DNA of 64,000 bases, from contig JAVZCB010000005.1 of assembly GCA_038874595.1 (NCBI GenBank), positions 17,594 through 81,593 of the forward strand. Direction: 5' to 3'. Position numbers and translations under genes: made by a program. The DNA comes from Candidatus Micrarchaeia archaeon (GTDB taxonomy: Archaea; Micrarchaeota; Micrarchaeia; CAILAH01). Positions 1 to 64,000 of the stretch are shown here, piece by piece. The first letter of the stretch is position 1; every line of letters begins with the position of its first letter. Below the pieces are notes generated by a model, which was given only the letters and a program-made list of their open reading frames with translations, searched no databases and was not told where the DNA came from.

Positions 1-47
1 ACCTTCCCTTACATAATGGAAAAGCACCCAGCTGGCTTTTTGAGAAA

Positions 48-1085
48 ATGATTAAATTATCAGGGCTGATTGCGGAGCATATCATAGATGAATATGGAAG
101 CAAGGAATTTTTAAGGAGGATTTCTGACCCTTTTTTCTTCCAGGCGCTTGGCTGTGTGGTTGGGTTTGACTGGCATTCAAGCGGGCTTACAACCACAACG
201 TGCGGTGCACTAAAAGAGTATACAAAAGAAAAAGATATAGGAATCCACGTTGCTGGCGGGAAAGGAAAAGCTTCAAGAAAAACGCTTGATGAGATTGAAA
301 AGAGCGGAGCGGAAAATACTGAAAGATTAAAATATGCAAGCAGGATCATTGCAAAGATTGACAATTCGGCTGTACAGGATGGTTACCAGTTATACCACCA
401 TTGCATATTTTTTGATGATAATGGGGAGTATGCTGTGGTGCAGCAGGGACTGAAAGAGGACTCTGGCTATGCGCGCCGGTATCACTGGATTTCAGAGAAA
501 ATAAAGGATTTTGTAAATGAGCCGCACAGCGGTATTGCCGGGAACTTTGAGTGCGGTGTCCTTGATATGACCTCTAAGAACAATGAGAATGTAAGAAACA
601 CGTCAGTAGACCTGATTAATGATAACCCCATCCACCTGTACAAATATTTTGATAGGCAAAAAACACTCCTGGAATTCTGCAAGGAAGAAGAGGGTGATAC
701 CCTGAACATGAGAAAGGGGCATTGGATAAAGGGGTTTGACCTTACTGAAAAAGATAAACAGATATTAAGAAGGGCTTATGAATTGCAGCCGTCAAATTAT
801 GAGGAATTGATTATGATTGAAGGGATAGGGCCCAAAAAAATCAGGGCGCTGGCCCTAGTATCCGATCTTGTTTATGGGGCAAAAATAACGTGGAGGGACC
901 CTGTTAAATACTCGTTTGCGCATGGCGGTAAGGATGGGACACCGTTTCCGGTGGATAAAAAAACGTACAATACTACAATAAGCCTGCTGGAAAATGCACT
1001 CTATGGGGGAGGAGTTGAAAAATTAAAAACGAGGGAATGCATAAGAAAACTGCAGAATATTATTATTCCTAACCAACCCTGCTAA
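48..1085 (+). CDS. Conserved hypothetical protein with a helix-hairpin-helix-like motif; possibly DUF763-like
   Basis: 345-aa ORF; HhH-like segment IEGIGPKKIRALALVSDLVYG; family assignment is from memory and unverified. Confidence 0.45.
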   Translation: MIKLSGLIAEHIIDEYGSKEFLRRISDPFFFQALGCVVGFDWHSSGLTTTTCGALKEYTKEKDIGIHVAGGKGKASRKTLDEIEKSGAENTERLKYASRIIAKIDNSAVQDGYQLYHHCIFFDDNGEYAVVQQGLKEDSGYARRYHWISEKIKDFVNEPHSGIAGNFECGVLDMTSKNNENVRNTSVDLINDNPIHLYKYFDRQKTLLEFCKEEEGDTLNMRKGHWIKGFDLTEKDKQILRRAYELQPSNYEELIMIEGIGPKKIRALALVSDLVYGAKITWRDPVKYSFAHGGKDGTPFPVDKKTYNTTISLLENALYGGGVEKLKTRECIRKLQNIIIPNQPC

Positions 1086-1380
1086 TGAAAATAACAAGCT
1101 CCAGCATCTCATTTCTCTCCAGTCCTGTAAGAGTAATCCGGTTTTCATTTTGAATCACGTTGAACCCTTTTAATGAAAGCCCTATTATTAATGCAATTGT
1201 TGAATCCACTCTCTCTTCCAAATCCTTCTCTGATGCCTCTTTTAGGAAATTATGTATTTTTACATACTCCTTATAAAACACACTCCTGTTTGGGTCTATC
1301 TCTTTCCACTTACCGAACAGCATCCTCCTTTTTGCATTAATTGAAAAATGTGTTACTTTACAGCCGCGTAAATCAAGCAT
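1069..1380 (-). CDS. Hypothetical small protein (103 aa)
   Basis: ORF only; overlaps the 3' end of the preceding gene by 17 nt; no recognisable motif. Confidence 0.25.
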   Translation of the reverse strand: MLDLRGCKVTHFSINAKRRMLFGKWKEIDPNRSVFYKEYVKIHNFLKEASEKDLEERVDSTIALIIGLSLKGFNVIQNENRITLTGLERNEMLELVIFISRVG

Positions 1381-1442
1381 TGCACCACTGCTAAATTATG
1401 CCAGGGTTATGATTTTAAGCATTACCAAAATTATGTTATCTG

Positions 1443-2504
1443 ATGTATAAAATCAAGGAAAACCCGGAAGATTTTGTGGTTGATGAAATACTAAGCGATG
1501 GCACGTTTGTTTCTGAAAGCTATAAAAAAGATGGAGAAGGTAACGGTGCGTTTGTATGGGTCGGGGTAAAGAAGGTAAACTGGAACACAATTGACCTGGC
1601 AAGGGAGATTGCAAAAAGAATGGGTGTAAGCGAGAAAAGGGTAAACTATGGAGGGATAAAGGATAGGGTGGCTGTTGCATACCAGGTATTTTCAATAAAT
1701 ACACGGGAAAATTGCGAAGCAGCTAAGGAAACCATAAACCGCATAAAAGATGTTAAGGTTATTGGATGCTGGAGAAGCAACAGGTGGATTAAGAATGAGG
1801 ATTTTGTGGGGAACAGGTTTGAGATAACACTAAGGGAATGCGATACCGATTTTGGCAAAATAAAGAGAATTGATAAGTTCCCAAACTATTTTGGCGAGCA
1901 GAGGTTTGGCAGCATACGCCAAAACTCGCACGTTGTAGGGTTATACCTGCTCAAAGGAGATTATGATAGTGCGCTTAAAGAATACTTCTCTGGTGAGTTG
2001 GATATGAAAGAGAAGGAGATGTATGAGAAATCAAAAAGATATGGGGCAGAAAAATTCATCAAGACTTATTGGAGAGTTTTTAACCTGTGCCTGAGCGCGT
2101 TCCAGTCGCGTTTGTTTAACGAGGAAGTTGAGATGAGAATCCGTGACGGCAGGACAGGCGTGCTTAAAGGTGAGTACGCCTGCGGCAGGAACAAATTAGG
2201 GTTTGCGGATGTAGGTGTAGAGGGAAATGAATTTACTGTTGTGCAACTCGTTGGTGGTAAATGTATCGTAAATGAATACAAAAGCTCGCTGCTTCAAAAG
2301 TACAAGCTGGAAACTGAGGATTTCGAAAAAGCCGGCCTCAAGGGCGGGTGGAGAACGCTGTATGCGCCTATACTGTGGGAAGGAATAGAAAACATTTGTG
2401 AGGAGAAAAAAGGCAATACGGTTCGCTTAAAGTTTATGCTGCAAAAGGGGTCATATGCCACTGTTGCAATCAGATCGGTTATGGGGGATGAAATTTCCAT
2501 TTAA
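1443..2504 (+). CDS. truD: tRNA pseudouridine synthase, TruD/Pus7 family
   Basis: N-terminal PEDFVVDEI and GIKDRVAVAYQ motif (catalytic Asp context) typical of TruD. Confidence 0.75.
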   Translation: MYKIKENPEDFVVDEILSDGTFVSESYKKDGEGNGAFVWVGVKKVNWNTIDLAREIAKRMGVSEKRVNYGGIKDRVAVAYQVFSINTRENCEAAKETINRIKDVKVIGCWRSNRWIKNEDFVGNRFEITLRECDTDFGKIKRIDKFPNYFGEQRFGSIRQNSHVVGLYLLKGDYDSALKEYFSGELDMKEKEMYEKSKRYGAEKFIKTYWRVFNLCLSAFQSRLFNEEVEMRIRDGRTGVLKGEYACGRNKLGFADVGVEGNEFTVVQLVGGKCIVNEYKSSLLQKYKLETEDFEKAGLKGGWRTLYAPILWEGIENICEEKKGNTVRLKFMLQKGSYATVAIRSVMGDEISI

Positions 2505-2545
2505 AAATATTTATCCCCTTACTTCTGCTAATAAGAGGTGTTGTT

Positions 2546-2926
2546 ATGCCGAAAAAAACTCAAAAGGGAAAGGATACTGAAACTGCAAATGAAAAGGACA
2601 GCTACATACTGGGTGCGCTTGCATACCTGCTTGGGTTCCTGGCCATACTGCTGTATTTCATAAAGAAAGAGGACAGGTTTGTCAGGTTCCACTCAGTACA
2701 ATCCTTGGTGTTCTGTGTTGTGTGGTTTGTGGTGTTTGTGGTCCTGAGCATAATACTTACAGTTGTGTCAGTGGTTACTGCAGGTGTGGGCTCAATCCTC
2801 TCGCTGTGCATGTTCCCGCTTGTTCTTGTCGTGGTTGCTGTGGCGTTATACGCGGCTTGGAAAGCGTTCCAGGGTGAGATGTGGCACATGCCTGTCATTG
2901 GGGACTTTGCTGAGAAATATGCATAA
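2546..2926 (+). CDS. Small integral membrane protein
   Basis: 126 aa with several predicted TM helices and a charged N-terminus. Confidence 0.5.
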   Translation: MPKKTQKGKDTETANEKDSYILGALAYLLGFLAILLYFIKKEDRFVRFHSVQSLVFCVVWFVVFVVLSIILTVVSVVTAGVGSILSLCMFPLVLVVVAVALYAAWKAFQGEMWHMPVIGDFAEKYA

Positions 2927-2944
2927 TTTCTTTCTTTTTAATAC

Positions 2945-3322
2945 CTATTTTTTCTTTGTAAAATCATAACCGCATTCAGTACAGAATTTTGCCGCTGGGT
3001 CATTTGACATATGGCATTCAGGACATACCCTAAACCGCGGTACTGCCTCCCCGCCAGCAGTTGCACTTGCCTTTACAGATATCTCCTCTTTATCCCGGTC
3101 AAAAGCAGCCCAGTATATTATTTGGGCAAGGCCGAGCACGCTTATCATTATTATAACATTAGTTGCAAGCGACATCAGCCCACCGCATGAGAAAGGGCCA
3201 GTATCCTCACAGTTTGGGTCTAACTGCCCAACAAGCGCTGGGATATACATATAGAATAATATAAAAAGTGCCACTCCTAGGAAGAGATTCAAAAGACCAT
3301 AAAACAGCATCTGCCGGCCCAT
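2945..3322 (-). CDS. Membrane protein with C-terminal zinc-ribbon
   Basis: TM helices followed by CPEC...CTEC zinc-ribbon and a lysine tail. Confidence 0.5.
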   Translation of the reverse strand: MGRQMLFYGLLNLFLGVALFILFYMYIPALVGQLDPNCEDTGPFSCGGLMSLATNVIIMISVLGLAQIIYWAAFDRDKEEISVKASATAGGEAVPRFRVCPECHMSNDPAAKFCTECGYDFTKKK

Positions 3323-3436
3323 AAGCTAAAATATGCGCAAATAAATAAAAGCATAAAATATAGAGAAGAGATAACACCAAATCCAATGACAACCAAAACT
3401 AAAAGAGCAAATCAAAAAACAAAAAATATAGTTTGC

Positions 3437-3877
3437 TTATTTCTTTGCAGTCAAGAGGTATATCGCACCGCCTATAAACCCAAGTATGAGGTTAGTTATA
3501 AGCGAAATGAAGAACATCATCGCAACACCAATTATGCCTCCTGCTGCTGTAATACCTATTCCCATAACATCCTGTTGTGTGCCTATAGCCGTGCCAATGT
3601 TAAACAATGCAAGAAGCATCAACACGACAGTGCCGACGATTGCTGCCGTAAATGCATAAACTGCATTCTGCACTGCCAAGCCGCCCCAGTCACCGGCACG
3701 AATCTTACCTATGCTGCCAACTAGGTACCCACCAATTATAACCAGTAGTGGTGCAAGGAAGCAGTTACATACTGTAACCATTACCCCCAGGAAAGGAATC
3801 AGGCTAAGAATGCCAGGTATAACGCCCACCAATATCCCGAGCGCAACCCCTAATATTATTGAAGTGATAAAACCCAT
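3437..3877 (-). CDS. Glycine-rich integral membrane protein
   Basis: 146 aa, highly hydrophobic, G-rich TM helices. Confidence 0.45.
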   Translation of the reverse strand: MGFITSIILGVALGILVGVIPGILSLIPFLGVMVTVCNCFLAPLLVIIGGYLVGSIGKIRAGDWGGLAVQNAVYAFTAAIVGTVVLMLLALFNIGTAIGTQQDVMGIGITAAGGIIGVAMMFFISLITNLILGFIGGAIYLLTAKK

Positions 3878-3912
3878 ATCTACACCTCTTAAAGTATTTG
3901 GGGCGCATCTTT

Positions 3913-4623
3913 TTAATCATTCCTGCAACAATCCCAAAAGGCATTTACAAAAATGAACATGCAATAAGATAGAAACACAAATGCAATAGGGGATACAAAC
4001 ACGAGCCCTATAGCTGATAACAGTGCCGTAACGGAAGATAACACAAGAAGGAGCACAATTATATAGAACATACCTTTAATTGCATTTCTACTTATGAAAC
4101 GGAATGCGTTCTTGAGTGCATTTAGTGGTGTTGCTCCGGCCTTAACCATATACACCGGGGAGAATAGCATTACCACAAAAATAAACATCGCCACTGTTGA
4201 GGCTGCAATAGCAACCACTCCCGGTCCTGAACCTGCTGATTGTCCCGCTGCACTGTATGAAAACAGGAAATAAACAACAAGAAAGAAAAATGCAAGCACA
4301 AGTGAATCGTAGATAACTCTATAAAAATCCCTCACTTGCACATTAAGCAGCTCATGGTAAAATAATATGATAAGGATTGATATTGGCAGAAAAACTGAGT
4401 ATGAGAACGCGCTGAAATCCGGAAATAGCACCAGTGCACCTGCATATAAAAACGCAACGATAAGGGTAAGCACGGTATATTTTAGCAAAAGCACTGTGTT
4501 TGGTGCAATCCCATCATACCCTTTCTTGAAAGAGATGAAAACCTTTTCTGTGCCTTCAGAAAATTCAGATTTCACTTTTGTAAAAAACCCTTCCTTATTG
4601 CCCTTGCCTGCCATCCATATCAC
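3913..4623 (-). CDS. Integral membrane protein
   Basis: 236 aa with multiple TM helices; start overlaps the stop of the upstream Mre11-like gene by 4 nt. Confidence 0.5.
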   Translation of the reverse strand: MIWMAGKGNKEGFFTKVKSEFSEGTEKVFISFKKGYDGIAPNTVLLLKYTVLTLIVAFLYAGALVLFPDFSAFSYSVFLPISILIILFYHELLNVQVRDFYRVIYDSLVLAFFFLVVYFLFSYSAAGQSAGSGPGVVAIAASTVAMFIFVVMLFSPVYMVKAGATPLNALKNAFRFISRNAIKGMFYIIVLLLVLSSVTALLSAIGLVFVSPIAFVFLSYCMFIFVNAFWDCCRND

Positions 4624-5780
4624 TTTGCGTTATTATTAGCAGATGCATTAATAAAATACTGCATAAGTGACCTGTCATCTGCTTCGCACATCATTTCAAA
4701 TGCCTCCTCAATATTGCTAATTGCAATACCGCGCCGTGCCGCTGCCTCTTTCAATATGGTGATTCCCCGCTCGCGTATGGAGGTATTTGACGCAGTAATC
4801 TGTTGAATATCTCCGAAATGCATTTCCACAGGTTCAGATTCTCTGGATATGTTTACAAAAAGATGACACTTATCAGAGTATTGGTCGCGCAATGCACTTA
4901 TCTCAGGTTGCACAAAAGATGCTATGCTCCCTGTTATGTCAATGCGGACGATTGGATGGCTTGTTAGGTCAAGCTGGGCAAGCTTCTCTGCAATTGCCTG
5001 TTTTAATGAAATTCCCTCTTTTGCTTCCACTGTAAGATAAATGAAAGGGCGGGTCTGGATTGTTATGTATGTATATCTGCGGGTATTCGTATCATATATG
5101 TAAAAGCCTTTTTCCCTTTCTTCACGGCGAACCTGTGTCAGCACCGTGCTTCCTGGGATTAAAAGCAGCTTCCCCGCCTTCTCAAGTGAGTAATTCTTAT
5201 GTAAATGGCCATCAACGTAAAGCTCAAACCCTGGAGGCAGGTCATCCATCGTAAGGCCACTCTCGACCTGTGGCATCAGCTCCTTGAGATTTTGGTGGAA
5301 CATGAATATGTTGAATGCGCCTTCAACTGGCTTAGGCGCAAGGCGCTCCAGTGCAGCCTTTGCATATTCCTCGGGGACGCCCGCCATACCATACACTGCA
5401 ACCTTTTCACCATCCTTCTCAAAAATAACGTGACGCCCGTGGCAGCTTTCTGCAAGCCCTGCTTTTGTAAGTATGTCAACAGGGTTTGCAAACCCGTGCG
5501 GCCTGCGCTCGTGCGTCCCGTGTATCACGATTGCTTTCTTGTGCAGTTTCCTGAATACTTCGATTGCGCGGGCGATTACCTCCTGCTTTGGCGTGCGCGA
5601 GTCAAACAGGTCTCCTGCAACAATGAGCAGGTCTGCCTCATCCTGCGCCTTAAGCAATGCCTGCTCAGCCTGGATAAAGCTATCATCATAGAAACGGTCA
5701 TAGCCAAAATGGAAATCCCCTAAAATTGCAACCTTCACGTAATGATTAGGGAAATTGCATATAAAACGATTGCTGTACAA
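4620..5780 (-). CDS. mre11: Mre11/SbcD-family metallophosphoesterase (putative DNA repair nuclease)
   Basis: Phosphoesterase motifs GDFHFG, AGDLFD, HGTHE, GHLH in Mre11 order; no rad50 adjacent. Confidence 0.6.
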   Translation of the reverse strand: MYSNRFICNFPNHYVKVAILGDFHFGYDRFYDDSFIQAEQALLKAQDEADLLIVAGDLFDSRTPKQEVIARAIEVFRKLHKKAIVIHGTHERRPHGFANPVDILTKAGLAESCHGRHVIFEKDGEKVAVYGMAGVPEEYAKAALERLAPKPVEGAFNIFMFHQNLKELMPQVESGLTMDDLPPGFELYVDGHLHKNYSLEKAGKLLLIPGSTVLTQVRREEREKGFYIYDTNTRRYTYITIQTRPFIYLTVEAKEGISLKQAIAEKLAQLDLTSHPIVRIDITGSIASFVQPEISALRDQYSDKCHLFVNISRESEPVEMHFGDIQQITASNTSIRERGITILKEAAARRGIAISNIEEAFEMMCEADDRSLMQYFINASANNNAK

Positions 5781-5835
5781 CTGCCAGCGTTTTGCTTAAA
5801 AATATTCCGTGCAAAGTTAGTTTGAGTGGAGCATT

Positions 5836-6078
5836 ATGTCAAAACAGGAGCATATGAATTACCTAATGGGAATTGGCATCTCCGATGTAGATGCTGATAC
5901 TGTATATGACTGCATTGCCACACGTGAGGTGTGCACGTGGACAAGTGTAGATGCTGTGCCTGATGATACAGAGCAGAAGGTAAATGAATACCTCAAGCCG
6001 TATGGCCTGGAAGTAAAGATTATCCCTGTGGGTGTAAGCGGCAGGTATATTTGGGAAGTCAAGAAAACACGGGCTTAA
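5836..6078 (+). CDS. Hypothetical protein (80 aa)
   Basis: ORF with ATG start in an intergenic-sized gap; no recognisable motif. Confidence 0.35.
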   Translation: MSKQEHMNYLMGIGISDVDADTVYDCIATREVCTWTSVDAVPDDTEQKVNEYLKPYGLEVKIIPVGVSGRYIWEVKKTRA

Positions 6079-6135
6079 CAACCAAAACGGGTATTAACTG
6101 AGTTAAATGCGGTTTTTAATTTAACGCGGCTATTT

Positions 6136-6681
6136 ATGGGTATGTACGTTTACGAGCCATCAGATGACTCATACCTCCTTGCAGAGGCGCTAAAAGGAAT
6201 TAGGTGCAGGAGATTCCTGGATATGGGATGCGGCACTGGATTGCAGGCCATGTCTATAGGGAGTGCGGATGAGATTGTGTGCGCAGATATAAACAAGGAT
6301 GCTGTTGATTACGCAAGGGAAAATGTAAAAAGAAAGGATATCACAAAGATTGAGTTTGTAGTGAGTGATTTGTTTGAGAATATCGTAGGAAGGTTTGATG
6401 TTATTGCATTCAACACACCTTATCTTGATGAGGGTGAGCCGCGCGATTTTGCGTGGACACATATGCAGAACGGAAAGGATGTGATAGAGAGATTCATCAC
6501 TGAGAGCAAAGAACATCTTGAAAAGGACGGGCAGGTTTTTATAGTCATTTCAGATAGGGACTATGACCATTACAAAAAAATTGCTGAAGAAAACGGCTAT
6601 GCCTGGGAGAAGATACGTGAGAAAGCCCTTTTCTTTGAAAAGATATTTGTAATACGCCTGAGTATAAAACAGCAGTGGTGA
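6136..6681 (+). CDS. HemK/Mtq2-like SAM-dependent methyltransferase
   Basis: SAM-binding LDMGCGTG and NTPY (NPPY-like) motif. Confidence 0.6.
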   Translation: MGMYVYEPSDDSYLLAEALKGIRCRRFLDMGCGTGLQAMSIGSADEIVCADINKDAVDYARENVKRKDITKIEFVVSDLFENIVGRFDVIAFNTPYLDEGEPRDFAWTHMQNGKDVIERFITESKEHLEKDGQVFIVISDRDYDHYKKIAEENGYAWEKIREKALFFEKIFVIRLSIKQQW

Positions 6682-6685
6682 TATT

Positions 6686-7387
6686 ATGCGCATTGTGCTT
6701 GTTGAGCCCCTCTATGACATAAACGTTGGGAAGATATGCAGGGCAATGAAGAATTTTGGGTTCAAAGAGCTTTATATAGTAAACCCGCAGGCGCGGCTCG
6801 GGCATGAGGCTGAGAAGTATGCAAAGCACGCTTCAGATATCCTACGGAATGCAAGGGTAATGAGCACATTTGAGAACGCCGTTAAGGGATGCTACCCCGT
6901 GATAGGGACTACTGCTTCATTTGAGAAGGGAAGCCGAGAGCTTGTACGGCTTGAACCGCTCGGAAGCATTGCTATGATGGGCGGGCTGAAGCATGCAGCA
7001 ATCGTGTTCGGAAGAGAGGATATCGGGCTCAGCAGGGAACTCCTGCTAAAGTGTGACCTGGCGGTTTATATTGAGACAAGCGCAAACTACGAATCGCTCA
7101 ATTTATCAAATGCTGTGGCAATAGTGCTTTACATGCTTCGGCAGGATAAAAGAGTGATGGATGCGCCATTACTCCCAGACAGGAAAGTAATGAGAAAATT
7201 GATTGAATACGCTGGCTTGCTTGTTGACAGTGTTGAGGGGGAGTTAAAAAATGGGGAAAAGTGCAAACGCGCTTTAAAGAACATATTCGTGCGCAGCAAG
7301 CCCTCAGATGAGGAGGTCAGGTCTGTGATTTGCGTGCTTAGACGTATACTTAAGAAAGCCCGAAATAAAAAAACAGATACGTGCTAA
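6686..7387 (+). CDS. SpoU/TrmH-family RNA 2'-O-methyltransferase (TrmJ-like)
   Basis: N-terminus MRIVLVEP...NVGKICRAMKNFGF typical of SpoU-class methyltransferases. Confidence 0.65.
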   Translation: MRIVLVEPLYDINVGKICRAMKNFGFKELYIVNPQARLGHEAEKYAKHASDILRNARVMSTFENAVKGCYPVIGTTASFEKGSRELVRLEPLGSIAMMGGLKHAAIVFGREDIGLSRELLLKCDLAVYIETSANYESLNLSNAVAIVLYMLRQDKRVMDAPLLPDRKVMRKLIEYAGLLVDSVEGELKNGEKCKRALKNIFVRSKPSDEEVRSVICVLRRILKKARNKKTDTC

Positions 7388-7418
7388 GCCCGATGAAATA
7401 AGAATTAAAATGGCAATA

Positions 7419-8612
7419 TTATTCTTTATTCTCATCATCAACGTGGTAAAACTTCCTTTGTGGAAGTGCGCGCATGCAAGCCCTGAACTGCTCAAGCAGC
7501 TCTTCATCTACAATTTCTTTTTCCTTCCCGTCAATTATTGCCTGTTTCTTTGCAATGTATTCCTCTGAAGGGTATGGGGAGCTATACCATAAGCGGGCGT
7601 AATGTGCCGTATCCTCTGGCATCTTTGACGGGACTGAATTAAGCGCACCGAGCTCCGCGCCTGCAATGTCGTTTGGAAGTGCATTCTTGCGCGGGTAGAT
7701 GTGCACGTGCATCCTGTAATACTTGCTTGGGTGCACCGAGCTGTTCCTCAACTCACAGATAGGGGCATTATGAAATACCATATTGAAATTCATTACATAC
7801 CTGTAAAAATAAAGGAATGGGAATATGCCCCACGCAGGCTGTATTACAGAAATGCGGTCGTCCCGTACCTCAAGCTCAACAACAGATGATACTGGCTTCT
7901 TTGATATTATGATTATCTCGTCCGAGAATCTTGGAGCAAAAGGTGCACCTATATACACATCACTGTTTGAGAAAATCTTTCTTGAGCCATCCTGCTCTTC
8001 GTGTGCAACATACTGGTCATAAAGGTTGTTTCCTGTCAAAAAATAGTATTTCCTCGCAAGCTCAATCTCGTGCTTTATTTGTGAATATGGATGAATATAA
8101 TCGAGTATTGTAAACTGCGAATGTGGGTGCTGGCGGGATGCGCCGGCAAACGGCCCCCAATTTGTGAAAAACAAGTATGATTCAGCGCCCACACTGTATG
8201 CATAGTTTGCAAGGTCCCACATTGCCTCCATCATTGAGGTAAGGTCTTTTTGCTCGAGCTCTGATGGAAAAAGCCGATGCAATACTGGAGAGTCATCGTG
8301 ATTCTTCCTGAAAGGAGGATAGATTGTGACGAACTGGCCTATGCTCCAAGGGAAATAGTTTGGCACGCTTACCGCACCACCCTCGTGGTGCTTTCTTGGC
8401 TCTGGTGTATTGAGGTATGGATTGCAGAAATCGCAATTCTTCTCATACTGCACAAGCGTGCGCAAGGTATACATCCTTCGTTTTGCACGCTCTTCTGAAA
8501 TATACGCTGCAAAATCTGTTAAGGGGTCTATACGAAGAAACACCTTGGCAATCTTTTCGGCGCCGTTAAGATAGAGCTTCTGCTCGAGCACGCGCTCCTT
8601 AAGCTCCATCAT
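7419..8612 (-). CDS. GalT-like HIT-superfamily nucleotidyltransferase
   Basis: CDFCNP zinc-knuckle-like motif and HPHSQ (GalT HPHGQ-like) active-site motif. Confidence 0.5.
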   Translation of the reverse strand: MMELKERVLEQKLYLNGAEKIAKVFLRIDPLTDFAAYISEERAKRRMYTLRTLVQYEKNCDFCNPYLNTPEPRKHHEGGAVSVPNYFPWSIGQFVTIYPPFRKNHDDSPVLHRLFPSELEQKDLTSMMEAMWDLANYAYSVGAESYLFFTNWGPFAGASRQHPHSQFTILDYIHPYSQIKHEIELARKYYFLTGNNLYDQYVAHEEQDGSRKIFSNSDVYIGAPFAPRFSDEIIIISKKPVSSVVELEVRDDRISVIQPAWGIFPFLYFYRYVMNFNMVFHNAPICELRNSSVHPSKYYRMHVHIYPRKNALPNDIAGAELGALNSVPSKMPEDTAHYARLWYSSPYPSEEYIAKKQAIIDGKEKEIVDEELLEQFRACMRALPQRKFYHVDDENKE

Positions 8613-8645
8613 ATCCCCACGTAAATTAAAATAAGAAAATAAGGA

Positions 8646-9011
8646 TTATCTCCTTCTCTTAACAATCTTCATCTTTGAAGGAGTAAGAAGTATCTTCTCG
8701 TTGTCAATCCTTGCAATATCACCACGGATTTCCTTTGCATACTCCTTAAGCTTATCGATAACTGCTGTGAGCACCTTTTCATTCTTGAGCATTGGCGTGA
8801 TGTTCAAGAGAATGACATTCCCGTTGTTCAGCTCGGTCTTTATTTCTGCAAGCACAGCGGTATTCTCAAGCGCAACCGGCTTAACGTATGCGACCGCTTC
8901 TTCCTCCTCGGTAGCAAGGTTCTCAAGGTCTTCAGAATCAAGATATTCCTGTAGATTCATGTCCTTTCCGCCCAGTCCGAGTGCGTCAGTAAACTTCTGC
9001 AGTATACCCAT
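8646..9011 (-). CDS. SepF-like (DUF552) putative cell division protein
   Basis: About 120 aa with acidic linker and C-terminal alpha/beta domain; track start at 9026 is TTG, the first ATG is at 9011. Confidence 0.45.
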   Translation of the reverse strand: MGILQKFTDALGLGGKDMNLQEYLDSEDLENLATEEEEAVAYVKPVALENTAVLAEIKTELNNGNVILLNITPMLKNEKVLTAVIDKLKEYAKEIRGDIARIDNEKILLTPSKMKIVKRRR

Positions 9012-9026
9012 TGTACCACCTGTCAA

Positions 9027-9240
9027 CTATTTCTACAATAAATATTATAAATATGAATTAAACCTCACTTCATAAAAATAAATGAACCTGATTGCATGCA
9101 ATACGCGTGCTTGTTTTTTATGATGGGAGATTCTATATAAGCCTAGTTGTAGTTCTACTATTTTATGAATGAGAAAGAAATAGTGGAATTAAGTATTTAA
9201 AATATCGTGCGCTTAATCTGCTGCTTGTTTTGAGTGTGGT
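9027..9240. other. Candidate replication origin (oriC) region upstream of orc1/cdc6
   Basis: AT-rich 214-bp divergent intergenic region; perfect palindrome ATTGCATGCAAT; one AGTGGAA mini-ORB-like core near 9181. Confidence 0.35.
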
Positions 9241-10425
9241 ATGATGCTGACATTTGAGGAGCTGATGGAAAGGAGCGGTGTGTTTAAGGATATGAATATG
9301 CTTTCACCGCATTACATCCCAGATGTCCTGCCTCACAGGGAAGAAGAAATTGAAACCATAATGAAAACCGTTGCGCCTGCTCTTAAGAATACAAAACCAA
9401 AAAACATGTTCCTCTATGGCAAGACAGGTACCGGCAAAACTTGCTCAACCCGCCTAGTGATGGAAAAGTTCAATGCAATGAATAAGAATGCCATCATGAG
9501 ATATATGAACTGCAGGATTTATGATTCAAGGTACAAAATCATATTCAAGATAGTTAATGATGTATGCAAAGAAGATGCAAAAATGGGGTACCCTCTCTCA
9601 AAGCTTTACGAATCAATGCTGGAATGGGTTGAGCAGAACAACACGCACACCATAATTGTGCTTGATGAGATTGATATGGTTGATGATGTCGACGACCTGG
9701 TGTACACCATGACAAGGATAAATGATGAGCTTGAGCGCGGTAGTGTCTCAATAATAGGCATTTCAAACCGCTTACATTTCAAAGAAAAACTCGACCCGCG
9801 CAGCAAGAGCGCATTGTACGAGAAGGAAATCGTGTTCAGGCCTTACAATGCAACACAGCTGTACGAGATACTCAAGCAGCGGGCGGAAGGTGCCTTCATA
9901 AAGGAAGGTGTTGAAGACGCCGCTATAAGGCTCGCAGCCGCAGTTGCTGCACGAGAAACTGGCGATGCGAGATATGCTGTAAAGCTCCTGCACAAGGCCG
10001 GTGTAATAGCAAATGAAAATGGGGATTTGAAAGTTACTGAAAAGCACGTGGAAAATGCAAGAAAGAGCGTCGATGAGGATCTGGTTGTTGAGGCAATCAC
10101 CACCCTGCCACAGCACGAGCAGATTGCGCTGTATGGGATATCTTTATTGCAATTAAAAGGCAGCGCATATAAGAGGCTCGGTGAGGACGGCCAGGACATA
10201 TTCATGTCCGGAGAGGTATATGAAAGTTATGTAAAAGCGTGCAAAAGCCTTTCCGTAACCCCAAGAAGTGCGCGATGGTTCTCTGAATACTTAAATGATT
10301 TGGATATGCTTGGGCTGATTGCACTGACATCTTCAGGAAAGGGGACGCGTGGGCAAACGCGGTTTATTAAGCTGGCGTATGACCCTGCAAGGATAAAGGC
10401 CATTGTTGAGAAAATATTCAGCTGA
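9241..10425 (+). CDS. orc1: Orc1/Cdc6 replication initiator
   Basis: Walker A GKTGTGKT, AAA+ architecture, C-terminal winged helix; ATG start confirmed. Confidence 0.9.
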   Translation: MMLTFEELMERSGVFKDMNMLSPHYIPDVLPHREEEIETIMKTVAPALKNTKPKNMFLYGKTGTGKTCSTRLVMEKFNAMNKNAIMRYMNCRIYDSRYKIIFKIVNDVCKEDAKMGYPLSKLYESMLEWVEQNNTHTIIVLDEIDMVDDVDDLVYTMTRINDELERGSVSIIGISNRLHFKEKLDPRSKSALYEKEIVFRPYNATQLYEILKQRAEGAFIKEGVEDAAIRLAAAVAARETGDARYAVKLLHKAGVIANENGDLKVTEKHVENARKSVDEDLVVEAITTLPQHEQIALYGISLLQLKGSAYKRLGEDGQDIFMSGEVYESYVKACKSLSVTPRSARWFSEYLNDLDMLGLIALTSSGKGTRGQTRFIKLAYDPARIKAIVEKIFS

Positions 10426-10524
10426 TTTTTGATGACGTATACTACCCTATTACAAGCAGGCAATGCAAAAACTGAATAGTATCTAAGCACGAACATTTAA
10501 TTCAAGATTTTTTATATGTGTCTG

Positions 10525-11220
10525 CTAGCATTTAATTCCCGAAACAAAAAAGAAAGTTTTCCCTTTTATAAGCCATAATAACTGAGATAACAAATCGCTA
10601 TTTAGCACTGTTTCCGGTGAAATATGCAACACCCTGATGCTGTTTTGTTTGAACATCCCCCTAACTTCTTGAAGCGTATGATAGGACTCATAAGGGACTG
10701 CGTAGCGGTCGTAAACTGTTTGTTGTGATGCGCTCCCTTTAAGGATACAGCGGACAGGAAATGAATTTACAAAACCCATAATACGCTGGGGATTTTTGTT
10801 GAATGCGCTGTGGAGGAGCCATCGTACTGTACGGTAGTGTACCCGGCTATATTTGTTGTATAAACCGAGAATAATTCTACCGTTCGGCTTAAGATGCCTT
10901 GAGAGGCTTGAGACGCCGAGCGATACGTTTGGCGTATGATGAAGCACTCCACTGCATAATACAAAATCGAACTTTTTTCCTAAATTAAAGGTTAATATGT
11001 CATCACATACAAATTCAATATTGTCACTCACATCATGCTTTTTTGCCAACCTTTTTGCATAAGATAATTGTTTCTCGTTTATGTCAAGTGCAGTAACTCT
11101 TGCTCCGAGTTTTGCAAAATAAACCGCTTTTTCACCAGTACCGCAGCCTGCATCCAGCATTGTTTTTCCTTCCAGCTCAGTTTCATTCCTAAGCCCCCAT
11201 AACGAAACGAACTTGCGCAT
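10525..11220 (-). CDS. Class I SAM-dependent methyltransferase
   Basis: Motif I LDAGCGTGEKA and downstream methyltransferase fold motifs. Confidence 0.75.
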   Translation of the reverse strand: MRKFVSLWGLRNETELEGKTMLDAGCGTGEKAVYFAKLGARVTALDINEKQLSYAKRLAKKHDVSDNIEFVCDDILTFNLGKKFDFVLCSGVLHHTPNVSLGVSSLSRHLKPNGRIILGLYNKYSRVHYRTVRWLLHSAFNKNPQRIMGFVNSFPVRCILKGSASQQTVYDRYAVPYESYHTLQEVRGMFKQNSIRVLHISPETVLNSDLLSQLLWLIKGKTFFFVSGIKC

Positions 11221-11357
11221 CAGCTGCTTATGCCTTTTTGAAAAAGGATATATAAGGGGATAGGGATAAGATGAATAGAAAGAATATACCGAGCTGGCTA
11301 TTTGCGCATCCGAATATGATATTCAAACCACCTAAAAAATACAAAGAGTACAAAAAA

Positions 11358-12773
11358 TTACCTGACCTCACTTGGATATCCTTTATTTCTGCTTCTTGAT
11401 AATGCTGCATAGTCGCTCTGGCCTGCACGAAAGACACTGCCGTATGAGTCAAGCAGCTGCTCCTCAATCGATTGCGCACGCTTTATTGCACGCTCAACGT
11501 GTTCCTTTGAAATAAGTGATGCACCTTCAAATATTGCAATATCTCCCGCCATCTTTATGATGCCGCTAAGGTCACGAAGCCTTAATGTAAGACCGTCCTT
11601 TCCATCAATCTGCCTCGCGCGCAATTTTGATTCCTGTATTATGCGCATGCACGCATCATAAGATGCATGTGGTATCCTCCCATCTTTTGCAATCTCCTGC
11701 GCTATGAACTGTACCATTTTCTCGCGGTTTTTCTCGTTATCCGGCATAACCGTATTAAGCAGCACTTCATAACCAGAACCTATAATACGTGAGCGTAGGG
11801 GTGGAAGTATTGCGTGCACATCATTGATGTTAACTGCACCTACAAGAATGAAATCGCACGGCACGTTATCAACGCGAACAACCGCACCTGTGCTCGTTGA
11901 ATTCCTGCCTACTATCGGGAACTTTTTCTCCTGCATTGCTGTTAAAAGATACCTTTGTAACTCACCAAGCGTTGAAAGCTCATCAATGAACAGGACACCT
12001 TCGTGTGCTTCGTGTATTGCCCCGGGCACAACACGCTCGTGCGGCGGTATCCCAATATCCTTGTGGCCGCCGTACGGGTCGTGCCTTACATCACCAAGCA
12101 ATTCCGATTCTGACGCTCCTGTCGCCTGCACAAAAGTATTCCTGTCAAGATGGACCAGGATTTTTCTCTGCTGCTCACCACCTGCGCGCGTCCTGTTTTT
12201 GTATACCTTAACCTTTGTGCCCGCACGCTCATAGGTAAGCTCTTCCTCCTTGCCCTCAGGGGTTATGCGCTTCATCAGGACCTTATCATCGCGCGAGATG
12301 CGCGGCGCACTTGAGAACATATCTTCAATATTACGGTTTCTCCTATACTTTTCGGCACCGCAGTATAAGCATATGTTTGATTCCGGATCGCTTATTGTCC
12401 CGCATTTCCTGCATCTAAAGCCCAGCCTTTCAGAAACGTAGTATGGGGCATCGCGCGGGTCAATCAGCTTTGCCTTAAGTATTTCCTTTTTCTCACGTTC
12501 AATATCCTCTGCGGTTTTTATCTCAAGAATCGGCCTGTCAGGGTTCTCAAAATTGCTTAAAACAGCAATCTGCTGCGTAGGCTTTGGAAGTGCGGATGAA
12601 ATTGTGTTTGCAATAAAGCTCTTGCCAGTACCTGGTGGGCCAACCAAAAGCAGGTGCCTCCTCTGCTTCGCAACAATATGCGCTATTTCAAGAACGTGCT
12701 CCTGCCCAATCACCCTTTCAAGAGGGCTTTCAGGAATCTTTATTTCAGAAGTACTCTCAAAAGATAGAGGCAT
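11358..12773 (-). CDS. LonB-like AAA+ ATPase with zinc-ribbon insert and no protease domain
   Basis: VIGQE...GPPGTGKS, Walker B VLFIDEL, LRSRI...GYEV as in archaeal LonB; CxxC...CxxC insert; ends after the AAA+ module. Confidence 0.6.
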   Translation of the reverse strand: MPLSFESTSEIKIPESPLERVIGQEHVLEIAHIVAKQRRHLLLVGPPGTGKSFIANTISSALPKPTQQIAVLSNFENPDRPILEIKTAEDIEREKKEILKAKLIDPRDAPYYVSERLGFRCRKCGTISDPESNICLYCGAEKYRRNRNIEDMFSSAPRISRDDKVLMKRITPEGKEEELTYERAGTKVKVYKNRTRAGGEQQRKILVHLDRNTFVQATGASESELLGDVRHDPYGGHKDIGIPPHERVVPGAIHEAHEGVLFIDELSTLGELQRYLLTAMQEKKFPIVGRNSTSTGAVVRVDNVPCDFILVGAVNINDVHAILPPLRSRIIGSGYEVLLNTVMPDNEKNREKMVQFIAQEIAKDGRIPHASYDACMRIIQESKLRARQIDGKDGLTLRLRDLSGIIKMAGDIAIFEGASLISKEHVERAIKRAQSIEEQLLDSYGSVFRAGQSDYAALSRSRNKGYPSEVR

Positions 12774-12849
12774 ACGAAGTTAAGACCACACAATGTTTAA
12801 AAATACTTCTCAAAAGCAATTTTTACGACAAATGACGATGTGTTATGTT

Positions 12850-13497
12850 TCAATCTTTACGTCGTAAATTGTGCTTTTGGAGAATATCTGAAAGAAGTGA
12901 TACAAGGTAAAATCCAATAAATGCGCCTGCTATAAATCCCGTCAAGCCGCGAATCAGGTTTGTGCTCTCCCACATCCCAAGAAGTTGTGCTGTGCCATCT
13001 AGTCCCATAGGTATGAGCCCTACAAAGAGAAACAGCAGTGATGGCGTTTCTGGAATAAGCCTGCGGATATAAAGAAACGCAAGCCCTGCAAACACCATTC
13101 CTATATATAGCGCTGTATCCCGTGAGCATACAACAAACTTATACCCTATCATTCCATCTCGCTGCACCATCTCGGCCCTGTTTCTTCCTATTTGTGATAC
13201 TGAGTATGAGAATACACCATCCCATGCATGTGATGCCGGAGTAAACACGGTACGGACTATCGCGGTCCCGTTGTAATCATGAGGTATACATTCCCCAACA
13301 GACCACGTACCGCTTGCATTAAAAATGCAAAATGACCTGTAAATCCACTGGTGGCAGAGCGGCTCACCGGCAATATAAAGCCCTCTCGCAACATCTGAAT
13401 AGCCAAGATGGGCAGCTATAGGGCCGCCAAGTGTAAATGCAAGAAGTAAAAGTGAAAAAGACATGTACAATGTGAAGCTTAGCAGGAACTTATCCAT
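12850..13497 (-). CDS. Integral membrane protein (DUF2085-like)
   Basis: Cys pairs near the N-terminus, multiple TM helices, GLDGTAQ motif. Confidence 0.45.
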   Translation of the reverse strand: MDKFLLSFTLYMSFSLLLLAFTLGGPIAAHLGYSDVARGLYIAGEPLCHQWIYRSFCIFNASGTWSVGECIPHDYNGTAIVRTVFTPASHAWDGVFSYSVSQIGRNRAEMVQRDGMIGYKFVVCSRDTALYIGMVFAGLAFLYIRRLIPETPSLLFLFVGLIPMGLDGTAQLLGMWESTNLIRGLTGFIAGAFIGFYLVSLLSDILQKHNLRRKD

Positions 13498-13549
13498 TGG
13501 TCGTATATAATAGCAACAATTATTAAATTGTTAAAGCCTGAACTGAGGT

Positions 13550-14884
13550 ATGAGTAGTTTTCTCACAAGGTGTAAAGAGGCGCGTGATGAAATCAGCAAA
13601 ATGGAGGATGTGCTAATTGTTCATCATTACGATGCTGATGGGCTTAGCAGCGGCGCGCTCGTTGCGGCTGCACTTGAAAAGATGGGAAAAGCATACTCCC
13701 GCCTCTGCTTTAGAAAACTTACTCAGAAGGAGCTTGGGGAGATTGCACAAAGAAAGGAAAAGGATGTGATACTTGCTGATTTTGGAGGTAGCGTCCAGGA
13801 AGAGCTGGCCAAGATGGAAAAGAGGCGCGTTGTTATTATTGACCATCACATTTGTGAAGAAGGCCCAATACTTCAGGTTAATCCCAGGCTTTTTGGGATT
13901 GATGGATCTCGTGAAATGTCCGGCTCATCCACAGCGTATTTCACGTTTGGGTTTCCTGAGCTGTCACCAATAGGGATTGTTGGTGCGGTGGGGGATGTCC
14001 AGGCACCGCTGTATGGGTGGAACAGGAAAATGCTAGAAGAAGGAATTAAAGGCGGGTTCGTAAATGCTTACAATGACCTTTGCATGTTTGGGCGAATGAG
14101 CAGGCCGCTCGTGCCATTTCTACTTTACTCAACAGACCCGTTCGTACCTGGGCTGACCGGTAATGAGGGGAATGTTCTTGATTTCTATAATAAGCTGGAT
14201 ATACCCGTAAAAGATGCTGACGGTAAATGGAGGTCTTACATGGACCTAACTGAAGAGGAAAAGCTGCGCCTGCGCTCTGCACTCGTATCATACCTCTATG
14301 AGAAAGGATATAAGAGAACGGCGGCATCATTAATCAGGGAAGTGTACGAGCTGCTTACATATCCCAAAGGCACAGAGATGCGGGATGCGAGCGAATTCTC
14401 AACACTATTGAATGCCTGCGGCAGGCACAACGAGCCCGATGTTGGCGTGAACGTGCTACTTAAGGTGCAGGGCGCATATGAGCGTGCAGAAGCGCTGCTC
14501 GAGCACCACCGGAAGATGCTGCGTGAGGGTGTTGAATATGCTCAGAAAGTAATAGTTGATATTGGGCCGTTCTATTTTGTTGATGCGAGGGGAGTTATTG
14601 ATGATGGGATTATAGGTGTTGTTGCAGGGATGCTGTACAGCACCATATCTCCTGACAAGCCCGTGCTTGCGATTGCGCTTGATGCGGACGGGAAAATAAA
14701 GCTGAGCTCGCGCGGCACGCGCACGCTCGTTGAAAACGGCCTGAACCTAGGAAAAGCACTCGAGAAGGCATGCAGTGGAATAGGGGTTGGTGGTGGGCAC
14801 GATATTGCAGCTGGCGCAACCATTGAAGCAGACAAGCTGAATATATTTCTTGAGCGGTTTGGGAAAGAAATGCTTGTACAGTAG
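13550..14884 (+). CDS. DHH/DHHA1 phosphoesterase (RecJ-like/GAN-type nuclease)
   Basis: DHH motifs HHYDADG and IDHH; DHHA1 GGGH near the C-terminus. Confidence 0.7.
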   Translation: MSSFLTRCKEARDEISKMEDVLIVHHYDADGLSSGALVAAALEKMGKAYSRLCFRKLTQKELGEIAQRKEKDVILADFGGSVQEELAKMEKRRVVIIDHHICEEGPILQVNPRLFGIDGSREMSGSSTAYFTFGFPELSPIGIVGAVGDVQAPLYGWNRKMLEEGIKGGFVNAYNDLCMFGRMSRPLVPFLLYSTDPFVPGLTGNEGNVLDFYNKLDIPVKDADGKWRSYMDLTEEEKLRLRSALVSYLYEKGYKRTAASLIREVYELLTYPKGTEMRDASEFSTLLNACGRHNEPDVGVNVLLKVQGAYERAEALLEHHRKMLREGVEYAQKVIVDIGPFYFVDARGVIDDGIIGVVAGMLYSTISPDKPVLAIALDADGKIKLSSRGTRTLVENGLNLGKALEKACSGIGVGGGHDIAAGATIEADKLNIFLERFGKEMLVQ

Positions 14885-14891
14885 AATAACT

Positions 14892-14981
14892 CAAAAATAA
14901 TCCTGGAGCCCGCGCATCTTCTTGAATGGTACAAATAATGCAATAGGGCACAGCGGATAATTCAGAAATAATCCTGGAGCT
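14892..14981. repeat. Direct repeat duplicating the 3' end of rnhB (two ~19-bp copies, 71 bp apart)
   Basis: CAAAAATAATCCTGGAGC at ~14892-14910 and CAGAAATAATCCTGGAGC at ~14963-14981; second copy covers the rnhB stop codon. Confidence 0.5.
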
Positions 14982-15624
14982 TCTGCTGGTTCGCAAGGAT
15001 TGTTTCAACTGTGCTCCATCTCATTCTTACATACTCTTTTCCTTTGCCGGTGCGGAGCATCTCACGCACAGCAGCAACAGTTGATTCGTCTGATGGGTAA
15101 CCCGACTGGAAATTATAGCCGACCTCGTCACGGATCCTGTCTATCTCCCAATCACGGATTACCTTTGCCACAATCGATGCTGCACTAACAACCGGATAAT
15201 TAAAATCAGCCTTGTGCTCTGCCCTGATGTGCAACTTCCTTGTCATATGCCTTGCTATGCGGTGCGCAAAATTTTGCTCCGTCACATCTGGTGAGTCAAC
15301 GAGCACTTCGTGCGGCTCAAGCGGAAGCTCATCAAGCAGGTACGCTTCCTTCATCGCCTCAATCTCATTCAGTGAGAACCTCCTCATCAGCTCATTAAGC
15401 TCTTTTGCAGTGATTAGCACAAAAGAAGTGTAGAACTTCTTTCGTATTTCAGGAAAAAGCGATTCCCTTTCAGCACGCGTGAGCAGTTTTGAGTCTGCAA
15501 GCTCAAGCGATAAAAAATCCTCCTCTTCACCGCACACAAGAGCAATTGAAAGGGGACCGAGAACGGAGCCGCGCCCCGCCTCGTCAATTCCTGCAATCAT
15601 AAAACCAGAATATTTAAAGGGCAA
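14962..15624 (-). CDS. rnhB: Ribonuclease HII
   Basis: N-terminal IAGIDEAGRGSVLGPL catalytic motif. Confidence 0.9.
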   Translation of the reverse strand: MPFKYSGFMIAGIDEAGRGSVLGPLSIALVCGEEEDFLSLELADSKLLTRAERESLFPEIRKKFYTSFVLITAKELNELMRRFSLNEIEAMKEAYLLDELPLEPHEVLVDSPDVTEQNFAHRIARHMTRKLHIRAEHKADFNYPVVSAASIVAKVIRDWEIDRIRDEVGYNFQSGYPSDESTVAAVREMLRTGKGKEYVRMRWSTVETILANQQKLQDYF

Positions 15625-15874
15625 TGGATTTCTTATCTACAATAATGTAGTCAGACACTGCCATAACAGCATCATACGGCAATACTGTATGCCCCTGGTC
15701 ATCCTTCTGCATTTTTGATGCGAGCAAACTGTCAAAGCTTGCTTCCAGGACAAGTGTCTGTAGCTTACCTCCGGTCTCGGCAACCTTGATGTCAACGAGC
15801 CTACCGAGCTCCTCGCCATTGCTTGTTATTATTTTCTTTCCTGCCAATTGTTTCGCTAAAACATATTTCGGCAT
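15614..15874 (-). CDS. PRC-barrel domain protein
   Basis: 86 aa with ITSNGEELGRLVDI PRC-barrel-like motif. Confidence 0.55.
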   Translation of the reverse strand: MPKYVLAKQLAGKKIITSNGEELGRLVDIKVAETGGKLQTLVLEASFDSLLASKMQKDDQGHTVLPYDAVMAVSDYIIVDKKSIAL

Positions 15875-15978
15875 AAAACCACCAAACGATTAGACATACA
15901 CATAAAACTATTTAAATGTGTGCGCAAGAAAGACGTCACTGTCGAGTTTTATAAATATTTGTCGAACTTGTGGTGGGA

Positions 15979-18033
15979 TTAGCCAACGCTGCCTTCCGGA
16001 ATCCTCAGTGTCCTCACCGGTTTGCCTGCAACCAGGACTTTCCTACTGTCAACATAGAGCTCATAACTTTTTATAGAGAGGGCAATACCTTCAAATTCCT
16101 TAATCGTTATTTCATCACGCGGCTTCTGTAATATACCCTCAGCAACAACCTTATCACCTGGCCGTGAATGTGGCACACTCAGCACCTCAACCTCATCACC
16201 AGACATTGCAGCAAGCAGCATCCCTGCAGACTCAATACCACGTATCTTCGCCGGCTTGAGGTTTTTTACTATGATTACCTTCTTGCCAACAAGCTCTTCC
16301 GGCTTGTAATATGGTGCAAGGCCGGAGACAATCTGCCGTATGCCATCACCCATTGAAACTTTCTCAACGTACAACTTCTCTGCGTTCGGATGCTTGTCAA
16401 CTGAGATTATCTCGCCTATCTCAAGGTCCAGGTCTGCAAACGTTATAGGCTGTTGGGATAAAGATGAGGTTAAAGTTTTTTGCTGTTGCGCCTGCGCCAT
16501 TGCAGCAGCTACCTCTTTTTCATCAATCTTCCTGAAAACGGGCCTTGGCTCTCCTAATGCGTGTCCCGGCTTTAATGATAACACACCCAAATCATCCCAC
16601 CCGCGCCTTTCAATACCAAGCTGCTTGAATATTTCTTCGCTTGCGTGCGGGATGTAAGGCCATAACAGTATTGCAAGGTCCTTCGCTTGGTTTGCAAGGA
16701 TATAAAGAACTGTGGATGCGCGCACCTTATCCTCCTTAACTGCCTTCCACGGCGCGTTCTCCTGGAAATACTTGTTTGCACTGCTGGAGAATTCCATAAC
16801 TATACCTAGCGATTCCTTGATTCTCATCTGGTCAAGAAGAGAGGTTATGCGCTTGCACCTATCCTCTTGTGCTAAGATAAATGCCCTATCTTGCTCTGTA
16901 AGTGGGCCGTAAGGCACCTTCCCATCAAAATTATTCTTTATGAAAACGATTGTCCTGTTAATAAGGTTACCTGCATTTGCAACAAGCTCATTGTTGTTCT
17001 TCTCAGCAAGCACCTTCTCAGAAAAGTCACCATCCTCAAATGTTGAGACTTCGCCCAGGAGGCAATACCTAAAAGCATCTATACCAAACCGCTGGACAAC
17101 CCCAAACGGGTTAACTATATTCCCAAGGGATTTGCTCATCTTTTCGCCGTTAACTGTAATATAACCATGCACAAGAATAGATTTGGGCACAGGCAAGCCT
17201 GCTGAGAGTAACATTACTGGCCAGTAGATTGCATGGAACCTCAGTATGCCCTTCCCTATTACGTGCACGTCAGCAGGCCAGTATCTTGAAAACTTTACAT
17301 CATCAGAACCATACCCAACCCCTGTGAGGTACGTGCCAAGCGCATCAAACCACACATACATTATCTGGTTTGGGTCGCGCGGTACCGGGACGCCCCAGCC
17401 GCGTGCACGCTTCACTGAGCGTGATATGCTGAAATCCTGGAGGCCTTCCCGTATGAAATGAAGCATTTCATTCATTCTTGATTCTGGGATAACTTTCAGC
17501 TTCCCGCTAGTAATCATTTCCTCGAGCTGCTTCTGGTATTTGGATAACCTGAAAAAATAGTTCTCCTCCTCAACAACTTCTGGCGGTTTCTTGTGCTCAG
17601 GGCATAGGCCATTCTCAAGCTGGTGCTCTTCGTAAAACGCCTCGCACCCTACACAATAGAGGCCGCGATAATTCTTCTTGTAGATGTCACCTGATTTGGT
17701 GCACAATTCCCACATCTTCTGGACACCTTTTCGGTGCTCCGCACTCACAGATGTTCTCACAAAAGAATCATAAGACAGTCCCAACGTATCTGCAAGCTTC
17801 CTGAAACGCTCGGCGTTCTCGGCGCACAACTCTGCAGGTGTTATTCCCTTGGCTTCTGCGGCCTGTACATTCTTAAGGCTGTTCTCATCCGCACCTGTAA
17901 CAACGTATACATCATCACCGCGCAATTTATGGTAGCGCGCAAGCACGTCTGTCTGGATAAACTCAAGTGCGTGCCCAAGGTGTGGTGATGCATTAACGTA
18001 TGGGATTGCAGTTGTAATGTAATACTTTGCCAT
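15979..18033 (-). CDS. metG: Methionyl-tRNA synthetase with C-terminal tRNA-binding domain
   Basis: HLGH (HIGH-type) and KMSKS motifs, zinc knuckle CxxC, C-terminal EMAP-like domain. Confidence 0.92.
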   Translation of the reverse strand: MAKYYITTAIPYVNASPHLGHALEFIQTDVLARYHKLRGDDVYVVTGADENSLKNVQAAEAKGITPAELCAENAERFRKLADTLGLSYDSFVRTSVSAEHRKGVQKMWELCTKSGDIYKKNYRGLYCVGCEAFYEEHQLENGLCPEHKKPPEVVEEENYFFRLSKYQKQLEEMITSGKLKVIPESRMNEMLHFIREGLQDFSISRSVKRARGWGVPVPRDPNQIMYVWFDALGTYLTGVGYGSDDVKFSRYWPADVHVIGKGILRFHAIYWPVMLLSAGLPVPKSILVHGYITVNGEKMSKSLGNIVNPFGVVQRFGIDAFRYCLLGEVSTFEDGDFSEKVLAEKNNNELVANAGNLINRTIVFIKNNFDGKVPYGPLTEQDRAFILAQEDRCKRITSLLDQMRIKESLGIVMEFSSSANKYFQENAPWKAVKEDKVRASTVLYILANQAKDLAILLWPYIPHASEEIFKQLGIERRGWDDLGVLSLKPGHALGEPRPVFRKIDEKEVAAAMAQAQQQKTLTSSLSQQPITFADLDLEIGEIISVDKHPNAEKLYVEKVSMGDGIRQIVSGLAPYYKPEELVGKKVIIVKNLKPAKIRGIESAGMLLAAMSGDEVEVLSVPHSRPGDKVVAEGILQKPRDEITIKEFEGIALSIKSYELYVDSRKVLVAGKPVRTLRIPEGSVG

Positions 18034-18045
18034 TGCACACGCCCC

Positions 18046-19155
18046 CTAACATTTGATTTTGATTATTATCATTCCATCCTTGTACCGTGCATTCTTTTCA
18101 ATGTGCGAAAGTGCCTTGCTTATCTCATGCTCACTCCTGCCTTGCTTCTTAAGCTGGCGGACAAGATGTATCATCTGGTCTATATTATGATAATTCCTAT
18201 GTATGTAAGCTGCAGATGCGCGTGCGTTCCTCTCCTTAGTCTCAAGCCCGGCAAGCCGCTCTTTTACCTTTGCCAGTGCAAGCTTGCGGTGCTCTTCCGT
18301 TTCTGCTGCTCCTGCATCCGTATCATCTTCTGAAAGTGCTGGCTCGTATATCGTATCAACCATTTCAAGCACAGATTTGAATTTTATCTTTTCATACTCG
18401 CTGCTCTCATATTTCGTAAGATGCGCAACAGAATAATCCACCAGTTTGCCGTCCTTCTTGTATATGTAATAATTGCCCTCAGCACACACGCCCTTAATCA
18501 TATACAACAGGCGTTCCTTGTCTTCTGCGTTTGGCTCGCGCTCAGAGCGCGGGTCGATGCCGGCGCGCACAAATGCCTCCTCTAAGTATTTTGGCGCTAC
18601 CGCAACCTGTGACAGGATGCCTGCCATTAGTGTCTTCTTACCGTGGAGGGTAATGTGCCTCGGCTCAATAGAAAAAGGTGAAGTTTTTGATGGGGGAAAT
18701 AGGTATGGTACTCCCTTTCTCAGCTCTCTTCCACGCCAGCTTTCACGCCTGTAAATCACATCTATCACATTGTTATGGTCTGCATCACATAGGATTATGT
18801 TGCCGTTTGAGAATAGTTCAATAACGAGCTTATAATGCTTCCCATGCGAGGTTATGCTGAATATGAGTATGCGCTCAAACCCTGGCTGCTCTATGTTATC
18901 AATCACGCCGTTTGTGAGGCGCTTACGGAGTGCCATTATGAAGTTTGACGGCTGCTCTGGTGATGGGATTTCCCTCTTAGTTGAGGTTATATAATCCGGC
19001 AGCTGTATTAAGAGCGTAAACTTCCCATCTTCGTTTGAGACCTGGACCTTGAATAGCCTACTTGTCACCTGGTAAATCTTGCCTATCCTTGAGCCCATAA
19101 ACCTGCCGCTCATCTCCTTGGCAATATAGAAATACTCTAGGTCTGCAAGCTGCAT
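18046..19155 (-). CDS. NFACT-N (FbpA/Rqc2 N-terminal)-like domain protein
   Basis: N-terminal region with HGKHYKLVIELFSNGNIILCD resembles NFACT-N; only 369 aa, shorter than full-length NFACT. Confidence 0.45.
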   Translation of the reverse strand: MQLADLEYFYIAKEMSGRFMGSRIGKIYQVTSRLFKVQVSNEDGKFTLLIQLPDYITSTKREIPSPEQPSNFIMALRKRLTNGVIDNIEQPGFERILIFSITSHGKHYKLVIELFSNGNIILCDADHNNVIDVIYRRESWRGRELRKGVPYLFPPSKTSPFSIEPRHITLHGKKTLMAGILSQVAVAPKYLEEAFVRAGIDPRSEREPNAEDKERLLYMIKGVCAEGNYYIYKKDGKLVDYSVAHLTKYESSEYEKIKFKSVLEMVDTIYEPALSEDDTDAGAAETEEHRKLALAKVKERLAGLETKERNARASAAYIHRNYHNIDQMIHLVRQLKKQGRSEHEISKALSHIEKNARYKDGMIIIKIKC

Positions 19156-19206
19156 GAATAGGTTATATTAGTTATGTTTAAATAATGCGACCACTATTTT
19201 TATAGT

Positions 19207-19668
19207 ATGAGGTCTGGTGTGCAGGCCAGGGCCAGTGATAAGGCAGCGTTGGCCCTTATTAGCGAGCAGGAAAAACTTACTGGTGGCAAAGCCAGAGAGC
19301 AGAAAGGACTATTGGAGATTATCAATAGCGGCTTTAAGCGTATTACTGGATTCATAATAGATAGTCAAAGAAAAAAGGAGTCTATAGAACGGATAGATAA
19401 CAAGCTGGATAACTGTATGAAAAAGCTTGAGACGATTTATGAGAGCACGGGAAATCCGATACTAAGGAGGGCCGTTCTTGATTCAATTGAGAAAATTAAG
19501 GAGATATATTCACTGCACGTGCTTGAGATTGAAACTATGTATTCATCAAATGAAAAGATTGAGAATAAGCTCGTGTTTTACAAGGTTATGGAGAGCGATG
19601 CGATTGAAGATATGGATGATGTCGTTTCGCAGCTGAAAAAAATGCTTGTGAATCCTGAAAAAAGGTAA
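19207..19668 (+). CDS. Hypothetical coiled-coil protein
   Basis: 153 aa, charged and helical; no recognisable motif. Confidence 0.4.
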   Translation: MRSGVQARASDKAALALISEQEKLTGGKAREQKGLLEIINSGFKRITGFIIDSQRKKESIERIDNKLDNCMKKLETIYESTGNPILRRAVLDSIEKIKEIYSLHVLEIETMYSSNEKIENKLVFYKVMESDAIEDMDDVVSQLKKMLVNPEKR

Positions 19669-19716
19669 GCACAACTAATGACAACTAATGATAAAGAAAA
19701 TAAATACAGGTGTAAG

Positions 19717-19900
19717 TTAATCTTCGCATAGCACAAAAAAACTGCTGTGATAAGCGTGTGCTTGAGTGGTTGGCCTCATAAATCCTGAATAGATTAATCT
19801 TCACATAGCACAAAAAAACTGCTGTGATAAGCGTGTGCTTGAGTGGTTGGCCTCATAAATCCTGAATAGATTAATCTTCGCATAACACAAAAAAGCTGCA
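19717..19900. repeat. Tandem direct repeat, 77-bp unit, about 2.4 copies
   Basis: Units start at 19717, 19794 and 19871; copies 1 and 2 differ at one position; also a 10-bp tandem ACAACTAATG x2 at 19671-19690. Confidence 0.85.
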
Positions 19901-19910
19901 CCTGCCAGCA

Positions 19911-20921
19911 CTAAATAACCTTTATGTCTATTACATACTGGTCTGTATCAGGAGAATATGTGCGCACACGGCGCGTATATATTATTTCTGCCGGCCTGCC
20001 AAGCAAAGATAATGCTTCATCGCATAACTGCTTGACTGCACCTTTTTGTGCAAACCCGTAAACGTGGATTATACACCCATTCTTTGCAGTGTGTGATACA
20101 TAAGGCAAGAATGCAAGCGCATCTTTCGGGAGGGGCATTATTATCCTGTCAGCCCAGTCATTAAACTTCTTATCCTTGAGCACTTCCTTCACGTCACCCT
20201 GGACTGGGATTACCTTGCCTTCAACCTTGTTGAGCTTGACATTCTCAACCGCATACTTATGGCCTTCCGGATTCAATTCTATTGAGTATACGAGTATGCT
20301 CCGCTCTTTTGCTATTATAATGGGGAACGGTGCAACACCTGAAAACAACGCAAGGATATGCTCACCATCCCTTACTTGCTTGAGTATCCGCTCACGCTCG
20401 TGCGAAAGCCGGGGCGAAAAATATACCTTTGACACATCAACCTTGAACCTGCACTTACGTTCCTTGTGCACCGTCTCAGTCCTGTGCTCACCAGCAAGAT
20501 GCCTCAAACCGCGTACCCTATACTCACCGGCAATACCGCTATCCTTCGCAAAAACAGCCCTGACATTCTTATGCAGCCTTAAAATCTCACTGCCTATCTC
20601 CTTTTCCCTGGATTTCAAACTATCTGGTATTTCTATTATTGCAATGTCGCCTATTATGTCAAATGAGCGGATTTCCCTTATCCCAAGTGATTGTGCGATC
20701 GTTCTTGGCCTGCGCTCGCGTGGCTTGACTTGGGCCATTACAACTTCCTTACCTTTAAGATAAGGATGGTCTGCGGTTGAAAGTGGAAAATAGATATATG
20801 AGGAATCACTTTTTATCGTGTAATTGTTATCAAGAAGGTTAAGCTCAACAAGCTTTTTCCTTGTTAACTCTCCCTCCTTTTTTTCAACTTTCAGACATGG
20901 GATATCATTCATGGCCTGCAC
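19911..20921 (-). CDS. Trm5/Taw2-family (Met-10+ like) tRNA methyltransferase
   Basis: Class I methyltransferase core and family-typical C-terminal motifs. Confidence 0.75.
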   Translation of the reverse strand: MQAMNDIPCLKVEKKEGELTRKKLVELNLLDNNYTIKSDSSYIYFPLSTADHPYLKGKEVVMAQVKPRERRPRTIAQSLGIREIRSFDIIGDIAIIEIPDSLKSREKEIGSEILRLHKNVRAVFAKDSGIAGEYRVRGLRHLAGEHRTETVHKERKCRFKVDVSKVYFSPRLSHERERILKQVRDGEHILALFSGVAPFPIIIAKERSILVYSIELNPEGHKYAVENVKLNKVEGKVIPVQGDVKEVLKDKKFNDWADRIIMPLPKDALAFLPYVSHTAKNGCIIHVYGFAQKGAVKQLCDEALSLLGRPAEIIYTRRVRTYSPDTDQYVIDIKVI

Positions 20922-20993
20922 CCAAAACTTAAACCACGCCTCATAATTTATACGCTGCTAACCTTCCTGATGTTAAAAGCACTCAACCAACAC

Positions 20994-21374
20994 CTAAACC
21001 AAATCATCCACTGTCCTGTTGATTAGCTGTGCCTTTTCCAGTGAGATTGATGCATTATCTGACAGCTCGCCTACACGTATGAACAGCCAGCCAGCACGCG
21101 GTACACGCCACGCAACATATGCTGAAACACTCGTGGACTCTTCCCACTTCTTAAGGAGCTCATACTGCTCTTTACGCAGTGAGAGGCGCTTGCTGTTCCA
21201 CGCCTTGCACTCAAACACATACGCCTCCATCTTCCTGAATGCGAGAAGGTCCGGGGCGGTTGTGTACACTCCTGAGCCAGCTGCACGGACTACCATAAAG
21301 CCGCGCTGTGCAAGCAAATCTGCAAGCTCGCGCTCAAACCGCGCGCCTTTTGAGTATGAGTTTTTCAGGGACAT
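20994..21374 (-). CDS. hjc: Holliday junction resolvase Hjc
   Basis: GARFERELADLL...GF.VVRAAGSG...DLLA...ECK pattern characteristic of Hjc. Confidence 0.8.
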   Translation of the reverse strand: MSLKNSYSKGARFERELADLLAQRGFMVVRAAGSGVYTTAPDLLAFRKMEAYVFECKAWNSKRLSLRKEQYELLKKWEESTSVSAYVAWRVPRAGWLFIRVGELSDNASISLEKAQLINRTVDDLV

Positions 21375-21465
21375 ACAAGATAATTTAGGAAACTTAAAAT
21401 AAAAAGCAAATCAAAGGGAAATTCCTTTAACTAATCTAGCAATTACCAAAACCTTTTCTAATTTA

Positions 21466-22728
21466 TTATCCTGTGCTTGCCGAGTACTTCTTCTCAAGCA
21501 CCGGTTCTGCCTTGACAATCTCATCCCCTACTATATAAACCTCAAACTTCCCAATTTCTGGGACGCCGGCCTTTACCGTGCTTGGGAGAATGGCAGTGAC
21601 ATACATACTCCTTACATAATACTCCTTCCCACCTATCGGTATCGCAATGTTACCGGTTGATGCGTTGCACACCCTATACACTTCCACGGAGATGGGCGTG
21701 TAATTTATGCTTTGCAGCGCATTTGCAATTTTCTGCTCGTCACCTTCATAGTTAAACCTCATTTCAAGCATGGGCGGCGAGAAGGAGACGTTAACTGTAT
21801 TGTTTGTAACTTTCGCAACCACATCACTTATCTGCTCCTCCGTGTATGTATAGTTATCATAAAACACCAGCTTGTTAAACTGCACCACATAAAGGCCTGG
21901 AAGGTACTTCTTTATCTCATTAATCTGTGTTTTGTTAAATGTATCGGTTGCATACACTGTGGTATCGCTTACATAGTTGAACCTGATGTTTGTTGCATTA
22001 ATGGCTTTGAGGGATTCGTTGAGGGCATCGAGCGACCTGCGCACACCTTCCCTATCGTGCCACATAAAGTACATTCTTGCATAATGCTCCGGATATAACT
22101 TTAACGGGAGCACCGGCATATCTACAACTTCGGTGCGCGCAAGTGGGGTCAGCTTTGCGCCTACCACTTGCCCCTTATATATCTGGACAAGTGCGCTGAA
22201 GTACAGCTGCTCGCCCTTCGCGTACGGCTTTGCAACGTTAATCTTGCTCATTGGTATTGATGCCTTTACCTTGCTGCCGTTCTGAAGAGTAAAATCAAAT
22301 GCCTGGCTGCTGTTCACATACGCCTCCAGCAGCATTGTCACATTTTGGTCCAAGGACATCAGGTTCGATGCGACAGGCAGGGTATCATCCCCCGACGATA
22401 ATGTTACTGTGATATACTGTGGGTTTGACTGGTCCAGGTAAATGACCTTATTGCCCGCCTGCAACTGCTTCAGGTAAGCCATTGCTGCAGCATTCGGTCG
22501 CGTGAGCCGGATTACTGGAGAATATGAATTAACTACTAGCATAACGTTCCCCATCCCCACCGAAAGGCTCATCTCCTCTTCTTCAGGTAAGTTCTGGGTC
22601 TGGCTTGTCTGGCCACCGTTTCTAGGCTGGTGCATAAACCACGTAGCAAGTGTTGAAAGCACAAAGATAACTGCAACGAGTACTACGATTGCCTGTATTA
22701 TCTGCATGCGGGTCAGGCTAAGTTTCAT
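21466..22728 (-). CDS. Membrane-anchored extracellular protein
   Basis: N-terminal TM anchor from the ATG at 22728 (track start 22845 is likely upstream of the true start); many N-x-S/T sequons. Confidence 0.5.
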   Translation of the reverse strand: MKLSLTRMQIIQAIVVLVAVIFVLSTLATWFMHQPRNGGQTSQTQNLPEEEEMSLSVGMGNVMLVVNSYSPVIRLTRPNAAAMAYLKQLQAGNKVIYLDQSNPQYITVTLSSGDDTLPVASNLMSLDQNVTMLLEAYVNSSQAFDFTLQNGSKVKASIPMSKINVAKPYAKGEQLYFSALVQIYKGQVVGAKLTPLARTEVVDMPVLPLKLYPEHYARMYFMWHDREGVRRSLDALNESLKAINATNIRFNYVSDTTVYATDTFNKTQINEIKKYLPGLYVVQFNKLVFYDNYTYTEEQISDVVAKVTNNTVNVSFSPPMLEMRFNYEGDEQKIANALQSINYTPISVEVYRVCNASTGNIAIPIGGKEYYVRSMYVTAILPSTVKAGVPEIGKFEVYIVGDEIVKAEPVLEKKYSASTG

Positions 22729-22784
22729 GGGTTTGATTAAGGGGATAAAGTTTAAAGTGTTTTGGATTTGAATAGTGCCGGAAG

Positions 22785-23489
22785 GTGTTATGGATGGCAG
22801 TAGAGAAAGGTGATTTGGTAAAGATAGAGTATACTGCATATACAAAGAGCGGCGATGTCATTGACACGACTGATGCTGAGAAAGCAAAAAAAGGCGGGAT
22901 ATTTGACCCAAAGAAAAAATATGGCGCTGTGGTAATACATGCAGGCCATAACGATGTGCTGGAAGGTGTTGATGAGGGAATCATTGGGATGGAAGAAAAC
23001 GTGCCGAAGGAATTTGAGATCCCACCTGAAAAAGCGTTTGGAAAAAGAAACGAGGACCTGGTAAGGATAATCCCGCTCAAGCAGTTCAGGGAGGCAAATA
23101 TCAACCCTGTGCCAGGTCAGGTTATTAATATAGATAATACGCCCGCAACTATTAGGGCTGTGAACAGTGGTAGGGTGGTTGTGGATTTCAATCATCCATT
23201 GTCTGGGGTCCCGCTGAAGTATGAGGTTAAGGTGCTCAAGGATGCAAAATCGCTTCAGGATAAGGCGTTATTGCTTTCGGAGAAGTATGAGATGAAGGCA
23301 GATGTGAAGGTATCTGGAGATAATGTTTCAGTAGACCTTGGTGTGAGCATATTTGATGATAAGAGGGCGCGCGACTCTGCAGCGGTTGCACTTATTGCAC
23401 GCGAGCTGAAAGAGCACGGTGCAAAGAAAGTCCAGTTCAAGGGTGAATGGAAGCTTTCAGATGAAAGTGCCAACAAAAAAGAGCATTAA
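22785..23489 (+). CDS. FKBP-type peptidyl-prolyl cis-trans isomerase
   Basis: GDLVKIEYTAYTKSGDVIDTT FKBP signature with insert-in-flap and C-terminal domain. Confidence 0.8.
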   Translation: MLWMAVEKGDLVKIEYTAYTKSGDVIDTTDAEKAKKGGIFDPKKKYGAVVIHAGHNDVLEGVDEGIIGMEENVPKEFEIPPEKAFGKRNEDLVRIIPLKQFREANINPVPGQVINIDNTPATIRAVNSGRVVVDFNHPLSGVPLKYEVKVLKDAKSLQDKALLLSEKYEMKADVKVSGDNVSVDLGVSIFDDKRARDSAAVALIARELKEHGAKKVQFKGEWKLSDESANKKEH

Positions 23490-23512
23490 GCACTACTGCC
23501 ACGTTCCTGGAA

Positions 23513-24397
23513 TTAACGTGCTGACGTATTTAGAAACTTGAGCGCTTTCAATGCGCTCTTTTCCTTATCTTTTATCTCAAGCATTAAATCAAATTCTATC
23601 CCTTTTGTATGAGAGAGAAACTCTGCAAAATCCTTGATATCTATTGAATTCGCGTGCGTACCTGGCCTTGCACCGCGCTGCTGCGAGCAGTAATCACACA
23701 TTAACGGGCCGTCCGGTTCGGCCCACGTGTTCTCAGCAAGTAGCATTGCGTTGCGCACACTTTCACCATTATTATTCAAGGAATGGTGAAAACTATCAAA
23801 CAGCACTGGCACACCCGTAATGCTGTTAAGCCGCAGGCAGTCCTTCAATGAGAACTGATGGTCATCATTCTCAACCACAACGCGCTTGCGCACTGAGGCG
23901 GGGAGCGCCCTGTACCTTTCAGCGAACCTCTCAATCGCAGCGGCCTTATCTCCATAAATACCACCAACGTGGATTTGGATTTTTGCATCTCTTCCCAGGC
24001 ACATCAAATCAAGAACCTTGGCGTGGTATTCTAGCTCTGCAATGCTTCTCTTAACCACATCATCATCAAGTGCATTAATCAGGACAAACTGGTCCGGGTG
24101 CATTGAAATGCGTATCCCATTTTCCTTTATGAGCTTGCCTATACTCCTGAACTTCCTGGCAAACTTGCCTGCCCAGTCATATGTGCAGATGGGGTGTGAT
24201 GCAAACGGGATTAGGTCTGAGGAAATCCTGAAGAAAAGTAGGCCGTTTTCTACGTTGAATTGGAGTATCTTCTCGAGGCAGGCCAGATTATTTGTTATGT
24301 GTGTTTCCATGTTCTGCTCTGAGTACGACGCAAGCCTGAACGTGGTGTTTGAAGTGCATCCAATACCTCTGTTTATGCACGGGTATCCAATCCGCAT
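23513..24397 (-). CDS. uvdE: UV damage endonuclease UvdE
   Basis: MRIGYPCIN N-terminus and TIM-barrel UVDE-like motifs. Confidence 0.8.
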   Translation of the reverse strand: MRIGYPCINRGIGCTSNTTFRLASYSEQNMETHITNNLACLEKILQFNVENGLLFFRISSDLIPFASHPICTYDWAGKFARKFRSIGKLIKENGIRISMHPDQFVLINALDDDVVKRSIAELEYHAKVLDLMCLGRDAKIQIHVGGIYGDKAAAIERFAERYRALPASVRKRVVVENDDHQFSLKDCLRLNSITGVPVLFDSFHHSLNNNGESVRNAMLLAENTWAEPDGPLMCDYCSQQRGARPGTHANSIDIKDFAEFLSHTKGIEFDLMLEIKDKEKSALKALKFLNTSAR

Positions 24398-24531
24398 CAG
24401 AAAATTTCTGCTGCAACATTAAAAATAATTATTAGTTAACACCGTTACTACCAACAAGTGTGCTGTGTGCTGCTTATTGAGTTTTATTGAGATTCTTATT
24501 GATAATACCAAGTGCCTGCGCGCTTTTTTGC

Positions 24532-25221
24532 CTATCCTTTTATGACAGTGCCATTGTGCGGCCTACCACAAATGGCTTTCTCCACATCGGCCATATTTCT
24601 CCCGGTAACAAAGTGTGCTTCTATCCCGGAGCGGGCAAGCAGCTTGCAGGCCAGCACATCAAATATGAAATTCTCACCTGCTTTTCTTGAGTCTTTCACG
24701 GCTGCAAGCATAACAAGCTCATTTGAAGTCATCTTCTTGATTTTTTGTGCGTTGCTATCCTTCCGCGGGTCACCTGTATAAATCGCATCGACATTGCTTA
24801 TGTTAACTATCCTTTTTGAGCCCACACGCTCAGCAAGCAGGACTGCATCAGTATCGGTGGTGATACCTGGCAGTGTGCCCCCCATAACAACAAAATCGTT
24901 TGTAACAAGGGCCTGTGCGGCCTCATCAAACGTCTTTGGCAGTGTTTTGTATGCCTTCTCGTGCAGTGCTGCCAATATCAAGTATGCATTCTGCCACGTG
25001 CTCATTATGGCCGCCTGGTCTGCAAGAAACTCGTTGGGCGTAATCTTTCTCATTGCACGCGCGTAGGTGCGTGCTGCCGCGCCACCACCCGTCACTATAG
25101 CAAATTTGTACTTGTTTGAAAGCTTTAACAAAAGAGCAGCTATCCTTTTTATGTACTCAATATCTGGCTCGCCAGGGACAATAAGGCTACCACCTATCGA
25201 AAGTGTGATTACCGGCTTCAT
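24532..25221 (-). CDS. pyrH: Uridylate (UMP) kinase
   Basis: MKPVITLSIGGS and TGGGAAAR motifs; start placed at the internal ATG (25221) rather than track start 25257. Confidence 0.85.
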   Translation of the reverse strand: MKPVITLSIGGSLIVPGEPDIEYIKRIAALLLKLSNKYKFAIVTGGGAAARTYARAMRKITPNEFLADQAAIMSTWQNAYLILAALHEKAYKTLPKTFDEAAQALVTNDFVVMGGTLPGITTDTDAVLLAERVGSKRIVNISNVDAIYTGDPRKDSNAQKIKKMTSNELVMLAAVKDSRKAGENFIFDVLACKLLARSGIEAHFVTGRNMADVEKAICGRPHNGTVIKG

Positions 25222-25305
25222 GATAAGGTGTATGCAAATAATGTTAAAAATATGCAATCATGCAAAAGGACCGCATGCCTTAATGCTGGATTATGTTACA
25301 CCCAC

Positions 25306-25974
25306 TCAATAGCAAAAATGCCTCTTGAAGAGGTAATCTGCAATATTGTTGTTGCCGCACATGCGTGCTATATCAATTGCAGTATGCTGCCATTCATCCT
25401 CAAACAATATCCACGCGCCATTATTAACCAGCATCCTGGCTATGCGCATGCTACCGCTCGCTGATGCAAACATCAACGCCGTGGAGCCAGAGAAGTTGCG
25501 TGCATTGACATCCGCTCCTGCATCAATAAGCATCTTTGCAATTGTTACTTCGCTAAGTGATGCCGCCCACATCAGTGCGTTGTCGCCAAGCACTGTCGGC
25601 AGGTCAACCTGTGCGCCTGCATTGAGCAGATGGGATACAATCCTAATCCTGTTGCACATTGTAGCCAATACTATTACAGGTGTGCCCTCATCATCAACCA
25701 CGTTTGGGTTTGCACCGCTTTCAAGCAGTGCTTTGACCGCACCGCTGTCACCTTTCAGGGTAGCATAAATAAGTGCATAGCCGAGCTGTACGTCATGTCC
25801 CTGCTTGTAAATCCAATTTAAGTCAGGGATGAGCTTATTTATCTTGTTTGTCAAGGGCAGCATAGCATTTTTTCGAAAACTGTTTATCCTATGTGCCTTC
25901 TCTGCGGGGGACTGCGAAGGCTCAACAATAAAATCGCATGCCTGCACTGTTGCTGTTTTCATCTGGCTGATCAT
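25306..25974 (-). CDS. Ankyrin-repeat protein
   Basis: Multiple 33-residue ankyrin repeats with G-TPL..A...G motifs. Confidence 0.7.
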   Translation of the reverse strand: MISQMKTATVQACDFIVEPSQSPAEKAHRINSFRKNAMLPLTNKINKLIPDLNWIYKQGHDVQLGYALIYATLKGDSGAVKALLESGANPNVVDDEGTPVIVLATMCNRIRIVSHLLNAGAQVDLPTVLGDNALMWAASLSEVTIAKMLIDAGADVNARNFSGSTALMFASASGSMRIARMLVNNGAWILFEDEWQHTAIDIARMCGNNNIADYLFKRHFCY

Positions 25975-26334
25975 TTTGCCCCACTCAGTATATATTATTG
26001 TATTTCATACTTAAAAACATTTTGATAGCAGGAAAAGCTAAAACAGGTTAAAAATCATAAAAGCGCTTTTTTTGAAAATTATAGTGAATAGAAGCTTATA
26101 AAAGCGAATTGCGCTTTTATAATTGCTTTTTTGCTCAAACAGATTAACTAAGGTGTTTTTTGCCTCTAAAAAAACAAAGAAAAAGCGTTACCGCCTGAAA
26201 AGTTAAGATTAAATATGGGCATAAAATTTCCGCCTGAATTTTAAGCTTAAATAGAAATTGCTATAATGTATTGGTGCGGGGGGTTAAGTAAAATCGCATG
26301 CCTATGAGTTTTACTGCCTAAGCGGGGTGTTTTA

Positions 26335-29190
26335 ATGGGAGATTATCCAAAGGAGATAATTAAGCGTGATGGACGGAAAGTCCCTTTTGAAATTAACAGG
26401 ATGAAAAACTCAATAAAGAAGGCAATGATTGCTGAGAATTCTTACAAGGCCGATATGTTAGAGAAGGTTGTGGCAGATGCGCTCAAGAGCATAAACATGG
26501 TGTTTAAGGATAAAACCCCTACAGTTGAGGAGGTCCAGGATATAATTGAAGTCGCGCTCATGAAGAACAACCTGTTTAGGGTTGCCAAGTCATACATCAT
26601 ATATAGAAACGAGAAGACAAAGCTTCGGGAGGAAAAAAAGAAGATACTAAATAAGACTGAGCTTGATGAGGTTGACAAGAGGTTCAGTATAAATGCACTG
26701 CGCCTGCTTGCTGCGCGGTATCTCATAAAAGATGACAAGGATATGCCTGTTGAAACACCAAAGCAGATGTTCCAGCGTGTTGCGCTTGCAATGTCCCTAC
26801 CTGAGATATTTTATGATACTCGTGTATATTCCAAGGAGCCGAAGTTTATCATAAGAAAGGAGGATGCGGATATTGAGCTTGCTGAGTATGCACAGCGGCT
26901 TGATGACTATGATAATAAGTATAGCCTGAACGGCTACAAGATTAACAAATGGAATTTTAGCAGGATGATTGCACTGTACAGGGAGCTTGCGCAGGAGGGC
27001 AGGATGAAGATACGCTTTACCGAAGTGCTAAAAATGCTCGAAAGGGGAGAGTTTACGCGTGCAGCAATGATTGCACAGCGCGCGTTTGACCTTATGACAA
27101 GCAAGGATTTCATGCCAAACACACCAACATTGGTTAATGCTGGAAGGAAACTTGGAATGCTCTCCGCATGCTTTACGCTTGATGTTGAGGATGACTTGGA
27201 ATCAATTATGAAGCTGGCGCACGACTGCGCAATAATACACAAGAGCGGTGGCGGTACCGGAATGAATTTCTCAAAGCTACGGCCCGAGGGAGACATTGTA
27301 GCCTCAACAACCGGAGTGGCAAGCGGCCCAATCTCCTTTATGAGGATGATAGATGCCGTATCCGAGGTAATCAAGCAGGGCGGGGTTAGGAGAGCTGCAA
27401 ATATGGGTATCCTTGAGATATGGCACCCGGATATAGAAAAGTTTGTGACTGCAAAGGGGAAGGAGGGTGTTTTGGAAAATTTCAATATATCTGTTGGGAT
27501 AACCGCGGACTTTTGGCCGTACCTTGAGAGAGGGGAGGATTACCCGCTCAGGCATCCACGAACAAACGCTATCATAAGAAAGACTGACCCGAGAAAACTG
27601 TTCAACCTGATTGCATATAACGCCTGGGCGTCAGCTGACCCGGGTGTTCTCTTCTTTGACAATATCAACAAGAGAAACGTTATGAAACGGCTGCGCGGGG
27701 ATGTGCGCGTAACAAACCCGTGCGGTGAGGAGCCACTTTACCCGTATGAATCCTGCAACCTGGCGAGCATAAATGTAGGCAACTTTGTGGTGAAGAACGA
27801 TTCTGGTGAGTATGAGTTTGACTGGGAAGCGTATCACGAAACTATAAAATTTGTTGCACGTGTTCTTGACAATATAATAAGCATAAACAAGTATCCTATT
27901 GAGGATATAGATATCACCACAAAGAAATCAAGAAGGATTGGTGTTGGGCTGATGGGTGTTGCTGATGCGTTGTTCAAGCTGAAGATAAAATACAACAGCA
28001 AGGAAGGGTTCATCTTCTTAAAGAAGCTTGCAGAGCACCTCACATATTACACATACGATTCATCAAGCGAAACTGCCGTGGAAAGAGGTACTTTCCCGAT
28101 ATATGATGAGACCGATTATCCGAAAGGTGAGCTGCCTATCGAGGGGTACTATCATAAGGAGGAGTGGACGTGCGACTGGGATGCCCTTGTTGAAAAAATA
28201 AAGAGAAACGGCTTGAGAAACGCCATGGTCACAACTGCACCCCCAACGGGGTCGATTGGGATGATTGCAGATGCGAGCACTGGGATTGAGCCGGTGTTCT
28301 CACTTGCGTTCGAGAAGAGGGTTTCTGTGGGGTCTTTCTATTACACAAATGAGGTCTTTGAGGAAGAAATCAAGAAGCGCGGACTCTATTCAAGCGAGCT
28401 TGTCAAGAGTATCGTTGATAATTACGGGAGCATCCAGGGACTGCCGGATTCAGTGATGCCTAAAGATATAAAAGATGTATTTGTGACTGCGATGGATATT
28501 CACTGGGCAGACCACATAATGGCACAGGCTGTAATGCAAATGTGGATTACTGATAGCATCAGCAAGACAATTAACATGCCATCCAGCATTACTGTTGAGG
28601 ATGTTGAGCAGGCATATCTCATATCGCACGAGCTTGGCTGCAAAGGGATAACTATTTACAGAGATGAGTCCAAGAGCAGGCAGGTGCTTAACCTGAACGG
28701 TGAGAAGAAGGGGCAAAGAGTAGGAGCAAGAATAAGCGATTACACGTTGGGTGTTATAAGGTCGATAATGATCGAGAGACCGTATCTCTCTGATTACCTA
28801 AAACTCACTGGGGGCACCGCATCAAGCGCTGAAGCGGTTATTACTGCTCCGCTTAAAAGCGTTGTTGAGGGTGGGATTGTCCAAATGAGTGTTGCTGGCT
28901 CTGCTGAAAGCTCGGTAGTTACCTCTGTTGAGCCAATAGTAAATCCTGTTTTAAACAATGGGGAGTTAGGGGAAATAAACCCTGTCATAAAAAGCAATGA
29001 GGAAGTAATTGTTGGGAAAGAGCATACTAAAGTACGACTTCTAGCTGAATCTGCCGGGAATGTTGTACAAAACCATAAAGTGTCACAGAGTGTTCTCATA
29101 TGCCCGTCGTGCGATAGCACAAACGTTGCAAAAGAGTCTGGATGCATGTCTTGCAAAGATTGCGGGTGGAGCGCTTGCACCATTTCGTAA
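26335..29190 (+). CDS. nrdJ: Class II (adenosylcobalamin-dependent) ribonucleotide reductase with N-terminal ATP-cone
   Basis: ATP-cone IKRDGRKVPFE, conserved RNR catalytic core, C-terminal Cys-rich zinc-ribbon; no intein seen. Confidence 0.85.
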   Translation: MGDYPKEIIKRDGRKVPFEINRMKNSIKKAMIAENSYKADMLEKVVADALKSINMVFKDKTPTVEEVQDIIEVALMKNNLFRVAKSYIIYRNEKTKLREEKKKILNKTELDEVDKRFSINALRLLAARYLIKDDKDMPVETPKQMFQRVALAMSLPEIFYDTRVYSKEPKFIIRKEDADIELAEYAQRLDDYDNKYSLNGYKINKWNFSRMIALYRELAQEGRMKIRFTEVLKMLERGEFTRAAMIAQRAFDLMTSKDFMPNTPTLVNAGRKLGMLSACFTLDVEDDLESIMKLAHDCAIIHKSGGGTGMNFSKLRPEGDIVASTTGVASGPISFMRMIDAVSEVIKQGGVRRAANMGILEIWHPDIEKFVTAKGKEGVLENFNISVGITADFWPYLERGEDYPLRHPRTNAIIRKTDPRKLFNLIAYNAWASADPGVLFFDNINKRNVMKRLRGDVRVTNPCGEEPLYPYESCNLASINVGNFVVKNDSGEYEFDWEAYHETIKFVARVLDNIISINKYPIEDIDITTKKSRRIGVGLMGVADALFKLKIKYNSKEGFIFLKKLAEHLTYYTYDSSSETAVERGTFPIYDETDYPKGELPIEGYYHKEEWTCDWDALVEKIKRNGLRNAMVTTAPPTGSIGMIADASTGIEPVFSLAFEKRVSVGSFYYTNEVFEEEIKKRGLYSSELVKSIVDNYGSIQGLPDSVMPKDIKDVFVTAMDIHWADHIMAQAVMQMWITDSISKTINMPSSITVEDVEQAYLISHELGCKGITIYRDESKSRQVLNLNGEKKGQRVGARISDYTLGVIRSIMIERPYLSDYLKLTGGTASSAEAVITAPLKSVVEGGIVQMSVAGSAESSVVTSVEPIVNPVLNNGELGEINPVIKSNEEVIVGKEHTKVRLLAESAGNVVQNHKVSQSVLICPSCDSTNVAKESGCMSCKDCGWSACTIS

Positions 29191-29269
29191 GAAAGATGCA
29201 AGGAAATACCTGAATGCGGAAGCGTAATACAAGATATAAAAACATTACTAATGAAGTATTGATGGTGTT

Positions 29270-31405
29270 ATGGAATTAAAGTGGGTGCTACTATCCTTTA
29301 TGTTTATCTTATCGCTCATGGTTATTGTAAATGCTGCAGATTGTCCTACACCTATAAGCGCCCCGGGCACGTATGTTATGAGTGAAGATTATGCTGGCGC
29401 GCCTTATAGTGATCCGATTGTGGATGGAAAAGCGTGTGTAAAAATCACTTCAAGTGATGTCATATTTGACTGCAACAACCACTATATACACAACAATGGA
29501 ACTGCTGGATTAACTTATGGTATTCTGGTTGTCAGCAATTTACCAGTAACAAACGTAACAATAAAAAATTGCCGCGGGATTTATGATTATACCGATGGGA
29601 TATATTTTCACGAAACACAAAACTCGCGAATTGAAAAAGTAGTTTCAAATAATAACGGTAATGGTTTTGTGGTTAATGGTGGCCAAAACAATACTATTTT
29701 CAATAACACTGTGCACTCAAACGAATATGGGATTTCAATATTGAGCTCATCGAAGAATATTGTTGAGAAAAATTACATATATTCACAAAAAGAAGGGGTG
29801 ATTATAACCCTCTCAACAAAAAACACAGTCAAGGATAATAAAATCTATAATAACGTAATTAATGGGATATCCCTAACTTTGTTATCTATGTATAACAACC
29901 TCACAGGAAACACACTTGAGAACAATGGGATACGGGGAGTATATGCAGAACTTGCCTCACACCACAACTATGTCTACAATAATTCAGCAAAAGGAGGGAC
30001 ATGGGGATTTAGGTTTACCTCTTCCGGTAATACCACGCTTATAAAAAACACTGCTAGTGAAAGCATAGTAGGATTTCTTGTTGAGCAAAGCGAGAACTGC
30101 ACCCTAAAAAACAACATTGCCATAAGAAATTCTGATACTGGTTTTGCGGTGGGACAACTATCACACAGGACAAAGATGGAAAACAACACTGGCTATGGCT
30201 CGGATAATGGGCTTTATATTGATACAAGCAATAATGTGGTTGTTGACACGTTTACCACATACAACAACGATTTGTACGGGATATATATACTAGATTCTTA
30301 CGGGGCGCAGATTAAAAACGTGCACGTGTACAACAGCTCAACAGAGTTCTATGCAGAGTCAGGAGGTGTTACAACTTCCATTAGTGTTACAAACATCACG
30401 ATAGATAATCCAAACGGCGGGTTTGTCAACAAGACGGTCCTTAACATATTTGATACCATAAATAACGGTGAAGAGCTTGCAATTAAGTGGGTGAGGAACA
30501 CATATCCCCTACCACCCGGCAAATCTTCGTTTGAAGGCAAGTTCCTTAATATTAGCGGCGTTGCATCCATAAACAAGATAGAATGGCTCTGGACGCTGAG
30601 TGAATCCAGCGGGTACGATGAGGAATCGTTTGAGCTCGCAAAATATAGCGGCTCGGGATGGTCACGCGTAAGTGCAACTCTTGATATTGTACTGCATAAA
30701 ATGACTGTGTACAATTTACTGCCTGCGAGCATATACGGGATTCTTGGTAATGGTAGCACACTAAACTACACAATTGCGGACATATACCGCGCAAACGTAA
30801 CAAACAGGACAAGCCTGGCAAGATGGAGTGGTACTGGCGAGGCAGGGAGGGCAAATATTGAAGGAGGCAACATCAGCGACCTGAACTTAAGCTCAAGAAC
30901 ACTTACAGACAGATGGGCTGCTTTCTATGGTGATATTGTAGGTAGTATTTATCTTACAACCAATGCAGGAGGCCTTTCTAATTATGTTTATATGTGGAAC
31001 TGGGCGCCTGCATACGGTGGTACTGTATGCGCATCAACTAATTCATCGATGTTAAGCATAAATGTGACAGGCGCAAGCGGCAGGGATGTTGATGGTGCGT
31101 GGGGTTTTGGGGATGCGGCTGATAACGGGAGGAACACGTTTGTCGGGCTAGGGTGTGATATCTTGCTTGGAAGCGCAAACGTAACCGGTGCGGACTTTGC
31201 AGACACTGGTGCAGCTGGTGGTTTCAGGACGTGTGCACTCAAGACAAAAAAATCCCCTTCAAAAAGCAATATGCTGTTTTGTACGCGTATAGATGCAAAT
31301 GGTGCGGCCTTTGATAATACACCTGCAAACTTTGAGATTATTGTTCCTACTGCTTTTGGTAATGGTGTGTTTGAGACATACTATTTCTATGCTGCTTTTG
31401 ATTAA
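29270..31405 (+). CDS. Secreted right-handed beta-helix (PbH1) repeat protein
   Basis: N-terminal signal peptide; repeated N-x-I/V beta-helix rungs; many N-glycosylation sequons. Confidence 0.6.
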   Translation: MELKWVLLSFMFILSLMVIVNAADCPTPISAPGTYVMSEDYAGAPYSDPIVDGKACVKITSSDVIFDCNNHYIHNNGTAGLTYGILVVSNLPVTNVTIKNCRGIYDYTDGIYFHETQNSRIEKVVSNNNGNGFVVNGGQNNTIFNNTVHSNEYGISILSSSKNIVEKNYIYSQKEGVIITLSTKNTVKDNKIYNNVINGISLTLLSMYNNLTGNTLENNGIRGVYAELASHHNYVYNNSAKGGTWGFRFTSSGNTTLIKNTASESIVGFLVEQSENCTLKNNIAIRNSDTGFAVGQLSHRTKMENNTGYGSDNGLYIDTSNNVVVDTFTTYNNDLYGIYILDSYGAQIKNVHVYNSSTEFYAESGGVTTSISVTNITIDNPNGGFVNKTVLNIFDTINNGEELAIKWVRNTYPLPPGKSSFEGKFLNISGVASINKIEWLWTLSESSGYDEESFELAKYSGSGWSRVSATLDIVLHKMTVYNLLPASIYGILGNGSTLNYTIADIYRANVTNRTSLARWSGTGEAGRANIEGGNISDLNLSSRTLTDRWAAFYGDIVGSIYLTTNAGGLSNYVYMWNWAPAYGGTVCASTNSSMLSINVTGASGRDVDGAWGFGDAADNGRNTFVGLGCDILLGSANVTGADFADTGAAGGFRTCALKTKKSPSKSNMLFCTRIDANGAAFDNTPANFEIIVPTAFGNGVFETYYFYAAFD

Positions 31406-31533
31406 GCGCTGGCAATTAACAAGAATGCTTTGCATAGGTTATCTTCTTTTGACTTTAGGCAAATACTGGCAATTGGAAACCCACTTCCAAAAGCGCAATA
31501 TATACCCTTACCAAAATCACTAGTGGTGGTAAT

Positions 31534-31644
31534 ATGCGAATGGGTGTGGAAGGAATAAGAGTGAAAGACCTTGCAAAGATGCTCAGTGAGAAAGCGGATG
31601 TTGTGTTTGAGAGAAAGACGGGTGTTACTGCTGTGCTGATATGA
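31534..31644 (+). CDS. Possible small protein (36 aa)
   Basis: ATG preceded by GGTGGT about 6 nt upstream; below the ORF track size cutoff; no homology evidence. Confidence 0.2.
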   Translation: MRMGVEGIRVKDLAKMLSEKADVVFERKTGVTAVLI

Positions 31645-31699
31645 GCTGAGAGTGCCTGTAAAAAGATAAGCATATAGTATTTGCGAGGGAAAAGGGGTT

Positions 31700-32164
31700 A
31701 TGCCAAATGCGCTTGCGCACGTACTTGGTGGAGCGGTGGTTGGGGTACTACTGGCAGCAACAGCCGCGGGAAGTGTTGAGGAAAAGGTTCTTTGTGGCTT
31801 CATAGCAATTGGGGCTTCACTGCTCCCGGATATAGACCATCCACAGGGGACTGCAAGAAAAACGTACAGGAAAATTGGGTTGGGTGCAGGTGCAATATTA
31901 TCGTTTGTATTTTTGCTTTCAATTGGGGTAAGCTTGCCTGCTGCTATTTTTGGGGGAATTATAATGGGTATATTGCTCTTAGGGGTGAGCGAGCTTCTTA
32001 TTCCCAGGCATAGGGGGATTATACACTCCTGGAAGTTTGCATTACTGCTTGGGATTGTGGTGTATGCCGTACTACTCCTGCTTAATATAAAAAGCGCAAT
32101 TGTGCTTGCATTCGCATTCTTTACTGGATACATATCACACCTTATCCTGGATTATGCATTTTAG
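31700..32164 (+). CDS. Membrane-bound metal-dependent hydrolase (YdjM/DUF457-like)
   Basis: Small polytopic membrane protein with conserved DH and H residues. Confidence 0.5.
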   Translation: MPNALAHVLGGAVVGVLLAATAAGSVEEKVLCGFIAIGASLLPDIDHPQGTARKTYRKIGLGAGAILSFVFLLSIGVSLPAAIFGGIIMGILLLGVSELLIPRHRGIIHSWKFALLLGIVVYAVLLLLNIKSAIVLAFAFFTGYISHLILDYAF

Positions 32165-32220
32165 GGTGCATGCATTATTTTAGAGCTTTACCAATTATCA
32201 TAAGATGAGTGTATAGAGGA

Positions 32221-33978
32221 TTACTTTACGTGGTAATAGTAATTGCCAACCTCGCGCTGCTCGCGGTCGAGCACCGACCCTTCTTTGTTTATCTTTGGGC
32301 GCAGTGTCTCCTTATCCCTCCTAAGGGTTATGCCAAGCTCTTTGAGGAATGAGTTCATTGCATCAACCTTATCGAGGGGTGAAGATGCATTTCCACTAAT
32401 GGAAGGCTGGCCTGAAAACTGTATTAGCCTGCTCGCAATTGAATCAATGAACACGAGGTCGTGGTCAACCACAAGTGCAACCTTCTCCTTCTCGGAAATG
32501 TCACGCTTAATTATCGTGGAAAGGCGCATGCGCTGCTCAATATCAAGGAATGCCGATGGCTCGTCAAAGAGGTATATATCTGCATCAGCAGAGAGCGTAT
32601 ATGCAATCGCTAGCCTCTGCATCTCACCACCAGAGAGGTTGGGAACGCGCTTGAATAGCAAGTGCTCCAGCTCGAACTCCTTAATATACGACTGGTCTAT
32701 TTTGTTTTTAAGCAAGAACTCCTGTACCGTGCCTTCAAACCCAAGGTCAATGTATTGCGGCTTGTAAGACACAGTCAGGCCTGTGGGCGCATTGCCATTA
32801 TCTGGTTTCTCAACACCTGCAATAAGCTTTATGAATGTGGATTTGCCGATTGCGTTTGGCCCGACAATACCTATAACCTCACCACGCCGCGCGTCACCAC
32901 CTGAAACTTTGAGCTTGAACCTGCCCAGGGATTTTTCCATTGAGTCATATACAAACAGCACTTTCTTTGATACTTCTGATGTGGAGAACAGCTCAATGCG
33001 GAGGGCACGCTCCCTGAACCTGACATTCTCCTCGCGGAGGTACCCCTCCATAAACTCGTTTATGCCGGCCCGCGCATTCTTTATGCCGCTTACCACTCCA
33101 TAAACGCCCGGCTCGCCGTAAAGCACGTATGCATAATCTGCAAGATAATCAAGAAGTGCAAGGTCGTGCTCAACAACAATCACCGGTTTTGACTGTGAAA
33201 GAAATGCAATCTCGCGTGCCACGCGCATCCTTTCGTATATATCAAGGTATATGGACGGCTCATCAAAGAAATACAGGGATGCTTCCCTAAGCATTGCAGC
33301 TGCAATTGCCACTTTCTGCAGCTCGCCACCGCTCAAAGAGGAGAGCTTTGACTTAATAAACCCTCCCATATTAAGCCGGTCTGAGATTGAAGCGCGCTTG
33401 TTGCCACTGTCAAACTCTGCAAGCACCTCTTCAACAGTGCTGTTCGGAGCAAGGCGGGCAAGAAGCTCAACATTCTGGACCTTATAGCTGATTTTATACC
33501 CTCCAGATTTGACCTGCTCAAAATAGTTCTTTAGCTCCCTGTGTGCTGTTCTTGAGATCACCTCATCAATCGTGAGCTTTTTTGAGAAATCCATAAAGTT
33601 AGGGAGCAGCTTGGCAGACATAATTTCAAGTAATGTTGTCTTACCTATGCCGTTACGGCCAATAAGCGCCACTACACCTGACTGCTTAGGTAGTGCAAAG
33701 TTGTAAAGGCGAAAAGAGTTCACACCATACTGAAAGATAGGCTCGCCTGCCTCACCTGCAAGGTTTATTACGCGTATCGCTGAAACAGGGCATTTCTTTG
33801 GGCACAGGCCGCACCCGGTACACAGCACTTCATCTATTACAGGAAACCCCTTATCATCAATAACAATAGCATCTTTCCCCATCCTGACTGGGGGGCATAT
33901 GCTCCTGCATAAGTAACCACACTTCTCACGTATGCATTTTCCCCTGTCTATCACAGCTATCCTTCTTGGTGCTGGCAT
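32221..33978 (-). CDS. abce1: ABCE1 / RNase L inhibitor-like ribosome recycling ATPase
   Basis: N-terminal 4Fe-4S cysteine clusters followed by twin ABC ATPase domains. Confidence 0.9.
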   Translation of the reverse strand: MPAPRRIAVIDRGKCIREKCGYLCRSICPPVRMGKDAIVIDDKGFPVIDEVLCTGCGLCPKKCPVSAIRVINLAGEAGEPIFQYGVNSFRLYNFALPKQSGVVALIGRNGIGKTTLLEIMSAKLLPNFMDFSKKLTIDEVISRTAHRELKNYFEQVKSGGYKISYKVQNVELLARLAPNSTVEEVLAEFDSGNKRASISDRLNMGGFIKSKLSSLSGGELQKVAIAAAMLREASLYFFDEPSIYLDIYERMRVAREIAFLSQSKPVIVVEHDLALLDYLADYAYVLYGEPGVYGVVSGIKNARAGINEFMEGYLREENVRFRERALRIELFSTSEVSKKVLFVYDSMEKSLGRFKLKVSGGDARRGEVIGIVGPNAIGKSTFIKLIAGVEKPDNGNAPTGLTVSYKPQYIDLGFEGTVQEFLLKNKIDQSYIKEFELEHLLFKRVPNLSGGEMQRLAIAYTLSADADIYLFDEPSAFLDIEQRMRLSTIIKRDISEKEKVALVVDHDLVFIDSIASRLIQFSGQPSISGNASSPLDKVDAMNSFLKELGITLRRDKETLRPKINKEGSVLDREQREVGNYYYHVK

Positions 33979-34029
33979 GGTGGATATTAAGCTGGCAAGC
34001 TATTTATTAAATTTGCACATATTGTTTAC

Positions 34030-34584
34030 ATGGAGTTCTGCAAAGGATGTGATTATTCCTGCTGTGGTTATTATAGCATTCCACTAAGTGCAGTAGACAT
34101 ATTTATCATACTATCGCACGGGTGGAATGACTTCTTTTATGTTTGTGAAAAGGAGGTGGATGACGGTTACTGCTTCAGGATTAATGGCAAGTTATATGGG
34201 TTTATGATGAAAAGGCGCATACAGGGAGGGTGCGTTTTTATGAGGGAAGGTGGTGAATACGGCTGCGGCATACATCCATACAAGCCAAGCGTATGTGCAG
34301 TGTACCCTTTCGTGGTGGAAGAAGGCAAAATAAAAATGATGGATAACAGGATATGTGCAAAAGATAGAATACCAACTGAAAAAGACCTTGCAGAAGCACA
34401 GACATCTATAGAGGCATATAATTATGAGTGGGACCTTCATAAGAAGATTGCGGAAAGGTGGAACAAGTCTTTCCTGTCAAAGTACGGCTGGCCTGGCCTA
34501 ATCATTGGATATGTTATAATGCAGATGCTTATATGGAATATTGCAGTAAAATTAGGAAGATTAAAAGTAGATAATGCAAATTAA
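34030..34584 (+). CDS. YkgJ-family cysteine-cluster protein
   Basis: CKGCDYSCC (CxxCxxCC) motif near the N-terminus. Confidence 0.6.
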   Translation: MEFCKGCDYSCCGYYSIPLSAVDIFIILSHGWNDFFYVCEKEVDDGYCFRINGKLYGFMMKRRIQGGCVFMREGGEYGCGIHPYKPSVCAVYPFVVEEGKIKMMDNRICAKDRIPTEKDLAEAQTSIEAYNYEWDLHKKIAERWNKSFLSKYGWPGLIIGYVIMQMLIWNIAVKLGRLKVDNAN

Positions 34585-34597
34585 AACAGGTGCAATA

Positions 34598-35623
34598 ATG
34601 AGGGCGGATATCAACAGGAAAGAAGGTGTGGTTTCGCTTGTTCCGGAAACCGCTGAGGATTTATGGTGTACTTATAAATTAATAACGCCAGGCACGGTTG
34701 TAAAATCACACAGCACGAGGAAGTACAAGCCGCAGGGCAGCAATAGGGAGGAAAGGATAAGTGTTAATATTACCATTGAGGTTGAGAAGTGCGAGCTGCA
34801 CAAGGATTCCGGTAGGCTGCGGGCGACTGGCAAAATCCTGGAAATACGTCCTGAGGATATAGCGCCTGTTGGATCACATCATACAATTGAAATAGAAATC
34901 GGCGAGCAGGTCAGGATAATCAAGGAATGGAAGGATTTTGAGCTTGATATGCTGCGTGATGCTGTCAAGGCAAGCAGGAGAAATATCATAAGCATAGTCC
35001 TAATTGATTATGACAAGGCGATGTTTGCCTCGCTCAAGCAATATGGCATTGAATTCGGGCTTGAGCTGCATAATACCTCATCCAAAAAAGACAAGAATAT
35101 AGAGACAGGTGGCTTTTTCAGTGAGATTGCTGGCGAGCTTGAGAAGATTGAGGGCACAATAATTATTGGTGGGCCTGGGTTTGCAAAGGATAACTTTTAT
35201 GCATACTTAAAAAATGAAAAGCCGGACATTGCAAAACGCGTTAAAGTTGTTTCGGCATCAAACAATGAGCGCAGTGGTGTATATGAGCTGCTGAAGAGCG
35301 AGGAAATGCACCGCATACTTGAAAATGAGCAGATGCACACGGTGTTCAGGGATATTGAGAGGTTCTTAGGCAGTGCTGGCCGCGGTGATGGGCTTTCAGC
35401 ATATGGCAGGGAAGAGCTACTCAGGGCAGCTGAAAGCAGTGCTATTGACGTGCTGATTATACTTGACACAAACCTGTGGGGGGATGCTTTTTACGAAAAG
35501 CTTGTTGATGAGGTTAAGGCACACGGAGGCAACATACGCATCGTACCATCTGAAAGCCAGGCTGCAGAGCAGGTAAAGGCATTTGGCGGTGCAATTGCAC
35601 TGCTAAGGTATAAGATACAATAA
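34598..35623 (+). CDS. pelA: Pelota (Dom34 homolog), ribosome rescue factor
   Basis: MRADINRKEGVVSLVPE N-terminus and eRF1-like domains; start placed at the ATG at 34598 (track start 34574 overlaps the previous gene). Confidence 0.85.
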   Translation: MRADINRKEGVVSLVPETAEDLWCTYKLITPGTVVKSHSTRKYKPQGSNREERISVNITIEVEKCELHKDSGRLRATGKILEIRPEDIAPVGSHHTIEIEIGEQVRIIKEWKDFELDMLRDAVKASRRNIISIVLIDYDKAMFASLKQYGIEFGLELHNTSSKKDKNIETGGFFSEIAGELEKIEGTIIIGGPGFAKDNFYAYLKNEKPDIAKRVKVVSASNNERSGVYELLKSEEMHRILENEQMHTVFRDIERFLGSAGRGDGLSAYGREELLRAAESSAIDVLIILDTNLWGDAFYEKLVDEVKAHGGNIRIVPSESQAAEQVKAFGGAIALLRYKIQ

Positions 35624-35702
35624 AAACATAAAAGAGGAAAACGTGCCGCAGTTATAAAACCTACTTTTTGCTTATATGTTGGCCTGAAGGTATAAAGCAT
35701 AT

Positions 35703-36131
35703 TTAGTCATTTTTAATACCTTCAGTTGGCAGTTTGTGTGCTGAAAAGCCGCTTTCACCTTCAATATCCTTCTCTGTTCCCAGAAGAAGGACACCTGAAA
35801 GGACAAGCTCGCTCAACGCTGATGACATCGCCTGCACCACTGGGTCGGAAATGTCAAGCTTCTGATGGCGTATGAACTTCACAAAAAGAGGCTTCACCTC
35901 TTCCTCGGTGTAATGTGCCCTATTCCTATCAAACCTATCTCTACTTCTGTTCATCTCCCTAACCACGTGTTTCAAGAAGCCATCAATACTAAACGTAAGC
36001 AGCTTCTCCCCACCCGTGGTATACAGCTTAAGCTGGAACTTGTCCTGCGCACGAAGCCTTTCCGGCTGTGAGAACTTTCCATTGTTTACCTTGTGGTGTA
36101 TTACAAACGGGGACATCAAATCACTTAGCAT
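35703..36131 (-). CDS. Hypothetical protein (142 aa)
   Basis: ORF only. Confidence 0.35.
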   Translation of the reverse strand: MLSDLMSPFVIHHKVNNGKFSQPERLRAQDKFQLKLYTTGGEKLLTFSIDGFLKHVVREMNRSRDRFDRNRAHYTEEEVKPLFVKFIRHQKLDISDPVVQAMSSALSELVLSGVLLLGTEKDIEGESGFSAHKLPTEGIKND

Positions 36132-36217
36132 AGTTATTATTAATAAACTTTTCTATTCCTGGCAGTTGGTTTTTTGCCGCATTCTCAAATAAAAGCATTC
36201 ATATATAATATCCATCC

Positions 36218-37294
36218 ATGCGTATACATTTTATGATAAACGGTGTTGGGCAGGGACATGTATACAGGACACTTCCTATTATGAAACAGCTTGCAAAAAG
36301 GCATAAGATAACTGCTTCCTCATTTGGGGACGCCCTGCGCATACTTGAGGAAAACGGATACCCTGGTGCATACGAGCTAAAGCCATTCGGTGATGTTGTT
36401 GCACAAGGCTTTAAAGTAAACATAAAACAGAGCCTCCTGGATAATGCAAAAAAGCTTGGGCCGGGCCTCATAAAAAGGACAAGTGATATCATAACAGACT
36501 GCAGGGCAGATGTTGTGGTTGTAGATGGGTACCTGCTTGGGTTGTTCGTAGCAAAAATGCTCAGAAAAAGCACCGTAACAATCGCAAATTGCACAAAGCT
36601 GTGGTATGTGTTCCCAAAAATAAGCAATATCGTTGAAAGTGGCTCTGATATATTCTCAAAAAGTGTTGTTGACAGCTCCGATATAATAATCGTGCCTGAT
36701 TTCACGCCGCCGTTTGACTTCTCGCGTGATAACCTAAGTTATTTCGGCAGTGCCAGGAAGTTCCATTTTGTTGGGCCAACGTCACTTATTGCTGAGGACA
36801 AAAAAGGCAGGAGACCGCTTGTAAGTGTCGGTGGGACACGGATGCAGCATAAAAGCTTTGAGCATATCGCTGAGCTTCTTGATAAAATGGGGTACAACCC
36901 AATAATGGCAGATGGCCACCTAAGCGAGGAGGATATGGCTAGTGCTATTGCACAGGCACCGTTTGCTGTAGTCCACGGCGGCCATACAACCATCATGAAT
37001 GCTGTGAGCGCAAACACGCCGGTAATCTCAATCCCATTAAAGGGATATACTGAACGGGTGAACAATGCACAGGGTGCTGAAAGGGCCGGATGTGGTGTTG
37101 TGCTCGACCCTGAATTTATAGATTTGGATGTTTTGAAAATTGCAATAGGTAAAATTAGGTCAAACTACATAAGGGAAACAACAACCCTGTTCTCCCACAC
37201 TGCACACGCTATGGAAGGGCATAGAAAGGCCGCGGCGCTGATAGAGAAATTAGAGGAAAAAACGATACAAAAAAAGCGCCATAAAATATTCTAA
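36218..37294 (+). CDS. GT1-family glycosyltransferase
   Basis: N-terminal GVGQGHV and C-terminal HGGHTT...P...P nucleotide-sugar binding motif. Confidence 0.7.
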   Translation: MRIHFMINGVGQGHVYRTLPIMKQLAKRHKITASSFGDALRILEENGYPGAYELKPFGDVVAQGFKVNIKQSLLDNAKKLGPGLIKRTSDIITDCRADVVVVDGYLLGLFVAKMLRKSTVTIANCTKLWYVFPKISNIVESGSDIFSKSVVDSSDIIIVPDFTPPFDFSRDNLSYFGSARKFHFVGPTSLIAEDKKGRRPLVSVGGTRMQHKSFEHIAELLDKMGYNPIMADGHLSEEDMASAIAQAPFAVVHGGHTTIMNAVSANTPVISIPLKGYTERVNNAQGAERAGCGVVLDPEFIDLDVLKIAIGKIRSNYIRETTTLFSHTAHAMEGHRKAAALIEKLEEKTIQKKRHKIF

Positions 37295-38572
37295 CTAACT
37301 GCTTCTGGTTCTCTTGGCACCTGTCCTGCCGGTAATGCTCCCTGGTTTTGGTTTGAAAAATATCATCAGTAATGCCGCAAGCAGTGAAGCTGCACCCCCA
37401 AATATGAATGTTGCCTCTGGAGATACAACTTTCCAAAGGTATCCTGCAATAACGCTTGAAGGCAATGCTGCAATCCCGATAGCCATCTGGAACATGCCCA
37501 TTGCTGTGCCCCTTAAGTTTGTTGGGGAAAGGTCAGAAGCATACGCTTTCTGCACTCCTATAAATGCTGCTGTGGATATTCCATAAAGCACGAATAACAG
37601 CAACATCGCGCTTGTAGAATTAAGAATTGCAAAGCCGAACAGTATTGCAGCAAACACAACATAGGATATTATGAGAATTGCCCGCTTGCCTATCCTATCC
37701 GCATATTTACCAATCGGATATGAAAATGCCGCCTGGAATATGTTGTAAACGATATATAATAGTATTGAAATGAGCAGCCCTTCTGTGAGGCCGGCTTTCA
37801 TTATAAAAAACATATAGCTGAAATTTGCAAGTGTAAACACCGCTGTTATTCCGGTAAATACCAGCATATCACGCGGCAGCGCCTTCACAGCCGAAAGAAA
37901 ATTATACTCTTTGCCGGTTGGCTTAAACTTTGGCTCTTTCACGAGTACAAGAGGGATTACTGAAAGTATTGCAATAATCCCAGCAAATGCAATTATGAGA
38001 GAATACTCACTTAATGTGGGCTGGGTGAATACATACATTAGCAGAAGAAGAACTGCAACTGAACCAAAAATTGCACCTACCGTATCAAGTGCCTGGTGCA
38101 GTCCAAAGCCCGCACCGCTCTTATTAGGCAGGAACTGGCTTATCATTGCATCGCGCGGTGCATCACGCATGCCCTTGCCCACGCGCTCCAATGATGCCGC
38201 ACCAAGAGCAAGAAAGGGTGATGGTGCAAAAGCCAGGAAAAACTTGAACAAGGCGGAGGTTATATAACCTGCATAAACAAACACCTTTCTTTTACCTATC
38301 TTATCAGATATATACCCAAATAAAATCTTCAGAAAGCTTGTTATTGAATCCCTTATCCCCCCTACAAGCCCTATCAGGACGGAATCGCCACCAAGTGCTG
38401 CAAGGAAAAAAGGTAGTATGGGCATTATCATCTCACTGCTGAAATCGTTTAGGAAGCTGACTACACCAAGCAGTGTTATGTTCTTCACACCTTCTTTCTC
38501 TTTTTTAGGTACATTCGCTTTCTGATTCATAATACAAAATAAGATGAAAAAGCTTAAATTGTGCCATGGCAT
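37295..38572 (-). CDS. MFS transporter
   Basis: About 12 predicted TM helices and MFS signature loops. Confidence 0.8.
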   Translation of the reverse strand: MPWHNLSFFILFCIMNQKANVPKKEKEGVKNITLLGVVSFLNDFSSEMIMPILPFFLAALGGDSVLIGLVGGIRDSITSFLKILFGYISDKIGKRKVFVYAGYITSALFKFFLAFAPSPFLALGAASLERVGKGMRDAPRDAMISQFLPNKSGAGFGLHQALDTVGAIFGSVAVLLLLMYVFTQPTLSEYSLIIAFAGIIAILSVIPLVLVKEPKFKPTGKEYNFLSAVKALPRDMLVFTGITAVFTLANFSYMFFIMKAGLTEGLLISILLYIVYNIFQAAFSYPIGKYADRIGKRAILIISYVVFAAILFGFAILNSTSAMLLLFVLYGISTAAFIGVQKAYASDLSPTNLRGTAMGMFQMAIGIAALPSSVIAGYLWKVVSPEATFIFGGAASLLAALLMIFFKPKPGSITGRTGAKRTRSS

Positions 38573-38580
38573 TAATATTG

Positions 38581-38921
38581 TGAGCGGTTGGTGGGCAGCT
38601 TACGGTGCCTTTCTTTGGTGCAGCTTTCTTTAGAAAGCTGGGAACTTGATAAGCTCCTGTACACCAAAAGAAAGGTACTGAGGAAGGTCCACCCACGCAG
38701 AGCTCTGACTGCATTAATATTGCAGATGGGGGAACAGAAACGGTACCCTCCCCGCCTTATGGGATGAGGATAACGACTTCGGTGGGATAAGGGATGAAAC
38801 GGCCTCCTGTGCAGGGCTGTGAGCGTGCAAGCCCTTTCGGGCGCTTAGACAAATGCTGCCAAGATGAGCATATCCATAAGGAAGTGCATCTTACAGAAGG
38901 TGGCCTACAACCAGCCGCTCA
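38581..38921 (+). ncRNA. rnpB: RNase P RNA (candidate)
   Basis: 10-bp terminal helix UGAGCGGUUG (38581-38590) with CAGCCGCUCA (38912-38921); CR-I-like GAGGAAGGUCCACCC (38680-38694); CR-V-like ACAGAAGGUGGCCUA (38893-38907); these form a P4-like pairing with a bulged U. Confidence 0.7.
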
Positions 38922-38931
38922 TTAAAAATAA

Positions 38932-40395
38932 TCAGTGCTTTGCCTTCTCCAGCAATTTTATGGTCTCAAGCACCACTGAAATCCCTGAACCTGTACAGCC
39001 AAGGTCTACTGGAGGGATTGGCTTGTTTCTGTATGCTGTGCCTGCAATATCCAAATGTATCCATTTCGCTTTTGATATAAAACTGGAGAGGAATGCAGCG
39101 GCGGTTATTGCACCAGCCTCACCGGTGTTTGTAACATTTGCAATGTCTGCAAACTTACCTTTGTTCATCTCTGAGTACTCCTCCCATAAAGGCATCTGCC
39201 ATATTTCATCAAAACTTTCTGAGCTTGCCTTTTTCATCAAGCTGGCAAATTCATCATCGTTTGAAAACATGCCTATGGCATAGGAACCCAATGCAACAAC
39301 ACATGCACCTGTAAGCGTCGCAAGGTCTATCATGTAATCTGGCTTATACTTATCCTCTGCATATGCCAAAGTATCAGCCAGCACAAGCCTGCCCTCTGCA
39401 TCCGTGTTGAGTATCTCTATCGTCTTGCCATTGTATGCTCTTACGATATCACCGGGCTTTGCGGCACACCCTCCGGGCATATTCTCCGTACAGGGCATTA
39501 AGCCTATCACATTGATTTTTGGTTTCATCTCAGCCACGGCCTTCATTATACCTAGCACTGCACACGCACCGCTCTTATCAAATTTCATATCCTCCATACC
39601 TTTGCTTGGCTTAAGTGAGATGCCCCCGCTGTCAAATGTAAGGCCTTTACCTGCAATAACAACAGTTTTCTTTGCACCTGGGCACGTGTATTCCAGGATT
39701 GAAAGTGTCGGCTCCCTTCCACTTCCGCTCGCAACTGCAAGAAACGCATTCATCCCCATTTTCTGCATATCTTTCCTTGAAATAAGCTTGTACTTAAGTC
39801 CTGTGCGTGATGCGAGCTTTTTTGCTTCCGCTGCCATAAGCTGCGGTGTAGCGACGTTTGCCGGCTTGTTTGCAATGTCGCGCGCAAAATTTATTGACTC
39901 TGCAATTTTTCTCGCTTCATTTGCGGCTGCAACAAACTCCTTTTCTACATAAAGGAAAATGTGGTTAGGCGTAACACCATCTTCATCTTTATTGCTCCCA
40001 CCCTTCTCCCCTGTCTTGAATTCTTCGTATTTATGCACATTTACAAAAAGGGCATATGTGAGGTTCTTCAAGTGCAACTGCTCAAGGCCGCGCCCATCAA
40101 TCACCAGTGAAGGCGTACGAAGCGCCTTCGCAAGCCCAATCACGGCGCTTGGAATCCTGCGCGCATGCCTCGGCTTGAATTTTTCTTTCTCACCTAACCC
40201 AACAAAAATTATTCCATCTATGAAAGCGATTTCACCCACCTTTGCTAAAAATTTGTTCTCTGATAGCTTTTTTGCGTAATTACCATACCCCGTAGATATA
40301 GGTTCCGCTACACCCTTCCCACTAAAACATAACACTGCGTGCACTGGTCCCGATAAGTCTTTTTCAATAATCTCAACCTTAGGCTCCTTTACCAT
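38932..40395 (-). CDS. pepA: Leucyl aminopeptidase (M17 family)
   Basis: NTDAEGRLVLAD signature and M17 metal-binding residues. Confidence 0.85.
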   Translation of the reverse strand: MVKEPKVEIIEKDLSGPVHAVLCFSGKGVAEPISTGYGNYAKKLSENKFLAKVGEIAFIDGIIFVGLGEKEKFKPRHARRIPSAVIGLAKALRTPSLVIDGRGLEQLHLKNLTYALFVNVHKYEEFKTGEKGGSNKDEDGVTPNHIFLYVEKEFVAAANEARKIAESINFARDIANKPANVATPQLMAAEAKKLASRTGLKYKLISRKDMQKMGMNAFLAVASGSGREPTLSILEYTCPGAKKTVVIAGKGLTFDSGGISLKPSKGMEDMKFDKSGACAVLGIMKAVAEMKPKINVIGLMPCTENMPGGCAAKPGDIVRAYNGKTIEILNTDAEGRLVLADTLAYAEDKYKPDYMIDLATLTGACVVALGSYAIGMFSNDDEFASLMKKASSESFDEIWQMPLWEEYSEMNKGKFADIANVTNTGEAGAITAAAFLSSFISKAKWIHLDIAGTAYRNKPIPPVDLGCTGSGISVVLETIKLLEKAKH

Positions 40396-42482
40396 AGATA
40401 CACCTTTTTCTTCCTACTATTTATGTAAACTAATATAAAAGAAAATGCTACAAGCACACCTAAAACGGCACAAGCCTTTGCCACGTCCCCGCCAGGTATA
40501 CCATCTACATAAAACTTCTCTTCATGTTCCCGCTCTATACCTGCCTTATCAATCCAGACCACCGAAAGAACATGCTCGCCCGTTTCAAGTAAGGTGCCTT
40601 TATCATCTTTGACTTCCACCCCATCAACATAAACTGCATATGCGATGTAAGGTCCATATACAGCGAACTTGTACTCGCGGCCATCACTGCTCTCTTTTGC
40701 AACTGTGAGCACCGGCTCAAAAACTTCGTATGCCCCTTCGTATGTATACGTTTCAGTATAAAAGTTAGCCACCAATTTTAGCTTGTGGCTGCCTGGTGAT
40801 AAAGGTATGTTGTAATCGAGCACATAAGAAGGAGCTGAAGAATTGTCATAAAATACCTCTTTGCCATCTATATAAACTCTTATATTATATGTGGTGTTAC
40901 CAGTCACTTGAAAGGTTGCTGTAAACCTTCCAGTGCCATCAGAAGGGATTGATGTTGTTAATGATAAGTTATCTACTTTATAAATGGTGTTTGAATAAGC
41001 GGGAGTGCTGGTGGGCAACCGTATCACCTGGACGTGCACGCCATCATATACAAGGATAGAGTTTGTAAGCCCATCACTCAAATCAACTGTAACTTGTTTG
41101 GCTAACTGCGGAGATGCGTATACTTCATCTATACCCCTGTCCTTAACCACAGTAAGATTTTTTGGTGTTATCGAAACAAGCTTAAGTTCAGCTTTACGCT
41201 GGTCATATTTTGATAATATCGCGCTAAACTTCTTTGCCGTCTTTTGGCCGCTGCTAATGCTCAAAGGGATCTTATCAGAGCCAAAACTGTGGGATATCCA
41301 TACCGGGCAGTAATACTGGTAATTGTTTGAGAGCACCTGCGAAACCTTAAATGGAATAATCACATAATTCTTGCCTGGATGCACCAGCAAATTAATTGAA
41401 GAGTCATCAAACCTAATAATTTCAGCTTCGCTTTCACATGGCACTGCCTGGGCGCTAAAAAGCTGGTACTGCACGCTATCAATTTCAATAATGATTGCTC
41501 CATCATCCCCTGGGGCAAGCTGTGCTGGAAGTGTGTAAACTCGATAAGACGGTGTGAACTTGGTATAATTCAGGACAACGATGTCTTCGGTACTTCCACC
41601 AAGAGCGCCTCTACCTTCCCAGACCATATTCCCATATTCTGAGTGTGACATTGCGCGTGCCCTTTCAATCAGCTCTGCACTTGTATCATTGCTGAAATAC
41701 ATAGGTATATGTGTTGCATCTATATACCCCACCTCAAGCCATGTTGGGTCAACACCAACCCATTCACCTATATAAACTTCGGCCCATGAATGTAGCTGCC
41801 AACCATACTTTGGTGAATAAACATAACCCAATACAGAACGGGAAGGGTATCCTAGTGAACGGGCGAGAGCAATAAAAAGATTGGTAAATTCAACACATAC
41901 CCCTCGCGGGTTGGACATAACATCGCTTGAATTTCTGTTCTTTCCCATCTCATTTATATCATAAGAAACATAGCTGTTGACCCAAACTGCGAGCGCTGCT
42001 ATCTTATCTATGTCCTCCTTGTAGCCAGCAGTCACGGCGCGTGCTTGTTTGTGTATTTCAGGTGTGATTATTATGTGCTCTGTCCCAGCAAGATACTCCG
42101 CCCCTGCTTCTTTTGCAGAATAGCTGGTTGGAAGAGAGTGTACATACCTGCTAACAGAGCTAATATTTGCAGAGATAGAATATGAATAGCTCCTGAAACT
42201 TTTGTCGTAATATATCCGTACTACCTGATTTCCACCTTCTTTTGTTATTTTTGCCTCAGGCGGGATTGAAAGTGCCACGTGCTGATAACCAGTATCTTGC
42301 GGGACAGCTAGGTTGATGCTTAATCCATAAAGCTCCCCAGCAGTTGAGGATATCCTACCCTCACGAGAGAGCTGCGCAGTAAGCGAAGAGATTAGGGTGG
42401 GGTTGATATTTTCAAACTGTGCATTTGCAAGCTGGAATAAGAGCAATATGTACAACATTGCAAATGACACACTTCTTCTCAT
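40389..42482 (-). CDS. Secreted transglutaminase-like domain protein with C-terminal TM anchor
   Basis: Signal peptide; transglutaminase-like Cys-His-Asp core (GVCVEF, QLHSWAEVY, VGVDP); C-terminal TM plus KKK tail. Confidence 0.7.
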   Translation of the reverse strand: MRRSVSFAMLYILLLFQLANAQFENINPTLISSLTAQLSREGRISSTAGELYGLSINLAVPQDTGYQHVALSIPPEAKITKEGGNQVVRIYYDKSFRSYSYSISANISSVSRYVHSLPTSYSAKEAGAEYLAGTEHIIITPEIHKQARAVTAGYKEDIDKIAALAVWVNSYVSYDINEMGKNRNSSDVMSNPRGVCVEFTNLFIALARSLGYPSRSVLGYVYSPKYGWQLHSWAEVYIGEWVGVDPTWLEVGYIDATHIPMYFSNDTSAELIERARAMSHSEYGNMVWEGRGALGGSTEDIVVLNYTKFTPSYRVYTLPAQLAPGDDGAIIIEIDSVQYQLFSAQAVPCESEAEIIRFDDSSINLLVHPGKNYVIIPFKVSQVLSNNYQYYCPVWISHSFGSDKIPLSISSGQKTAKKFSAILSKYDQRKAELKLVSITPKNLTVVKDRGIDEVYASPQLAKQVTVDLSDGLTNSILVYDGVHVQVIRLPTSTPAYSNTIYKVDNLSLTTSIPSDGTGRFTATFQVTGNTTYNIRVYIDGKEVFYDNSSAPSYVLDYNIPLSPGSHKLKLVANFYTETYTYEGAYEVFEPVLTVAKESSDGREYKFAVYGPYIAYAVYVDGVEVKDDKGTLLETGEHVLSVVWIDKAGIEREHEEKFYVDGIPGGDVAKACAVLGVLVAFSFILVYINSRKKKVYLW

Positions 42483-42982
42483 ATGCGCACCCTTATGCGA
42501 TTGTTAATCTTGGTATTCTTATAGGCCCGCACTCTTAGCGACCTGCCCTTAGCTTTCAGAAAGCCAAGCGCATCATTAAGTATATTGTTATGGTCAAAAG
42601 CCAGCCTACTCTTGAGCGCTTCGTGTACCGGAAGCCACACGGCACATTGGGCATCGCTTCCCGGATGGAGGCGCACTTTTCTGGTCGTACAGTAAAATGC
42701 TACGCTTACTGTTCGGCGCGGGTCCCTTCTCGGAGAGGAATACACGCCTATGATACACTTTGGTATGACGCGGATGCCTGTCTCCTCATAAACCTCACGG
42801 ATAACACAATGCTCCATTGTTTCACTTTCTGATAAGTAGCCCCCTGGCAATGCAAACCAGCCCTTAAAAGGGGCAGCTTTCCTGCGTACCAAAAGCACCC
42901 TTTCACGATTAATAACAACACCGTCCGCTGCGATAGGCCTGTATACACGTGCATCCCTGATATTGCGATGGGTTGGGCTCAC
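42479..42982 (-). CDS. NUDIX hydrolase
   Basis: Nudix box GGYLSESETMEHCVIREVYEETGI. Confidence 0.75.
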   Translation of the reverse strand: MSPTHRNIRDARVYRPIAADGVVINRERVLLVRRKAAPFKGWFALPGGYLSESETMEHCVIREVYEETGIRVIPKCIIGVYSSPRRDPRRTVSVAFYCTTRKVRLHPGSDAQCAVWLPVHEALKSRLAFDHNNILNDALGFLKAKGRSLRVRAYKNTKINNRIRVRI

Positions 42983-44158
42983 CTAATCACTCTCGCTTTT
43001 TGTTGTTGCACCGAGCAGTTTCAGTTCATCATCCTCAAACCCAAAAAAATCAAGCGGCTTGCCCTCTTTCGCCATTATCTTTATCAAAGGCACATACTGC
43101 TCTGCATCCGTAAGGCTGCAATGGCATTTCTCAGCAATCTTCCTGCGGATTGACTTGCGCAGTGCGCGCTTCTCTGAGCTGATGCTCATTGAACGGAGGA
43201 ACTGCGGGAACTCGTACTTTGAAAACTTGTGATACTTATGCTCCTTAGACATTGCAACGCCTGCAAGCACAAGCGCATATGAGTATTTCTGGAGTTTCCA
43301 TACCTGCCTGTTAATCACCCTGCCATCAAACACATCGGCACGTGATAGGAAATTGTACGCGAGCGCAATCTCCTCTGGCTTCTCATATTCCACTGAAATG
43401 TTATTCTCAATCCATAATTTCATCAAGCCGTAATCCACTGTCGTGCCATCAAAAGAGCGCATTGCATCCTGGTAAGTCTCTGCCTTAAATAAGCTCTTCA
43501 CGCATTCAAATATGAGCCTATCACGGTCGCGTATTGATGATGGAGAATACGCGTGCAGGTCAATTATTGCAGAGCGCAAGTCGCCTCCAGAGCCGTCTGC
43601 TATCCTGTCAAGGATGTCGTCAGATACCGTAATGTCCTCCTCTTTTGCAATACGGGCGATTACTGAGCGCACAGTCCTTTTGTTGATATGCTTCATCTCA
43701 AGGAACTTGCACGCAGTACGTAATGGATATAACTTTTTGTCCCACGCATCGTTTGCTGTCAGGATAACTGGCTGTTTTGCGGCCTCAAGCACAGATGCTA
43801 TTGCCGATGCACCGCCACGGTCTGCCGTGCCCTGCAGTCCGTCTACCTCATCTATCAGGATAAGCTTGCGACGCGAGAACAGGCCTGCTGATGACGTTGC
43901 TGCACCCATTATGCGCTCAACGTTTTCCCTGTTGCGGGTATCCGAAGCGTTAAACTCAAGGATTTCCCAGCCCATCTCCGATGCAAGCGCATATGCGAGC
44001 GCTGTTTTCCCAACACCGGATGGGCCATAAACCAGAAGTGGCTTCTGCCTTTTGCCGCTTTCAATAAGCAATGCCCATTTCTTCACTTCCTCAACTACAT
44101 CACTGTTACCTGCAAACTCGGCAAGAGATTTTGGGGCGTGCTTCTGGTAAAGGTGCAT
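42983..44158 (-). CDS. rfcL: Replication factor C large subunit
   Basis: Walker A GPSGVGKT and archaeal RfcL domain order. Confidence 0.8.
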   Translation of the reverse strand: MHLYQKHAPKSLAEFAGNSDVVEEVKKWALLIESGKRQKPLLVYGPSGVGKTALAYALASEMGWEILEFNASDTRNRENVERIMGAATSSAGLFSRRKLILIDEVDGLQGTADRGGASAIASVLEAAKQPVILTANDAWDKKLYPLRTACKFLEMKHINKRTVRSVIARIAKEEDITVSDDILDRIADGSGGDLRSAIIDLHAYSPSSIRDRDRLIFECVKSLFKAETYQDAMRSFDGTTVDYGLMKLWIENNISVEYEKPEEIALAYNFLSRADVFDGRVINRQVWKLQKYSYALVLAGVAMSKEHKYHKFSKYEFPQFLRSMSISSEKRALRKSIRRKIAEKCHCSLTDAEQYVPLIKIMAKEGKPLDFFGFEDDELKLLGATTKSESD

Positions 44159-44261
44159 AAATTATATTAGGTATGGAATATTTTAATTATAGCAATAAAG
44201 CCGAAAAAGGCGGAAATGGCTTATTGCCGTTGCACGACCAACTCTGGAAATTGCCTCTCTA

Positions 44262-46808
44262 TCATTTGCTGCTTGGGGACCAGTACTTTTTTGTACGTAT
44301 AAACTGCTCGCGGGCATGCAGCAAATCAAGCGCCAGTGAACGCTCATCCTTATGCATTCTGGAAAGTATGCGTGCGGCTGTTTCAGTGCCTACACCGTAG
44401 GTTGATAGCGCAAGCAAGGCACGCTTACCATATGATATATAAAGAGATGAGCGCCGCATCAGCTCATCTTTTGGGAGTACCCTGCGCTCATTTTCTGGTG
44501 AAGGTGCCAGCAAAACGCTTGAGCACTTTGGGCATTTCTTTGGAAGGGAAGACACGTGGCCATAAAATACATTATTACAATGCGCACATACAAACTTGAA
44601 CGTTGTAGGCATCTTATCAAGAAGCACCATTGCAGCACTTTCAGGTATCTCAGGAAACAACACCTGTGAGCCTGACATATAATCTAGCACTTCCAATGCA
44701 AGCGCATCAAGCTTCCGGAGCACCTCAAACTCAAACCCTCCCTTCGCAGAAAGGAAATTCTCAATAAAAGCCTGGGCAGTGCCACAGTCACAATACCTGT
44801 ACATAAAGTAATCGTGCGCTTCCCTGTATGCAAGCGAAGCTGCCAGCTTTGAAATGTAATGTGGAGGGTATCGGCCGTGCTTTTCAGACAGGCCATAGTA
44901 ATATGCCTCCTGAGAGAAAAGATATGAGAACGTTGTGTTCTTATGAAGTGTTGCGGAGATCTCGTTATATACGTTTGTACCGGAAGCTATTTGAGCAAGC
45001 GAGTCTTTTGATACTGGATACGGGAGCCGTATGAAGACTGCGTATGGGGATGATTTTGCAACTGCTGCTGCACCAAAGTATGCTGTGAGCCTGCCTGCAA
45101 GCGCAAGTGCAAGCGCATTGTTTGCGGTGCTTCCAAGAAATGTATATATTATGAGCATATCAGCGAATGCACAAACCTTTGGCTTGGGGCCTACCCCTAT
45201 CCTGGCCCTAACATCAGATGTTATCTCCCTCTTAACAGGTATCTGCTCGCCTTCCCAGTCAGGTATTGCCAACACGTATGAAGGCGAATGCGCAACCTCA
45301 ACAGACTCTTCCCCAATGCTTAAAACACGCCACGGTGTACCGCGGGTTATAAACACGTCACCTTCGTTAAGGGAAAGCACAAACCTTTCATCGAGGTATC
45401 CTATGACATGGCCGTTGAAACTCATCTTATACTTGATGCTTGAAGGGATTGTGCTGAGCCGTGTAAAGTAAAACGCGCGCGTGTGTAGCGTTTTCCTTGC
45501 CATCCTCCCATCATAAAAAATAATGCCGTTCCTATGGAGTTCTGAAAGTAATATCCTGAAATCATCAAAAGTTATCGTGGAATAAATGGGTGTGGCCGAA
45601 ACGAGCTTGTCATATAGCTGAGTGTCCTCAGCATGCCTGCACATAAGAAGCTCTCCTGCAACTGCATGGCCAAGCACACCTAAAGAAGGGTAGATGATGT
45701 CCTCATCTTCAAGATGATGGGATTTTGCGCGATCGCTTATTACCTCTGCTTCATTGAAGTCAAACTCGTTATGTGTAATTATTATCCCGCGCGGGGTTCC
45801 TGTAATCGCGTGCCCGCTCCTGCCGATGCGCTGCAATGCCTTCCTAACCTGCTTTGGTGAGCCAATATGGATTACAAGGTTAACATCACCTATATCTATG
45901 CCCAACTCAAGCGAGGAGGTACAAACCAGGCCTCGCACCCTGTTCTGCTTGAAATCATCCTCTATTTTCTCGCGTTCCTCCTTGGAGAGCGAGCCGTGGT
46001 GGACACCTATGCTCGCTCCTTTTGAGATCAGGTGGGAGCCTATGAGCTCCGCCATATATCGAGTATTCGTAAAAATTAATGTCTTGCATTCTTCCAAATT
46101 ATCGTTTATGACGCGGCACATAAAATCCAGGCGGGCATCTTCTGTTTTTCCTGTAGCCCGGATTACTTGTATCTCTAGGTTATTTGATGGTGTCTCCTGA
46201 ACAAGCAACCAATTATCACGAAATACAAACCTTGCAGCAGAATCGGGGCTCTTAAGTGTTGCACTTATTGCAACAGTCTGAAAGGATGCGATTGAACGCA
46301 AACGTGTAAACGCAAGCGCGAGCTGTGCACCGCGCTTGCTGCCTATGAGCTCATGCAGTTCATCTACTATCACATACCGCAGGTTGCGCAAGTATGTGCG
46401 GAATGATTCCGTGCAGAGCATTGCCTGCAGTGTTTCAGGAGTAGTGATGAATATATGTGAAGGGTGCCGTGACTGGAACGAGCGCTCTTTCTGTGGTGTA
46501 TCACCGTGCCTTACAGACACACGAAAGCCGAGCTCACGCGACCAGCTGCGCACACGCTCAACCATATCCCTGTTAAGTGAGCGGAGCGGCGTAATGTAAA
46601 GCAATGTTATCGGGCTTGGCGCATCTGGAAACTTGCTCATATTATCCAGAAAAGGGAGTAATGCTGCCTCTGTCTTACCGGAACCTGTCGGTGCGATAAT
46701 AAGCGTATCTTTTCCAGAGGCAATGACTGGGATTGCCTTTCTCTGGATAGGTGTGTATGAACCAAACCTGCCCCTGAACAGTATATCAAGCTTTGGTGAA
46801 AGCATCAA
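44262..46808 (-). CDS. lhr: Lhr-like superfamily 2 helicase
   Basis: Motif I APTGSGKT, DExH helicase core, large C-terminal extension. Confidence 0.8.
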   Translation of the reverse strand: MMLSPKLDILFRGRFGSYTPIQRKAIPVIASGKDTLIIAPTGSGKTEAALLPFLDNMSKFPDAPSPITLLYITPLRSLNRDMVERVRSWSRELGFRVSVRHGDTPQKERSFQSRHPSHIFITTPETLQAMLCTESFRTYLRNLRYVIVDELHELIGSKRGAQLALAFTRLRSIASFQTVAISATLKSPDSAARFVFRDNWLLVQETPSNNLEIQVIRATGKTEDARLDFMCRVINDNLEECKTLIFTNTRYMAELIGSHLISKGASIGVHHGSLSKEEREKIEDDFKQNRVRGLVCTSSLELGIDIGDVNLVIHIGSPKQVRKALQRIGRSGHAITGTPRGIIITHNEFDFNEAEVISDRAKSHHLEDEDIIYPSLGVLGHAVAGELLMCRHAEDTQLYDKLVSATPIYSTITFDDFRILLSELHRNGIIFYDGRMARKTLHTRAFYFTRLSTIPSSIKYKMSFNGHVIGYLDERFVLSLNEGDVFITRGTPWRVLSIGEESVEVAHSPSYVLAIPDWEGEQIPVKREITSDVRARIGVGPKPKVCAFADMLIIYTFLGSTANNALALALAGRLTAYFGAAAVAKSSPYAVFIRLPYPVSKDSLAQIASGTNVYNEISATLHKNTTFSYLFSQEAYYYGLSEKHGRYPPHYISKLAASLAYREAHDYFMYRYCDCGTAQAFIENFLSAKGGFEFEVLRKLDALALEVLDYMSGSQVLFPEIPESAAMVLLDKMPTTFKFVCAHCNNVFYGHVSSLPKKCPKCSSVLLAPSPENERRVLPKDELMRRSSLYISYGKRALLALSTYGVGTETAARILSRMHKDERSLALDLLHAREQFIRTKKYWSPSSK

Positions 46809-46934
46809 TATTTTGAGGGTTTGCTGCTTAAAACGCTTTTCGGTTGTATGGGAATACTATCTTTGTCTCTGTGCCTTTAAAAAACGATTACTTAAAATAC
46901 ATTTCCATACCTATAATAGGCAATTGGTGGTTTA

Positions 46935-47954
46935 ATGCAAGATAAGCAATTTGAGCTGGGCGGTCAAACGCTCATCGCACTTGCGATTGCGCTTTTAGTT
47001 GGGCTAGGAGTAGGGTATTATATGTACGCCGCGCTTAACCCGCCAGCGCAAAGTAATGCAAACGCTATGTGCAATCTTGGCGCTGTCTCTGGGGAATATA
47101 AGCCGGACATGGCAAAAATAGATGAAATCAGCAAGTTGTTCCAGGATATAATCTACCTGCAGACGGGAAGTGAGCACAATGTAAACTATGTCAGCTATAA
47201 GGTAGATGGGGACCTTGTTGCCCTGGATTTCACTGTTGACGGCACATTCCCACAGACACTATACGCAACAAAAGACTTGAAGTATCTCCTTCAGCAGCCG
47301 ACAGATGTAAGCGTTCTGAAAGCGCAGGTTGATTCCGCAAAAAGGCAGGCCGAGGCCGAGCTTGAGGCCGCAAAACAGCCGCCACAGAAGAGTGATAAGC
47401 CTGTTGTGAAGCTGTTCGTGATGAGCTTCTGCCCGTACGGTAATGTCGCAGAGAACGCCTTTGTTGATGTGGTTACCCTGCTTGAAAACAAGATTGATTT
47501 TGAGCCGGTTTACATCATTTCAGGCTCAAACGGGGCGTATAACTCGCTTCACGGCCAGGCGGAGCTGAACCAAGATATAAGGGAGAAGATTATTTTTGAG
47601 ATGTACGGTGCCAAGAAATGGATGGAGTTCACGTATGATGTGAACCAGAACTGCACACTCCAGAACGTTGACTCCTGCTGGAAAGACGTCGCAGCGAGGC
47701 ATAATGTTGATGCAAAGGCTGTTGAAGAGGAGTACACAAAGAGCTTCAACAGAATTGCTGACGAAGAAGTTGCAAAAACCAACCAGTACGCTGTCACCGG
47801 CTCGCCAACAATTATCGTAAACGGCAAGATGTACAATGGGCCAAGAAGTTCTGAGGCGTTCAAGCAGTTTATATGCTCTGCATTCAGCACCGCACCCGAG
47901 GAATGCAGCAAAACGCTTTCAACACAGCAGGGCGTATCAACAGGCAGCTGCTGA
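46935..47954 (+). CDS. Membrane-anchored thioredoxin-fold (DsbA-like) protein, monothiol variant
   Basis: N-terminal TM anchor; FCPYG in place of CxxC; DsbA-like C-terminal GSPTIIVNGK. Confidence 0.45.
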   Translation: MQDKQFELGGQTLIALAIALLVGLGVGYYMYAALNPPAQSNANAMCNLGAVSGEYKPDMAKIDEISKLFQDIIYLQTGSEHNVNYVSYKVDGDLVALDFTVDGTFPQTLYATKDLKYLLQQPTDVSVLKAQVDSAKRQAEAELEAAKQPPQKSDKPVVKLFVMSFCPYGNVAENAFVDVVTLLENKIDFEPVYIISGSNGAYNSLHGQAELNQDIREKIIFEMYGAKKWMEFTYDVNQNCTLQNVDSCWKDVAARHNVDAKAVEEEYTKSFNRIADEEVAKTNQYAVTGSPTIIVNGKMYNGPRSSEAFKQFICSAFSTAPEECSKTLSTQQGVSTGSC

Positions 47955-48020
47955 TTTTTTTATTTATTTTCCTTTAATTTTTAGCAGGGTTTTTAATGGT
48001 TGGGTGGCCTAATTTTTGCA

Positions 48021-49265
48021 ATGAGGTTTTACCTTGAGACGTATGGGTGCACGCTGAACCAGCACGATTCCGCTTTGATGAGAGAGCTACTCCTGAAAAA
48101 TGGGATGGAAGAAAGCGATGAAGAAAGTGCGGATGTTGTAATAATCAATACCTGCGGGGTAAAGGATGCAACGGAAAAGAGGATCATTGAAAGGCTGAAG
48201 GGTATAGGAAAACCGCTCGTTGTTGGGGGATGCATTGCAGCTGCGGATGAGCGGTTGGTCAGGAGGTTTGCGCCACGTGCCACTATTATAGGAACGCGAA
48301 GCATACAAAAAATATGTGATGCCGTTAATGATGCAATGCGCTGGGGATGCGGTAGGTACTGCGAGCCTGGGGATAAGTTTGCACTCACATATACGTTTGG
48401 CGCGCCCATTGCAAGCATTGCCGTTTCTGATGGGTGCACAAGCGCGTGCACATATTGCTTTACAAAGCTTGCAAGGCCGGGGCTGAGGAGCATGCGGCCG
48501 GGAGAAATAGTTAGGAGGATTAGGCTTGCGGGAGAAGCCGGCGTGAAGGAGCTGCGCCTAACATCGCAGGATATGGGCGCATACGGCCTGGATATTGGCA
48601 CTTCGCTCACACGATTGCTCAAGCAGATTGCCGAGATTGATAATCTTAATCTCAAAATACGTATTGGAATGATTAACCCAAAGCACCTGAAAGAGCAGAT
48701 GGAAATCATTGATATAATAATGGAAAATAGCTGCTTCTACAAGTTCTTCCATGTGCCTGCACAGAGCGGGTCGGATAATGTGCTTAAGCTTATGAGAAGG
48801 GAAAACACTGTTGATGAATACCTTGAAATAATAAGAGAAATACGGAGGGACAGGTTTGCAAATGTGATGAATGATATTATTGTAGGGTTCCCTGGCGAAA
48901 GTGATGAGGATTTTGAAATGAGCATTGAGCTGGCAAAAAAGGTGCAGGCGGATACAACAAACGTGTCAAAATTCAGTGCACGGCCAGGTACTGAGGCCTC
49001 ACGGATGAAACAAATAGATAGAAGGAAAATAAAAAATAGAAGCAGTATAATGAGCACGCTTTGTGACCTGATATCACTTGAGAGAAACAGGGTATGGGTC
49101 GGGAAAGAGTGTGATGTGGTATTGCTTGAGAAAATAAAAGGGACTGTTGGAAGGAATAGCTATTACAAGCAGGTTGTTACGGAAGGTAAAATTGGAGATA
49201 CTATAAGGTGTAGGATTACATCCGCTGGCGCTGCTTACATTAAAGGGGAGGCAATAAACAAATAA
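48021..49265 (+). CDS. MiaB-like radical SAM methylthiotransferase (MtaB/CDKAL1-type)
   Basis: MTTase N-domain YLETYGC, radical SAM CTSACTYC, C-terminal TRAM; track start 48000 is TTG, first ATG at 48021. Confidence 0.8.
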   Translation: MRFYLETYGCTLNQHDSALMRELLLKNGMEESDEESADVVIINTCGVKDATEKRIIERLKGIGKPLVVGGCIAAADERLVRRFAPRATIIGTRSIQKICDAVNDAMRWGCGRYCEPGDKFALTYTFGAPIASIAVSDGCTSACTYCFTKLARPGLRSMRPGEIVRRIRLAGEAGVKELRLTSQDMGAYGLDIGTSLTRLLKQIAEIDNLNLKIRIGMINPKHLKEQMEIIDIIMENSCFYKFFHVPAQSGSDNVLKLMRRENTVDEYLEIIREIRRDRFANVMNDIIVGFPGESDEDFEMSIELAKKVQADTTNVSKFSARPGTEASRMKQIDRRKIKNRSSIMSTLCDLISLERNRVWVGKECDVVLLEKIKGTVGRNSYYKQVVTEGKIGDTIRCRITSAGAAYIKGEAINK

Positions 49266-49285
49266 GAAAATAGGATAAGCCAACA

Positions 49286-50491
49286 CTAATACTTGTCTAC
49301 CTGTGATGTTACGAAGTCTATATCTGCTATTTTTACTTCGTGTGCCTTGCCATTTGCTGAAATGACATTAAATGCGTGGCCAACGCTGTAAACGCCTTCC
49401 TCTGCTTTATTGCCATTCACCGTTACTGTCACATAAACTGATGTGTTCGGTGCCGAGCCAATAAATGCGGTACCGAGCTCAACCACAATATCTTTATCTA
49501 CTCCCTGCTTTGAGTTTTCACCTACCACAACCTGGCGCCCGTCAACCTGCATGGTTATCTTGACAGCTGTCCTGGTGCACAAATCAGACGGTGCGCCCGC
49601 TGACTGGTAAAGGTCATTCCCAAACTCAACAGGAACGATGGCGAGCTCTTCCGAGCCGATTTTAACAGTATATCCATTCTTACCTATTCTGACGTCTTCT
49701 TTTGTTATCGTGTACTCTGGCGCAACGATTTTAAGGTCTGCGACAAGCACGTTACCTTCAACATCCCACGGCTCAATGCCCTTTGACTTGAGCTCAACCT
49801 TGAATTGGCCTACCTCGAGATTGTACGTGCCGCTCTCACCAAGGATTGCGCGCTTTTTATCGCCGCCGGCACTTACGGAAACGAGCGCCCTGCTCGTGAA
49901 ATAGAGCTTATCAGTTGCCTGGTCAACGAGCTTTACGCCTGTGCCGTTCACAACCTCGCTCTTACCGCGGGGTATGACGATAACATCGCCAGTATCGCTT
50001 GTAAGTATAAGGTCGCCACTGTTTGCTGACAGGGATGTGGTGTATTCCTTGTTTCCAATCTTGACCTTACTGCCTGCCTCAACAACCTCCTGTGTACCGC
50101 CGATGCTAAGCTTCAATAGCACACGGGACTCGTTTGGAGATTTGCATACTGGGCCAGTATCCTGCACAGCATCTAATGATGTATCAGATGCATCTTGACT
50201 TACCGTTGCATCTTCGTATGAAGCATCAATCCCCGGAAGCCCGTGGTCGCGCACAGTGCCAGCATCAACTTGCTGCACCTGGCCGGTATCTTCCTGGACC
50301 TGCCAATTGGACAAATCTGTCTCACCCTCACAACCACTGTGCAAAACGGATGTGCCAAGCATCATTAAACCTACTGCTGCAACCTTTACTTTCTTGAAGG
50401 CGCTAACTTTTTTCTTCATGTGTTGCTGGTTGTACTCTGACTTCTGCTGGTTTTGCATAGTATCAGCGGATTTCTTCTCCATAATAATCAT
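49286..50491 (-). CDS. Secreted hypothetical protein, possible lipoprotein
   Basis: Basic N-terminus, hydrophobic helix, then LHSGC; acidic Ser/Thr-rich region. Confidence 0.45.
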   Translation of the reverse strand: MIIMEKKSADTMQNQQKSEYNQQHMKKKVSAFKKVKVAAVGLMMLGTSVLHSGCEGETDLSNWQVQEDTGQVQQVDAGTVRDHGLPGIDASYEDATVSQDASDTSLDAVQDTGPVCKSPNESRVLLKLSIGGTQEVVEAGSKVKIGNKEYTTSLSANSGDLILTSDTGDVIVIPRGKSEVVNGTGVKLVDQATDKLYFTSRALVSVSAGGDKKRAILGESGTYNLEVGQFKVELKSKGIEPWDVEGNVLVADLKIVAPEYTITKEDVRIGKNGYTVKIGSEELAIVPVEFGNDLYQSAGAPSDLCTRTAVKITMQVDGRQVVVGENSKQGVDKDIVVELGTAFIGSAPNTSVYVTVTVNGNKAEEGVYSVGHAFNVISANGKAHEVKIADIDFVTSQVDKY

Positions 50492-50611
50492 AACCTCCTT
50501 CGTTGTTAGGAAATGCAGAGGTTTATAAACGTTTCCATATGGCAGGCAAATGCACGTGGGGGCGTACTGCTAGCTTGCATAACTTATAAGATTTCAAGAT
50601 ATAAACTGCTC

Positions 50612-51589
50612 ATGGACGAGGCAAGATACGTCCCCTGGACGGAAAAATACAGGCCTGCAAAGGTAAGTGAGATTGTTGGGCAGGCAGAGATAGTTGAACG
50701 GCTCGGGGCGTATGTGCGCGAGAAAAATATGCCTAACCTGCTGTTTGCAGGGCCGGCAGGTGTCGGGAAGACCACCGCGGCAATTGCGCTTGCGCGCGAG
50801 CTTTACGGTGAAGGTTACAAGGAAAGTTTCCTTGAGCTTAATGCGAGTGATGAGCGCGGGATAGATGTGGTTAGAGGCAAAATCAAAGATTTTGCAAGGT
50901 CTGTTCCGATCGCGGATGTCCCATTCAAAATAATATTCCTTGATGAGGCAGATGCACTCACACCTGATGCGCAGAACGCGCTCAGGAGGACTATGGAGAT
51001 GTACGCTGGTGCAACTAGGTTTATACTCTCTTGCAACTATTCATCAAAGATAATTGAGCCTATACAAAGCAGGTGTGCCATGTTCAGGTTTACCCAGCTG
51101 AAAAACGAGGATATCGAGAAAATGATTCATCACATTTCAAAATCTGAGGGAATATCCCTTACAAAAGAGGCTGTGGATGCGCTTGTTGAAGTTGGGGAAG
51201 GGGATATGAGAAAGACCATTAACCTGTTGCAGAGCGCGTCTCTCCATTCAAAGAAGATTACTGAGAAGCAGGTTTACGGGCTTGCCGCAAAGGCAAAACC
51301 AAAAGAAATATCCGAAATAATTGAGAAAGCATATAATGGTGAGTTCAGCGAGGCAAGAAAGATGCTTGAAAAGGTAATGATAAATTATGGGATGAGCGGG
51401 CAAGATGTGCTTGACCAGATATATTCAGAAGTTGTAAAAATGAATATTCCTGATACTGCAAAGGTAAGGCTTGTCGACAGGATAGGAGAGTACAACTTCA
51501 GGCTGTCTGAAGGTGCAGATGAGAGGATACAGATTACTGCATTGCTCGCCCAGATCTCGCTTGAAGGCCGTATGAAAGGAGGGGTTTAG
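50612..51589 (+). CDS. rfcS: Replication factor C small subunit
   Basis: WTEKYRP, Walker A GPAGVGKT, DEAD-like Walker B, SRC motif; start placed at ATG 50612; no intein. Confidence 0.88.
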   Translation: MDEARYVPWTEKYRPAKVSEIVGQAEIVERLGAYVREKNMPNLLFAGPAGVGKTTAAIALARELYGEGYKESFLELNASDERGIDVVRGKIKDFARSVPIADVPFKIIFLDEADALTPDAQNALRRTMEMYAGATRFILSCNYSSKIIEPIQSRCAMFRFTQLKNEDIEKMIHHISKSEGISLTKEAVDALVEVGEGDMRKTINLLQSASLHSKKITEKQVYGLAAKAKPKEISEIIEKAYNGEFSEARKMLEKVMINYGMSGQDVLDQIYSEVVKMNIPDTAKVRLVDRIGEYNFRLSEGADERIQITALLAQISLEGRMKGGV

Positions 51590-52150
51590 ATGGATAAGAT
51601 GTTTTTGCTTACTATCATTGCTCTTGTTGGTGTTGCGATACTGACAAGTGGGTGTATAAAGCCGCAAGACGGTTCTGACACGATGACCTTTGAGAAATCC
51701 ATATTGGACGATGCGAGGGCAAGATACCCTGGCGCGGACATAATCGAAATAGAAGGCAGCGAAGAAATTAGCGGTATTAAGGTTACAAATGTGCGCGTCA
51801 CATTCGCTTCCGATACAATTTGCCCGTCACGGCTCAGGCTCAGGTATAAGCAGCCGTTCGGGTATGAGACGGGCGTGCCTATATATATCGTAAAAGACTG
51901 CCGTGTCACGTGCACAGAAAACTGCATAATCACAGGGCCTGAAGAGGCAATCATAGCTGCGCACACACTGCCCGAATCAGAGCAGGTAAATGAATTCATT
52001 GGAGATGGTACCGGTATTAAAGCGCATGCGAAATTTTCTGATGATGTGTGGACAGTAACGTTCAATAGGGCAAGAGATGGTGCAATAATGGAGGTTGCGC
52101 TTACAGCAAAGAACCCACGTATATTAAAAGCTCAGCTCCTTGAGAAATAG
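51590..52150 (+). CDS. Secreted hypothetical protein, possible lipoprotein
   Basis: Signal peptide ending LTSGC; ATG immediately follows the rfcS stop. Confidence 0.45.
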   Translation: MDKMFLLTIIALVGVAILTSGCIKPQDGSDTMTFEKSILDDARARYPGADIIEIEGSEEISGIKVTNVRVTFASDTICPSRLRLRYKQPFGYETGVPIYIVKDCRVTCTENCIITGPEEAIIAAHTLPESEQVNEFIGDGTGIKAHAKFSDDVWTVTFNRARDGAIMEVALTAKNPRILKAQLLEK

Positions 52151-52186
52151 GGCTAAGAGCATTTGCAGTTAAGCACACACTAAACG

Positions 52187-54142
52187 TTACTGCCAGGGCT
52201 TCTTCCTAAATAGCTGCTTTACCCCAAGCACAAGCAGTGCTATAATCAAAATAACAAACAGCACTGTTGCCACGCTCACAAGCGTTAGGTAGTTTGTATC
52301 CTCTGCACTTTTTGTCTCTGATTTGAGCTTAGCCAGCGCCTCATCAGCATACTGCTTTGCAAGGGCTGGGTCATCATAAAGCATCTTACGCGCCCTCAGT
52401 ATCAGCTCCTCCGCGTCCGTTGTGTTGACTGATGAAGATATTGAAGAGTTCCTTATTGAATTGAGCAAAGCATCCGCTTCTGTAATGCTGGTATTGGCCG
52501 CATAAAACGCAGCTTTCTTTTTCTGGAGTTGTGATTGTGCATCGTTGAGCTTCTCAAGCAGCTCAGTAAGCTTTGCATACGCTGTATCAAGCTCAAAATT
52601 ATCGATATCGCTCCCCACCGTGCCAAGCAGATATTCGATGCGCTCGGTATCTGCTGGTACCTTAAACCTTATGAGGTCCTCTTTAATTGAGGAATAGAGT
52701 GCATCCGCATTCTCAAGCTGTTCCTTGTAATTTTCTATGCGCTTGTTTTCAACCTCCTGTCCAATACCCTGCACCTTAGAAAGTGATGCATACCTAACTT
52801 CAAGCTCCTTTAGTAGGATGTTTGCATTCACATAATCCTCATTTTCAATATACCTGTTAACCTTCTTTATATCCAGAAGTATCTTGTTTGCCGCATACTG
52901 CAACGAGCCGGATAAGTTCTTTGAGAGGGCAGTTGTACTATCAAACAAGTCTGCACTGCGGTTTTTCAAACGCTCCGAAACGAGAGGGCCTGCAAAAGAT
53001 AAGTCACCATCGAGCTGCGGCTCAATCCCTTTCAATGTTGAGTATGCTTCATCATACTTGCCTTTGCTTATTAAATCTGATGCATTGCCTAAGTGCTTAT
53101 TATAGAAACTGCACCTGTCTATAACCTGTAAGTTAAGACTGTTTGCAACTGCAAATATATCACATACCTTGTTTACTTTTGAATATATCCCGTCATATAT
53201 TGGTGTTACGTCCTCAGGCCCGAGCAAGCTTGTTTTATTAAGGAAAAATACCAATAGCGAGTTATTCTTATAATCTGTTACATAAAGTAAACCGTTTGAG
53301 GTTGATATCCCGGAAACCTGGCCGAATTTGTAAGATGGAGCCCCAATCGAGTACAAAATGCGCCCATCTTCGCGCAGCAACACCTCTATTGATACCCTGT
53401 CCCCTTGTACAACATAAATGTAATCATCATCAACTGCAATCTCTTGCGGCCTTGAAAGTGTGCTAGTGCTTCCGCGCCCATAGGATTTTAAGTATGTTGA
53501 TTCATCAGCGAACACCGCTATGCGGTTGTTATACGTATCCGCTATGTACAGCGTGCCGTTGTATACACACATCCCTCTTGGGGAATTGAATATTGCATCA
53601 CCAATGCCAAGATATGTCCAGCTTATGCTGCTTCTGTAAGAATACTTGTTTGCTTCATATTCCTTAAGCACGTTCACCTGCCCTTTCTCGCTGTCAAGAA
53701 CATATATAGTATTTTCAAAGGCAGCTATTGCAGCCGGCCCTGCGGGCTTATAGGATTCGCTGTCTCCCCTGAACTTGAGCTCACCGGTCCCCTTGTCAAA
53801 CTTGAACACGCGGCCTCCCCTATCAAGCACATATACATAATTTTTATCAGCCCATGCGCTGACAACTGCTGCCATATAATCCTGCTCACCGGGTGTATCA
53901 GAGCCGTATACCTTGCTAACGCGCAGCTTACCCGTCGGGTCAATGTAATACTTTGTTAGGAGACGGTAGTTGTCATACCATATGTAAAGGTATGGTCCGT
54001 CAGCAAACACTCCTGATACGTGCAGGTCCTCACGCAAAGTATACTTATCTTTGAGCTCAAATCTTGCAGCCCATACCATTGTTGACAACAAAAGCAACAA
54101 GGATATGGATAATACTGTAAAGCCCATTCTTGAATTTGCCAT
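52187..54142 (-). CDS. NHL-repeat beta-propeller surface protein with coiled-coil and C-terminal TM anchor
   Basis: Signal peptide; repeated NHL-like blades (YVLD, LYIADTYNNRIAVF, LYVTDYKNNSLLVF); C-terminal TM plus basic tail. Confidence 0.6.
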   Translation of the reverse strand: MANSRMGFTVLSISLLLLLSTMVWAARFELKDKYTLREDLHVSGVFADGPYLYIWYDNYRLLTKYYIDPTGKLRVSKVYGSDTPGEQDYMAAVVSAWADKNYVYVLDRGGRVFKFDKGTGELKFRGDSESYKPAGPAAIAAFENTIYVLDSEKGQVNVLKEYEANKYSYRSSISWTYLGIGDAIFNSPRGMCVYNGTLYIADTYNNRIAVFADESTYLKSYGRGSTSTLSRPQEIAVDDDYIYVVQGDRVSIEVLLREDGRILYSIGAPSYKFGQVSGISTSNGLLYVTDYKNNSLLVFFLNKTSLLGPEDVTPIYDGIYSKVNKVCDIFAVANSLNLQVIDRCSFYNKHLGNASDLISKGKYDEAYSTLKGIEPQLDGDLSFAGPLVSERLKNRSADLFDSTTALSKNLSGSLQYAANKILLDIKKVNRYIENEDYVNANILLKELEVRYASLSKVQGIGQEVENKRIENYKEQLENADALYSSIKEDLIRFKVPADTERIEYLLGTVGSDIDNFELDTAYAKLTELLEKLNDAQSQLQKKKAAFYAANTSITEADALLNSIRNSSISSSVNTTDAEELILRARKMLYDDPALAKQYADEALAKLKSETKSAEDTNYLTLVSVATVLFVILIIALLVLGVKQLFRKKPWQ

Positions 54143-54163
54143 AACATCACATCATATCATAAG

Positions 54164-55951
54164 CTATCCTAACCGCTGCCTTGTTATCCTGAGTATGTGC
54201 ATCAGCAGGGAAATTTCGTTTTCTGAGAGCACATTATTATACTTTTCTAAGTAGAGGTCGGCATCCTTTTTTGGAACATATGTGTATAATGTCTTGCCAT
54301 ATACAACCTCTTTCCCAAAAGTAATCCCATCAATTGAGATTGCAACCTCTGCACCCGCTGTGGCCTCATCAAGCGAGGCCTTATCCTCCTGTATAGATTT
54401 TATCTTGCCCAATAAGTTGCCGTTCTCATCTATAACGCCAACATCCGGCCGTATCTTCCCGACCATCACTTTGACACCAAACACTGCCGGCTTGCTTGTC
54501 CTGAAACAGCAGCCTGGGATTACGTGCATCTGTGCAACTGGCTGGAGCTTATCAATCACATTGCGCTTCTCCTCCGCCTCAACCTCTTCTTTCCATTTAG
54601 AAAATTCTTCTATAAGCCGGTAGATTACTCCCTCCTCAAAAATCTTAACCTTGCACTCGCGAGCATACTGCTCAACATCACGCGGTACCTTAACATTGAA
54701 TGCCAGTATTGCCCTATCAATTTTCCTTTGAATGCTGACTGCTGCACAATCCGCCACATCCTTGCGTGAGACTGCACCTATCCCCACACTGCGCACTTTT
54801 ATGCGTGCCCCCGAGAGCAGGCGGATTGCAGCTTCAAGCGAGCCTAACGTATCTGCCCGGACAGTAACACCCTCACCTTCACTGAAAGAAAGGACTGAAG
54901 TAACCTCTTTCCGTAACTCATCAATCGCAGAATCATCACTGCCCTTAACTACAATAAGCGTTGAGCCCGGTATTGCACCTTCAATGTCGGGAGCCGCAAT
55001 CTTAATCCCGGCGGCAGCACTTACAACACATACGCTTGAGAATTTATCTTTCGGGTCGCGCATCTCATCAAGCGGTTTTGGCCGGAGCATTGCACGGATA
55101 TGCGTAACCTTATGTCCATCCAGTGTTGCAAACGCGATGTAGTCATTCACACGTATCGTCCCGTCATAAAGGATTGCATCAAGCGTCTTGCCAAGGCCGG
55201 GCACTTCCTTGACTTCTATTATGCTCGCGCGCCCAGGCGATGCCTGGTCTATATGCAACCGGTTCTCAAGGAACTTCTGCGCAAGCCCTGTGAGCATAAT
55301 CAGTATTTCAGCTATGCCTTCCTGTGTTTTTGCACTCACCGGCACAATCGCAACTTCTTTTGTGAAATCTGTTACACGGTCAAACCGCTCTGAATTAAAA
55401 CCAAACTCGGCAAGCTTTGACACGGTATCATAAATCCGTGAATCAAGGCCGTCCTGCACAGGTTTTTGCTGGCGTGGCAGTGATTCAAGAAAAGAGCTTG
55501 TCTTCTGTGGTTTCCACCCACTAATCAGATCAATCTTGTTGAGTGCCACAATAAAAGGCGTCTTGTACTCCTTTAGTATGTTTATCGCCTCAGCGGTCTG
55601 TGGCTGGAACCCCTGTGACGCGTCAACAACCAGCACTGCAATGTCCGCGATTGAGCCGCCGCGCCTGCGCAAGCTCGTAAACGCCTCGTGCCCGGGCGTA
55701 TCTATGAAAAGCAGGCCGGGGATAGTAATCTTAAGCTTCATCGTCTCGATAAGCGTGCCACCAATACTTTTCAGGACATCTGCAGGCACTTCGCTTGCAC
55801 CGATATGCTGTGTGATTGCCCCCTTCTCCCTTTTGTGAACACTTGTATTCCTGATAGAGTCCAGCAGCATCGTCTTGCCGTGGTCAACGTGGCCCATTAC
55901 AACTACAATGGGTTGCCTGATGAATGCCATATTTCTCATCGTTGTATTCAT
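54164..55951 (-). CDS. infB: Translation initiation factor aIF5B (IF2 homolog)
   Basis: G1 motif GHVDHGKT, DTPGH, NKID, C-terminal beta-barrel domains; no intein. Confidence 0.9.
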   Translation of the reverse strand: MNTTMRNMAFIRQPIVVVMGHVDHGKTMLLDSIRNTSVHKREKGAITQHIGASEVPADVLKSIGGTLIETMKLKITIPGLLFIDTPGHEAFTSLRRRGGSIADIAVLVVDASQGFQPQTAEAINILKEYKTPFIVALNKIDLISGWKPQKTSSFLESLPRQQKPVQDGLDSRIYDTVSKLAEFGFNSERFDRVTDFTKEVAIVPVSAKTQEGIAEILIMLTGLAQKFLENRLHIDQASPGRASIIEVKEVPGLGKTLDAILYDGTIRVNDYIAFATLDGHKVTHIRAMLRPKPLDEMRDPKDKFSSVCVVSAAAGIKIAAPDIEGAIPGSTLIVVKGSDDSAIDELRKEVTSVLSFSEGEGVTVRADTLGSLEAAIRLLSGARIKVRSVGIGAVSRKDVADCAAVSIQRKIDRAILAFNVKVPRDVEQYARECKVKIFEEGVIYRLIEEFSKWKEEVEAEEKRNVIDKLQPVAQMHVIPGCCFRTSKPAVFGVKVMVGKIRPDVGVIDENGNLLGKIKSIQEDKASLDEATAGAEVAISIDGITFGKEVVYGKTLYTYVPKKDADLYLEKYNNVLSENEISLLMHILRITRQRLG

Positions 55952-55978
55952 TCAAAATACAAAGCTTTTTAATTTTCG

Positions 55979-56695
55979 GTGAGATGTAATTCTGTGAGCG
56001 ATGAGATTGAATTTATAGATGTGGCTCTTCTTGAGAAGATTGATGCTGAGACGACTGTTGAGGGGTTTGGCTCAAAAATCAGCAGTACATTCTTTGAGGC
56101 GGCAAACCTGCTGGGCACCCTAAAAATAAAGGGCCTTATCGAGATACATTCCGCGATTGGGAACAGCCCGGTGCTCCTCACCGAGAAAGGAAAATTGCTG
56201 CTGAAAGATTTTGAGGCCAACGCGGAGGCAGAGATTGGCAAGATTGACCTGGCAGTGCTTGGGAGTGTGCGCGGTGGGCTGCGCGATCCAAAGAAAGTCG
56301 AGGCAGCGTTAAACATCAACGGGAAGGATATCGCATATTCCATATACAGGCTTGCAAAGAAAGGATATCTTGAATACAAAGTTAGGAATGGCAGTGTTGA
56401 GCTTGTTCTTACAACACGCGGGTTTGAGGAGGAGAATCCGACCGTAAAGGAGCATGCAAACAGGGTAATTGCAAAAACCGAGCTTGCAAGGCCTGTTGTA
56501 AAAGCTCCTGGGGAGGTACGAAACAAGACTGCTGAGGAACTGGCTGCCGAGGAGTTTGTTGTTGAAAGTGGGGATGCTAGAAAGGAGAGTATGGCACTGT
56601 CAAAAATGATGTATTATATTGATAGGTATAAGTGGTATGGTGTGCTTGCACTTATAGCTGCAGCTGCGGTGCTCCTTCTTGTTTTCTGGAAGTGA
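55979..56695 (+). CDS. Hypothetical membrane-anchored protein with two winged-helix-like repeats
   Basis: GTG start; two internally similar about 70-aa segments; C-terminal TM helix. Confidence 0.4.
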   Translation: MRCNSVSDEIEFIDVALLEKIDAETTVEGFGSKISSTFFEAANLLGTLKIKGLIEIHSAIGNSPVLLTEKGKLLLKDFEANAEAEIGKIDLAVLGSVRGGLRDPKKVEAALNINGKDIAYSIYRLAKKGYLEYKVRNGSVELVLTTRGFEEENPTVKEHANRVIAKTELARPVVKAPGEVRNKTAEELAAEEFVVESGDARKESMALSKMMYYIDRYKWYGVLALIAAAAVLLLVFWK

Positions 56696-57314
56696 TGCTA
56701 TGGGGATGGTTGATGACCTCGGGCTGTTTTCAAAAGCAGGCATAACACTCCCTAGATATGAATTTGTGCCTATTGGGCATAGGCCTGTGTTATTCAGTGC
56801 TGAAAAGTTTGTAATCAAAGCTGTTGGGAAAAACATTGTACACAAGACAGATATTGGTGCAATAAAAATGAACGTGGATAAGGAGAGTGTTGAGCTTGAG
56901 ATTAGGCGGATGCGCAACAAGCTTGAAAAGCTCAGGCCAGAGGGGTTTCTGATACAGGAGCAGGTGCCAAAAGGTATTGAGGTTATAATTGGTGCAAAGC
57001 GGGATTTGCAGTTCGGTGATGTTGTGCTGTTTGGAGTTGGTGGGGTTTATGTTGAGTTATATAAGGACGTGTCTGTAAGGCTATGCCCCGTATCTGACAC
57101 GGATGCACTTGAGATGATTAATGAGACAAAAGCAGGGCACTTGCTTGAAGGGTTCCGGGGAAGGCCGTCGATTGATAAGTGTATGGTTGCTGGTATAATA
57201 AAGAAGGTGTGCGCGGTGATGCACCGCAACCCGGACATAAAGGAGATTGACCTGAACCCGGTCGTGCTTTACCCGACCAGCTACTCTGCCGTCGATGTGA
57301 GAGTGATAAGATGA
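56679..57314 (+). CDS. NDP-forming acetyl-CoA synthetase (ACD), beta subunit (ATP-grasp)
   Basis: ATP-grasp motifs KAVGKNIVHKTDIGAI and IEVIIGAKRD; stop overlaps the alpha-subunit ATG (ATGA); likely true start ATG near 56700. Confidence 0.7.
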   Translation: MFSGSDAMGMVDDLGLFSKAGITLPRYEFVPIGHRPVLFSAEKFVIKAVGKNIVHKTDIGAIKMNVDKESVELEIRRMRNKLEKLRPEGFLIQEQVPKGIEVIIGAKRDLQFGDVVLFGVGGVYVELYKDVSVRLCPVSDTDALEMINETKAGHLLEGFRGRPSIDKCMVAGIIKKVCAVMHRNPDIKEIDLNPVVLYPTSYSAVDVRVIR

Positions 57315-58777
57315 ATAAAAATAAGCGCGCACCGGCAGATAAGGAAAACAGTATGGTGCGGGATAACCAAAACCTGAACATGCGTGCAGTAATTGAGCCG
57401 AGCAGTATTGTAGTTATTGGTGCATCAAGAAACCCATCAAAGGTTGGGTATGCCGTGCTCAAGAACCTTATCACGAGTGGGTTTAATGGCTGGCTTTATG
57501 CCGTAAATCCGAACGCTGATAACATACTTGGTGTGAGATGTTACAAGAGCATCAAGGAACTCCCTCAGAAAGTTGACTGTGCAATAATAGCTGTGCCTGC
57601 AGAAAACGTAAATGAGATAATCGAGGAATGCGGCAGAAAGGGGGTTCGTGGAGCAATTGTGATTTCCGGCGGGTTCAAGGAAGTTGGGGAAGTGAAGCGT
57701 GAGTTGGAGCTCACAAAAATATGCAGAAAATATGGCATTGCAATGATAGGGCCGAACTGTCTCGGGATAGTAAATAGGAAAAAGCACGTTGACAGCATAT
57801 TCCTCCCAACATATAAGATGAAGAGGCCGCAGCTCGGGAAGATTAGTTTCGTGACACAGAGCGGTGCCGTCGGCTCAACAATACTCGACCTTATAGGGGA
57901 GTCAAACATAGGTGTCTCAAAATTCATATCGTACGGTAATGCTGCTGTCATTGATGAGAGTGATTTGCTGCGCTATCTGCGTGAGGATGCTGACACATCG
58001 GTTGTGGTTATGTATATCGAAGGTGTAAAGGACGGCAGGAAGTTTTATAGGGAGCTTAAGGAAACATGCGCAGTCAAGCCGGTTGTTGTCTTAAAGGCAG
58101 GAAAAGGTGCGTTGGCTGCAGGTGCGGCAAAATCACATACTGGTGCGCTTGCAGGTGATTACAAGATTTTCCAGGCAATGCTGAAACAAGCGGGTGCGGT
58201 TGAGGCGACAAACCTGCCGGAGTTATTCAACTTATCAAAGATATTCCTACAGCCATTGCCCAAAGGGGATAGGATGTTCGTGCTCACGAACGGTGGTGGC
58301 GATGGTGTGCTCGCAGTGGATGCAATCGAAAGGAACGGGTTGAAACTGGCACAACTGAGCGGGAAAATGCGTGCAAAACTGCGGAGGATTCTGCCAAAGC
58401 ATGTTGTTGTTGGCAACCCGTTTGACCTAACAGGCGATGCGGACAGCACGAGGTACAGGACCGTGCTTGAAGAGGCAGTAAAAGAGGAGGGCATCGATGC
58501 AATCATTGCAATAACACTGTTTCAAACGGCCGGCCTTGGCTCTGAGGTCGTCAATGAGATTATAAGCGCCGATATCAAAACGGATAAAACGATTGTATCT
58601 GTTGCAACTGGTGGTGAGTATACGCGCCTCCTCCTCAGCATAATAGAATCTTCCGGAATACCTGCGTATGGGTCGCCAAGCGAAGCTGTTGATTCAATCG
58701 CAAAGGCGTTATGGTATTATAAGAAGAGGGGTGTGGGCCGCGGGACAGTACAAAGCGCTGGAGACGGCAGCGTGTGA
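57311..58777 (+). CDS. NDP-forming acetyl-CoA synthetase (ACD), alpha subunit
   Basis: CoA-binding VIGASRNPSKVGY and catalytic-His loop GKGALAAGAAKSHTGALAG. Confidence 0.8.
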   Translation: MNKNKRAPADKENSMVRDNQNLNMRAVIEPSSIVVIGASRNPSKVGYAVLKNLITSGFNGWLYAVNPNADNILGVRCYKSIKELPQKVDCAIIAVPAENVNEIIEECGRKGVRGAIVISGGFKEVGEVKRELELTKICRKYGIAMIGPNCLGIVNRKKHVDSIFLPTYKMKRPQLGKISFVTQSGAVGSTILDLIGESNIGVSKFISYGNAAVIDESDLLRYLREDADTSVVVMYIEGVKDGRKFYRELKETCAVKPVVVLKAGKGALAAGAAKSHTGALAGDYKIFQAMLKQAGAVEATNLPELFNLSKIFLQPLPKGDRMFVLTNGGGDGVLAVDAIERNGLKLAQLSGKMRAKLRRILPKHVVVGNPFDLTGDADSTRYRTVLEEAVKEEGIDAIIAITLFQTAGLGSEVVNEIISADIKTDKTIVSVATGGEYTRLLLSIIESSGIPAYGSPSEAVDSIAKALWYYKKRGVGRGTVQSAGDGSV

Positions 58778-59700
58778 GCAGTATGATAGCCCAGCTAAAC
58801 AGTATTGTCCTGCTTTTTCTCCTTTATTTAAACATCAAGCTCATACGGAAATATATTGATACCGATGATGCAAATTATGTCATTGCATTCGCTGTACTTC
58901 TCTTCTTGTTCTTCAACCTATGGTTGGGAGCGTATGCGGAAATACTCGGCAGGTTCCAGCAGCAGTTCACAATTGCTATGAACGCGTTGCCAATGATAAT
59001 TGTAATTGTGCTTGTGTGGCTTGAAGGAAAAAGGAAAAAGGAAGAGCGGGAAAGAAGGAAAACGCGCGAGTTCTTCTCAAAGTATGTTTCAGAGAAGATT
59101 GTAGACACTCTCCTCAAGGAAAAACAACTTGAGCTTGGCGGTGAGAAGCATCAAGTAACTGTTCTTTTCACGGATGTGCGCGGGTTTACTGCAATGTCTG
59201 AGAGGCTTGACCCGAAGCAGGTCGTTGAAGTGCTTAACGGGCACTTTGATATAATCAATGAGGAAATATTCAGAGAAAATGGTACCGTGCTCAAGTATAT
59301 CGGAGACTCTGCAATGGCTGTGTTTAATGCCCCTATCTTGCAGAAAGACCATGCTGAAAAGGCTGTGCGGGCGTGCATAGCCGTGCAAAAAAGGATGAAA
59401 GAATACTCATCTACAGTTAAAGGTAAAATGAATATTGATTTTGCAATTGGTATAGGGATAAATAGCGGTGAAGCGGTTGTCGGCAATATCGGCTCACACA
59501 AGTATATGGATTATACGGTCATAGGAGATGCCGTGAACACGGCGTCGCGGTTAAATGGCATTGCAAAAGCTGGTGAGATAGTCGTGAGTGAGAGCACATA
59601 CGAGCTCATTAAAGACAAGTTCAGGTTTAGCAAACCAGAGGAGGTTCCAGTTAAAGGGAAGGTGCTTCCAGTCAAGGTTTATAGGGTGCTTTATGAATAG
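58774..59700 (+). CDS. Membrane-anchored class III nucleotidyl (adenylyl) cyclase
   Basis: N-terminal TM helices; CHD domain with metal-binding Asp in FTDVRGFT and IGD, substrate Lys in KYIGD, transition-state GDAVNTASRL; start overlaps the ACD alpha stop. Confidence 0.75.
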   Translation: MSSMIAQLNSIVLLFLLYLNIKLIRKYIDTDDANYVIAFAVLLFLFFNLWLGAYAEILGRFQQQFTIAMNALPMIIVIVLVWLEGKRKKEERERRKTREFFSKYVSEKIVDTLLKEKQLELGGEKHQVTVLFTDVRGFTAMSERLDPKQVVEVLNGHFDIINEEIFRENGTVLKYIGDSAMAVFNAPILQKDHAEKAVRACIAVQKRMKEYSSTVKGKMNIDFAIGIGINSGEAVVGNIGSHKYMDYTVIGDAVNTASRLNGIAKAGEIVVSESTYELIKDKFRFSKPEEVPVKGKVLPVKVYRVLYE

Positions 59701-59709
59701 GGTGGATAT

Positions 59710-60288
59710 ATGAAGGGACAGGTTGAGTTTAAAGAAGAAAAAGTTAGCATTGCTGATTACGCATATGCGTATGTAATGTCCCAAAAAAGCATCCTGAAGA
59801 TAATTAACGCAAAAGAGTGGAAAATATCTGTTGTACTGGCCGTGATTGCGCTTATTGTTGTGGCCTTACCTGCAAGGCAGCCGCTGTCGCTATTTGATTA
59901 TGCCTACAATTTTGCACTTATAGGTGGTGGCCTGGTTATTATAAACGCTCTCGTTTCTGGAATTATATACGCACTCTTTAAGAGAAAGTTTGCACACTGC
60001 TTCTTCTCCATGCTAAAGCTTGCCTCAACAACACTTATCATAAATGCTATTTTATTACTGCTACTTTACGTGGTTGGGCTGCCGTTCGGTGCGAGCCAGA
60101 CACTGCTGGCTGCAGCCGCTACGCTAATTTCAACATATTATTTTGCAGTGTTGCTTGCGATCATCGCCGGGTATGCTACGGATGCATCTGATACGCTGGA
60201 TGAAAAAATAAGAAAACATATTGTTGAGATAGCAACACTGTTGCTGTGGTATGCTTTCACATTCTACCTGCTGCCACTCACACTCTAA
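59710..60288 (+). CDS. Integral membrane protein
   Basis: 192 aa, short soluble N-terminus then 4-5 TM helices; 10 nt downstream of the cyclase. Confidence 0.5.
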   Translation: MKGQVEFKEEKVSIADYAYAYVMSQKSILKIINAKEWKISVVLAVIALIVVALPARQPLSLFDYAYNFALIGGGLVIINALVSGIIYALFKRKFAHCFFSMLKLASTTLIINAILLLLLYVVGLPFGASQTLLAAAATLISTYYFAVLLAIIAGYATDASDTLDEKIRKHIVEIATLLLWYAFTFYLLPLTL

Positions 60289-60327
60289 AAAAATAAAAAA
60301 AGATGTGCCTGCACTGGCGTTACCTTA

Positions 60328-61140
60328 TTAATCTGTGCTTGCAAGGAAGCTCCACCACGGCCTTTTCTCATTTATTATGGTGCCGTTGACCGCATCCACA
60401 GACATCTCAACATCCATATCTGCATCAAACAGCCAGAGCAGTTTTGCACGGCGCGTCGCATTTATTGCATATTGAGGTATACCATTGGCAACGCGAAGCT
60501 CTACTGATTTCATCTCCCTTATGCGTGTTTTTTGGGAAATCTCTGATGGGAGCACGCGTATTGCAACGCTGGATGCGTGGAGCGTGCCGTTCTCTATGCG
60601 GAGGTTCTCGCGCGTGCGCACCCTTACTCCTGCATCATTTATTATTACACCGTCATCTTTTTCTGCGGCCTCTAACCACATATCGCGGTTGTTGGCACGG
60701 ACCCTGACGCGTAAAGTTTCATTAATTGCGAGTGGGACATCCTCAAGGATTGCCGACCTGTTTGATGCTATTATGCGCACCAACATTCCCTGCGGCACAT
60801 CAATCGTGCCGTTCTTGCGGGACTCTATTATGGCGTGCACCTGCTCGGATATGCCGCTCCTGTTGCGCTCCTGCTCCCTCGCCTGCACTGCTTCGGTTGG
60901 TGTGCCAGTCCCGTTCCCGTCCTTCTCCCTTGTTGCCTGCTGCTGCTCGGTGCGGACTCTCTCCTGCTCTTCGATACCGGTACCCTTGCCTGTGCTTGCC
61001 TCATTCTGTTCTCGGATTTCATTCTGAATTTCGTTTTGTGCATTGCTTTTTGCAGCGCCTGAACTTGATATTGCAAGCACTGGGTAAATTGTCAAAAGTG
61101 AAAAAATGCAGATGGCCAACAAGTAATTTTTCAGGTTCAT
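60328..61140 (-). CDS. Secreted hypothetical protein
   Basis: Signal peptide, Gln/Glu-rich low-complexity region, several N-x-T sequons. Confidence 0.45.
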   Translation of the reverse strand: MNLKNYLLAICIFSLLTIYPVLAISSSGAAKSNAQNEIQNEIREQNEASTGKGTGIEEQERVRTEQQQATREKDGNGTGTPTEAVQAREQERNRSGISEQVHAIIESRKNGTIDVPQGMLVRIIASNRSAILEDVPLAINETLRVRVRANNRDMWLEAAEKDDGVIINDAGVRVRTRENLRIENGTLHASSVAIRVLPSEISQKTRIREMKSVELRVANGIPQYAINATRRAKLLWLFDADMDVEMSVDAVNGTIINEKRPWWSFLASTD

Positions 61141-61234
61141 ATCATCACCACTTTGCTATGATTATCTAAATATACGCATATTCATATATATATGTGCAGC
61201 CGCACATTGCATAAGCTAATTGCTTTTTGCCTGC

Positions 61235-62365
61235 TCAGATGTGGTTTTTGCTGCTTGTGCGTATGGCAACATAAAGGAGCATTACAAATGCAAGAACAAC
61301 CGCTGCTGTGCCGCACCCTTGCGGCCTTGGCGCTATATCTGTTGATGTTGAGCTTGTTTGTGAGAGCGGCTCGGATATCTGGTTTATAGTTACCATAGCA
61401 TACAAGCTGAGCCCGTCTGTGTGCACTTCATATATGTAATACCCGTCAATTTCTGAAACTGTTGGGGTTAGCACTTCAACCCTGCCGTCATCAGTATAGC
61501 GGAGTATTACCACTTCACCGGAGACCTGCTCTTTTGGCACTTTAAACCTGAGCGTTGCCGATTTTATATTTACACCATCAAGAAGATTATGCATGTTTAC
61601 CTCGATTGCATCCAAAGCCGAATACCCCGCCGTATTATTATATCTGAGTTGTATCGCCTGCTTGAATTTCTCACGCACTTGGTCATTTAGCTCGGCTCTT
61701 TGCGCATTAATTAATGAGTTCTCATTAACAGAATCTAAATCCGCTGCAATCTCAACACCGAGACCGCTATCAAGAGTGCCTGTAATTGAGAGTATGCCAT
61801 CCTGCAAAGTAAGATGCCCATCCTCCTCATTCACAACTGTACCCCCAAGCGACACTGTTAAGCCTTTGGATGGGTGTTCTTCAAAAGCAATTTTAGGAAT
61901 AGGGTCACAAAAACCAAAAGATTTTGATTTGTCCCCAAGCTTGAATGTACAGCCATCTTTATCACAGGTTGAATATATCTTTGCACCGCGTATGCTACAG
62001 GAGACTGTATGCTCATCGCTGTTGGCACATTTGCACTCTGCACCTGAAATGCTCTTGCACATAATCTGGACAAGAGTTGAGGATGGCTGAATTCTGCCTA
62101 TATCTGTTTCCTCGCCTAATAGTTTTGCCTTACAGGAGTTACCGTCACAGGACACTATAAGGTCCTCTTTTAGGTCTATAACGCAAACCGCACCTCCTTG
62201 CGCTGGCCTGCACGCACAGGATGCGTGGAGCCGTGACTCGCATACCTTTTCAAGCACAAGCGTATTGTTGGACGCTGATGCGGGTATGCATTCCACCTGC
62301 ACGGCGTTAGCTAACGTTGCAAACATTACGAGTGCAACCAGAAAATATTGGATGTTTTGTTGCAT
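61235..62365 (-). CDS. Cysteine-rich secreted protein with C-terminal TM anchor
   Basis: Signal peptide, Cys-rich N-terminal module, C-terminal hydrophobic helix. Confidence 0.5.
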   Translation of the reverse strand: MQQNIQYFLVALVMFATLANAVQVECIPASASNNTLVLEKVCESRLHASCACRPAQGGAVCVIDLKEDLIVSCDGNSCKAKLLGEETDIGRIQPSSTLVQIMCKSISGAECKCANSDEHTVSCSIRGAKIYSTCDKDGCTFKLGDKSKSFGFCDPIPKIAFEEHPSKGLTVSLGGTVVNEEDGHLTLQDGILSITGTLDSGLGVEIAADLDSVNENSLINAQRAELNDQVREKFKQAIQLRYNNTAGYSALDAIEVNMHNLLDGVNIKSATLRFKVPKEQVSGEVVILRYTDDGRVEVLTPTVSEIDGYYIYEVHTDGLSLYAMVTINQISEPLSQTSSTSTDIAPRPQGCGTAAVVLAFVMLLYVAIRTSSKNHI

Positions 62366-62421
62366 AGCCTTAAATAGAGAAGTTTTTATTAAAAAGTTGT
62401 CTATAAAATGAAGGGGGTACC

Positions 62422-62877
62422 ATGCAAAAATTCCATAAAAGAAACTGTGAAAGGAAAAAGAGCCGTTTACCTAATCTTGAGCCAAAGGTTGAGCAGGCGG
62501 TAGGAAATACTAGGCAAAAAGACCTAGATGCAATTCTCCTGAGAGCGGCTGCTGAAAATAATTATGAAAAAGTGGTCAAAGCTGTCCTGGCAGGAGCCAA
62601 TATAAACGCACAGGATGAAGACGGGAATACGCCGCTTATGCACGCCGCATCTAACTTGCGTGAAGATATAGCAAGGTTCCTTCTTGAAAATGGTGCGGAT
62701 ATCAACATCAAGAACAAATACAATAATACTGCCTTAAAGATTGCAAAAGGGTTCTGCAGCAGAAAGGTTATTGCGCTGATTAAAATGTATAAAAAAAGCG
62801 CCTCCAATAAAGCTGCTAATCTTAAGAAAAATGAGTGCAAAAACACAAAAACGGAGGGGTTTTTAGAACCAACCTAA
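62422..62877 (+). CDS. Ankyrin-repeat protein
   Basis: Ankyrin consensus DGNTPLMHAASNLREDIARFLLENGADIN. Confidence 0.65.
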   Translation: MQKFHKRNCERKKSRLPNLEPKVEQAVGNTRQKDLDAILLRAAAENNYEKVVKAVLAGANINAQDEDGNTPLMHAASNLREDIARFLLENGADINIKNKYNNTALKIAKGFCSRKVIALIKMYKKSASNKAANLKKNECKNTKTEGFLEPT

Positions 62878-62895
62878 CTTTGTGTACTCATAAAA

Positions 62896-63012
62896 TGGAC
62901 TCGCGGGGATTTGAACCCCGAGCCTCCACCTTATCCTTCTGCTTTTTGGAAGAGAAAGGGGTCTCCCTGCCTCTCTTGCGAAGGTGGCGTCATGCCGTTA
63001 GACCACGAGCCC
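62896..63012 (-). tRNA. tRNA-Ala (anticodon CGC) with about 45-nt intron
   Basis: Hand-folded cloverleaf: acceptor GGGCUCG/CGAGUCC with G3:U70, T-arm CGGGG-UUCAAAU-CCCCG, anticodon loop UUCGCA[intron]A, discriminator A; T-run follows the 3' end. Confidence 0.8.
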
Positions 63013-63039
63013 AATCCAGATAAGGGTTTTAGGGCGTGT

Positions 63040-63052
63040 TAAATATAAATAG
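63040..63052 (-). promoter_or_regulatory. Putative TATA box of the tRNA-Ala promoter
   Basis: TTTATATT on the minus strand about 30 nt upstream of the tRNA 5' end. Confidence 0.4.
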
Positions 63053-63055
63053 TTA

Positions 63056-63161
63056 GGCGCAGCAGGTTGCAGCGGGTTAAAAATCAGAACTTACAAGCCT
63101 TAAAACAGCGAATGAGATGCCTGCCAGGCGCAGCGGGTTGCAGCGGGTTAAAAATCAGAAC
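63056..63161. repeat. Two 35-bp direct repeats downstream of tfe, each with an oligo-T tract on the minus strand
   Basis: Copies at 63056-63090 and 63127-63161 differ at one position; second copy overlaps the tfe stop; internal tandem GCAGCGGGTT x2. Confidence 0.7.
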
Positions 63162-63622
63162 GTAGAGGCGCGCGCACGCGCATCGCGCTCATTTGCCTCA
63201 ATTGTTGAGCCGCACTTATAACACCTGAAGGAGCAATCAGTCGCGGTATCAAAGTCATACCCTTCCTTGCAGCCACTGCAATAAAATGCGGGGGTATGAG
63301 TCTCAACAACATCCGCCTTAATTACGGTATCACAGTTGTAGTTATTGAGGAATTCTTTTAGCTTGGCCTCTTTAAGCGTCCAGATGTATGTATATTTGCC
63401 AGTATCATCGTCGAAGCTCCTCTTATACTCTATGAGATTGTGGTTAAACAGCTTGTTAAGTACTGCCCTTATCCTTGAAGGCTTGACCTTTATCTGCTTG
63501 GAGATGTATTCTGCAGAAACAGGCTTGTTCAAATATGGGAGTACAACTATGAATAGCTCTCCAAAATGAAGTATTGCCTTATTTTTTATATCAACGTTAC
63601 GGGAGATATATTTTGAAATCAT
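63155..63622 (-). CDS. tfe: Transcription factor E (TFIIE-alpha homolog)
   Basis: N-terminal winged helix and C-terminal zinc ribbon FYCSGC...FRCYKCG. Confidence 0.7.
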   Translation of the reverse strand: MISKYISRNVDIKNKAILHFGELFIVVLPYLNKPVSAEYISKQIKVKPSRIRAVLNKLFNHNLIEYKRSFDDDTGKYTYIWTLKEAKLKEFLNNYNCDTVIKADVVETHTPAFYCSGCKEGYDFDTATDCSFRCYKCGSTIEANERDARARASTF

Positions 63623-63781
63623 ATTATCACGCTCAAGAGGGACTCAGCATAAATATTATATATTTTGTTATTTATATACATTTCTACTCCTCTACGAATG
63701 AAACCCTCCCGCAAATCAGAACGGGTACCAATAACATTTCACTAAAATAATATAAAATTATCTTAGATTTTACATCTATAT

Positions 63782-64000
63782 TTAAATCCTATCCAAATTT
63801 GCCGAACATATGAAGGGCCTAAAATACCTATGTATATTCTGAACATCACGCTCGTGCCATCTCTCAAACAACGGGTGGCTCTTAACAACCCCCTGCGCAA
63901 GGTCTATTATCCAAAGCTCGCCATTCCGGGCGCACAGCACGTTGTATTCGCTTAAATCAGCGTGAGTAAAGCCGTTTTTGTACATTTTTTCCACCGCATT
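63782..64000 (-). CDS. RIO-type serine/threonine kinase (C-terminal part; gene continues beyond window end)
   Basis: HADLSEYNVL and IIDLAQGV motifs; frame remains open to the window edge. Confidence 0.6.
   Translation of the reverse strand, partial: NAVEKMYKNGFTHADLSEYNVLCARNGELWIIDLAQGVVKSHPLFERWHERDVQNIHRYFRPFICSANLDRI

Follow-up and report, generated by a model that had tools for sequence, protein, structure and literature searches.

Two ankyrin-repeat genes of a Micrarchaeia archaeon and the probable cytoplasmic role of one of their products

The locus and its two ankyrin-repeat genes

The stretch of DNA analysed here (hereafter the window, 64,000 nucleotides in length) carries an ankyrin-repeat gene, Ank1, on the minus strand at positions 25306-25974 and another one, Ank2, on the plus strand at 62422-62877. 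The archaeal provenance of the window, recognized already in the initial annotation, is borne out by the genes for the Hjc resolvase, TFE (TFIIE-alpha) and RIO1, by an archaeal RNase P RNA and by an intron-containing tRNA; the other neighbours include Trm5, FKBP26, UvdE, a UMP kinase of the amino-acid-kinase fold, an ATP-cone RNR, ABCE1 and aIF5B/IF-2. Both ankyrin genes are located on contig JAWAEQ010000005.1 of the Micrarchaeia MAG GCA_038891275.1, and the assignment of the lineage to the Micrarchaeia (DPANN) follows from the NCBI names of a protein identical to Ank2 and of the Ank1 orthologue; in the NCBI taxonomy, Candidatus Micrarchaeia is placed within the kingdom Nanobdellati (DPANN). 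The RNase P RNA gene lies on the plus strand at 38583-38919, between the ORFs at 37295-38572 and 38932-40395, and scores 91.4 bits against the Rfam model RF00373 (gathering threshold 84).

When read from the ATG at 25974 to the stop codon at 25306-25308, Ank1 encodes 222 amino acids. The true start, to judge from sequence comparison, is probably the ATG at 25962 instead, which yields a protein of 218 residues, because the corresponding methionine, M5, is invariant and lines up with the N-termini of both homologues, P0001 and P0002 (see below), in a three-way alignment, and because the 218-residue form is the gene call in the NCBI record JAWAEQ010000005.1 (GCA_038891275.1). The product is an ankyrin-repeat protein, as originally proposed: it matches Pfam Ank_2 (8.2e-24, 84.4 bits against a cut-off of 27.3) and Ank (4.8e-23, 80.4 bits against 21.1) and also exceeds the Pfam gathering cut-offs for Ank_3, Ank_4 and Ank_5 (the models of the Pfam clan Ank that are concerned are PF00023, PF12796 and PF13637). 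The second ankyrin gene is equally real, with three repeats and matches to Ank_4 (2.3e-15, 56.8 bits, cut-off 22.7) and Ank (5.2e-15, 55.2 bits, cut-off 21.1), and the two genes are indeed unlinked, with 36 kb between them. A phmmer search covering every stop-to-stop ORF with 40 or more amino acids (707 in total) detected no third ankyrin ORF in the 64 kb.

The five ankyrin repeats of Ank1, delineated from the 33-residue register and an AlphaFold2 model, occupy residues 62-222 (25309-25791, minus strand) and display the pattern ...TALMFAS..GS.RIA.MLV..GA... together with loops of the GADVNARN type. The model, which was built from an alignment of 59 sequences and is a prediction rather than an experimental structure, has a mean pLDDT of 88.4 and a pTM of 0.85, with pLDDT values of 93-98 in the repeats, and contains helix pairs at residues 60-74/77-85, 100-106/110-118, 133-139/143-151, 166-173/176-184 and 199-205/209-221. 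In a Foldseek comparison, it superimposes on five-repeat DARPins with an rmsd of 1.0-1.4 A and TM scores of 0.92-0.96 (normalised to the target), and the sequence matches in the PDB are to DARPins and to the membrane-binding domain of ankyrin-1/2, with 32-37% identity (1e-56 to 1e-20). The repeats are predicted to form a rigid, DARPin-like solenoid of five helix-turn-helix units. This likeness means that the repeats are close to the consensus and does not imply orthology: DARPins are synthetic, and ankyrin-1/2 is, unlike Ank1, a 24-repeat cytoskeletal adaptor of eukaryotes.

The repeats are preceded by a basic N-terminal extension of about 61 amino acids (25792-25974, minus strand), which stands out both in the AlphaFold2 model and in composition, with a pI of 9.65 for residues 1-60 compared to 4.99 for the repeat domain. 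In the model, residues 1-16 are disordered, a long helix spans residues 23-47 (pLDDT of approximately 77) and a short one residues 52-57. The extension has no match in Pfam or NCBIfam. Among the three family members, nine of its 60 columns are invariant (Q21, S22, R29, R34, K44, P50, D51, W54 and the start methionine), and at the DNA level its 60 codons are 39% identical to the sister MAG introduced below, compared to 70% for the repeats. Within the repeats, as far as three sequences can tell, the canonical ankyrin contact positions are invariant less often (8 of 29, 28%) than the framework positions (63 of 133, 47%).

Ank2 encodes 151 amino acids (pI 9.73), with three repeats at approximately residues 34-125 and a basic tail at either end. 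The protein is identical to MEM3364659.1 and MEM4332226.1, both named 'ankyrin repeat domain-containing protein [Candidatus Micrarchaeia archaeon]'. Convergent with Ank2, and with 18 nt between the Ank2 stop codon and the tRNA 3' end, is a gene for tRNA-Ala(CGC) with a 45-nt intron (62895-63013, minus strand; 50.1 bits to the Rfam tRNA model), which is missed by a default ARAGORN run and found when introns are allowed.

Relatives, synteny and inheritance

The best homologue of Ank1, P0001, is a protein of 216 amino acids, 68% identical over residues 46-221, that is encoded in the sister Micrarchaeota MAG GCA_026413685.1 and bears the NCBI name 'ankyrin repeat domain-containing protein [Candidatus Micrarchaeota archaeon]'. 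The genes around P0001 follow the order seen in the window throughout, namely ABCE1, a membrane protein, a NosD-like beta-helix protein, RNR, Ank, UMP kinase (pyrH), UvdE, FKBP, a hypothetical protein, Hjc, Trm5, a further ORF, NFACT and MetRS. From this conserved position, it follows that the ancestor shared by both genomes already had Ank1 at this site. Ank1, at 68% protein identity, has diverged faster than the housekeeping genes that flank it, which range from 94% for Hjc through MetRS (89%), RNR (88%), UMP kinase (87%), ABCE1 (86%), FKBP (84%), NFACT (75%) and Trm5 (74%) to 72% for UvdE; the surface and hypothetical proteins are at 56-62% (56-74% for the hypotheticals across the block). 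The NosD-like surface protein, at 57% identity, is also fast-evolving. A gene model in this block might need correction: the 459-codon ORF at 21466-22845 (minus strand), which begins with TTG, overlaps the FKBP gene (22785-23489, plus strand) by 61 nt, its orthologue in the sister MAG has 415 amino acids, and the alignment of the two sets in at residue 19, so that the true start is probably located downstream.

Beyond P0001, the searches recovered a single full-length relative, P0002, also of 216 amino acids, which is 46% identical to Ank1 over 90% of the query; when all three proteins are aligned together, the identities to Ank1 are 58% for P0001 and 43% for P0002. The three proteins have in common the N-terminal signatures QS..R....R and PD..W and the C-terminal signature IADYLxxKHF (IA.YL..KHF); in addition to the invariant residues of the extension listed above, Y214, L215, H219 and F220 are invariant in all three. 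A profile of the Ank1 family matches 429,126 protein clusters among the 1.84 billion representatives searched, with giant multi-repeat proteins dominating the list, and among the best 150 of these 429,126 matches (those scoring above 355 bits), P0001 and P0002 are the only ones that align over their full length in one uninterrupted stretch. No further member came to light when JGI metagenome contigs were scanned with two peptide patterns specific to the family, and a search with P0002 as the query returned only P0002 itself, one fragment and generic matches. All other matches of Ank1 are generic as well, cover the repeats alone (residues 60-220) at 30-45% identity, and are mostly to bacterial MAG proteins. 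A contig scan with Ank1, driven by the generic pattern IDAGADVN, listed 80 bacterial loci at the same 30-45% identity and is uninformative with regard to lineage distribution, given that even the source genome and the sister MAG were not recovered. One apparent relative, P0052, was discarded: it comes from marine TARA contigs with tandem ankyrin genes that are unrelated to this family.

Compared to generic prokaryotic ankyrin proteins, Ank1 is alike in the Pfam models that it matches, the 33-residue period, the loops and the five-repeat solenoid, and differs by the extension of about 60 amino acids and the IADYLxxKHF end, which belong to no database family. GenBank already lists Ank2 and P0001 as ankyrin proteins, and the sole new element here is the small subfamily that these two terminal features define in the alignment. 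The contig of P0002 (ERZ1426824, 6927 bp) carries a run of ten tightly packed genes on the same strand, of which eight encode ankyrin proteins of 196-319 amino acids. This array could represent an expansion of the family in a relative, or else in a donor or recipient lineage.

So could these genes have been acquired from outside? The initial annotation pointed to the sporadic occurrence of ankyrins in archaea, and this part of the argument stands: a 2014 survey identified ankyrins in 15 of 133 archaeal strains (11%), at a mean of 5.25 repeats per protein (PMC3932732). If the Ank genes had been acquired recently, by horizontal transfer from a bacterial, eukaryotic or viral source, this patchy distribution would be readily accounted for, as would the fact that, past the orthologue and P0002, the best matches of Ank1 are bacterial MAG proteins (31-45% identity). 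The bacterial similarity, though, is limited to the consensus-like repeats and is what would be expected of any near-consensus ankyrin. Furthermore, the composition of Ank1 (GC 0.472, GC3 0.502, codon-usage deviation z = 1.07) is typical of the window, in which GC is 0.454 +/- 0.027, GC3 is 0.474 +/- 0.046 and the interquartile range of z is 0.26-1.74 (57 ORFs), and the orthologue in the sister MAG is syntenic and has diverged to 68% identity. The genes flanking Ank1 contain no mobile-element or integrase domain detectable with Pfam, and the same holds for integrase domains in the scanned genes upstream of Ank2 and in TFE. Recent transfer of Ank1, as entertained at the outset, is therefore largely refuted by its native composition and the syntenic orthologue. 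For Ank2, the homologue search returned the 100% self-match alone, followed by matches of at most 44% identity over 42% of the query, including a fungal protein; the borderline-low GC content of 0.401 (approximately 2 sd under the window mean, with GC3 of 0.407) and the abutting tRNA gene could be read in the same direction. Against this, its codon usage is unremarkable (z = 0.49), and the 3' end of the tRNA-Ala has no att-like repeat elsewhere in the 64-kb window. On balance, we consider recent acquisition of these genes quite improbable. Ancient transfer of Ank1 into the lineage may have occurred; phylogeny is of no help at this depth, given how weak the signal in near-consensus repeats is, in line with the observation of Jernigan and Bordenstein that ankyrin repeats are poor in phylogenetic signal (PMC3932732). 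Ank2, in turn, may be a lineage-specific addition, for which the self-match, the GC content of 0.40 and the tRNA gene next to it are weak hints; it is a second ankyrin protein, very basic and unrelated to Ank1, and seems to be confined to this species.

The spacer between Ank1 and RNR

Ank1 and the RNR gene are divergent, and the 360-bp spacer between them (25975-26334) is conserved in the sister MAG (L001 7609-8000) at a level resembling that of coding sequence, with 70% global and 82% local identity, especially at 26040-26330; the remaining intergenic regions of more than 60 nt show 6-48% identity. The spacer holds long invariant blocks, the motif CCGCCTGAA(N3)TTAAG that occurs twice, 39 nt apart, at 26188-26199 and 26227-26238, and the short palindromes TTATAAAAGCG/CGCTTTTATAA at 26096-26122. 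It yields only chance-level matches to Rfam and contains no ORF of 50 or more codons; the alignment available to RNAalifold consists of two sequences, too few to back any structure. The spacer presumably carries the promoters of both genes, and AT-rich, TATA-like elements upstream of Ank1 suggest that this gene is driven by a promoter of its own. The strong conservation probably reflects a regulatory leader of RNR or a group of operator sites; a small RNA of a new kind is another candidate.

Could this arrangement betray the function of Ank1? Under one possible scenario, Ank1 would be tied to nucleotide metabolism or DNA repair, regulating or scaffolding RNR, UMP kinase or UvdE, and its expression would be coupled to that of RNR by the conserved divergent promoter region that the two genes share. 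In both genomes, Ank1 is indeed wedged between a divergent class II-type RNR and the pyrH-UvdE pair on its own strand, and the spacer, with its duplicated motif, is far better conserved than the others. Yet, adjacency carries no specific signal, because unrelated housekeeping genes are syntenic as well, over 17 kb or more; P0002 is not adjacent to any such genes; and the conserved blocks are mostly proximal to RNR, whereas the side of the Ank1 start is poorly conserved and includes a 15-nt indel. More generally, because the entire 17-kb block is syntenic in two close relatives, the gene neighbourhood is uninformative with regard to the function of Ank1. A role in nucleotide metabolism or repair accordingly strikes us as rather improbable.

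An exact 15-mer, TAAAATCGCATGCCT, is present both at the 5' end of the Ank1 coding sequence (25929-25943) and just upstream of the RNR start (26289-26303), at a distance of 360 nt. The 14-mer core, GGCATGCGATTTTA, occurs exactly at these two sites alone in the 64 kb and, with up to two mismatches, three times compared to 0.74 expected; the copy on the Ank1 side is not conserved in the sister MAG, and the repetition may be due to chance.

Cellular location and function of Ank1

The initial annotation combined the ankyrin genes with the many secreted and anchored proteins of the window into a possible sign of a symbiotic or episymbiotic lifestyle. The abundance of such proteins is confirmed, inasmuch as about seven of the 57 ORFs have signal-like N-termini, several of them together with C-terminal anchors; neither ankyrin protein, though, is among them. 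With export and membrane segments judged by the maximum Kyte-Doolittle hydropathy over 19 residues (a heuristic, as opposed to a dedicated signal-peptide predictor), Ank1 and Ank2 have no hydrophobic N-terminus, transmembrane segment or lipobox: the maxima are 1.31 and 0.87, respectively, compared to 2.31-2.36 for the secreted or anchored products of the neighbouring ORFs at 29270, 60328 and 61235, and both N-termini are polar or basic. A secreted or host-contacting role of the ankyrins thus finds no support in the sequences of the two proteins.

The predicted surface proteins themselves are encoded at 12850-13497, 29270-31405, 40389-42482, 52187-54142, 60328-61140 and 61235-62365; among them are the NosD/beta-helix protein and a protein with NHL repeats. 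The pair adjacent to Ank2 (270 and 376 amino acids) belongs to no Pfam family.

Ankyrin stacks bind other proteins and have no catalytic activity of their own. The explanation of Ank1 that we favour, and consider probable, is that it is a native, soluble, cytoplasmic ankyrin protein with the role of an adaptor or regulator, a reading supported by the lack of an export signal, the native composition and vertical inheritance. Under this hypothesis, the concave face of the solenoid, formed by the hairpins and the first helices, would bind one or more partner proteins, and Ank1 would act through such binding as an adaptor or regulator, without catalysis. The cytoplasmic location is what we infer from the export analysis, and protein binding as the mode of action is extrapolated from general knowledge of the ankyrin fold.

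An architectural analogue among archaeal proteins is tANK of Thermoplasma volcanium, an ankyrin protein of five repeats with a solved structure (Low et al. 2008, cited in PMC8229355). tANK is, like Ank1, small and soluble, and it comes from the order that hosts the cultured Micrarchaeota. The resemblance is one of architecture only; tANK is absent from the best 60 PDB sequence matches of Ank1 and from the top 50 Foldseek matches.

The hypothesis of a cytoplasmic adaptor has to be weighed against the possibility that Ank1 and/or Ank2 is an effector of host interaction. By analogy with the ankyrin effectors known from intracellular bacteria and from bacteria associated with sponges, such a protein would be delivered to, or displayed at, the contact with a host archaeon, and its ankyrin stack would bind a host protein. 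In the Dot/Icm paradigm, it is the ankyrin stack of a symbiont or pathogen that binds host proteins, and the Dot/Icm effectors of Legionella and Coxiella (AnkH, AnkY, AnkG, AnkX) share ankyrin repeats with Ank1. The similarity ends there: among the NCBIfam equivalogs for these proteins (NF043020-NF043029), which give 14-58 bits against cut-offs of 500-1400, the best match of Ank1 reaches 57.7 bits against a cut-off of 600 and covers the repeats alone, and, unlike the Dot/Icm effectors, Ank1 comes without effector domains, a T4SS or a eukaryotic host, the last being the target at which the known paradigm aims. No secretion system is encoded near the ankyrin genes, and the hydropathy profiles described above also count against delivery.

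The features of Ank1 that are compatible with an effector function are its faster divergence relative to the housekeeping neighbours, with the N-terminal extension as the most divergent part, and the tandem array of eight ankyrin genes around P0002, a layout typical of effector expansions. From the literature, one can add that bacteria living in association with hosts are enriched in ankyrin proteins (PMC3932732) and that surveys of DPANN count ankyrins among the cell-interaction domains of symbionts (PMC7414124). Undinarchaeota are reported to be without ankyrins (PMC7414124). As for the lifestyle, the symbiosis suggested in the initial annotation is plausible on grounds of lineage, because the cultured Micrarchaeota require Thermoplasmatales hosts (PMC8975820); the ankyrin genes provide no independent evidence of it, and some Micrarchaeota have been argued to be weakly host-dependent or free-living (PMC12892359). 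Our literature search found no report that links ankyrins and Micrarchaeota. Taken together, these considerations make an effector function of either protein unlikely in our view.

A more specific version of this idea deserves mention, even though we regard it as highly unlikely. Cell-cell bridges have been described for DPANN-host pairs, and Ank1 may leave the cell without a Sec-type signal, for example, through such bridges. The Ank1 family, with its five repeats and conserved basic N-terminal helix, would then be specific to DPANN and would represent an adaptor that is exported by a non-classical route and acts on the host archaeon; the N-terminal extension could provide the signal for targeting or translocation, and the array around P0002 could be an expanded effector repertoire in a relative. 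Were this the case, Ank1 would be the first archaeon-to-archaeon ankyrin effector.

Returning to the cytoplasmic adaptor, the present observations add two ankyrin proteins to a short archaeal list, one of them vertically inherited within a Micrarchaeia lineage, and caution against over-reading: an ankyrin gene in an archaeon does not, by itself, imply horizontal transfer or a symbiosis effector. Identification of a binding partner, especially a host protein, would carry more weight, given how little is understood of the molecular interplay between DPANN archaea and their hosts.

A separate observation concerns the gene at 58774-59700 (plus strand). Its product, of 308 amino acids, combines three N-terminal hydrophobic segments with the catalytic domain of class III adenylate/guanylate cyclases (PF00211, 1.9e-33); among archaea that have reduced genomes, signalling by cyclic nucleotides is uncommon.

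Follow-up and report, generated by a model that had tools for sequence, protein, structure and literature searches.

As a ribozyme, RNase P RNA trims tRNAs at their 5' ends, and in characterised examples the P4 pseudoknot and its bulged U hold the catalytic Mg2+ ions. P8 and the L15/P16/P17/P6 structures are substrate-binding elements of bacterial and type A RNAs. Type M RNAs are exemplified by those of the Methanococcales, such as the Methanocaldococcus jannaschii RPR, and of Archaeoglobus fulgidus. The type is defined by the absence of P8, L15 and P16/P17, and its members are inactive in trans without proteins (PMC2475606). An L7Ae-binding double K-turn forms in the P12 region of both type M and type A RNAs (PMC5499556). 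A survey published in 2026, covering 298 archaeal RNase P RNAs, found that P16/P17, P6 and P8 have been lost independently in several archaeal lineages, that P3 (a common protein-binding expansion) and P12 are enlarged in some RNAs, and that P19, which varies in length and stacks on P2, occurs in various archaeal and bacterial clades (PMC12974513). Published variation among the archaeal RNAs thus covers forms that lack P8 and P16/17, forms that have P19 and forms in which P3 or P12 is enlarged (PMC12974513, PMC2475606).

A preliminary description of the window (the 64-kb stretch of a Candidatus Micrarchaeia contig analysed here) had placed an unannotated RNase P RNA in a 359-bp gap between the genes for an MFS transporter and a leucyl aminopeptidase (pepA). 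The gap is found at 38573-38931, between open reading frames at 37295-38572 (minus strand; Pfam MFS_1, 9.5e-42) and 38932-40395 (minus strand; Peptidase_M17, PF00883, 1.9e-120). When the whole window was scanned against 4227 Rfam families with Infernal cmscan, positions 38583-38919 of the plus strand matched RF00373 (RNaseP_arch) at 91.4 bits (E = 4.8e-24), an untruncated, full-length match to model positions 1-288 of 288, and this was the only family with a hit there. An E value of this size across 4227 families excludes a chance match, and all five conserved regions (CR-I to CR-V) were found in the alignment to the RF00373 consensus. The gathering score of the family is 84 bits, and the window copy exceeds it by only 7 bits because of large insertions in P3 and at the P19 position, and deletions of P8 and P16/17. 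Since the score is nonetheless above the curated threshold, any lack of annotation would reflect the annotation pipeline rather than a difficulty of detection. We conclude with high confidence that 38583-38919 (plus strand, 337 nt) encodes the RNA subunit of the ribonucleoprotein RNase P in an archaeon of the Micrarchaeota (DPANN), with ends that may reach 38581 and 38921. The same region might in principle encode some other RNA of the RNase P/MRP clan, such as a bacterial type A or B RNA on a contaminating contig, and a permissive cmscan search did return overlapping matches to the remaining clan models, which are suppressed by clan competition. All of these scored lower than the archaeal model, and given the archaeal content of the contig and the source of the homologues (see later) the probability of such an origin is negligible. 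Outside the clan, the next-best family on the RNA stretch in the permissive search was a C/D-box sRNA (sR17), at 23.8 bits and below its own threshold.

As had been proposed from the sequence, the region is GC-rich, although moderately so (52.2% GC for the RNA against 44.9% for the window and about 43.6% for the flanks), and it is highly structured: the minimum free energy of the fold is -130.7 kcal/mol compared with -109.1 +/- 5.6 for shuffled sequences (z = -3.9), and none of 100 shuffles was as stable. The placement of the RNA on the plus strand, antisense to both flanking genes, was likewise borne out, and this orientation argues against a structured untranslated leader or trailer of the neighbouring genes with an incidental likeness to RNase P RNA. 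The alternative that the region codes for protein could draw on two mechanically predicted ORFs that overlap it, at 38505-38714 (minus strand, 69 aa) and 38864-39283 (plus strand, 139 aa), but neither has a Pfam match, and the E value together with the covariation described below is incompatible with an incidental resemblance, so that we consider both the coding and the untranslated-region readings effectively refuted.

The catalytic domain of the RNase P RNA is closed by P1 (38583-38593/38908-38919), in which seven of eleven pairs change on both sides within the clade. It contains the 10-bp terminal helix noted in the preliminary description, formed by AGCGGUUGGU (38583-38592) and ACCAGCCGCU (38910-38919) with one G.U pair, and the flanking UG and CA dinucleotides (38581-2 and 38920-1) could extend this by two pairs. 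P2 follows at 38594-38599/38855-38860 (3' strand GCUGCC), with two of its six pairs changed on both sides. The two strands of P4, seen earlier as close matches to the universally conserved sequences, lie in CR-I (GAGGAAGGUCCACCC, 38680-38694) and CR-V (ACAGAAGGUGGCCUA, 38893-38907), and were read from the sequence, the cmscan alignment and the clade alignment. They pair as AGG-[U]-CCACC with GGUGG-CCU (38685-87 and 38689-93 with 38899-38906), leaving U38688 bulged as expected, and all eight pairs are 100% paired in the nine aligned sequences. Even here compensation is visible, as A38691-U38901 is replaced by G-C in seven relatives and by G-U in one, and CR-V (GGCcUA) compensates for an A-to-G change in CR-I (GAGGAAgG) that is specific to the lineage. 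P5 (38694-38697/38824-38827), taken from the cmscan alignment, is invariant and fully paired in the clade. P15 is reduced to a bare 4-bp hairpin, GCCC-UUUC-GGGC (38831-38842), without the L15 internal loop, P16, P17 or P6, and cmscan aligned 3 nt where the model has 36 nt. The bare hairpin occurs in all nine clade members, with 4 bp in seven of them, and carries a compensatory C-G to A-U change in two.

The specificity domain (38702-38817) begins with P7 (38702-06/38813-17) and lacks P8, which is deleted in the cmscan alignment. In its place there is a single hairpin at the P9 position (38710-38724, loop UUAAUAU), followed by P10/11 (38725-32/38803-12), CR-II (ACAGAAACG, 38734-42), P12 (38746-38793) and CR-III (AUGAAACG, 38794-38801). 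The cores of CR-II (AGAAA) and CR-III (UGAAA) are invariant in the clade, helices 6-11 of the hand-derived structure covary, and the span from CR-I to CR-II is 61-63 nt with one hairpin in every clade member, P8 being absent throughout. P12 carries the invariant motifs GG-AUGA and GAC-UC, which the model aligned to the L7Ae-binding double K-turn region. The weak sR17 match falls on the same motifs in distal P12 (38760-38812, plus strand), and probably reflects a K-turn-like L7Ae site rather than a separate sRNA. A canonical K-turn, with its C stem, 3-nt bulge and tandem G.A, could not be fitted to these motifs by hand in its standard form. L7Ae may bind at P12, as is suggested by the consensus alignment and the weak C/D-box match.

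Homologues were sought by a pattern scan in which each prokaryotic species was represented by one genome, and which gave 118 loci, mostly from DPANN archaea, and by a metagenome scan with a clade-specific 23-mer, which added only two further loci (L120 and L121). By blastn, the closest RNAs were those of L097 (89% identity over 258 nt) and L079 (82% over the full length), both from bins labelled Candidatus Micrarchaeota, followed by L003, L059 and L094 and then by L032, from a bin labelled only 'archaeon'. The window sequence was aligned with eight homologues, mostly from Micrarchaeota genome bins, using MAFFT (n = 9; window, L097, L079, L121, L003, L094, L059, L120 and L032), and pairs were counted on a hand-derived structure of 75 pairs. 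Standard pairs were formed in 91.1% of cells across the nine sequences, compared with 36-45% when the 3' partners were slid by 1-3 columns, and 31 of the 75 pairs showed changes on both sides, against 4-13 in these slid controls. None of 500 shuffles matched the observed value on any of five measures. One of the aligned loci, L121, has a near-identical tandem duplication of about 120 bp (580-770, minus orientation), which takes in the ~65 nt at the 3' end of the RNase P RNA (the P19-position hairpin, CR-V and the 3' strand of P1) and the downstream spacer, and which may be a genuine local duplication or else an artefact of assembly. In three other genomes a 23S rRNA gene is followed shortly downstream, on the same strand, by the RNase P RNA gene: a Methanodesulfokora genome (L020, 3986-4262, ~30 nt from the 23S gene) and two Iainarchaeum bins (L105, 1077-1311, ~100 nt; L078, 1797-2042, ~1 kb). 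Such a placement suggests that the gene is linked to the rRNA operon or co-transcribed with it.

A decaying pseudogene, or a non-functional relic of a paralogous RNase P RNA, could account for a score barely over threshold (91.4 against 84 bits) and for the large insertions and deletions seen when the RNA is compared with the family consensus. These insertions and deletions are, however, common to the clade and not private to the window copy, the five conserved regions are intact and P4 is perfectly paired. The many compensatory changes require selection on the fold, and nine relatives, eight of them in the covariation alignment, have the same architecture, upstream promoter box and genomic position, so that decay is a very improbable explanation. 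Three clear RNase P RNA homologues in the clade fall under the RF00373 threshold of 84 bits: L087 (1338-1642) at 76.4, L059 (5453-5804) at 53.2 and L120 (2486-2883) at 50.4 bits. The largest P3 insertions are in L059 and L120, and the largest P19-position insertion is in L087. Being below the gathering score, all three would be missed by standard Rfam-based annotation.

Upstream of the RNA there is a putative archaeal BRE/TATA box, AAAAAGCTTAAATT (38547-38560, plus strand), centred about 26 nt from the RNA 5' end. A TATA/BRE-like box is present 25-31 nt upstream of the RNA in all nine clade members, where GCTTAAAT or TTTAAA comes after an A-rich stretch, also rendered as (A)nGCTTAAAT. Its sequence and position point to a role as the promoter. 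No clear oligo-T terminator was found 3' of the RNA end. The longest ORF of the MFS gene (425 aa, start at 38572) would run over the putative promoter box, whereas the public gene call is for a protein of 411 aa starting with ATG at 38530, which is the likely true start. Alignments of MFS homologues begin at residues 12-26, in agreement with the shorter form, and given a start at 38530 the true spacer between the MFS gene and pepA is probably 401 bp. The RNA gene seems to have a TATA/BRE promoter of its own, situated in the short AT-rich spacer that separates it from the divergently oriented MFS gene.

The neighbourhood is also conserved. The RNA is adjoined by pepA in nine relatives and by the MFS gene in six, and a transglutaminase-like gene is found beyond pepA wherever the sequence of the relatives extends far enough, so that the order transglutaminase-pepA-RNA-MFS is kept in most relatives with enough flanking sequence. 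The identity of the pepA proteins among these relatives goes down to about 51%. Proteins encoded on either side of the RNA in L079 (the SKW51 bin) share about 80% identity with their window counterparts. The covariation, the shared promoter box and the gene order speak for a functional, independently transcribed gene and against a relic.

The contig stems from a Logan assembly of sequencing run SRR30574052. With regard to contamination, the window encodes several archaeal markers (TFIIE-alpha, RFC, SepF and an intron-containing tRNA-Ala), the tRNA intron is of archaeal type, and the close homologues of the RNA are all in archaeal genome bins. The tRNA-Ala(CGC) gene (62895-63013, minus strand; Rfam, 50.1 bits) has a 45-nt intron at the canonical 37/38 position. 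ARAGORN at default settings reported no tRNA in the whole window, and recovered this gene once introns were allowed. Genes for the RNase P proteins Pop5, Rpp30, Rpp21, Rpp29 and L7Ae were absent from the 34 ORFs scanned, about half of those in the 64-kb window, which for such a fragment of a genome is uninformative. Two ankyrin-repeat proteins are encoded at 25306-25974 (minus strand) and 62422-62877 (plus strand), with matches to Pfam Ank families at E values down to 8e-24. Other members of the DPANN archaea live attached to a host cell, and if this archaeon does so too, the two proteins might be relevant to host interaction.

Two insertions distinguish the RNA from the RF00373 consensus, at P3 and at the P19 position. 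The expanded P3 (38603-38680, 78 nt) contains 67 nt where the model has 4 nt, and in the minimum free energy fold it is a three-way branched structure with a long basal stem and apical hairpins at 38621-38640 and 38641-38657. The basal 5 bp covary in the clade, and the length of the P3 segment ranges from 11 to 117 nt, with 76 nt in the window copy. The P19-position hairpin (38861-38892, 32 nt; an insertion of 28 nt relative to the model) lies between the 3' strands of P2 and P4. Its helix is 69.9% paired in the alignment, an understatement that arises because MAFFT left the hairpins of distant relatives unaligned, and when per-sequence folds were used instead, all ten relatives examined fold a hairpin at this site, in a segment of 20-75 nt with no conservation of sequence. 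Among close relatives, the basal pairs change on both sides. In a rough regex survey of the 118 loci, in which the lengths are approximate and ~40% of the loci failed to match the anchors, DPANN RNase P RNAs seemed commonly to have a bare P15, and commonly an insertion at the P19 site. A dispersed repeat or mobile element was also considered, but neither the P3 motif GCUUUCUUURGAAAGC nor the P19-position hairpin recurs elsewhere in the window.

Variable-length hairpins between the 3' strands of P2 and P4 are known as P19 in bacterial type B RNAs and in some archaeal and eukaryal ones, and the hairpin of the clade, at 20-75 nt and unconserved in sequence, is likened to these by position, whether through homology or repeated insertion. 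P3 is likewise the site of a large expansion in eukaryal RNAs (ES3.1), where a helix-loop-helix binds Pop6/Pop7 or Rpp20/Rpp25, whereas the window P3 is a three-way branch and not a helix-internal loop-helix. It could be imagined that the P3 expansion and the P19-position hairpin serve, in this lineage alone, as docking modules for protein subunits that are extra or altered, that is, a eukaryote-like 'proteinised' P3 that arose independently in DPANN archaea. The variation of P3 among close relatives, from 11 to 117 nt, speaks against a conserved site for a protein, and we regard the proposal as doubtful.

The window RNA is a member of RF00373, with all of CR-I to CR-V, a P4 pseudoknot that leaves a U bulged, and P1, P2, P3, P5, P7, P9, P10/11, P12 and P15 in the standard order, and differs from the consensus in the 67-nt P3 insertion, the 28-nt P19-position insertion, the deletion of P8 and the reduction of P15-P16-P17 from 36 to 3 nt. 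It is not a type A RNA, as both P8 and the P15-L15-P16-P17 structure with its P6 pseudoknot are missing, nor is it type T (Thermoproteaceae), in which most of the specificity domain is missing, since P7, P9, P10/11, P12, CR-II and CR-III are all present. It agrees with type M in the absence of P8, L15, P16, P17 and the P6 pseudoknot, and has one hairpin between P7 and P10. It differs from type M in having a far longer, branched P3, a P19-position hairpin and a P9-position loop of UUAAUAU rather than GNRA, and its lineage is Micrarchaeota/DPANN and not Methanococcales or Archaeoglobus, the nearest relatives all being from Micrarchaeota or DPANN bins. Since the structural grade is that of type M but the lineage is Micrarchaeota, we refer to the RNA as type-M-like and not as type M. 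The loss of P8 and L15/P16/P17 in this lineage was probably independent of that in the Methanococcales. No feature of the window RNA is outside the range already described (PMC12974513).

The RNA folds as a standard two-domain RNase P, with a catalytic domain (P1-P5, P15 and the P4 pseudoknot) and a specificity domain, and as the catalytic subunit it would remove the 5' leaders of pre-tRNAs. In such a molecule P4 and its bulged U would organise the catalytic metal ions, J5/15 and P15 would contact the acceptor end, and in the specificity domain (P7, P9, P10/11, P12 and the CR-II/CR-III module) it is CR-II and CR-III that would read the tRNA elbow. As it lacks the substrate-binding elements P8 and L15/P16/P17/P6, the RNA is most likely heavily protein-dependent, like the type M RNAs of the Methanococcales.

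This is an ordinary housekeeping gene, and its reduced structural form has been described before. An essential gene is now placed on the contig, and the DPANN archaeon that carries it would use the ribonucleoprotein form of RNase P. The RNA adds a further example of independent RNase P RNA reduction, outside the Methanococcales. With expansions pushing some members down to 50-76 bits, some DPANN genomes may have been wrongly scored as lacking RNase P RNA, and surveys of RNase P in DPANN genomes need a clade-aware model.

What the first reader, a model, noticed from the sequence alone, without database searches (positions are those of the whole stretch)
55979..60288. Operon coupling ADP-forming acetyl-CoA synthetase to a membrane-anchored class III adenylyl cyclase
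Five co-directional genes run with overlapping or near-abutting boundaries: a membrane-anchored winged-helix-like protein, ACD beta, ACD alpha, a TM-anchored class III cyclase and a small polytopic membrane protein. Class III cyclases are uncommon in archaea, and translational coupling to an ATP-generating acetyl-CoA synthetase is not an arrangement I recognise. It suggests a link between acetyl-CoA/ATP status and cyclic-nucleotide signalling at the membrane. This is the best candidate in the window for an undescribed system.
Basis: partly seen in the sequence, partly recalled or inferred. Interest (0 to 1): 0.72.

Follow-up and report, generated by a model that had tools for sequence, protein, structure and literature searches.

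The report
Acetate enzyme genes beside archaeal cyclase
In one small group of tiny symbiotic archaea, the genes for their main ATP-making enzyme sit directly in front of a membrane cAMP-making enzyme; this is a lineage-specific joining of two independent gene modules, and the cyclase's constant partner is an unknown small membrane protein.

Summary
Five co-directional, abutting genes in a Candidatus Micrarchaeia (DPANN) contig encode a tail-anchored winged-helix-like protein (O1), ACD beta, ACD alpha, a 3-TM class III cyclase and a 5-TM protein (O5). Both ACD catalytic histidines are present. The cyclase has every catalytic residue, with a Lys/Thr adenine-specifying pair (class IIIb adenylyl cyclase).

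Comparative data split the row into two separable modules. O1-ACDbeta-ACDalpha occurs without a cyclase in three Micrarchaeota loci. Cyclase-O5-like occurs without ACD in five DPANN loci. One genome (GCA_053994475.1) carries the two modules on different contigs. None of 79 bacterial cyclase loci has ACD within 8 kb.

The joined form, with junctions of -8 to +2 nt, is restricted to one clade (about seven lineages; cyclase at least 60% identical). That clade also keeps the wider synteny, so a single origin is likely.

Co-transcription is therefore plausible in this clade, but a dedicated acetyl-CoA/ATP-to-cAMP system is not supported.

The more robust and apparently undescribed feature is the invariable cyclase plus fast-evolving 5-TM partner pair. 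It matters because no archaeal cAMP-synthesising enzyme has been characterised. Interest is moderate.

The parts
55961..55977 (+). Conserved BRE/TATA-like promoter element AAAGCTTTTTAATTTTC, 17-33 nt upstream of the probable O1 start
   Evidence: Near-identical motif at the same distance upstream of O1 homologues in L001, L005, L085 and L087. It is also present in the unlinked L091. Promoter function is inferred, not shown.
55979..56695 (+). O1: tail-anchored protein with two winged-helix-like domains. Probable true start is GTG 55994. It is a conserved companion of ACD, not of the cyclase.
   Evidence: Sub-threshold wHTH Pfam matches in 6 of 7 homologues (wHTH-PRTase_assc, HTH_27, DUF4364, HTH_45). 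Best PDB profile hit is a MarR-type regulator, E 0.013. C-terminal TM helix at 217-238. Homologues sit directly upstream of ACD beta in the cyclase-free loci L091, L092 and L093 (blastp 1e-38 to 1e-65).
56679..57314 (+). ACD beta subunit (ATP-grasp). Probable start is ATG 56700.
   Evidence: ATP-grasp_5, E 1.3e-47. Best PDB match is the Korarchaeum ACD beta chain 4xyl_B, E 3.9e-38, with the catalytic His aligned (VHKTDIGA vs VHKSDVGG). The His is kept in the 8 other beta subunits checked (5 linked, 3 cyclase-free).
57311..58777 (+). ACD alpha subunit (CoA-binding / succinyl-CoA-ligase-like). The last ~15 residues are not conserved.
   Evidence: Pfam CoA_binding, Succ_CoA_lig and Ligase_CoA_2. 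TIGR02717 491 bits, below the 567 cut-off. PDB 2csu E 3e-97 and 4xyl_A E 2e-89, with the phosphohistidine motif SHTGALAG aligned to SHTGSLAG. The motif is kept in all linked loci. tblastn alignments to relatives end at residue 473.
58774..59700 (+). 3-TM, membrane-anchored class IIIb adenylyl cyclase. The alternative start ATG 58783 is more likely.
   Evidence: Guanylate_cyc, 116 bits. Best PDB relatives are Cya2/6fht, 2w01 and P. aeruginosa CyaB 3r5g. Metal Asp D134/D178, adenine Lys K174 and Thr T248, Asn255/Arg259 and Lys294 are invariant in 22 DPANN homologues and in all loci. TM segments at about 1-24, 32-59 and 63-86.
59710..60288 (+). O5: small 5-TM protein of unknown fold, the invariable downstream partner of the cyclase
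   Evidence: No Pfam, NCBIfam or PADLOC match. AF2 model pLDDT 70 with five TM helices. No meaningful structural neighbour. The family has only 6 representatives among 1.84 billion proteins. A 144-192 aa 5-TM gene follows the cyclase in every archaeal locus examined. hhalign between groups 1 and 2 gives probability 92%, E 7.5e-7.

Best explanation
The five-gene row is a lineage-specific end-to-end joining of two older, independently conserved modules in a Candidatus Micrarchaeia (DPANN) archaeon.

Module A is O1-ACDbeta-ACDalpha. It encodes the housekeeping ADP-forming acyl/acetyl-CoA synthetase that makes ATP and acetate from acetyl-CoA. It is preceded by a tail-anchored tandem winged-helix-like protein and has its own conserved TATA-like promoter.

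Module B is a 3-TM class IIIb adenylyl cyclase followed by a fast-evolving 5-TM protein (O5).

In the joined clade, the cyclase-O5 pair most likely rides on read-through or coupled translation from the ACD transcript. The cAMP-generating machinery would then be expressed together with the main ATP-generating enzyme.

Mechanistically, the cyclase should dimerise through its catalytic domains and convert ATP to cAMP. Its 3-TM anchor together with O5 would form the membrane part that receives or modulates the signal. A CO2/bicarbonate response is possible, as in other class IIIb enzymes.

Shown: gene identities, intact catalytic residues, separability of the modules, and the constant cyclase-O5 pairing.

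Inferred: co-transcription, physical cyclase-O5 interaction, AC activity, and the nature of the signal.
For: Identities and catalytic residues.

Module A without a cyclase:
- L091: ACD alpha 67% identical, O1 48%.
- L092 and L093: ACD alpha 52-54%, O1 35-42%.

Module B without ACD:
- L003, L004, L088, L089 (inside a ribosomal-protein operon) and L090.

L003 and L091 come from the same assembly, GCA_053994475.1, on different contigs.

Joined form: found only in the window, L001/L002, L005, L085-L087 and L094-L096, with junctions of -8 to +2 nt and the wider synteny also kept.

Trees: the linked loci are monophyletic in the cyclase tree (NJ bootstrap 97%, then 82% after adding L095), and the cyclase and ACD alpha trees are broadly congruent.

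Bacterial controls: no ACD within 8 kb in 79 bacterial cyclase loci. A small polytopic gene follows the cyclase in all archaeal loci (the script scored 10 of 11; L086's gene is shown), but in only 3 of 75 bacterial loci, and those are non-homologous or artefactual.

Promoters: a conserved promoter-like motif lies upstream of O1 in linked and unlinked loci, and the unlinked cyclases have their own A/T boxes.

Literature: ACD alpha+beta is present and vertically inherited in all 33 Micrarchaeota genomes surveyed (PMC5864196).
Against: - No transcript data, so co-transcription is not shown. A TATTATA(A/G)AAA stretch in the ACD alpha 3' coding region lies 25-35 nt upstream of the cyclase start in L001 and L086, and could be an internal promoter.
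- The linkage has survived while O5 diverged to 33-37% identity with tight junctions kept. This could reflect selection for coupling rather than inertia.
- The ACD alpha tree cannot resolve whether the unlinked genome is sister to or nested within the linked clade. A secondary separation, rather than primary independence, is possible for that genome.
- Homology of the third group of downstream proteins (L088, L089) to O5 is weak (hhalign probability 21-33%).
- No cAMP receptor or phosphodiesterase was found in the window.
Confidence: 0.68

Rival explanations
1. One reading: a dedicated functional system. ACD activity or acetyl-CoA/ATP status is coupled, through translational coupling and perhaps a membrane complex nucleated by the tail-anchored O1, to cAMP synthesis by the cyclase.
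For: - Stop/start overlaps or 0-5 nt spacers at the ACD alpha-cyclase junction in all linked loci.
- The linkage is kept across about seven lineages while cyclase identity falls to 60% and O5 identity to 33%.
- O1 and the cyclase are both membrane-anchored.
- ATP is the product of ACD and the substrate of the cyclase (established biochemistry).
- cAMP-acetate links exist in bacteria: cAMP-activated MtPat (PMC8556138) and the acetate-sensitive C. glutamicum cyaB mutant (PMC7026483, title and abstract only).
Against: - Only one evolutionary origin. The wider synteny is also conserved in the clade, so retention needs no selection.
- The modules are separate in GCA_053994475.1 and in every more distant relative examined.
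- O1 travels with ACD, not with the cyclase.
- No ACD near 79 bacterial homologues.
Confidence: 0.18
2. The cyclase-O5 pair is a Pycsar-like anti-virus module: a cyclase makes a cyclic nucleotide on infection and a membrane effector kills the cell. It happens to be inserted next to ACD.
For: The cyclase matches PADLOC PycC models (best 102 bits, E 8e-30). The architecture, a cyclase followed by a small polytopic membrane protein, resembles PycC-PycTM.
Against: - The PycC match is no better than the generic Guanylate_cyc match (116 bits).
- The purine-type Lys/Thr specificity pair is invariant, as in CyaB.
- O5-like proteins hit no PADLOC effector model and have no room for a cyclic-nucleotide-binding domain.
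- The pair is inherited in step with ACD alpha and sits among housekeeping genes, including a ribosomal-protein operon.
- The cyclase itself is membrane-anchored.
Confidence: 0.06
3. The cyclase is a degenerate or non-AC enzyme (a guanylyl cyclase or an inactive pseudo-cyclase), and the row has no signalling meaning.
For: The closest solved relative, Cya2 (2w01), is a guanylyl cyclase. No cAMP receptor was found in the 64-kb window.
Against: At the two specificity positions the query has Lys and Thr, like the AC CyaB (3r5g) and the Lys variant 6fht, where Cya2 has Glu and Gly. All metal-binding and transition-state residues are invariant across 22 homologues. The window is only part of the genome.
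Confidence: 0.05

Closest known systems
Bacterial class IIIb membrane adenylyl cyclases (P. aeruginosa CyaB, PDB 3r5g; Synechocystis Cya2/Slr1991 group)
   Same: Same catalytic domain family with full-length alignment (E 1e-33 to 3e-38). Same metal, transition-state and Lys/Thr substrate residues as CyaB. N-terminal polytopic membrane anchor followed by a short linker and the catalytic domain. Class IIIb is defined partly by Asp-to-Thr replacement, and all tested prokaryotic members respond to inorganic carbon (PMC2613629).
   Different: - Archaeal (DPANN) rather than bacterial.
- Only a minimal 3-TM anchor, with no MASE2, CHASE2, HAMP, GAF or PAS module.
- Always followed by a separate 5-TM protein that bacterial relatives lack.
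- CO2 response and AC activity are untested here.
ADP-forming acetyl-CoA synthetase (ACD) of archaea (P. horikoshii 2csu/1wr2; Ca. Korarchaeum cryptofilum 4xyl)
   Same: Same alpha and beta domain sets, both catalytic histidines, and split beta-alpha genes. It is the Micrarchaeota-wide enzyme proposed to make acetate and ATP (PMC5864196).
   Different: The alpha subunit scores below the TIGR02717 equivalog cut-off (491 vs 567 bits), so acetate specificity is inferred rather than established. In Micrarchaeota the genes are preceded by a tail-anchored wHTH-like protein (O1). I found no paper describing O1, though no literature search addressed it specifically.
Bacterial cAMP-acetyl-CoA metabolism links (mycobacterial cAMP-activated acetyltransferase MtPat/MsPat; Pat enzymes with ACD-like sensor domains)
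   Same: A precedent that cAMP signalling and acetate/acetyl-CoA metabolism can be wired together. NDP-forming acyl-CoA-synthetase-like domains can act as acetyl-CoA sensors (PMC8556138).
   Different: Those systems use a cAMP-binding GNAT, or a catalytically dead ACD-like domain lacking the histidine. Here ACD keeps both histidines, and there is no GNAT and no cNMP-binding domain. The only link is gene adjacency in one clade.
Pycsar (PycC cyclase + PycTM effector)
   Same: A two-gene cyclase plus membrane-protein layout, with a generic HMM match of the cyclase to PycC.
   Different: Purine-type specificity residues. The partner lacks a cyclic-nucleotide-binding domain and any effector HMM match. 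Vertical, housekeeping-like genomic behaviour.

Membership tests
Class III nucleotidyl cyclase (Pfam PF00211), subclass IIIb adenylyl cyclase | Catalytic domain match above the curated threshold | tested here: met
   116 bits against a gathering score of 21.9, covering profile positions 6-176 of 183.
Class III nucleotidyl cyclase (Pfam PF00211), subclass IIIb adenylyl cyclase | Two metal-binding Asp, transition-state Asn and Arg, and phosphate-binding Lys | tested here: met
   D134, D178, N255, R259 and K294 are invariant in 22 homologues and aligned to the equivalent residues of CyaB/Cya2.
Class III nucleotidyl cyclase (Pfam PF00211), subclass IIIb adenylyl cyclase | Adenine-specifying Lys, with Thr replacing the substrate Asp (the IIIb hallmark) | tested here: met
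   K174 aligns with the Lys of CyaB and 6fht (Glu in the GC Cya2). T248 aligns with the Thr of CyaB (Gly in Cya2). Definition of IIIb from PMC2613629.
Class III nucleotidyl cyclase (Pfam PF00211), subclass IIIb adenylyl cyclase | Homodimerisation, ATP-to-cAMP activity, and CO2/bicarbonate response | not testable with these tools
   Requires purified protein and enzyme assays.
ADP-forming acetyl-CoA synthetase (ACD, NDP-forming acyl-CoA synthetase superfamily) | Alpha subunit domains (CoA-binding, Succ_CoA_lig, Ligase_CoA_2) and beta subunit ATP-grasp_5 | tested here: met
   All are above the Pfam thresholds. PDB 2csu and 4xyl A/B are the best matches.
ADP-forming acetyl-CoA synthetase (ACD, NDP-forming acyl-CoA synthetase superfamily) | Catalytic phosphohistidine in alpha (SHTG loop) and second His in beta (HKS/TD) | tested here: met
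   SHTGALAG at alpha residue ~276 and VHKTDIGA at beta residue ~55 are aligned to 2csu/4xyl. Both are conserved in linked loci. This distinguishes it from the His-less Pat sensor domains (PMC8556138).
ADP-forming acetyl-CoA synthetase (ACD, NDP-forming acyl-CoA synthetase superfamily) | Equivalog-level score for the acetate-specific enzyme (TIGR02717 cut-off) | tested here: not met
   491 bits against a cut-off of 567. Family membership is secure, but acetate specificity is only inferred.
   - Linked only in one clade with a single apparent origin.
- Unlinked in L003/L091, L004, L088-L090, L092 and L093.
- Absent from 79 bacterial loci.
   Junctions of -8 to +5 nt fit coupling. However, A/T-rich boxes inside the ACD alpha 3' end could be internal promoters, and there are no RNA data.
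Pycsar anti-phage system | Effector with a cyclic-nucleotide-binding domain fused to TM or TIR | tested here: not met
   O5 and two O5-like proteins have no PADLOC hit and no cNMP_binding Pfam hit. The AF2 model is five TM helices with only ~35 soluble residues.
Pycsar anti-phage system | Pyrimidine-selective active site, or defence-island context | tested here: not met
   Canonical purine Lys/Thr pair. Housekeeping context and vertical inheritance. No direct alignment to characterised PycC enzymes was possible beyond the HMM scores.
Yip1-domain membrane proteins (PF04893), for the O5-like partner | Profile match above threshold | tested here: inconclusive
   Only the L089 partner matches (E 5e-4, 20.4 bits against a cut-off of 28.6, full length). 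The window O5 and four others do not match.
Winged-helix transcription regulators (MarR/TrmB-like), for O1 | Profile match above threshold, or a confident fold | tested here: inconclusive
   Sub-threshold wHTH matches in 6 of 7 homologues. PDB profile best E 0.013. Single-sequence AF2 gave pLDDT 45, with only a helix-helix-hairpin at 99-139.

The most novel reading that the evidence does not exclude
In this Micrarchaeia clade the join is functional. The tail-anchored O1 brings ACD to the membrane beside the cyclase-O5 complex. cAMP output would then report flux through the cell's main substrate-level ATP-forming step, or CO2 released upstream of it. This would give an episymbiotic, genome-reduced archaeon a one-operon energy-status signal. 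It would also provide the first defined cAMP-synthesising system in Archaea, with O5 as a new kind of dedicated cyclase subunit.
Probability: 0.12. Interest if true: 0.75.

Novelty: new variant of a known kind. Interest (0 to 1): 0.42.

Why it matters
cAMP is detected in archaea, but a 2023 review states that no archaeal protein that makes, degrades or binds it has been established (PMC10249747). Class III cyclases are said to be very rare there (PMC8646023).

This locus belongs to a DPANN-wide family of minimal 3-TM class IIIb cyclases with intact active sites, always paired with a small 5-TM protein. That family is a concrete, testable candidate for archaeal cAMP synthesis and for a split receptor-cyclase design.

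The ACD adjacency offers a natural experiment, because linked and unlinked relatives both exist. It can test whether operon fusion to a core energy enzyme changes signalling. By itself, though, it is weak evidence for a new metabolic-signalling system.

Tried and rejected
- **Genome-contig scan with the 22-sequence cyclase alignment.** The bacterial loci served as a negative control.
- **Metagenome scans with cyclase N-terminal alignments.** A5 gave 600 chance pattern matches and no relative. A scan with the O5 alignment then worked.
- **Exhaustive profile search for O5.** Only 6 representatives were found, so there was no annotated relative to lean on.
- **O1 structure.** The single-sequence model was too poor to search with (pLDDT 45).
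- **Pycsar reading.** Considered and rejected on effector and specificity grounds.
- **Bacterial cyclase loci with a small 5-TM downstream gene (L040, L054).** These are not homologous to O5 (hhalign probability below 13%). The L014 hit was an ORF-calling artefact.
- **Origin of the 3-TM anchor from CHASE2-type cyclases.** P0079 aligns over 98% of the query, but similarity in the TM region is too low to argue this.
- **Window survey for cNMP-binding, GAF, CRP or dedicated PDE genes.** None found.


Full report
**What is there.** The window is part of a 97-kb contig of a Candidatus Micrarchaeia (DPANN) MAG. The cyclase, O5 and ACD alpha proteins are each 100% identical to NCBI MAG proteins.

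Five + strand ORFs occupy 55979-60288. Pfam, NCBIfam and PDB searches identify them as follows:
- **O2** is the ATP-grasp beta subunit of an NDP-forming acyl-CoA synthetase, and **O3** is its CoA-binding alpha subunit. The best solved relatives are the Pyrococcus and Korarchaeum ACDs.
- **O4** is a class III nucleotidyl cyclase with three N-terminal TM segments.
- **O1** gives only sub-threshold winged-helix matches in two regions and ends in one TM helix.
- **O5** has no family match and is predicted as five TM helices.

Homologue alignments and a conserved upstream motif move the likely starts slightly: O1 to 55994, ACD beta to 56700 and the cyclase to 58783. The genes remain within -4 to +9 nt of each other.

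**Are the enzymes intact?**

*Cyclase.* Both metal aspartates (D134, D178), the adenine-binding lysine (K174), the transition-state Asn255/Arg259 and Lys294 are invariant across 22 DPANN homologues and across all fetched loci. The second specificity position is Thr248. In the HMMER alignments K174 and T248 match the Lys and Thr of the P. aeruginosa adenylyl cyclase CyaB, where the guanylyl cyclase Cya2 has Glu and Gly. Asp-to-Thr is the class IIIb hallmark, and all tested prokaryotic IIIb enzymes respond to inorganic carbon (PMC2613629). Calling this a class IIIb adenylyl cyclase therefore rests on tested sequence features. Activity and CO2 response are inferred.

*ACD.* The alpha phosphohistidine loop (SHTGALAG) and the beta histidine (VHKTDIGA) are present and conserved. 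This differs from the histidine-less ACD-like sensor domains of Pat acetyltransferases (PMC8556138). The alpha subunit falls below the TIGR02717 equivalog cut-off (491 vs 567 bits), so acetate specificity is an inference.

**Is the linkage conserved?** The same five-gene order, with ACD alpha-cyclase junctions of -8 to +2 nt, occurs in L001/L002, L005, L085, L086, L087 and L094-L096. In these loci cyclase identity is 60-76%, ACD alpha 65-80%, O1 44-66% and O5 33-55%. These loci also share the wider neighbourhood, with IF5B upstream and TFE, RIO1, eIF1A and others downstream.

Outside this clade the row falls apart into two units:
- **Cyclase without ACD.** The cyclase plus a small 5-TM gene occurs without ACD in L003 (59% identity), L004, L088, L089 and L090 (43-48%). 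In L089 it sits in the middle of a ribosomal-protein operon.
- **ACD without cyclase.** ACD beta-alpha preceded by an O1 homologue occurs without any cyclase in L091, L092 and L093.
- **Same genome, two contigs.** L003 and L091 are two contigs of one assembly (GCA_053994475.1). One genome closely related to the linked clade therefore carries both modules apart.
- **Bacterial controls.** None of 79 bacterial cyclase loci has an ACD gene within 8 kb.

In NJ trees the linked cyclases are monophyletic, with bootstrap 97% and then 82% after adding L095. The ACD alpha tree is congruent but cannot say whether the unlinked genome is sister to the linked clade or nested in it. Either way there is one joining event and at most one later separation.

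ACD alpha+beta is reported in all 33 Micrarchaeota genomes surveyed and is vertically inherited (PMC5864196). ACD alpha identities show a gap, from 64-80% within the clade to 54% or less outside it.

**What is the cyclase's real partner?** In every archaeal locus a 144-192 aa protein with about five TM helices starts within -10 to +170 nt of the cyclase stop. Only 3 of 75 bacterial loci show this pattern, and those downstream proteins are unrelated or artefactual.

These partners evolve fast and fall into three sequence groups. Groups 1 and 2 are related at profile level (hhalign probability 92%, E 7.5e-7). Group 3 is only weakly linked (21-33%), although it shares length, topology and position.

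An exhaustive HMM search finds just six representatives of the window's group. Structure prediction gives a moderate five-helix model with no informative neighbour. One group-3 member has a weak full-length Yip1 match.

**Promoters.** A motif AAAGCTTTTTAATTTTC lies 17-33 nt upstream of the probable O1 start (window 55961-55977). It is conserved in linked loci and in the unlinked L091, as expected for a BRE/TATA element driving O1-ACD. Unlinked cyclases carry their own A/T boxes 20-37 nt upstream. In linked loci the only candidate is an A/T-rich stretch inside the ACD alpha coding end. Co-transcription in the linked clade is thus plausible but unproven.

**Interpretation.** The best-supported account is a lineage-specific fusion of a housekeeping module (O1-ACD) with a signalling module (cyclase-O5). 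Its likely consequence is co-expression, with no comparative evidence for a deeper mechanistic tie. However, it rests on a single evolutionary event. A Pycsar-like defence reading is unlikely.

**Novelty.** Literature searches found no description of an ACD-cyclase operon or of this cyclase-partner pair. Reviews state that very few archaeal class III cyclases are predicted and that no archaeal cAMP-metabolising protein is established. I rate it a new variant of a known kind, of moderate interest. Most of that interest lies in the DPANN cyclase plus 5-TM pair rather than in the ACD adjacency.

**Limits.**
- About fourteen archaeal loci were examined.
- Trees are NJ only.
- There are no transcript or biochemical data.
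- Only 64 kb of the genome was seen, so the absence of cAMP receptors says little.

Noticed in passing
window 55961-55977: Conserved AAAGCTTTTTAATTTTC element in the 42-nt gap between the divergent IF5B and O1 genes. It is near-identical in five related loci and is probably a shared or bidirectional archaeal promoter giving near-leaderless mRNAs.
   Followed up: partly
window 38583-38919 (+): Archaeal RNase P RNA (Rfam RF00373, 91 bits), full length.
   Followed up: no
window 62896-63012 (-): A 117-nt tRNA match by Rfam (50 bits) that ARAGORN missed. It is presumably an intron-containing archaeal tRNA.
   Followed up: no
window 25306-25974 (-) and 62422-62877 (+): Two ankyrin-repeat proteins in a DPANN genome fragment. 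Ankyrin repeats are unusual in archaea and could relate to host interaction.
   Followed up: no
window 52187-54142 (-), 60328-61140 (-), 61235-62365 (-): Probable surface or secreted proteins flank the operon. One is a 651-aa NHL-repeat protein with N- and C-terminal hydrophobic segments, and its neighbour position is conserved in L001 and L085. The other two have hydrophobic N-termini and no Pfam match (one is Cys-rich).
   Followed up: no
L088 2811-3557 (+): A 248-aa metallophosphoesterase gene ends 7 nt before the cyclase start in an unlinked Micrarchaeota locus. It is a candidate cAMP phosphodiesterase forming a PDE-cyclase-5TM trio.
   Followed up: partly
L089 5001-9253: The cyclase, its 5-TM partner and an 862-aa protein without Pfam matches are inserted between ribosomal protein genes S8 and L6 of the conserved r-protein operon.
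   Followed up: no
L004 5125-5949 (-) and L090 4143-4991 (-): In both group-2 loci a polytopic Peptidase_A24-like (prepilin peptidase) gene lies divergently just upstream of the cyclase. This may be a second conserved association.
   Followed up: no
L005 6277-7941 and 8871-9040: ACD alpha carries an ~80-aa C-terminal extension (554 aa) that reaches the cyclase start. A 170-nt purine-rich spacer separates the cyclase from O5, unlike the tight junctions elsewhere.
   Followed up: no
L091 6486-7786: In the genome where ACD and cyclase are unlinked, ACD alpha is followed by a 188-aa protein of unknown function (no Pfam hit) and an AbiEii toxin gene. A mobile toxin-antitoxin insertion may mark the rearrangement site.
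   Followed up: no
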